From the IMG/VR virus record IMGVR_UViG_3300030101_002968, positions 50,894 to 70,893 of that record: 20,000 nt of DNA; one strand, given 5' to 3'. Source of the stretch: an uncultured virus (IMG/VR IMGVR_UViG_3300030101_002968). Its lineage: Duplodnaviria > Heunggongvirae > Uroviricota > Caudoviricetes. The notes below the pieces were generated by a model. It did not search any database. It was given only the letters and a program-made list of their open reading frames with translations, and was not told the origin of the DNA. Of the stretch, positions 1 to 20,000 are shown piece after piece (position 1 is the stretch's first letter; each line of letters opens with the position of its first letter). A program made the translations under genes and the position numbers.

Positions 1-2584
1 CGTTTCTTTGGTCTACATTTGCAACATTACCTAAACCGACATCGCTACTAGTTAGTGTGTGCCATTGAGCTGTACCAGCACTACCAGCATACTGAAGAAC
101 TTGACCGGTTGCACCTGCAGCTGGAATATGTTTGTTACCAGCGTTTGTTGGGTGAACATAAGCATTAGCATTAGTATCAATAGTATCTAGTTTTGTACCA
201 TCAGTTTGTAAATCTCTACCATCTACTGTACCACTAGTTAATATATTACCATTTACATTAATTGGATGTGAAATTTTAAATTGAACAGCACTTGTGTCCC
301 ATAAAATAGTGGCATCAGTTGAGCCGTTTACAGCATCTTGTATTGTAATACCAGCGCCATTAGCTGAAGAGGAAGAATCACTAGTGCTATAGTTTAATGT
401 TATATTTTTATCTTGTACGTTTAAGTTTGTAGTATCTACTGTTACTGTAGTGCCGTTTACAGTTAAATTACCAGCTATTGTTACATCTGTACCAAACGTT
501 GAAGTACCACCAATTTGCAATACTGATTGAGTATAGTCTGTTTCGTGTGCGTTAAAATTATAATCAACACCTCCATTGTTAGTTCTTGTCAGTTTCATGT
601 CAGAACTACTGTCATTGAAGAACTGATAAACATCATCATCTCCGTTTATAAATCTTAGAGTAGGTGTATCACCATTACCATCGTCAAGCGTTAAATTTCC
701 TTCCATTACTTTAGCACCAGTAAACGTTTGAGATCCTGACAAGTGTGCTGTATCACTATCAAGATATGCAGAAGAAATAACACCACCGTTCCAAGTTGCA
801 CCAGTTATATTTCCAGATATATCTGCATTACCGTTTATGTCTAAAGATCCAGCTGTTAGCGAATTACTACCAGCAGTAACATTGCCTGCAAAAGTTGCGT
901 TTTGCGAAGTATCTATAGTTATTGCTGCTGTGTTATTTGATAAAACCTCAAGATTATGATTACTAGATGTACCAACCCTACCTACACTAGCACCCATTAT
1001 TTTTGTTGTAGCACCACCGCTTTCAGCCGCTGAAATTGTTGCGTTTGATGCGGTTGCTGTTATATTACCAGACGTAGTTGTAGTCCCAGATATATCAGCG
1101 TTACCATTTATATCTAGACTACCAGCTGTTAGTGAGTTAGAACCAACAGAAAGATTACCATATAAAGTATCACCTCCTTTATCTACAAAATATTCGGTCA
1201 TACCTCTACTGTCGTAGTTGTAAGCGTATATATTCATAACTCTAGGCCCGTTATTACCACTACGTTTACCTAAAGTAAATTTAACAGCGTTTATAGCAGT
1301 ACCACCATTTGCTATATAAGTGTGATAAAATGTAGATGCAGCACTACTATTTAAAGCTGTTGTATAACTTGAACCGTTATCAGTAGAATATTCTATAAGC
1401 ATTGAAGAAGGTGCAAAGCTAGAAGCCCCAAAGCTAATACCAAACCTAGTGCCGTAATTAAAAGATCTAGGAAAATCTGTTAATTCTATACTCCATGTAG
1501 AACCTGTTATTTCAGCTTGACTAGCGTTAGCTGTACGAGCGCTTGGCTCAAACATTCTAGCGGTTTCATCACTTGTTGGATTAGCACTTAAACCACTGTA
1601 AGTAACAGTACCGCCTCTAGCTACAAAGTTAGCAAGATCATTAAATAAATAAGGGTGTATAACAGCAGTGTTGTCTTCTGGTGAGTGAGCTAATAAACTA
1701 GATTTTATTTTCGGTTGAGGATCACTTACACTTCCTTGCTGATAAGATGTTCCAGTAGATATATCGCCTTGACTAGATGTAGTTAACTCAACAGCTGTTA
1801 TAACACCAGAGTGTATTGTACCTATATTTTTTAAGTTTCTACTTAAATCTATAAACTGTGTATTAGTGCCATCACCTATATATAAACCATTTTCACTAGC
1901 AGTTGTGCTGTCTGATCTAAATCTAAATTCATTTCTATTTGCCCAAGCAGTATTGTTACCAGGAAAACCGTAAGCGTGAAAACCACTTTCAGCAGCAAAA
2001 ACAACTGTTTCAGCAATAGTATTTAATTCAGTTTTTAAAGTATCTCCTACATCACCAGCTGTAATAAGAACCATATCATCATGACCAAGTTGTACTGCAC
2101 CAAGTTGACTTATTCTACTAAGTATTGTTTTTTCTGCACCGTTGTGATCAACTTTTAACAAAGGAACTTCAGTTGTATACTCATCTACATCACCTGCGGG
2201 TTCGTAATCAAAAAGTATGTAACCATTTGCTGTTGTGAACGTAAGTTTATTATTTATTGTTGTAGCGCCTAAAGTCATTGTACCGCTAATACTTGGGCTT
2301 TCTAAAACTAAGTTTGTGTTTGTACCGCCTAGTGTTAAGGTTCTTGTTGAACTAGAGTCTGCAAATATAGCCATATCTTGCTCAAACCTAATATCTACAG
2401 TATTTGTTCCATCACCAATAAACACATCATCACTACCATTACCTAAAAGTATATCACCAACATCATTGCTTATAACTAAATCATCACCTGTTTGTGATAT
2501 TTTACCAGCATTAGCACCTGCAGTTGTTTTAAACTGTATATCGTTTGCCGCTTCTAAATTTATATTACTTAAAAATTTCGCCAT
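1..2584 (-). CDS. Tail fibre protein, partial (at least 861 codons, runs off the left edge)
   Basis: Not in the ORF track because its stop lies outside the window. ATG at 2584 reads MAKFLSNINLEAANDIQFKT...; the frame is still open at the left edge with phage fibre motifs RDLQTDGTKLDTI, YVHPTNAGNKHIPAAGATGQVLQY and SSDVGLGNVANVDQ. Gly/Thr/Asn-rich. Confidence 0.85.
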   Translation of the reverse strand, partial: MAKFLSNINLEAANDIQFKTTAGANAGKISQTGDDLVISNDVGDILLGNGSDDVFIGDGTNTVDIRFEQDMAIFADSSSTRTLTLGGTNTNLVLESPSISGTMTLGATTINNKLTFTTANGYILFDYEPAGDVDEYTTEVPLLKVDHNGAEKTILSRISQLGAVQLGHDDMVLITAGDVGDTLKTELNTIAETVVFAAESGFHAYGFPGNNTAWANRNEFRFRSDSTTASENGLYIGDGTNTQFIDLSRNLKNIGTIHSGVITAVELTTSSQGDISTGTSYQQGSVSDPQPKIKSSLLAHSPEDNTAVIHPYLFNDLANFVARGGTVTYSGLSANPTSDETARMFEPSARTANASQAEITGSTWSIELTDFPRSFNYGTRFGISFGASSFAPSSMLIEYSTDNGSSYTTALNSSAASTFYHTYIANGGTAINAVKFTLGKRSGNNGPRVMNIYAYNYDSRGMTEYFVDKGGDTLYGNLSVGSNSLTAGSLDINGNADISGTTTTSGNITATASNATISAAESGGATTKIMGASVGRVGTSSNHNLEVLSNNTAAITIDTSQNATFAGNVTAGSNSLTAGSLDINGNADISGNITGATWNGGVISSAYLDSDTAHLSGSQTFTGAKVMEGNLTLDDGNGDTPTLRFINGDDDVYQFFNDSSSDMKLTRTNNGGVDYNFNAHETDYTQSVLQIGGTSTFGTDVTIAGNLTVNGTTVTVDTTNLNVQDKNITLNYSTSDSSSSANGAGITIQDAVNGSTDATILWDTSAVQFKISHPINVNGNILTSGTVDGRDLQTDGTKLDTIDTNANAYVHPTNAGNKHIPAAGATGQVLQYAGSAGTAQWHTLTSSDVGLGNVANVDQRN
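813..1159 (-). repeat. Internal duplicated segment in the fibre gene (813-886 and 1086-1159)
   Basis: Both copies encode GSNSLTAGSLDINGNADISG (GNVTAGSNSLTAGSLDINGNADISG vs GNLSVGSNSLTAGSLDINGNADISG) with synonymous divergence. Confidence 0.85.
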
Positions 2585-2593
2585 ATTTATATT

Positions 2594-5392
2594 TTATAAT
2601 CTTCCTGATATTCTTTTTTTACCTAAACTAAAGTTTGCTGATGGTCTTACTGTTACCTTTGCAAAGCCTTTTGGCCACAAATGCGGACCACCTGATGGCG
2701 CTTTAGACATAGCCACATGTATATCTTCAGCTTCCCAACCTTCGTGAACTAAATCGTGGTCTTGAAGATAATAACCAAACTTTAAATTATAACTTCTATA
2801 CTGCGGTTGTACTGTTATTATTTTTGTTTCAAAAGCGCCTATAGCACTTGTAGTGTGTTGTTCGTATTCTATAAAGCCATTACGTAGTTTTCCTTGTGCA
2901 TCTGTGCTGTTTAAAAAATCTGCTGTTTCATCTGAATCGTTTAAATCTAGCTCATCATTATAAAACTGATGAAGATTTGAGTTTATATCATATGTATTAG
3001 CACCAAAAGTTTGATTATGAGCATAACAAGCTATTATATAAGGAGGTGATGATGAATCAATACCTCTACTTGTTCCGTCCCACTCTGTTTCATTTATTCT
3101 AATAGTAGATTTTATTTTAACAGTACAGTTTGCAGGTACTTGAAGCAAACCTGTTGCTATTGGATTACCACTCCAAGAAGAAGAATACAAATCTCTAGCT
3201 CTTCCTTTTAAACCGTGAAACCTTGTTATATTATAGTATATTTTTATTTTTTCTTGTTCTTTAAAATTATGCTCGTCAAAACAAACATAAGATTTCCAAC
3301 CAGTTCCACTGCTTCCTCTTAAAGAATTATGTGAACTTGCATGGTTCTGTAAAGTGTTAGGGTATCTTACACCAGTACCAGTTCTATATATACTAGACGT
3401 AGCATCCCAGTCATTAGGGTATATTTTAGAATCACACACATATATACTACTATTACTATCAGCTATGTACGTTGCTTGACCATATCTATTAGCAAAAAAC
3501 CTTCTATAGTTAGGATATATTGAAATACCACCAAAATAAAAAGCATAACTACGTTGGTTTTCACTTCTTAAATACATTGTGTGAGTAGAGTCATTTTGTC
3601 TACCAAGATTATATAACAAATAACCATAGTCTTCAGCTCCATAACCTTGTATATAAGAAATTTCATTAGAAAATTGATAAGCACCACCAATTTCAAAACT
3701 ACAATAATTAGAGTGAGCTATAATATGTCCATGTGATTTTATATAGTATTGCGAGCTCCAGTGCCACATACCTCTACCACTACCAACTATAATATGGTTT
3801 CTGTTAACCATACCATAAGGGTGTCTTACAGTAATACTAGGATAATCATTACCGTCTCGGTTATCATTACTAGTTAAATTATAAGCAGTGTAACTACAAC
3901 CATCTAAATAGTTTTCGCCTGTTTGACTAACACCGTTTGTATTGTGTATTGTATTGCTGCTTGCAGAGCTTCCATCTATAGCTTTGTTATAATAACCATT
4001 GTAACCAGCTATGTTTACACCTGATCTAAAATTTGTAGTATCATTGGTATTGTAACCTAAACCTACAAACTCTACGTATTTTATTTTAACTCTTCTTGTT
4101 GGCGCATTGTTCCAACCAGTGCTTGTCCAGTATTTAACGTTAAAAAACACTCTTGCTGTGTCTTGATCTCCATCAGCTACATCATTACCGCTAGTATCAC
4201 AAGCTTTAATAACAACATCTCTTGTCATTTTTACAACAGGTCCACCAACTTCACCATTAAAAAGTATATCTCTATCAACTGTTATTGTTTTAGCACTTGC
4301 ATCAATACTTGATATTGTGTATATAGCTTTAAGCCTCCATATACCTTCGTTACCACCTAAGTTTGTAGCTCCAAATCCGCTAGTGCTATAATAATAACTA
4401 ACAAGGTTTCCAGCTCCTGGGTTTGCAAAACTTATGTGTATATAAACTGTGTCTCCAACAGAAAAATCAGTTACATCGTTAAGTGTAATGGTTCTAACAC
4501 CAGTACCACCTGTATAAGCAGTTGCTACTGCACTTGATAGTCTTCTACAAAACTGACCGTTTTCATGATATTTTTCTGTACCGGTTTCATACACTTTTAC
4601 ACCAACTAAAGAAGGATTGTTATCTACTGAACTACCAAAAGTTATAACATTTTCAGTTATATCTGTAACATCTAATACGTTTCTATTATCACCAGTACCA
4701 AATATTAATTTATAACCAACTCTAAAAACACTAGCATCGTCAACTGTTATTGTACTACCGCTAACTGACTGTATCGTTGCTTCAGGACTAACATATCTTT
4801 TAACATAAATTCTATTGTTTGAAGTGTCTACATCGTGAACAAAAAAGCATTCATCATTAACCAATGTATAATCACACTCTCTTGTATAAAGCGATATTCT
4901 ATCGTTGATAGCAAAGTTTGCTGCTGATGTTACGGTAATATAATCAGCATTAGGAGCTTGATTACCATTAACAGTTGTTACTAACGTTGGTTCGCCACCA
5001 TCTATTTGTACACCACACCATTTTCTAGCATCAACTTGTATACCGTGTTGAGCAGAGTTATCACCTGATATTTTAATTTCAGTGCCACCAACCATACTAA
5101 GCAAAGAGCCTGACGTGCTACTACCTTCAACAAACTCACCAGCATCATTATTAGAGTTGCTAGTATTTTTTACAGTCATACGACCGTGTAAGTGCATTTT
5201 ACCACCATTAGCAAAATGTAAGTTACCATCAATAGTAACATCACCAGTCCTTGTAGACTGTATATTTGTACTTAGTGTAACTTTGTGGCCGTGGGCAATA
5301 ACTACTAAATCATCAGCCGCAGGTACTGATCCACCAACCCAAGTGCCGGTGTCATGCCAATTACCTGTTTGTGTACTAGTTATCGTCGCCAT
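2594..5392 (-). CDS. Tailspike/virion protein with G8-like N-terminus, ITV..A..F.VG repeats and probable right-handed beta-helix (putative polysaccharide-binding protein or depolymerase)
   Basis: 932 aa. N-terminal TGNWHDTGTWVGGSVPAADDLVVIAHGHKVTL resembles the start of G8 domains; three repeats (ITVTSAANFAINDRI, ITVDDASVFRVGYKL, ITLNDVTDFSVGDTV); MTRDVVIKA...VKIKYVEFVGLG precedes an Asn/Tyr/Gly-rich region. Located among tail genes. Confidence 0.65.
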   Translation of the reverse strand: MATITSTQTGNWHDTGTWVGGSVPAADDLVVIAHGHKVTLSTNIQSTRTGDVTIDGNLHFANGGKMHLHGRMTVKNTSNSNNDAGEFVEGSSTSGSLLSMVGGTEIKISGDNSAQHGIQVDARKWCGVQIDGGEPTLVTTVNGNQAPNADYITVTSAANFAINDRISLYTRECDYTLVNDECFFVHDVDTSNNRIYVKRYVSPEATIQSVSGSTITVDDASVFRVGYKLIFGTGDNRNVLDVTDITENVITFGSSVDNNPSLVGVKVYETGTEKYHENGQFCRRLSSAVATAYTGGTGVRTITLNDVTDFSVGDTVYIHISFANPGAGNLVSYYYSTSGFGATNLGGNEGIWRLKAIYTISSIDASAKTITVDRDILFNGEVGGPVVKMTRDVVIKACDTSGNDVADGDQDTARVFFNVKYWTSTGWNNAPTRRVKIKYVEFVGLGYNTNDTTNFRSGVNIAGYNGYYNKAIDGSSASSNTIHNTNGVSQTGENYLDGCSYTAYNLTSNDNRDGNDYPSITVRHPYGMVNRNHIIVGSGRGMWHWSSQYYIKSHGHIIAHSNYCSFEIGGAYQFSNEISYIQGYGAEDYGYLLYNLGRQNDSTHTMYLRSENQRSYAFYFGGISIYPNYRRFFANRYGQATYIADSNSSIYVCDSKIYPNDWDATSSIYRTGTGVRYPNTLQNHASSHNSLRGSSGTGWKSYVCFDEHNFKEQEKIKIYYNITRFHGLKGRARDLYSSSWSGNPIATGLLQVPANCTVKIKSTIRINETEWDGTSRGIDSSSPPYIIACYAHNQTFGANTYDINSNLHQFYNDELDLNDSDETADFLNSTDAQGKLRNGFIEYEQHTTSAIGAFETKIITVQPQYRSYNLKFGYYLQDHDLVHEGWEAEDIHVAMSKAPSGGPHLWPKGFAKVTVRPSANFSLGKKRISGRL

Positions 5393-5564
5393 TTAATACT
5401 TCGTTAAATTGTTCTTGGTACTGAGAAACATCTAATGCTATTTCAAAAGACAGAGAGTTACTATCATCAACAACAGTATCGTTGTTAATAACAGCAACTA
5501 TCTCTTCATCTTTTGTTAAATTTATCTTATTAGTTGTTTTATCGTACTCGATTTTTATTATCAT
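5376..5564 (-). CDS. Small acidic hypothetical protein in the tail module (possible fibre chaperone/adaptor)
   Basis: 62 aa ORF overlapping the start of the next gene, in the same operon. Confidence 0.65.
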   Translation of the reverse strand: MIIKIEYDKTTNKINLTKDEEIVAVINNDTVVDDSNSLSFEIALDVSQYQEQFNEVLNGDDN

Positions 5565-5587
5565 TTAATTTTATTTTGCTATACACA

Positions 5588-7552
5588 CTATGCCATTCTT
5601 GTAATCATTGCTCTGTAAGCTCCGTTTGCAACATCTGATCCAAATATTACTTTAATAGTTGTGTCAGAAGGTCTTGTTACATCTACATAAACAGTGTCAT
5701 AGTTACCACTGTCTTGAACAACTTCAACTTTATAGAATCTACTAGCACCCATACCATGAGTAATTGTCCACTGTGCAGAGTCTGTAGAGTTGCTACTGTT
5801 TTCATTTGTAACACCACCAGCGCCGTGTGTTAATTCAACAACTTTAACAGCACCAACTGCACCAGCTGTAATACCAGCGGCAGTACCAGTAGTATTTTGA
5901 TCACCAGCAGAGTTTACACCAGGTAAATTAATATTAGCAGAACCATCAAATGTTACACCACCAATGGTAACTGCAGCAGCAAGTTTTGTTGCTGTAGCAG
6001 CATTACCTGTACATGATCCAGAAGAACCTGTTACGGTTGTTTGAACAACGTTTGGTGAGGTGTTAGTAAAAGTTACTGTACCATCGGCAGTAGTTTCTGT
6101 ACTAATACCTGTACCACCTGTGAAAGTTAACGTTTCGTTATGCGCTATTACTGTGCTATTAGTGTTTGTATCTACACCAATGTTAAACGTTGTTAACTGA
6201 TTTGTGTTAGGAATAAATGTTAGGTTGCTTTGCATGTAAGACTCTAGATTTGCTACAGTCATGCTCTTGTTAGTTCCACCAGCACCATCATCAACAATTA
6301 ATAAGTCAGTAGATTCTGGAGCTGCACCTAAAGCAGTACCACCGTCAATATCAAGATTTGATAATGCTACAGTACCAGTAAAAGATGTTGCTTCTAGAGC
6401 TTTGTTAAATACAAACTTATCACCACTACTTCTATATAGTAAAGTTGCAGCTGCACCAGCAACAGTAAGACCAGCATTATCTGCGGCTGCGGCGCTTCCA
6501 GCACCTTTAGCTACTGTTATGTTTAGATCTTCAACCTCTAACGTTGCAACGTCTAAAGTTGTTGTAGCTCCTGATACTAGTAAGTCTCCATTAACTGTTA
6601 AATCACCAGATATTGTTGTATCTACACTTGTAGCATTACCAATTGTAACGCTCGTATCTATCTGACCTAGTCTTGTTTCAAGATTAGTAACACTTACATC
6701 AACGTCTGTATTTGCAATTGTAGTATCAGACCAAGGTACGTTAACTACAAGGTTATCAGCATCGTCAGTTTCAACCTGGTATAATCTATTTGAAGTTGTT
6801 GTTATTGATTGAGGTGCTTGAGTTGTTCCAGTAGCACCAACGTTTACGTTAAGTGTATTACCACTTAATGACATACCAGTACCAGCGTCTCTTTGTGTGT
6901 TTGTATTAGTTACTTTAGCGTCGTTTAGCGCTACTCTGTTTTCTAGTTTACCAAATGCTGTTATTATAGTATCGGTAGCAGCAAGTGTTCCACCTGACCC
7001 TGTATTTAGTCCAGTTAGCACTTTACCAATAACACCAGCGTTATTAAGTTGAGTGTTAGTATCAGTAGATGTTATAGTTACGACACCAGCATTTTCAGCT
7101 AATGTTACGTTTGTACCTCCAATTAATTTCAACTCTTCAGTAGAGCCCATTGTTTCGTTAGCAGTACCATCGTTGGTTGTATCAACTTTTATAGTTCTAA
7201 AAGTATTGGTGTTAGTGTTAACCCAAGGCACGTTAACAACCATCTTGTCGTTTTCAGTTAGTTGAACTCCATACCATCTACTAGCTGTAGCTGTAATCGC
7301 GTTAACACCAGATTCGGTTACATCAGTGTCAGAAAATATTTTTACTATACCAGCGTCACTTGTTGTCGCTATATCGTTGTCGCCAAGAGTAAAAAAATCA
7401 CTATTACCACTTCCTGTGTAAACTCTTACAGAATTACTAGTATCGTGATAATGTATAATACCTTTGGCCTGTGTAGGTGAATCAGTAATTTCTAACTTTG
7501 TATTTAGAAGCTGATTACCGTTAAGATTTAAATGATTTAAAAATTTAGGCAT
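5588..7552 (-). CDS. Tail fibre protein
   Basis: 654 aa, Thr/Gly/Ala/Asn-rich. Duplicated VVNVPW..T module, GNAATATKLAAAVTIGGVTFDGSANINLPGVN fibre motif, C-terminal WTITHGMG domain. Confidence 0.85.
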   Translation of the reverse strand: MPKFLNHLNLNGNQLLNTKLEITDSPTQAKGIIHYHDTSNSVRVYTGSGNSDFFTLGDNDIATTSDAGIVKIFSDTDVTESGVNAITATASRWYGVQLTENDKMVVNVPWVNTNTNTFRTIKVDTTNDGTANETMGSTEELKLIGGTNVTLAENAGVVTITSTDTNTQLNNAGVIGKVLTGLNTGSGGTLAATDTIITAFGKLENRVALNDAKVTNTNTQRDAGTGMSLSGNTLNVNVGATGTTQAPQSITTTSNRLYQVETDDADNLVVNVPWSDTTIANTDVDVSVTNLETRLGQIDTSVTIGNATSVDTTISGDLTVNGDLLVSGATTTLDVATLEVEDLNITVAKGAGSAAAADNAGLTVAGAAATLLYRSSGDKFVFNKALEATSFTGTVALSNLDIDGGTALGAAPESTDLLIVDDGAGGTNKSMTVANLESYMQSNLTFIPNTNQLTTFNIGVDTNTNSTVIAHNETLTFTGGTGISTETTADGTVTFTNTSPNVVQTTVTGSSGSCTGNAATATKLAAAVTIGGVTFDGSANINLPGVNSAGDQNTTGTAAGITAGAVGAVKVVELTHGAGGVTNENSSNSTDSAQWTITHGMGASRFYKVEVVQDSGNYDTVYVDVTRPSDTTIKVIFGSDVANGAYRAMITRMA

Positions 7553-7571
7553 TGTTTTTTGTTTTTGTTAG

Positions 7572-8273
7572 TTAGTTTAAATATGCAAATCCTGAAACTG
7601 CTCCAGAAAATGATATTGTTAAATTGTTTTTATCTGTATGTGAAACATCAGCTTCTACCTGTTCACCAGCAGCAGTAGTTATCATCACTGAAGGAAACTT
7701 GTTAAGGTTATGTGCGATTGTCCACGTCGCGGCGCCAGTGTTTTGTAAAAAAGTAAAATCCTTATCTTGAGCGCCAGCGAAAAGGACTACCATATAATTA
7801 AACTCATTAGTAAGATTTCCATTGCCACTTTTGTATATAAGTGTTAAATCAAAAAAATCTGTTTCTGAGCTATCTTGTACAACAGCTGTGCATGTATAAA
7901 CACCATAGTTATTAGTGTTTTTAATATCAGCTATTAAAATTTCTTTATCTACAAACTCTGTGTAAAAGTTTTGTAGTGTGTTATTACCACCATGTTTAAA
8001 CTTGCTTAACTTTATAGTAGTTACAGATGAGAAAGCAAAGTTAGTGTTAGGTGTATTTATTGTTATACTACCAGAAGGTCTAGAACCACTGTAAGCATTG
8101 TTAAAATATCTATATGGTATTTGACCACTTATACCTATAGCGCCAGTAAAGGAATAATGCGTAGCAATATCACCTAGTGTAAAATTCTTTACCTCTCCAG
8201 TTGGTGAACTACCAAGCATTTTATCTGTATTCTCTGGAGTAGAGTCTACAGCATAAGTTCCTATTCTAGCCAT
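7572..8273 (-). CDS. Virion structural (tail-associated) protein
   Basis: 233 aa. C-terminal WTIAHNLNKFPSV...LTISFSGAVSGFAYLN domain of the kind seen in phage tail proteins; lies between the holin and the fibres. Confidence 0.7.
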   Translation of the reverse strand: MARIGTYAVDSTPENTDKMLGSSPTGEVKNFTLGDIATHYSFTGAIGISGQIPYRYFNNAYSGSRPSGSITINTPNTNFAFSSVTTIKLSKFKHGGNNTLQNFYTEFVDKEILIADIKNTNNYGVYTCTAVVQDSSETDFFDLTLIYKSGNGNLTNEFNYMVVLFAGAQDKDFTFLQNTGAATWTIAHNLNKFPSVMITTAAGEQVEADVSHTDKNNLTISFSGAVSGFAYLN

Positions 8274-8660
8274 TTATTTTTTTACTTTTTCAAGAGATCG
8301 ACCGCCAAAGTAAGCACCGATCACAGTTATTAATACTAATTGTAATAAATCAGTCCATTTGTCTTGTACTTGAAAACTTAAAACACCAGCATCAATAAAT
8401 ATTAGTAATACAGTTGCTACTACTAAAAACACTAATACTAGCGGTCTTATATTTTTACTAAGCCACGAGTCAGACTGCATGTCCATTTTCCATCTTTGAG
8501 TTATTTGCTTTTGCATTTCAGCCTCATAACCCATTATCATATCTTTTATTTTAGCCTGTGCTTCGAGTTTTTCTTGTTTAGTCGTGGTGAGGTTATCTAA
8601 AACCCCACCCACGCTATTAACAAGATTAGCTGCACCTGCAGATAATAATTTATTTATCAT
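8274..8660 (-). CDS. Holin (3-TM, GTA-holin-like)
   Basis: 128 aa. Coiled N-terminus, DMQSDSWLSKNIRP motif, two clear hydrophobic segments and a terminal GAYFGGRSLEK, typical of this holin family. Confidence 0.8.
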   Translation of the reverse strand: MINKLLSAGAANLVNSVGGVLDNLTTTKQEKLEAQAKIKDMIMGYEAEMQKQITQRWKMDMQSDSWLSKNIRPLVLVFLVVATVLLIFIDAGVLSFQVQDKWTDLLQLVLITVIGAYFGGRSLEKVKK

Positions 8661-8747
8661 TTATTTTTTCTTCTTTTTCTTTTTCATCATTTTGCTTTTC
8701 ATTCCTCCACTTTTTGTTTTGGACTTTTTTCCTTTTGCGTATGGCAT
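8661..8747 (-). CDS. Lys-rich basic microprotein (28 aa)
   Basis: Hand-translated MPYAKGKKSKTKSGGMKSKMMKKKKKKK*. Fills the gap between 8752 and the holin; its TAA directly abuts the holin ATG. Confidence 0.7.
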   Translation of the reverse strand: MPYAKGKKSKTKSGGMKSKMMKKKKKKK

Positions 8748-8751
8748 AATT

Positions 8752-9192
8752 TTATCTGTTTTTGTCTTTAATCATATCGTCAATAGCTTTATTATAAACT
8801 TTATCAGTGTATGATCGGTTATTAAAAAATACACTTCTTTCTGAAAAAGGTAAATCTTCTTCTGCCAGAAGTATTCTATACAATCTGCTAATGAGTTGAG
8901 AACATTTAAACGATGTTTTAAAAACAGAGTATTTAATAGTAGTTCTATTACGATGTCTCCATGTTTCAATCCAACCGTCTCTTCTCAATCTCTCCCACCT
9001 GTTTTTATCCCACGAATACGTATACGTACCGTCGATAAACTCTTTACGTGTGAATCTACCTTTACAATCAAGGTATATTAACAACTCTAAGTCTGCGTCT
9101 TTTAAACTATATGTTTTACAAGCCCATTTACGCACAAGCCTGTAATATTTTAAAAGATTAATATCTCTAAGATCTTGCGCTGTTAGCTTCAT
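8752..9192 (-). CDS. Putative winged-helix DNA-binding protein
   Basis: 146 aa. LKDADLELLIYLD...FTRKEF...WERLRRDGWIE pattern resembles a MarR-like wHTH; ATGA overlap with GroES. Confidence 0.55.
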   Translation of the reverse strand: MKLTAQDLRDINLLKYYRLVRKWACKTYSLKDADLELLIYLDCKGRFTRKEFIDGTYTYSWDKNRWERLRRDGWIETWRHRNRTTIKYSVFKTSFKCSQLISRLYRILLAEEDLPFSERSVFFNNRSYTDKVYNKAIDDMIKDKNR

Positions 9193-9446
9193 TCAACTAC
9201 AACAATATCTCTTATAGTTATTACATAATACATTTGATCTTTATGATCTATACCAAAACCAGCGTGTTTGTCATATCTTACAATATCTCCTTCGCTTAAA
9301 CCTTCTACAAGGTTTCCACAAGATATAACCTTTGCTCTTAAGTACCTATTGTCAGTGTCTGTATTTTCTGTTAATAACAAGCCAGACTCAGTTTTTCTTT
9401 CTTCTTTTAGCTTGTCAACTATTACAAAATTATTTATCGCCCTCAT
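9189..9446 (-). CDS. groES: Co-chaperonin GroES (Cpn10)
   Basis: 85 aa. MRAINNFVIV, mobile loop KTESGLLL, AKVISCG, GDIVRYDKHAG, DIVVV; adjacent to GroEL. Confidence 0.92.
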   Translation of the reverse strand: MRAINNFVIVDKLKEERKTESGLLLTENTDTDNRYLRAKVISCGNLVEGLSEGDIVRYDKHAGFGIDHKDQMYYVITIRDIVVVE

Positions 9447-11004
9447 CTAGTCTCATATTTGAAATTACACAATCTGCAGAAACAATAGTTGATACTACAC
9501 TCACTGCATTTTTGAGCGCCGATTTTGTAACCAAAACCGGATCTATAATACCACAATCAATCATATTAACTTTTTCACCAGTTACAACATCAATACCTTT
9601 ACCTTGTGTGTTAACCATATTAGGTCTTTCAATACCGGCATTGTCTAATATTGTTATGTAAGGTGAAACTATAGATTTTAATAATATTTCTTCACCCACC
9701 GCGTCAGCGGTGATTTTTGTAGAAGCATCTAACAAAGCTACACCACCACCTGATACTATACCTTCTTTCAAAGCAGCTTTAGTAGCGTATATTGCATCTT
9801 CTACTCTATCTTTCTTTTCTTTTAATTCTACTTTAGAATTAGCACCCACTTTGATGATTCCAACACTACCCGATAACATAGACAGTCTTTGTTCCAGTTT
9901 TTTCTTAATGAAACCATTTTTTTCGTTAGAAATGAGTTTTGATACGTGTTTGATTCTTTCGGGTAAAGCCTGTTGAACATCATCTATTGTGGTTATTACT
10001 GTTGTTTTTTCTTCTGTAACAGACAAAGCAGCTTCACCTAAGTGTTCTGGTGATATAAGGTCTAAATCATCACCAAGTTGTTCATCTATTACTGTTGCAC
10101 CTGTTAGTACAGCTAAATCTTCACATGTATTTCTTTTAGTAGGACCAAAGCCTGGTAAGTCAACCACATTAACTTTTATGTTACCTTTCACTTTGTTTGT
10201 TAGCAAAGCTGCTTTTACCTGCTGAGCAACTGGCGCTACTATTAATAAAGATCTGTTTTTCTTTATAACATGCTCTAAAACGTTTTGTATACGTCTTATA
10301 TTTGGTATTTCACTGTAAACTATTAGTACATGTGGGTTATCTAGCTCACATTTGTGTTTTTCTGTGTTTGTTACCCAATGTGGTGATGTTAAACCAACAT
10401 CTAACTGCACACCTTCAACAACATCTACATAAGTTTCGTTAGTTTCGCTCTCTTCCATAAAAACTACGCCGTTTTTACCAACTTTTGAGTATGCTTCTGC
10501 TATAATTTTGCCAAGTTCTGCGTCATTATTGCAAGATATTGTGCTTACGGCGTTCAAAAGATCATCTTTAACGTCTATTTTAACACTATTTAAGTAATTA
10601 TTGACTTTTTCTAGTCCAGAATTAAGACCTTGTTTAATTTCTCTTATAGAAACGTCTTTATAAGTGTCACTATTTATAGTTTTTATTAGTGATTCAGCAA
10701 GGACAGTAGCCGTAGTGGTACCGTCACCTGCTTCTCTCACTGTATTTTGCGCAGCTTCTTTAATTAAAGTTGCACCTATGTTTTCAACCGGATCATATAA
10801 GACTACGCTTTGCGCCACGGTTACACCATCTTTTGTTATGACCGGTTTGCCGCGTCCATCTTCGTACACTACGCACTTACCAGAAGCGCCTAACGTGGAC
10901 TTTACGGCTTTAGCTAGCTTTTCCACACCAGCAATTACTTTTTTCTTAGCGTCATTGCCAAAGTCTAACGACTTAACAATCTCGCTAGGGTTGTTATATT
11001 CCAT
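9430..11004 (-). CDS. groEL: Phage-encoded group I chaperonin GroEL
   Basis: 524 aa. TLGASGK, ITKDGVTVA, AGDGTTTATVLA (ATP site), KKDRVEDAIYATKAALKEGIVSGGG, GIIDPVLVTKSAL. No GGM tail. Confidence 0.97.
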   Translation of the reverse strand: MEYNNPSEIVKSLDFGNDAKKKVIAGVEKLAKAVKSTLGASGKCVVYEDGRGKPVITKDGVTVAQSVVLYDPVENIGATLIKEAAQNTVREAGDGTTTATVLAESLIKTINSDTYKDVSIREIKQGLNSGLEKVNNYLNSVKIDVKDDLLNAVSTISCNNDAELGKIIAEAYSKVGKNGVVFMEESETNETYVDVVEGVQLDVGLTSPHWVTNTEKHKCELDNPHVLIVYSEIPNIRRIQNVLEHVIKKNRSLLIVAPVAQQVKAALLTNKVKGNIKVNVVDLPGFGPTKRNTCEDLAVLTGATVIDEQLGDDLDLISPEHLGEAALSVTEEKTTVITTIDDVQQALPERIKHVSKLISNEKNGFIKKKLEQRLSMLSGSVGIIKVGANSKVELKEKKDRVEDAIYATKAALKEGIVSGGGVALLDASTKITADAVGEEILLKSIVSPYITILDNAGIERPNMVNTQGKGIDVVTGEKVNMIDCGIIDPVLVTKSALKNAVSVVSTIVSADCVISNMRLDEGDK

Positions 11005-11036
11005 ATTAAATTTAATTTGATTTGATTAGTTATTGA

Positions 11037-11330
11037 TTATTCAAAAGTTTTTACAACCTTTGGGCCTTTTGATGCCTCTAACTTTTTTGAGAAGTGGTCG
11101 ATGCTTCCGTCAATTGCTGCTTCTGCACCTTCTATGGTTTCTCGTCTAGTTACGTCGTGCCATGTATTATCTTTTACATGTTTGCACTCTGTTTGGTAAT
11201 ATCCATTTGGCAGTTGTACTATTCTCCAGTTGCTTTTAGCAGCTAAGTGTTTCCATTGCTCAATTGTTTCATTACTCGGTTTTTGGTTGCCAGTAGTTAA
11301 TGTACTGGTCTTGTAGTATAAATAAGTCAT
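11037..11330 (-). CDS. Hypothetical protein
   Basis: 97 aa ORF with A-rich leader (AACCAAAAAATAAAACCAAAATG), co-oriented with groEL. Confidence 0.8.
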   Translation of the reverse strand: MTYLYYKTSTLTTGNQKPSNETIEQWKHLAAKSNWRIVQLPNGYYQTECKHVKDNTWHDVTRRETIEGAEAAIDGSIDHFSKKLEASKGPKVVKTFE

Positions 11331-11377
11331 TTTGGTTTTATTTTTTGGTTAATATTGACTTGGTCTAGGGTGTCTCC

Positions 11378-11503
11378 CTATTTTTTCTTAGGCTTTGTGT
11401 GTCCGTAGCCTTTTTTCTTTAGCTCTAAATGTTTCTTATGAGTTCTAGCCATTATAGCACTTTTACCCTTGTACATCATATGAGGTTTAAATTTCTTTTT
11501 CAT
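11378..11503 (-). CDS. Lys/His-rich basic microprotein (41 aa)
   Basis: Hand-translated MKKKFKPHMMYKGKSAIMARTHKKHLELKKKGYGHTKPKKK*; ATGA overlap with the stop of 11500..11742. Confidence 0.75.
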   Translation of the reverse strand: MKKKFKPHMMYKGKSAIMARTHKKHLELKKKGYGHTKPKKK

Positions 11504-11742
11504 CTTTTTTTCTTTTCTTTTTTAGTTCCTTTGCCGTCGTTACCTCTGTTTTTCTTTACAGATTTAAACTTTTTATCTTTGTGATCGTAATCTTTACCTT
11601 TTATGTTTTTACCTGCTTTTTTAGCAGCTCTACGCTTTCTTTGGTTTTCGGCACGCATCTTTTCACGCCTGCGAGAGTTTGCAGCTTTTAGATCTCTTCT
11701 TTTTTTAGATGCCTTTGCTTTCTTTGATAGTTTCTGTGCCAT
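11500..11742 (-). CDS. Highly basic protein with a truncated HNH-like motif; first gene of the late arm
   Basis: 80 aa, extremely K/R-rich. GKDYDHKD...SVKKNRG resembles the DH...NR core of small phage HNH proteins. Confidence 0.7.
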   Translation of the reverse strand: MAQKLSKKAKASKKRRDLKAANSRRREKMRAENQRKRRAAKKAGKNIKGKDYDHKDKKFKSVKKNRGNDGKGTKKEKKKR

Positions 11743-11745
11743 AGC

Positions 11746-11776
11746 TATATTATTACATAGTAAAGCGAAAAGTTAA
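11746..11776 (-). promoter_or_regulatory. Putative late promoter (TTAA-N15-TGTAATAATATA)
   Basis: Directly upstream of the first minus-strand gene; a similar TTAA-N16-TGTAACTATATA lies at 19344-19375. Confidence 0.45.
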
Positions 11777-11779
11777 AAG

Positions 11780-11826
11780 TGTGACACTAGGTAGTTACTA
11801 AGTATATTTTATAGGCTAATGTCACA
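11780..11826. promoter_or_regulatory. 47-bp inverted-repeat protein-binding site A (TGTGACA-N33-TGTCACA)
   Basis: TGTGACACTAGGTAGTTACTAAGTATATTTTATAGGCTAATGTCACA; same length and same 14-bp right arm as the site at 17923-17969. Confidence 0.75.
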
Positions 11827-11843
11827 AAAAAAGCATTATAAAT

Positions 11844-11924
11844 ATAGGGGTATAGTGTTACCCCCTATGTTATTGATTATCAATCATTTACAAAACTGTT
11901 TACGTTTAGCCGGGGCCCCCCTCG
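11844..11924. other. Cluster of palindromes and G/C runs at the strand switch (candidate genome terminus, packaging site or origin)
   Basis: ATAGGGGTA-TAGTGT-TACCCCCTAT hairpin (11844-11868), ATTGAT-T-ATCAAT palindrome and GGGGCCCCCC (11912-11921) in very AT-rich non-coding DNA between divergent arms. Confidence 0.4.
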
Positions 11925-11985
11925 TTTAAACATAATATTTTAAATTTTTTACATTTTTATATATTTTTATAATGACTATTTTTTT

Positions 11986-12021
11986 TACAAACTAAATACA
12001 TACGTATATAGATAATAATAA
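11986..12021 (+). promoter_or_regulatory. Early promoter-like repeat, copy 1
   Basis: TACAAACTAAATACA-N10-GATAATAATAA. Confidence 0.75.
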
Positions 12022-12110
12022 TGTAAATAAAATATAAAATAATTACAAAATGAGAGAAGTCGCGGAATATATACTAACTAAAATTTATAACTAAACAAAG
12101 TATATACTTT

Positions 12111-12146
12111 TACAATGTAAATACGACACTCAAAAGATAATATAAT
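12111..12146 (+). promoter_or_regulatory. Early promoter-like repeat, copy 2
   Basis: TACAATGTAAATACG-N10-GATAATATAAT, 28 nt before ATG 12175. Confidence 0.8.
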
Positions 12147-12174
12147 CAAACAATGTATAACTAATAAATATAAT

Positions 12175-12396
12175 ATGAAATTAAATAGTAAAAGATTTGT
12201 AATAAGAAAATCTCTAATCGGTAAAAACGCAGTAATAACAGTTAACTTCACAAATGGCAAAAGTGCTACTTATAATCACGACAAAGTGTACGAAGTTATG
12301 AAAGACAAACTCGAGCAAATGAATTGCTTCGCAAAGTACAAGTCATATACTGCTTCTAACAATGTACCAGTAATTGCTCGTCCAATTTGCGAGTAG
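12175..12396 (+). CDS. Hypothetical early protein
   Basis: 73 aa ORF downstream of repeat copy 2 with a TAATATG start context. Confidence 0.8.
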   Translation: MKLNSKRFVIRKSLIGKNAVITVNFTNGKSATYNHDKVYEVMKDKLEQMNCFAKYKSYTASNNVPVIARPICE

Positions 12397-12407
12397 TAAA
12401 ATCAAAG

Positions 12408-12496
12408 TCGTAGTTCCACTTGTTTAGCGACTATAAACAATACGAATGAGTACAGTAGTCATGGTGCCGAGGTGTGTTCGATTCACACGCTACTAC
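12408..12496 (+). ncRNA. tRNA-like (elbow mimic) structured element
   Basis: T-arm GTGTG-TTCGATT-CACAC (12472-12488) stacked on acceptor-like AGTAGT/GCTACT; only 12 nt (CATGGTGCCGAG) in place of D and anticodon arms; preceded by a bulged hairpin TCGTA..TTGTTTA/TAAACAA-TACGA. Confidence 0.6.
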
Positions 12497-12509
12497 AAAA
12501 ATATGTAAT

Positions 12510-12590
12510 ATGAGTAGACAAATGAAAATGACACCTTTTTTAATAAAGTTGTTAAAAGAAAAACAAAGTAAAACTAATAGAATTAAATAA
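12510..12590 (+). CDS. Putative basic microprotein (26 aa)
   Basis: MSRQMKMTPFLIKLLKEKQSKTNRIK*; TAATATG start context, abuts the next ORF. Confidence 0.45.
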   Translation: MSRQMKMTPFLIKLLKEKQSKTNRIK

Positions 12591-12591
12591 T

Positions 12592-12717
12592 ATGATAGTA
12601 AGAAAAGTAGGTGGACTATGGATAGTTCAAGCAAAAACAAGTCAACAAATAGTATTCTCACACAAGTCAAGAATGGCGTGTTACGAGTGGATGTTTAAAG
12701 ATGTACACTATGCGTAA
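12592..12717 (+). CDS. Small hypothetical protein (41 aa)
   Basis: MIVRKVGGLWIVQAKTSQQIVFSHKSRMACYEWMFKDVHYA*; tightly packed with neighbours. Confidence 0.6.
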   Translation: MIVRKVGGLWIVQAKTSQQIVFSHKSRMACYEWMFKDVHYA

Positions 12718-12787
12718 AGTAACAGATAACTATACAGCAGAAGTAATAATATTGTTAGTAATATTACTAATGATTTTTACAAAATAA
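12710..12787 (+). CDS. Putative membrane micropeptide (25 aa)
   Basis: MRKVTDNYTAEVIILLVILLMIFTK*; overlaps the previous stop; hydrophobic C-terminus. Confidence 0.4.
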   Translation: MRKVTDNYTAEVIILLVILLMIFTK

Positions 12788-12813
12788 AAACAACTAGAGT
12801 TAGATAATATAAT
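12778..12813 (+). promoter_or_regulatory. Early promoter-like repeat, copy 3
   Basis: TACAAAATAAAAACA-N10-GATAATATAAT, 11 nt before ATG 12825. Confidence 0.8.
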
Positions 12814-12824
12814 AAAATTACAAT

Positions 12825-12998
12825 ATGAATAAAATAAAATTCCTTAAAAACAATAAAATTAAACTAAATACTACAACTTATAAACCATACACTATTTGTC
12901 AACTCGCCGACACTAAATTCGGCTTAACTGACACTGACGGTAATTCTTATATCACTGAATGGTTTAACTACAAAGGCTTCACTTATGTCGCAGAATAA
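12825..12998 (+). CDS. Small hypothetical protein (57 aa)
   Basis: MNKIKFLKNNKIKLNTTTYKPYTICQLADTKFGLTDTDGNSYITEWFNYKGFTYVAE*; follows repeat copy 3. Confidence 0.7.
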   Translation: MNKIKFLKNNKIKLNTTTYKPYTICQLADTKFGLTDTDGNSYITEWFNYKGFTYVAE

Positions 12999-13242
12999 AT
13001 TACACTTAACAATAACAAAATCAGGCGATAGTTACTGCGTAGAAATGCGAGACCACTACTGCAACTACTGTTGTGTATACGAGCCAAGTGTAAAACTAGC
13101 AATGATGTACGCGGAAATATGGTTCGCTGAAGCAGACAAGCGTGAAGAAGCTAATAAAATACATGGCAAAGCTGTACTAGCAATGCAAAAAATTGACAAA
13201 GAAGCTGGTATACTAACCGGTAACTATGATGGACTAGACTAA
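12985..13242 (+). CDS. Hypothetical protein
   Basis: 85 aa ORF in the packed early operon. Confidence 0.75.
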   Translation: MSQNKLHLTITKSGDSYCVEMRDHYCNYCCVYEPSVKLAMMYAEIWFAEADKREEANKIHGKAVLAMQKIDKEAGILTGNYDGLD

Positions 13243-13247
13243 ATAAT

Positions 13248-13400
13248 ATGAAATACGAGCACGAAATAACTTTTAACGACCACTCAATACAATACTTAGA
13301 GTCAGAAACTAACTACTTATCTGACATAGACAAAGAATTTTTAGAAGAAGTTGGCGTTGATTTAACTACTATAAAAGAAATAAACACTTATAAATTATGA
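13248..13400 (+). CDS. Small acidic hypothetical protein (50 aa)
   Basis: MKYEHEITFNDHSIQYLESETNYLSDIDKEFLEEVGVDLTTIKEINTYKL*; ATGA overlap with 13397. Confidence 0.7.
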   Translation: MKYEHEITFNDHSIQYLESETNYLSDIDKEFLEEVGVDLTTIKEINTYKL

Positions 13401-13939
13401 AAACAATATACAAAGGCGACTCACGCTATGAGAAAATATATGAGCAGATGCAACTACTTGGTATACAAGATGTTAGCTCACCAAGACAAGTAAAAAACGG
13501 TACAATAGTATGGCGACTACCAATACTATCAGACAAGAAAAATACATACCTCGAGTACGCTGCGTTTGCAAGCGGTTACGTAAGAAATCAAGGTGTAGAC
13601 TGTCACAGTAATTGGCAATGTAACAAGCGAATACCAGCAGATGGTTACTACCCAGAGTATAAGTTTGTTGATGGCAAGCAAGTAAAAACAGGTAAATACC
13701 TGAAGTGGCAAACACGTACTTGCGAACTAATACCAAATGAAATCGATAGACTCGAGTATATGCTGAAGTATGTAATCAAGAACGAGTTTATCAAGCGTGC
13801 GAATACAGTACAGCAAGGTAATTTTATACCAAAATGGAAGCATCAAGACTTACTTGGTGCTATGGAAGCACAATGTGAAGACTGCGAAGTAAAATCAGTG
13901 CAAGTAATAATAGATGGACATAAATATAAAGTAATATGA
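13397..13939 (+). CDS. Hypothetical protein
   Basis: 180 aa ORF with ATGA overlaps at both ends. Confidence 0.8.
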   Translation: MKTIYKGDSRYEKIYEQMQLLGIQDVSSPRQVKNGTIVWRLPILSDKKNTYLEYAAFASGYVRNQGVDCHSNWQCNKRIPADGYYPEYKFVDGKQVKTGKYLKWQTRTCELIPNEIDRLEYMLKYVIKNEFIKRANTVQQGNFIPKWKHQDLLGAMEAQCEDCEVKSVQVIIDGHKYKVI

Positions 13940-14148
13940 AGAATAATAGATTAAAAACAATGAACTGTATAACAGTATTAGATTTTGAAACAGGTTATGT
14001 ACACCAATATGACATTGGTTTTCAAGTAAATAAATTAGGTTGGAATCCTGACTGTGAGTCTTGTGAAGAATACTTAACAAGCAAAGGTCACAACTTAGCT
14101 AATATAAACTGGATGGTGCATAACAACGAGGAAATAATTACAAAATAA
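13936..14148 (+). CDS. Hypothetical protein
   Basis: 70 aa; ITVLDFETGYVHQY...EEYL...GH......WM. Confidence 0.75.
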   Translation: MKNNRLKTMNCITVLDFETGYVHQYDIGFQVNKLGWNPDCESCEEYLTSKGHNLANINWMVHNNEEIITK

Positions 14149-14174
14149 ATACAACACACTACAGATAATATATA
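14139..14174 (+). promoter_or_regulatory. Early promoter-like repeat, copy 4
   Basis: TACAAAATAAATACA-N10-GATAATATATA, 13 nt before ATG 14188. Confidence 0.8.
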
Positions 14175-14187
14175 TAAATAATATAAT

Positions 14188-14397
14188 ATGCAATGTAAAT
14201 GTAACAATATAATACCTCAAGGCCGTGTTAATCTTGGCTACAAAGTGTGCGTTGACTGCTCTACGACCGAGCAATACGGTTGCGCACCACTAATCAACCA
14301 CAAAACCGGTAATTCCATACAGATTATGTCAAGCAGTGACGCTGCGCGCATAGCTAAGTTAACTCGCCGCAGAGGTTATGGCACAATGTTAAGTTAA
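14188..14397 (+). CDS. TraR/DksA-type C4 zinc-finger protein
   Basis: CKCNNIIPQGRVNLGYKVCVDC approximates the C..C...IP..R.......C..C pattern of DksA/TraR zinc fingers. Confidence 0.65.
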   Translation: MQCKCNNIIPQGRVNLGYKVCVDCSTTEQYGCAPLINHKTGNSIQIMSSSDAARIAKLTRRRGYGTMLS

Positions 14398-14457
14398 TAA
14401 ATATGAAAATAAATGAAAAAACGTGGCCTTCAATAGAAGCCAGAATGAATCAAATAT

Positions 14458-14598
14458 ATGAAGAAGAAAAAATTAAATTCCAAAAATCCGAAATACATGG
14501 ACAAAAGCCTGTTAACAGACAGGAAAGTAATAAAAAGAGTAAAAATAGCCAACGTCAAAGGTGTTAAAATATCAGGCGTTTGGTATGAAGATGCTTAG
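14458..14598 (+). CDS. Small basic hypothetical protein (46 aa)
   Basis: MKKKKLNSKNPKYMDKSLLTDRKVIKRVKIANVKGVKISGVWYEDA*; a second-frame ORF 14403..14567 (54 aa) overlaps it. Confidence 0.55.
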   Translation: MKKKKLNSKNPKYMDKSLLTDRKVIKRVKIANVKGVKISGVWYEDA

Positions 14599-14614
14599 TT
14601 AGCATTGTTTTCAT

Positions 14615-14810
14615 GAGGCGAGGGTGGTAGCGCGTGAGACGTGTAGTTCCTTGCATCGAAGTACAGTCACAGCTTGAAATATAGTGCACGGCTGAGAAGA
14701 TCATAAGTGAACATCTTACTCACTTGGCAGAACGGCAGGATAAAGCAGATATACAACTTAAAGATAGGAACGTACTACTCGGTTGTATCGAACCACACCT
14801 GCCCCGCCTC
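14615..14810 (+). ncRNA. Unassigned ~196-nt structured RNA with several potential pseudoknots, followed by a T7 tract
   Basis: GC-rich intergenic island with closing stem GAGGCG/CGCCTC, internal stems GGCAGG/CCTGCC, AAGTGA/TCACTT, ATACAACT/GGTTGTAT and long-range pairs GTTCCT/AGGAAC, GTGGT/ACCAC. Confidence 0.75.
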
Positions 14811-14816
14811 TTTTTT

Positions 14817-14852
14817 TACAAACTAAATACAATAATAGAAAGATAATATAAT
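14817..14852 (+). promoter_or_regulatory. Early promoter-like repeat, copy 5
   Basis: TACAAACTAAATACA-N10-GATAATATAAT, 5 nt before ATG 14858. Confidence 0.8.
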
Positions 14853-14857
14853 TGAAT

Positions 14858-15127
14858 ATGAAAAAATTAACAACCGAAAAGGTAAAAAAATATATGGCTT
14901 GGCGAACTGACGAGCCAATGAGACATGATGCTGAGAGATTAGCTCATGCCTGCAATCAAGTTGCTATCGAGTTTCAACACGATAATGCTCTTGACTTGCT
15001 TAAGCTGTTGTGCTTCAACGATGCTATACACAGCCTGCACACTCACAGCTACAGTTTTAACACTGCAACAGGTAGACACTTAATAAATAGACTAAAAGAA
15101 TATTACTATGAGCAAACAGAATACTAA
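14858..15127 (+). CDS. Hypothetical protein
   Basis: The ORF track starts at TTG 14852; ATG 14858 just after repeat copy 5 is more plausible. Confidence 0.75.
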   Translation: MKKLTTEKVKKYMAWRTDEPMRHDAERLAHACNQVAIEFQHDNALDLLKLLCFNDAIHSLHTHSYSFNTATGRHLINRLKEYYYEQTEY

Positions 15128-15371
15128 ATTACCTAAATGGTTTAAAGGCCAAATATATGACAAAGGCGACACAGTAAAAAATCCTTTTAGCGGAGAGACC
15201 TGTGAACTAAGCAATGTAGAATTATCTATGTATGATTTTATTATTGGCAGTCAAATAGTTTTTGAAATGCAACCAAAAACTATAAACAGTCAAATGATAG
15301 AAGACTTTCACAGAGGTTTAGCATGGTTTAGAAAAAACAACATGGATGCTTATTGGAAACTATTAGACTAA
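15108..15371 (+). CDS. Hypothetical protein
   Basis: 87 aa; NPFSGE...L...ELSMYDFIIG...GLAWFRKNN..AY..LLD. Confidence 0.8.
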   Translation: MSKQNTKLPKWFKGQIYDKGDTVKNPFSGETCELSNVELSMYDFIIGSQIVFEMQPKTINSQMIEDFHRGLAWFRKNNMDAYWKLLD

Positions 15372-15454
15372 TGACGTTTGCAATATGTTGCTGGTTAGCA
15401 CTTATAATATGGTGCATAATAGAAACTTTTTTAACAATTAAAAATAGAAATTAA
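15371..15454 (+). CDS. Putative membrane micropeptide (27 aa)
   Basis: MTFAICCWLALIIWCIIETFLTIKNRN*; TAATG coupling with the upstream stop. Confidence 0.5.
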   Translation: MTFAICCWLALIIWCIIETFLTIKNRN

Positions 15455-15455
15455 T

Positions 15456-15623
15456 ATGAATATAACTCAAGAAGAATTTGACGCTTACGTAAAAGTACAA
15501 ATGTCAGGCGTAACTAATATGTTTAATGTATCAGTAGTATCAGACTACTCAGGATTAAGCAAAGATAAAATAATTGAAATAATGTCTAACTATAATACAT
15601 TAGCACAAAAATATGGCAACTAG
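15456..15623 (+). CDS. Small protein (55 aa), DUF5049-like SG.TNMF motif
   Basis: MNITQEEFDAYVKVQMSGVTNMFNVSVVSDYSGLSKDKIIEIMSNYNTLAQKYGN*. Confidence 0.7.
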   Translation: MNITQEEFDAYVKVQMSGVTNMFNVSVVSDYSGLSKDKIIEIMSNYNTLAQKYGN

Positions 15624-15984
15624 ATCAAGTATAAGATTTGCCACGCGTGAGCCTGGTGTTAACTTTAATTTAATGCCTGAAAAAGTACACGCTAATTTTT
15701 ACGCACACTGGGATGGTTATCCATCACACAGAGGTGTAGAAATAGCTGAGTCATTGTTAGGCAAAGGTAAAATTGAAGGTTGGGAGGTTGAATCTTTAAC
15801 TCACAACCATACTGACCTTGAACATATATACTACGTATGGCAAGCGCCGGGTAAAGACACGTGGATTAGTATATTTAGTAGACATGGCTGGACAGATACA
15901 GCTGATGACTGGCTATGTACTTTTGTTGGCACACCTGAAATGTTAATTCAAAAATACAAAACAAAAACAGATGACGAAAGATAA
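15613..15984 (+). CDS. Phage protein with Y.H.DGYP motif, function unknown
   Basis: 123 aa; MATRSSI...FYAHWDGYPSHRGVEIAE...DLEHIYYV. Confidence 0.8.
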   Translation: MATRSSIRFATREPGVNFNLMPEKVHANFYAHWDGYPSHRGVEIAESLLGKGKIEGWEVESLTHNHTDLEHIYYVWQAPGKDTWISIFSRHGWTDTADDWLCTFVGTPEMLIQKYKTKTDDER

Positions 15985-16240
15985 TATAAATGAACTAGCT
16001 AATTTAATTGTTAGTAAATTAATATCACAAACAAAGTCAATGGACGAATTTATACAAGAAATCGAACAAAAATCTGTTATTGATACACTAGAACTAGACG
16101 AAGAGTGCCTAACACTAGGCGAAGTTGCTAGACTGTATACTATGATGGATATATGTAAACAAGATGAACAGTATGAAAAATGTGCCATAATTAAATCAGA
16201 AATAGATAGATGCAAACAAATACTAAAAAAATACAAATGA
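15971..16240 (+). CDS. Helical protein with a C-terminal UVR (UvrB/UvrC)-like motif
   Basis: 89 aa; MDICKQDEQYEKCAIIKSEIDR resembles E.YE.AA.IRD.I. Confidence 0.6.
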   Translation: MTKDNINELANLIVSKLISQTKSMDEFIQEIEQKSVIDTLELDEECLTLGEVARLYTMMDICKQDEQYEKCAIIKSEIDRCKQILKKYK

Positions 16241-17063
16241 GAAAAAAACCAATGTTAGCTTACCCTGTAAGCGATAAACCAATAGACTATACTAAACCAG
16301 TATTTATACAACCAAAGCTTGACGGCGTTAGGTGTTTGATACAGTATGAAGGTGGTGGTATATGCAAAGCATATTCACGCACAGGTAAAGTATGGCAAAA
16401 CATTGACCATATACTAATAGAACNNNNNNNNNNAATGTAATACTCGATGGCGAATTATATAATCACGATTTTAAAGACGATTTCGAGTCTATCATATCTA
16501 TGGTCAGAAAAACAAAACCAACAGACGAGGACAGATCTATATCACGTCACAACGTACAATTTCATTGTTATGATATAGTTGATGAAGATATGCGCTTTGA
16601 TGATCGTGCTGAGTTTATCGCAAAGCATGTTCCTGAAAGTTATTGTGTACATCACGTTGAAACATTACAAACTGATGAAGCAAGTGCTAACTTTATTCAC
16701 ACACAAAACAAAGAAGCAGGTTACGAAGGTTCAATACTTCGTTCTAACAATAAATATCAATGCAAACGTTCACATGCCCTACGTAAATTTAAAGACTTTA
16801 GCGATGCCGAAGCTACGATCGTAGGCTACTTAGATGGTAAAGGCAAAAGGACTGGCACGCTTGGCAAGTTCATAATGATGGACGACAATGGTGTAGAGTT
16901 CGGGTGTCCACCGGGCAAAGGTTATACTTACAAACAACTTGGCACAATGTTAGAGAACATTGGCGACTACATCGGTCAACGTGCTACCTTTACCTTCTTT
17001 GAACGTACTAAAGCAGGCAGTTACAGACACCCATTATTTAAATGTATTAGAAATTATGAATAG
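16237..17063 (+). CDS. ATP-dependent DNA ligase, one gene interrupted by a 10-N assembly gap (16424-16433)
   Basis: PMLA; motif I QPKLDGVR; NVILDGELY right after the gap; FHCYD; GYEGSILR; KRS..LRKFK; OB-fold end YRHPLFKCIR. Confidence 0.93.
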
Positions 17064-17265
17064 TATACACACATTATTAACAATAGCAATAGCGCTTTGT
17101 GCATTTATGCTAGGTGTGACAATAGCTGGTTATAACCAGTTTAACGCTCCACCACCTGAGCATTTTGCTATACACAACCGCGCATTAAACTACACAGACA
17201 AAGACTGCTACACTAAATCAGATGTAGAACTTATTGTCTTTGGTAAAGTATTAGATTATGAATAG
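17056..17265 (+). CDS. Small membrane-anchored protein (69 aa)
   Basis: Likely start ATG 17056 (MNSIHTLLTIAIALCAFMLGVTIAG...); the track's 16960 start overlaps the ligase. Confidence 0.65.
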   Translation: MNSIHTLLTIAIALCAFMLGVTIAGYNQFNAPPPEHFAIHNRALNYTDKDCYTKSDVELIVFGKVLDYE

Positions 17266-17362
17266 AAACGAACAACAAATGTATAAGGACATTAGCGACT
17301 TAACTAAAGCTTTGACTAAGCTAGTTAAGTTGTTAGAAAAAATGGCTAAACAACAAATATGA
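17258..17362 (+). CDS. Small coiled-coil peptide (34 aa)
   Basis: MNRNEQQMYKDISDLTKALTKLVKLLEKMAKQQI*; ATGA overlap with 17359. Confidence 0.6.
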   Translation: MNRNEQQMYKDISDLTKALTKLVKLLEKMAKQQI

Positions 17363-17847
17363 ATATATTTTATTTAGATGAAGATCCAAAAGTTGCTGCG
17401 ATACTTCAATACAACAAACATGTAGTTAAAATGATACTCGAGTCAGCCCAGATGCTGTGTACTGCTCATCACGTATACGGTAATGAAGAACAAAAAGAGA
17501 ACGTCCCATATAAACAAGCTCATTTAAACCACCCATCAACAATATGGTGTAGGCAAAGTATACCTAATTATATGTGGTTGTATGAGCATATGCTAGCTCT
17601 GGGCCACGAGTACACACACAGATATGGTAAAGTACACAAAAGCATTACTAAATGTAAAGACTTTTTGGCTACACCACCAAGGCATATACAAGATGATGAG
17701 TTTACACAACCACCACAAGCTATGCCAGATGAATACAAAGCTGAATGTAGTATTGAAGCTTATTGGAATTATTATATAGGCGAGAAACACACGATCGCTG
17801 CTAAAGACGAAATGATATATGAGAGACAAATTAAAACAAAGAATTAA
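17359..17847 (+). CDS. Pyrimidine-dimer DNA glycosylase-like phage protein
   Basis: MNIFYLDEDP, KHVVKMILESAQMLCTAH, YKQAHLNHPSTIW, EYTHRYGKVH, PPQAMPDEYK motifs of this widespread phage family. Confidence 0.75.
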   Translation: MNIFYLDEDPKVAAILQYNKHVVKMILESAQMLCTAHHVYGNEEQKENVPYKQAHLNHPSTIWCRQSIPNYMWLYEHMLALGHEYTHRYGKVHKSITKCKDFLATPPRHIQDDEFTQPPQAMPDEYKAECSIEAYWNYYIGEKHTIAAKDEMIYERQIKTKN

Positions 17848-17944
17848 AGAATTTAATAATATTAAATTCAACGGTAACAACAATAAAAGAATAGTTGTTG
17901 CAACATTAAAACCACAGAGGACTGTGACAACAGCCTCTAAATAA
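17819..17944 (+). CDS. Putative small basic protein (41 aa)
   Basis: MRDKLKQRIKEFNNIKFNGNNNKRIVVATLKPQRTVTTASK* fills the gap before the HTH gene. Confidence 0.4.
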   Translation: MRDKLKQRIKEFNNIKFNGNNNKRIVVATLKPQRTVTTASK

Positions 17945-17969
17945 ATATAAGTAACAGGCTAATGTCACA
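17923..17969. promoter_or_regulatory. 47-bp inverted-repeat protein-binding site B, overlapping the ATG of the HTH gene
   Basis: TGTGACAACAGCCTCTAAATAAATATAAGTAACAGGCTAATGTCACA; the 14-bp arms are 12/14 complementary; ATG 17962 lies in the right arm. Confidence 0.75.
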
Positions 17970-18579
17970 AAGAAACCTTAGATACCTTAATAATAACCGC
18001 ATCGTATATAGACGATTGCCAACCACAGACAAACCAACACAAGAAACGGATGTGTACATGTACTATGAACATGGTACGTACCAATGCTACGAGTTGTTTA
18101 GGTCATCAGCAAAGATTACAACATATAAATCTTTAAAATGGCATTTGTTAGTATTATGGTATCTAAACCCACAACTTGATCAAGATGAGTTCCTACGACT
18201 TGCTCAAGTAATTACACACAAGCCAAATGGCTTTGTAACTTTTAATGTAGGAGAAAAATTGTTAGACAAAATAGTTTATGAAGTTAGCATGCTAGACCTT
18301 GATGAACCACCTAAAAATAGATTACGTAAGGTTATATTTAAACCGTTCACTCGCACAAGTAAAGAGGATAAACTGCGTATCGTAGGTAAATTAATAGGTA
18401 GATCAATTAAAGTATGTGCCGACGATATTTATGAAGTTATGATAGACTTAAACGATATGGGTAAAAAAATAACCATAGGTAGAATAGCAGGACTACTTGA
18501 TTGTTCTAGCAGAACCATACATAGAAATATGTGTGTACAATTAAAAAGAGAAAAAGAATTATTAAATAAACAATTATGA
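17962..18579 (+). CDS. DNA-binding protein with C-terminal helix-turn-helix (possible replication initiator or regulator)
   Basis: 205 aa; KKITIGRIAGLLDCSSRTIHRNM is a canonical HTH. Confidence 0.75.
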   Translation: MSQRNLRYLNNNRIVYRRLPTTDKPTQETDVYMYYEHGTYQCYELFRSSAKITTYKSLKWHLLVLWYLNPQLDQDEFLRLAQVITHKPNGFVTFNVGEKLLDKIVYEVSMLDLDEPPKNRLRKVIFKPFTRTSKEDKLRIVGKLIGRSIKVCADDIYEVMIDLNDMGKKITIGRIAGLLDCSSRTIHRNMCVQLKREKELLNKQL

Positions 18580-19334
18580 AAAGCTATCACATACAAAATT
18601 ATATAAGATACAAGAAAGATCTTGAACAAGCTTTAAAAAAAATACCAGACTTACCATATAATGAGTACACAAGAGAACAACTTATAATTAAATTTATGCC
18701 TCTTGTAGAAAATTTAGCTCGTAAGTTTTCAACTTCACAGCAAGCCTCAGGTGTTATGTCTATAATGGATTTAATATCAGAAGGTCATGCTGGTTTAATT
18801 GCAGCCATAAATAAAATAGAGTGGCATGTATTGTCAGACTCAGATGATATTGAAAAAACTATTAAATCGTTTTTATCAAAACGTATTAAAGGTGCAATAC
18901 GTAGAGGTATTGATATTAACAGAGGTGACATGCGCATACCTGAACACAAACTAAATGAAATACGTAAAAACTTTGGCGATGACAAAAAAGCAGTTCAAAT
19001 GTTTTTTAACTCAGTGTTTTCAAGTATTGACGAAAAGCCAAGAGACGACGCTAATATGATTTATCAAATACCAGATGAAACAAGTAAGTACAATAATGCT
19101 ATGTTAAATAGTTATTTGTTAGGTTTACTAAAACAACATTTATCTGAAAAAGAATATGACGTGTTAAGATTAAGTTACGGACTTGACTGTAATAAACACT
19201 CGGCAGATGAAATAGCAAAGAAACTAAACATAAATGGCAGTAGCTCTTATGTGCGTGTTTCACAGTTAAAAAAACAAGCAATAGATAGATTAATAGATAC
19301 AGTAGATCACTCACAAGTGATTGATTTTCTGTAA
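18576..19334 (+). CDS. Sigma70-family RNA polymerase sigma factor (phage-encoded)
   Basis: Region 2: LVENLARKF...IMDLISEGHAGLIAAINK, then MRIPEH. Region 4: LSEKEYDVLRLSYGL...SADEIAKKLNI...VRVSQLKKQAIDRL. Confidence 0.9.
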   Translation: MKSYHIQNYIRYKKDLEQALKKIPDLPYNEYTREQLIIKFMPLVENLARKFSTSQQASGVMSIMDLISEGHAGLIAAINKIEWHVLSDSDDIEKTIKSFLSKRIKGAIRRGIDINRGDMRIPEHKLNEIRKNFGDDKKAVQMFFNSVFSSIDEKPRDDANMIYQIPDETSKYNNAMLNSYLLGLLKQHLSEKEYDVLRLSYGLDCNKHSADEIAKKLNINGSSSYVRVSQLKKQAIDRLIDTVDHSQVIDFL

Positions 19335-19343
19335 GTTATAAAC

Positions 19344-19375
19344 TTAAAAGCGGTACATAAATGTGTAACTATATA
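19344..19375 (+). promoter_or_regulatory. Putative middle/late promoter (TTAA-N16-TGTAACTATATA)
   Basis: In the gap between the sigma and ERF genes; resembles the motif at 11746-11776 on the minus strand. Confidence 0.45.
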
Positions 19376-19394
19376 TATACTAAACCAATAAACC

Positions 19395-19958
19395 ATGAAT
19401 AATTTAAACCTTAAATTAGCTGAGATACAAACAAAGCTTAAAGCTAAAAAATCCAGCTATAATAGTTTCGGTAAATATTACTTTCGTAAAGCCGAAGACA
19501 TTCTAGAGGCTATAAAGCCTTTCTTATTAGAACATGGCGTTAGTGTTACAGTAAACGAAGAACTAATTGTAAACGACCCTGTTCCAACAATAAAATCAAC
19601 AGCAACTATTACAGACGGCGCCAATGCTATACATGCAACGGCAATAGTCGGCGTAGACTTACAACAAAAAGGTATGCAAACAGCTCAACAGTTTGGTGCA
19701 GCCTCTTCGTATGGCAAGAAGTATTGCCTTGGTAATCTATTTTTAATTGATGACACACAAGACAGTGATGCTACAAATGATCACGGTAAAAAGTCACCAG
19801 CTGTTGCTAAAATAAAACAAGCAGCAAAGCCAGCTATAACAAAAGATCAAATGGCTAAAGCTGTAGAGTACGTAGCAGCCGGCGGTAAAGTTGATGCTAT
19901 AGAATCTAAATATAAACTAACAGATGAACAAAGAAAAAATCTTACAAAGACTTTGTAA
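19395..19958 (+). CDS. erf: ERF-family single-strand annealing protein
   Basis: LKAKKSSYNSFGKYYFRKAEDILEAIKP and AQQFGAASSYGKKYCLGNLFLIDD..DSD motifs. Confidence 0.9.
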   Translation: MNNLNLKLAEIQTKLKAKKSSYNSFGKYYFRKAEDILEAIKPFLLEHGVSVTVNEELIVNDPVPTIKSTATITDGANAIHATAIVGVDLQQKGMQTAQQFGAASSYGKKYCLGNLFLIDDTQDSDATNDHGKKSPAVAKIKQAAKPAITKDQMAKAVEYVAAGGKVDAIESKYKLTDEQRKNLTKTL

Positions 19959-20000
19959 CGATGAAGACTATTACGGTGAGTTTGGTAATCAGTTCTTGTC
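19924..20000 (+). CDS. Start of the next gene, probably a PD-(D/E)XK (RecE/exonuclease VIII-like) nuclease, partial
   Basis: MNKEKILQRLCNDEDYYGEFGNQFL(S); the EDYY...LS N-terminus and position after ERF fit an exonuclease partner, but only 25 codons are visible. Confidence 0.45.
   Translation, partial: MNKEKILQRLCNDEDYYGEFGNQFL

Follow-up and report, generated by a model that had tools for sequence, protein, structure and literature searches.

The locus studied here raises the question whether an unassigned gap between phage genes holds a gene for a structured RNA and, if so, what kind of RNA this would be. The gap lies at positions 14615–14810 (plus strand) of the window, the stretch of 20,000 nucleotides that was analysed as a whole, and the original prediction described it as a GC-rich non-coding island whose transcript folds through a dense network of pseudoknots. 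The island itself was borne out: its G+C is 0.45 versus about 0.30–0.35 around it, the gap is ORF-poor with short overlapping ORFs that are not conserved as frames, and all the sequence elements listed for it lie where they had been placed. Comparison of homologous sequences indicates that it is a real gene for a structured non-coding RNA, present in one copy in the genome of this phage. The features of the locus are as follows.

14138–14175, plus strand: promoter-like two-part repeat (TTACAAAnTAAATAC, 10 nt, AGATAATATA..), in front of the small operon whose last element is the RNA
14458–14598, plus strand: 46-aa lysine-rich ORF (MKKKKLNSKNPKY...GVWYEDA), conserved, directly upstream of the RNA
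14615–14620, plus strand: P1 5′ strand GAGGCG, pairing with 14805–14810
14621–14623, plus strand: J1/2, an A followed by a near-invariant GG in the alignments
14624–14628, plus strand: P2 5′ strand GUGGU, candidate pseudoknot strand complementary to 14792–14796
14629–14730, plus strand: V1, optional domain, missing in V1-less members
14629–14645 and 14713–14730, plus strand: semi-conserved base of V1, with GUGAG (14634–14638) opposite CUCAC (14719–14723)
14646–14649 and 14709–14712, plus strand: V1 inner stem, GUUC/GAAC
14664–14668 and 14690–14694, plus strand: V1 cassette helix, CAGUC/GGCUG
14731–14733, plus strand: J2/3, AAC, near-invariant
14734–14739, plus strand: P3 5′ strand GGCAGG, pairing with 14798–14803
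14740–14750, plus strand: J3/4, AUAAAGC and then AGAU, from invariant alignment columns
14751–14758 and 14781–14788, plus strand: stem ATACAACT/GGTTGTAT of the V2/P4 hairpin, with its loop at 14759–14780
14789–14791, plus strand: J4/2, CGA (family consensus AGA in the alignments)
14792–14796, plus strand: P2 3′ strand ACCAC, invariant
14798–14803, plus strand: P3 3′ strand CCUGCC, covarying with 14734–14739
14805–14810, plus strand: P1 3′ strand CGCCUC, covarying with 14615–14620
14811–14817, plus strand: T7 run, the putative terminator tail behind P1
14816–14853, plus strand: next copy of the promoter-like repeat, before the ORF starting at 14858

At least about 85 distinct relatives were collected from viral and metagenome contigs, and homologues are present in 10 of the 42 syntenic ligase loci. 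The carriers are uncultured marine phages that, judged by GroEL, are distant kin of Cellulophaga and Flavobacterium phages. There are at least 30 distinct viral forms of the RNA and, out of 79 matches in viral and metagenome contigs, at least 54 distinct forms that lack V1, the counts from viral pattern scans being lower bounds. A pattern scan including the 3′ block returned at least 120 loci, of which about 15 belong to the family and keep its usual middle block, the rest being G+C-rich coding DNA; the scan GGATAAAGC..AGAACCAC returned at least 119, with 10 members and otherwise unrelated loci, some 35 of which are copies of a single gene start. One covariance-model match (L015, E 0.18) was rejected after inspection, which showed no core.

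No family member was found with two patterns among 185,579 prokaryotic genomes; the first pattern gave no matches and the second gave two, both discarded as G+C-rich coding stretches without the 3′ block. Likewise, blastn of 301 nt found no match among 50,697 cultured phage records, and megablast against cultured phages gave none either. The family is uncatalogued: Rfam 15 gave no match at gathering thresholds in the whole 20 kb window, ten relatives likewise had none with E values up to 0.1, and a permissive scan (E up to 10) of 14400–15000 yielded noise only. The noise of all the permissive scans consisted of snR43, ST7-AS2 and miRNA precursors. An idea of a twister-like RNA, which came from a resemblance, was dropped, since neither twister nor any other ribozyme family appeared even at E up to 10. 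ARAGORN found no tRNA or tmRNA genes in the window or in the whole genome, was negative on the loci of 15 relatives except for one ordinary tRNA-Arg, far off, in L008, and no GGTTCGATTCC-like T-loop sequence was present with up to one mismatch.

The constant part of the family is only a core of about 55 nt, composed of P1, P3, the invariant loop AUAAAGCA..AGAACCAC and the invariant GUGGU(U), and its shortest natural form (L072:429-495) measures 67 nt including flanks. In the alignment of 58 sequences, 97.0% of the core pairing cells are paired versus 36–51% with slid partners, eight pairs change on both sides, and the observed measures were matched by none of 500 shuffles. P1, the closing helix of the original prediction, retains 5 bp or more at this position in every one of the 30 distinct viral sequences, taking 18 forms, and both-sided changes are seen at six of its seven pairs in the 58 sequences. 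In P3, all the cells (100%) are paired, with compensatory changes at two of the six pairs (G-C to A-U in four sequences, C-G to U-A in two) and G-U intermediates at four. For the ATACAACT/GGTTGTAT stem at 14751–14788, a P4 closing helix in fixed register occurs in 57 of 61 distinct V2 inserts and in 46 forms, while mismatched partners give such a helix in only 35% of cases. P1, P3 and P4 are all supported by paired changes. The RNA is read from the plus strand, because the G-U pairs in P1 and P3 would become A-C on the opposite strand, and the genes on either side as well as the tRNAs downstream are oriented like the RNA. The J1/2 junction has one G fewer in the divergent L014 and L432. Minimum-free-energy folding of the whole element was not unusual, at z = -0.97, and z is about -1 on both strands.

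One of the pseudoknots originally proposed, GUGGU/ACCAC across GGCAGG/CCUGCC, sits in this conserved core. GUGGU(U) and ACCAC can pair across P3 as P2, the sole candidate pseudoknot of the core, which would have the H-type order a-b-a′-b′ with helix b (P3) compensated and helix a (P2) invariant. Since both strands are invariant in every member and never vary, the argument for this pairing is their complementarity. There are nested rivals to it, namely GGGUGG/CCUGCCC, an extension of P1, and GG-GUGGUU/AACCAC-R-CC, and in minimal members RNAfold favours them over the P2 pseudoknot. By our own geometric reasoning, coaxial stacking of P2 and P3 within one molecule is excluded by the 1-nt link between them and by the 4–5-nt J2/3.

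About 140 of the 196 nt belong to two optional and interchangeable inserts, variable hairpins held at J2/3 and in the P3 loop, the two fixed insertion points. The length of V1 varies between 0 and about 140 nt and that of V2 between 5 and 108 nt, with changes that are not multiples of three; in the many V1-less members, GGUGGUU-UAAC-GGCAGG is contiguous, and the V2 insert is missing in L072, L052 and L060. At least five cassettes are found in V1 of one phage and in V2 of another. The V1 cassette of the window also occurs in V1 of L044 and in V2 of L040, and its CAGTC/GGCTG helix, part of the earlier description, becomes CAGTT/GACTG in the only close relative that this cassette has. The cassettes shared by V1 and V2 are also found outside these sites, free-standing after a stem and U run of their own (L095 525–600) and within a tRNA-like RNA (L006). 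Other hairpins of the original prediction are not supported: GCGCG-TGAGA-CGTGT competes with the GTGAG (14634–14638)/CTCAC (14719–14723) pairing of the V1 base, which has one compensatory change (GUAAG/CUUAC in L044), and AAGTGA/TCACTT uses a variable segment.

The RNA in the window follows two small ORFs and carries a putative terminator, a G+C-rich stem (P1, 6 bp with five G-C pairs) directly before the U run; the combination of the closing helix and T7 is above chance. A terminator scan did not list this site because its loop limit was 3–8 nt. Behind P1, most relatives have CUCGUUUU, others continue into a hairpin RNA or a tRNA gene, and some lack the U run. The 70.9 kb genome contains five copies of the two-part repeat, every one on the plus strand and in the window (positions 11985, 12110, 12777, 14138 and 14816); the repeat may serve as a promoter. 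The 46-aa ORF has no Pfam or PHROG match; an ORF with G[VIL]W[YF] at its end is found directly upstream in 17 of the 70 loci with enough upstream DNA, a regex count that leaves out further AVWY variants. A programmed frameshift in the upstream ORF, considered on account of two conserved frames, was dropped, the second frame being the conserved 46-aa ORF. Upstream genes differ among loci and downstream neighbours vary as well, with an unrelated ORF in the window, whose next ATG is at 14858, and a coiled-coil-like ORF, small RNAs or tRNA-Asp elsewhere.

Relatives occur in arrays with tRNA-Asp genes and tRNA-like RNAs. In 13 of 60 metagenome loci a tRNA gene follows downstream on the same strand, 12 of the 13 being tRNA-Asp(GUC); in seven loci no more than about 8 nt separate P1 from the start of the tRNA, and L338 is alike. 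L058 has a tandem pair of the RNA. In metatranscriptomes, contigs of four RNA-library runs from three studies, which were picked for holding part of the query, cover 14552–14851 and hardly any flanking ORF, the exception being one low-depth upstream piece (14300–14374). One 231-nt contig is exactly 14589–14818. As assembled contigs, these data carry no information on ends, strand or level and may include DNA carry-over, and window parts without such cover were not counted as absence.

Our preferred explanation, held tentatively and at somewhat less than even confidence, is that 14615–14817 (plus strand) encodes a trans-acting stable RNA of about 200 nt, made of an invariant knot and variable hairpins. 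It would be produced as the last element of a short early operon, or in other phages within arrays of tRNA-Asp and tRNA-like RNAs, with its 3′ end set by P1 and the U run or by the next tRNA, and it would accumulate as a separate RNA. P1 closes the RNA, and P3 adjoins the P1 3′ strand, so that the two could stack into about 12 bp. The P3 loop is in its shortest form an invariant 17 nt, and its 3′ part, AACCAC, could pair with GUGGUU between P1 and P3 to form the P2 pseudoknot. J2/3 and the P3 loop take the V1 and V2 hairpins, which vary among phages and are swapped as cassettes. Under this division into handle and cargo, the invariant knot might secure folding, protect against nucleases and/or be recognised by an unchanging partner, and the variable hairpins, which evolve fast, would do the work. 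In the phage's own genome, 7-mers complementary to the invariant core are not enriched, and no candidate for a partner protein emerged.

Phage genomes contain many small structured RNAs in the vicinity of tRNA genes, and their function has been unknown for decades. The tRNA cluster of phage T4 encodes the small stable RNAs rnaC and rnaD (species 1 and 2). These structured RNAs of no known function have tRNA genes around or beside them, and co-transcription followed by processing is probable. Their tRNA-side position is shared by relatives of the new RNA (13 of 60 loci), but not by the genome of the window, which has no tRNA genes, and the new RNA differs in having no sequence likeness to any of the 50,697 cultured phage records. 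We know of no description of an invariant knot with two cassette sites in the T4 RNAs. In our own comparison, the topology resembles that of a tRNA, with P1 in the place of the acceptor stem, P3 beside the P1 3′ strand like the T stem, the candidate contact of the P3 loop with the region that follows the P1 5′ strand similar to that of T-loop and D-loop, and V1 in the place of the anticodon arm. Nevertheless, the new RNA is not a tRNA, as it has no T-loop sequence, anticodon loop or CCA and is negative with ARAGORN. GOLLD and ROOL, which are 500–800 nt long, share tRNA vicinity and variable peripheral parts with it, and differ in that Rfam models exist for them, none of which match the window. 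PMC5737381 describes them as phage and prophage RNAs often near tRNAs and perhaps co-transcribed with them.

Three features make the family a tractable case. The pairing of an invariant core with helices that covary freely suggests a specific fold or partner, and the movement of cassettes between two sites of one RNA and between different chassis is an unusual and testable case of modular RNA evolution. The shortest natural form, of about 55–67 nt, would suit probing, crystallography and cryo-EM, and the family would make a new Rfam entry that improves the annotation of marine viromes, where the stretch is now an empty gap.

The rival that survives best, though it is rather unlikely, is a cis-acting 3′-end element of the upstream mRNA, in which P1 and the U run terminate transcription, the knot blocks exonucleases and the inserts are neutral. 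The position of the RNA directly behind a conserved small ORF and before T7 and then a promoter-like repeat would fit this, as would CUCGUUUU behind P1 in most relatives, the GGGUGG/CCUGCCC alternative, which would extend P1 to a 12-bp terminator stem, and the arrangement in this phage, which has no tRNA gene and carries the RNA, with its putative terminator, after two small ORFs. However, the element is more than a terminator, since some members have no U run and are followed within a few nucleotides by other small RNAs or a tRNA, and L058 has its tandem pair. Furthermore, upstream genes vary among loci, the invariant single-stranded core and the covariation of P3 exceed the needs of a terminator, and the RNA-library contigs span the element while leaving the upstream ORF almost uncovered.

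More doubtful still is the reading that the knot of about 55 nt is a natural RNA display scaffold for interchangeable cassettes, self-folding and perhaps self-assembling, with P2 formed between molecules, or partner-recruiting. If true, marine phages would exchange a shared library of RNA cargo hairpins between a few stable chassis, and such cargo might, for instance, serve as decoys aimed at RNA-processing or host defence proteins.

The chances are slimmer for a catalytic or ligand-binding RNA, either a self-cleaving ribozyme that frees RNAs from a polycistronic precursor or an aptamer. The pattern seen here, in which covarying helices and invariant junctions go together with a candidate pseudoknot and with peripheral hairpins that are optional, is that of small ribozymes and aptamers and could suit such a function, and so could the occurrence of the element in multi-RNA precursors beside tRNAs. 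On the other hand, no Rfam ribozyme or riboswitch matched the minimal form even at E up to 10, a riboswitch is disfavoured by the lack of a constant downstream gene, and the 231-nt contig starts 26 nt before P1 and runs unbroken through the whole element.

A similarly slender chance is given to self-assembly, in which GUGGUU and AACCAC would pair between molecules to form dimers or larger assemblies, as reported for EGFOA, ROOL and GOLLD. By our own reasoning, P2 and P3 together are sterically awkward in one minimal molecule, and the Rfam family that comes nearest to the minimal form, at an insignificant score, is EGFOA (RF02955). Both RNAs have an outer stem enclosing a variable hairpin, which in EGFOA is at the place of V1, and then a stem with a conserved 17-nt loop (.UAAAGC.AGA.CC..), whose letters are identical at 11 of 17 positions between EGFOA and L072, a likeness that is not statistically significant. 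In our reading, a sequence upstream could pair with the 3′ portion of the loop in both, and EGFOA occurs in viral contigs too, where 5 of the 18 loci fetched by its loop pass the Rfam threshold. According to bioRxiv 10.64898/2026.07.01.735769, EGFOA RNAs form trimers and strand-exchanged dimers, and GOLLD and ROOL are placed near tRNAs and in prophages by PMC5737381. However, L072 scores only 10.3 bits (E 6.6) against the EGFOA gathering threshold of 37.7 bits, and the window has no match. The alignment spans model positions 46–108 only, the EGFOA 5′ domain (1–45, a conserved single strand and a small hairpin) has no counterpart, and the sequence that could pair with the loop is enclosed by P1 in the new RNA but lies outside the outer stem in EGFOA. 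Conversely, the family model R1 found nothing at the matching place of the five confirmed EGFOA loci. The new RNA is not a member of EGFOA, and the likeness may be due to chance; moreover, self-pairing alone would leave the absent covariation of P2 unexplained.

The original prediction itself, a single 196-nt fold with many crossing loop–loop contacts between hairpins, is improbable as a whole: a structured RNA unlike tRNA, tmRNA and Rfam families was upheld, but the dense pseudoknot network was not. In its favour, 18 of the 22 P4-loop nucleotides lie in matches of at least 5 nt complementary to V1, which 0.6–0.9% of shuffles reach, although the choice of this statistic was made post hoc; L044, which alone among the relatives shares the V1 cassette, scores high too (p 0.006), and the candidate contact AGUAC/GUACU is replaced by AAGAAC/GUUCUU at the homologous V1 site. 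Across the family, the three proposed contacts lie in variable cassettes and do no better than chance, the longest V1–V2 complementarity averaging 5.25 nt in 20 cognate pairs versus 5.61 nt in 374 non-cognate pairs. Eighteen of 20 members do not exceed shuffles, and the window is one of them if its entire V2 is taken (p 0.12); many members have no V1, and the cassettes move independently. Finally, the idea that there is no RNA gene, and that short ORFs overlapping the stretch mark a protein-coding frame or that it is a DNA-level site, is hardly credible, being disfavoured by the replacement of whole cassettes, by V1 and V2 length changes that are not multiples of three, and by the strand-specific G-U pairs and compensatory changes.

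The element at window 14615-14810 (plus strand, followed by T7) is a real RNA gene of a new family, with a small invariant core, one candidate pseudoknot and two cassette sites. The original prediction could not match it to tRNA, tmRNA, RNase P, group I/II introns or known riboswitches, and this was borne out. Across the window Rfam 15 gave no match at gathering scores; relaxing the cutoff to E 10 for 14400-15000 brought up only noise, and ten relatives searched with a cutoff of E 0.1 had no match; ARAGORN found neither tRNA nor tmRNA in the window, and a description of the family was absent from Rfam and from the narrowly searched literature on EGFOA and Cellulophaga phage noncoding RNA. Folded as a whole, the element had a minimum free energy no better than that of shuffles (z -0.97; opposite strand -1.15). 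The RNA is placed on the plus strand because of its G-U pairs, its U run and the orientation of its neighbours.

The window comes from a complete IMG/VR phage record of 70.9 kb, of which it forms the final 20 kb. The record has genes for tail fibres, a holin, GroEL, a split ATP-dependent ligase, an Erf recombinase and a sigma-like protein. The closest phage relatives of its GroEL are those of Cellulophaga and Flavobacterium phages (~40% identity), and neither blastn nor megablast found DNA likeness to the region among cultured phages. The neighbouring features are as follows.

9430-11004, minus strand: GroEL-type chaperonin (phrog_5725, E 2e-131)
11985-12022, 12110-12147, 12777-12814, 14138-14175 and 14816-14853, plus strand: five copies of a two-part repeat, TTACAAAnTAAATAC, 10 nt, AGATAATATAAT
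14458-14598, plus strand: lysine-rich conserved ORF of ~45 aa (46 aa in the window), MKKKKLNSKNPKY...KVYGVWYE, directly upstream of the RNA
16210-16440 and 16500-17063, plus strand: ATP-dependent DNA ligase in at least two ORFs, which match one PHROG profile in consecutive parts

The element is housed in a 260-nt gap between the end of the 46-aa ORF (14598) and the next ATG (14858), with a G+C content of 0.45 versus ~0.3 in the surroundings. The two-part repeat occurs only on the plus strand and only in the early region, with the copy at 14816 directly 3′ of the element; it is probably the early promoter of the phage, although it departs from both the sigma-70 consensus and the one usual in Bacteroidetes. 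With the copy at 14138 read as a promoter, the RNA would close a unit of ~640 nt. An identical 20 nt was also seen at 11980-11999 and 14811-14830. Upstream genes vary between loci. The lysine-rich ORF belongs to no Pfam or PHROG family and stands in front of the RNA at 17 or more of 70 family loci, the window included; it is possibly an RNA-binding partner, or syntenic and nothing more. The ligase ORFs match profile positions 215-279 and 312-500 across a 59-nt gap, which could reflect a frameshift, an intron or a truly split gene.

Homologues were collected and aligned, as had been proposed. The ligase was used to fetch 42 syntenic loci; of these, 10 held the element by nhmmer and a covariance model, in every case ~2 kb upstream of the ligase. 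Scanning viral contigs for exact patterns gave at least 44 elements (at least 30 distinct), and a two-gap pattern yielded 6 viral and 73 metagenome loci with 54 distinct forms lacking the V1 insert. A weak covariance-model match, L014:3376-3516, proved on inspection to be a diverged member. The window's genome holds one copy, and two pattern scans of prokaryotes (one genome per species, 185,579 species) found no members. Three blocks are common to all members: GGGUGGU, ACGGCAGGAUAAAGC and AGAACCAC-R-CCUGCC. They are enclosed by a helix (P1) that differs in sequence from member to member. The minimal natural form, L072:429-495, consists of P1, GGGUGGUUUUAAC, GGCAGG, a 17-nt loop, CCUGCC and P1, with no other parts. 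Length varies at two sites per RNA.

14629-14730, plus strand: V1 (102 nt in the window), between GGUGGU(U)A and AAC, missing from many members
14751-14788, plus strand: V2, a hairpin in the window, between AUAAAGCAAAA and AGAACCAC, missing from L072, L052 and L060

Pairing of P1 (GAGGCG 14615-20/CGCCTC 14805-10), P3 (GGCAGG 14734-39/CCTGCC 14798-803) and P4 (the V2 hairpin stem, 14751-58/14781-88), all three in the original prediction, is established by comparison of the relatives. When 58 V1-less sequences were aligned with MAFFT for the P1, P2 and P3 counts, standard pairs filled 97.0% of cells, versus 36-51% with partners slid by 1-3 columns; both sides changed at 8 pairs, and none of 500 shuffles matched any observed pairing measure. 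P1 showed both-side changes at 6 of 7 pairs, its unpaired cells lying mostly at the outermost pair or in three sequences with P1 shifted by one column, and a direct search found a P1 helix of at least 5 bp in every one of the 30 viral forms, with 18 different versions. P3 was paired in 100% of cells, with G-C to A-U changes in four sequences (L421, L446, L447, L479), C-G to U-A in two (L421, L432) and likewise in L014, and G-U intermediates at four pairs. P4 closed with at least 4 bp in one fixed register in 57 of 61 distinct V2 inserts (46 versions), versus 35% with mismatched partners. An alternative longer P1, GGGUGG/CCUGCCC, tolerates the 3′-side changes of P3, fails on the matched 5′-side changes and has two fewer pairs in L014 and L432.

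P2 (GUGGU 14624-28/ACCAC 14792-96), the candidate pseudoknot, amounts to no more than complementary bases in two strands that never vary. It did not vary in the 58-sequence alignment, where the two-gap pattern had prescribed it in the matches that it found, and was also unchanged in a scan leaving P2 free and in L014. The 3′ strands of P2 and P3 are linked by one nucleotide, and junction J2/3 has 4-5 nt in minimal members, so that by our reasoning end-to-end stacking of P2 on P3 would be impossible within one molecule. We reason that the two helices could instead lie side by side, with junction J1/2 (N-GG) along the groove of P3, which would fit the invariance of the J1/2 GG and of the two adjoining P3 pairs; P2 pairing between separate molecules would be another option. 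RNAfold, which is unable to draw knots, favours nested alternatives. Sites complementary to the invariant core were not enriched in the phage's own genome.

The dense network of loop-loop contacts originally proposed was not supported. All three contacts lie within V1 and V2, and the longest V1-V2 complementarity averaged 5.25 nt in the 20 members with both inserts, not above the 5.61 nt of 374 non-cognate pairs. Tested as a whole against shuffles, V2 reached p <0.05 in L044 alone (window, p 0.12). Complementary 5-mers cover 18 of 22 nt of the window's P4 loop, reached by <1% of shuffles, for a statistic picked after the fact. L044 alone among members shares the window's V1 cassette, and at the homologous V1 site AAGAAC faces GUUCUU in L044 and AGUAC faces GUACU in the window, which leaves this one contact a candidate. 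Window-type V1 has a semi-conserved base in which GUGAG (14634-38) is complementary to CUCAC (14719-23), as GUAAG is to CUUAC in L044; this possible pairing competes with the proposed GCGCG-UGAGA-CGUGU hairpin.

A hint of expression, not proof, came from four RNA-library runs of three studies, picked by shared words, whose contigs carry neither ends nor strand. They cover 14552-14851 and miss the flanking ORFs, apart from one low-depth piece (14300-14374); a single 231-nt contig corresponds to 14589-14818, the element up to the U run, and fragment depths in one run (X16) were 13-34.

In Rfam the minimal form had a single neighbour, EGFOA (RF02955), with 10.3 bits (E 6.6) where the gathering score is 37.7. 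EGFOA RNAs, putative small RNAs from large gene-free regions, likewise have an outer stem, a variable hairpin at the place of V1 and then a stem with a 17-nt loop, 11 of whose 17 letters are shared. Of 18 viral loci fetched by that loop, five from IMG/VR (L495, L504, L505, L507, L512) reached the Rfam threshold for EGFOA, and our covariance model matched none of these five. The window RNA is not a member of EGFOA; the resemblance may be due to chance or to a loop motif common to both. According to a 2026 preprint (bioRxiv 10.64898/2026.07.01.735769), EGFOA RNAs assemble into trimers and strand-exchanged dimers.

At least five hairpin cassettes (20-55 nt) lie in V1 in one phage and, near-identical, in V2 in a different one; that of the window's V1 recurs in V1 of L044 and within V2 of L040. 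Cassettes also stand alone as hairpins that bring a CGAGG/CCUCG stem and a U run of their own (L095 525-600, on the reverse strand of that locus). We rank first a putative stable RNA that acts in trans, in which the knot would be the handle and the hairpins would do the work. A putative cis-acting 3′-end element ranks second. A putative ribozyme or aptamer, and a putative self-assembling RNA, come after it.

A same-strand tRNA gene lies downstream of the element in 13 of 60 metagenome loci (12 being tRNA-Asp(GUC)), starting at most ~8 nt from P1 in seven; L338 has the same arrangement, L058 carries two tandem element copies, and the window's phage genome has no tRNA genes. The classical parallel is offered by rnaC and rnaD of the T4 tRNA cluster. 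GOLLD and ROOL RNAs likewise occur in prophages and near tRNAs (PMC5737381).

Cassettes also occur inside larger RNAs ending in a T-arm-like GAGGUUCGAUUCCUC (L006, L058, L063, L014). The larger RNAs with this end are:

L006:2880-3090
L058:500-665
L063:600-790
L014:3520-3620
L008:3440-3520

They were recognised by neither ARAGORN nor Rfam, and have a D-arm-like start, long cassette-holding inserts and a short acceptor-like strand after GAGGUUCGAUUCCUC. Stand-alone hairpin RNAs with a CGAGG/CCUCG-type stem and U run were also seen downstream of the element in L054 and L063, their cassettes being V1 inserts elsewhere.
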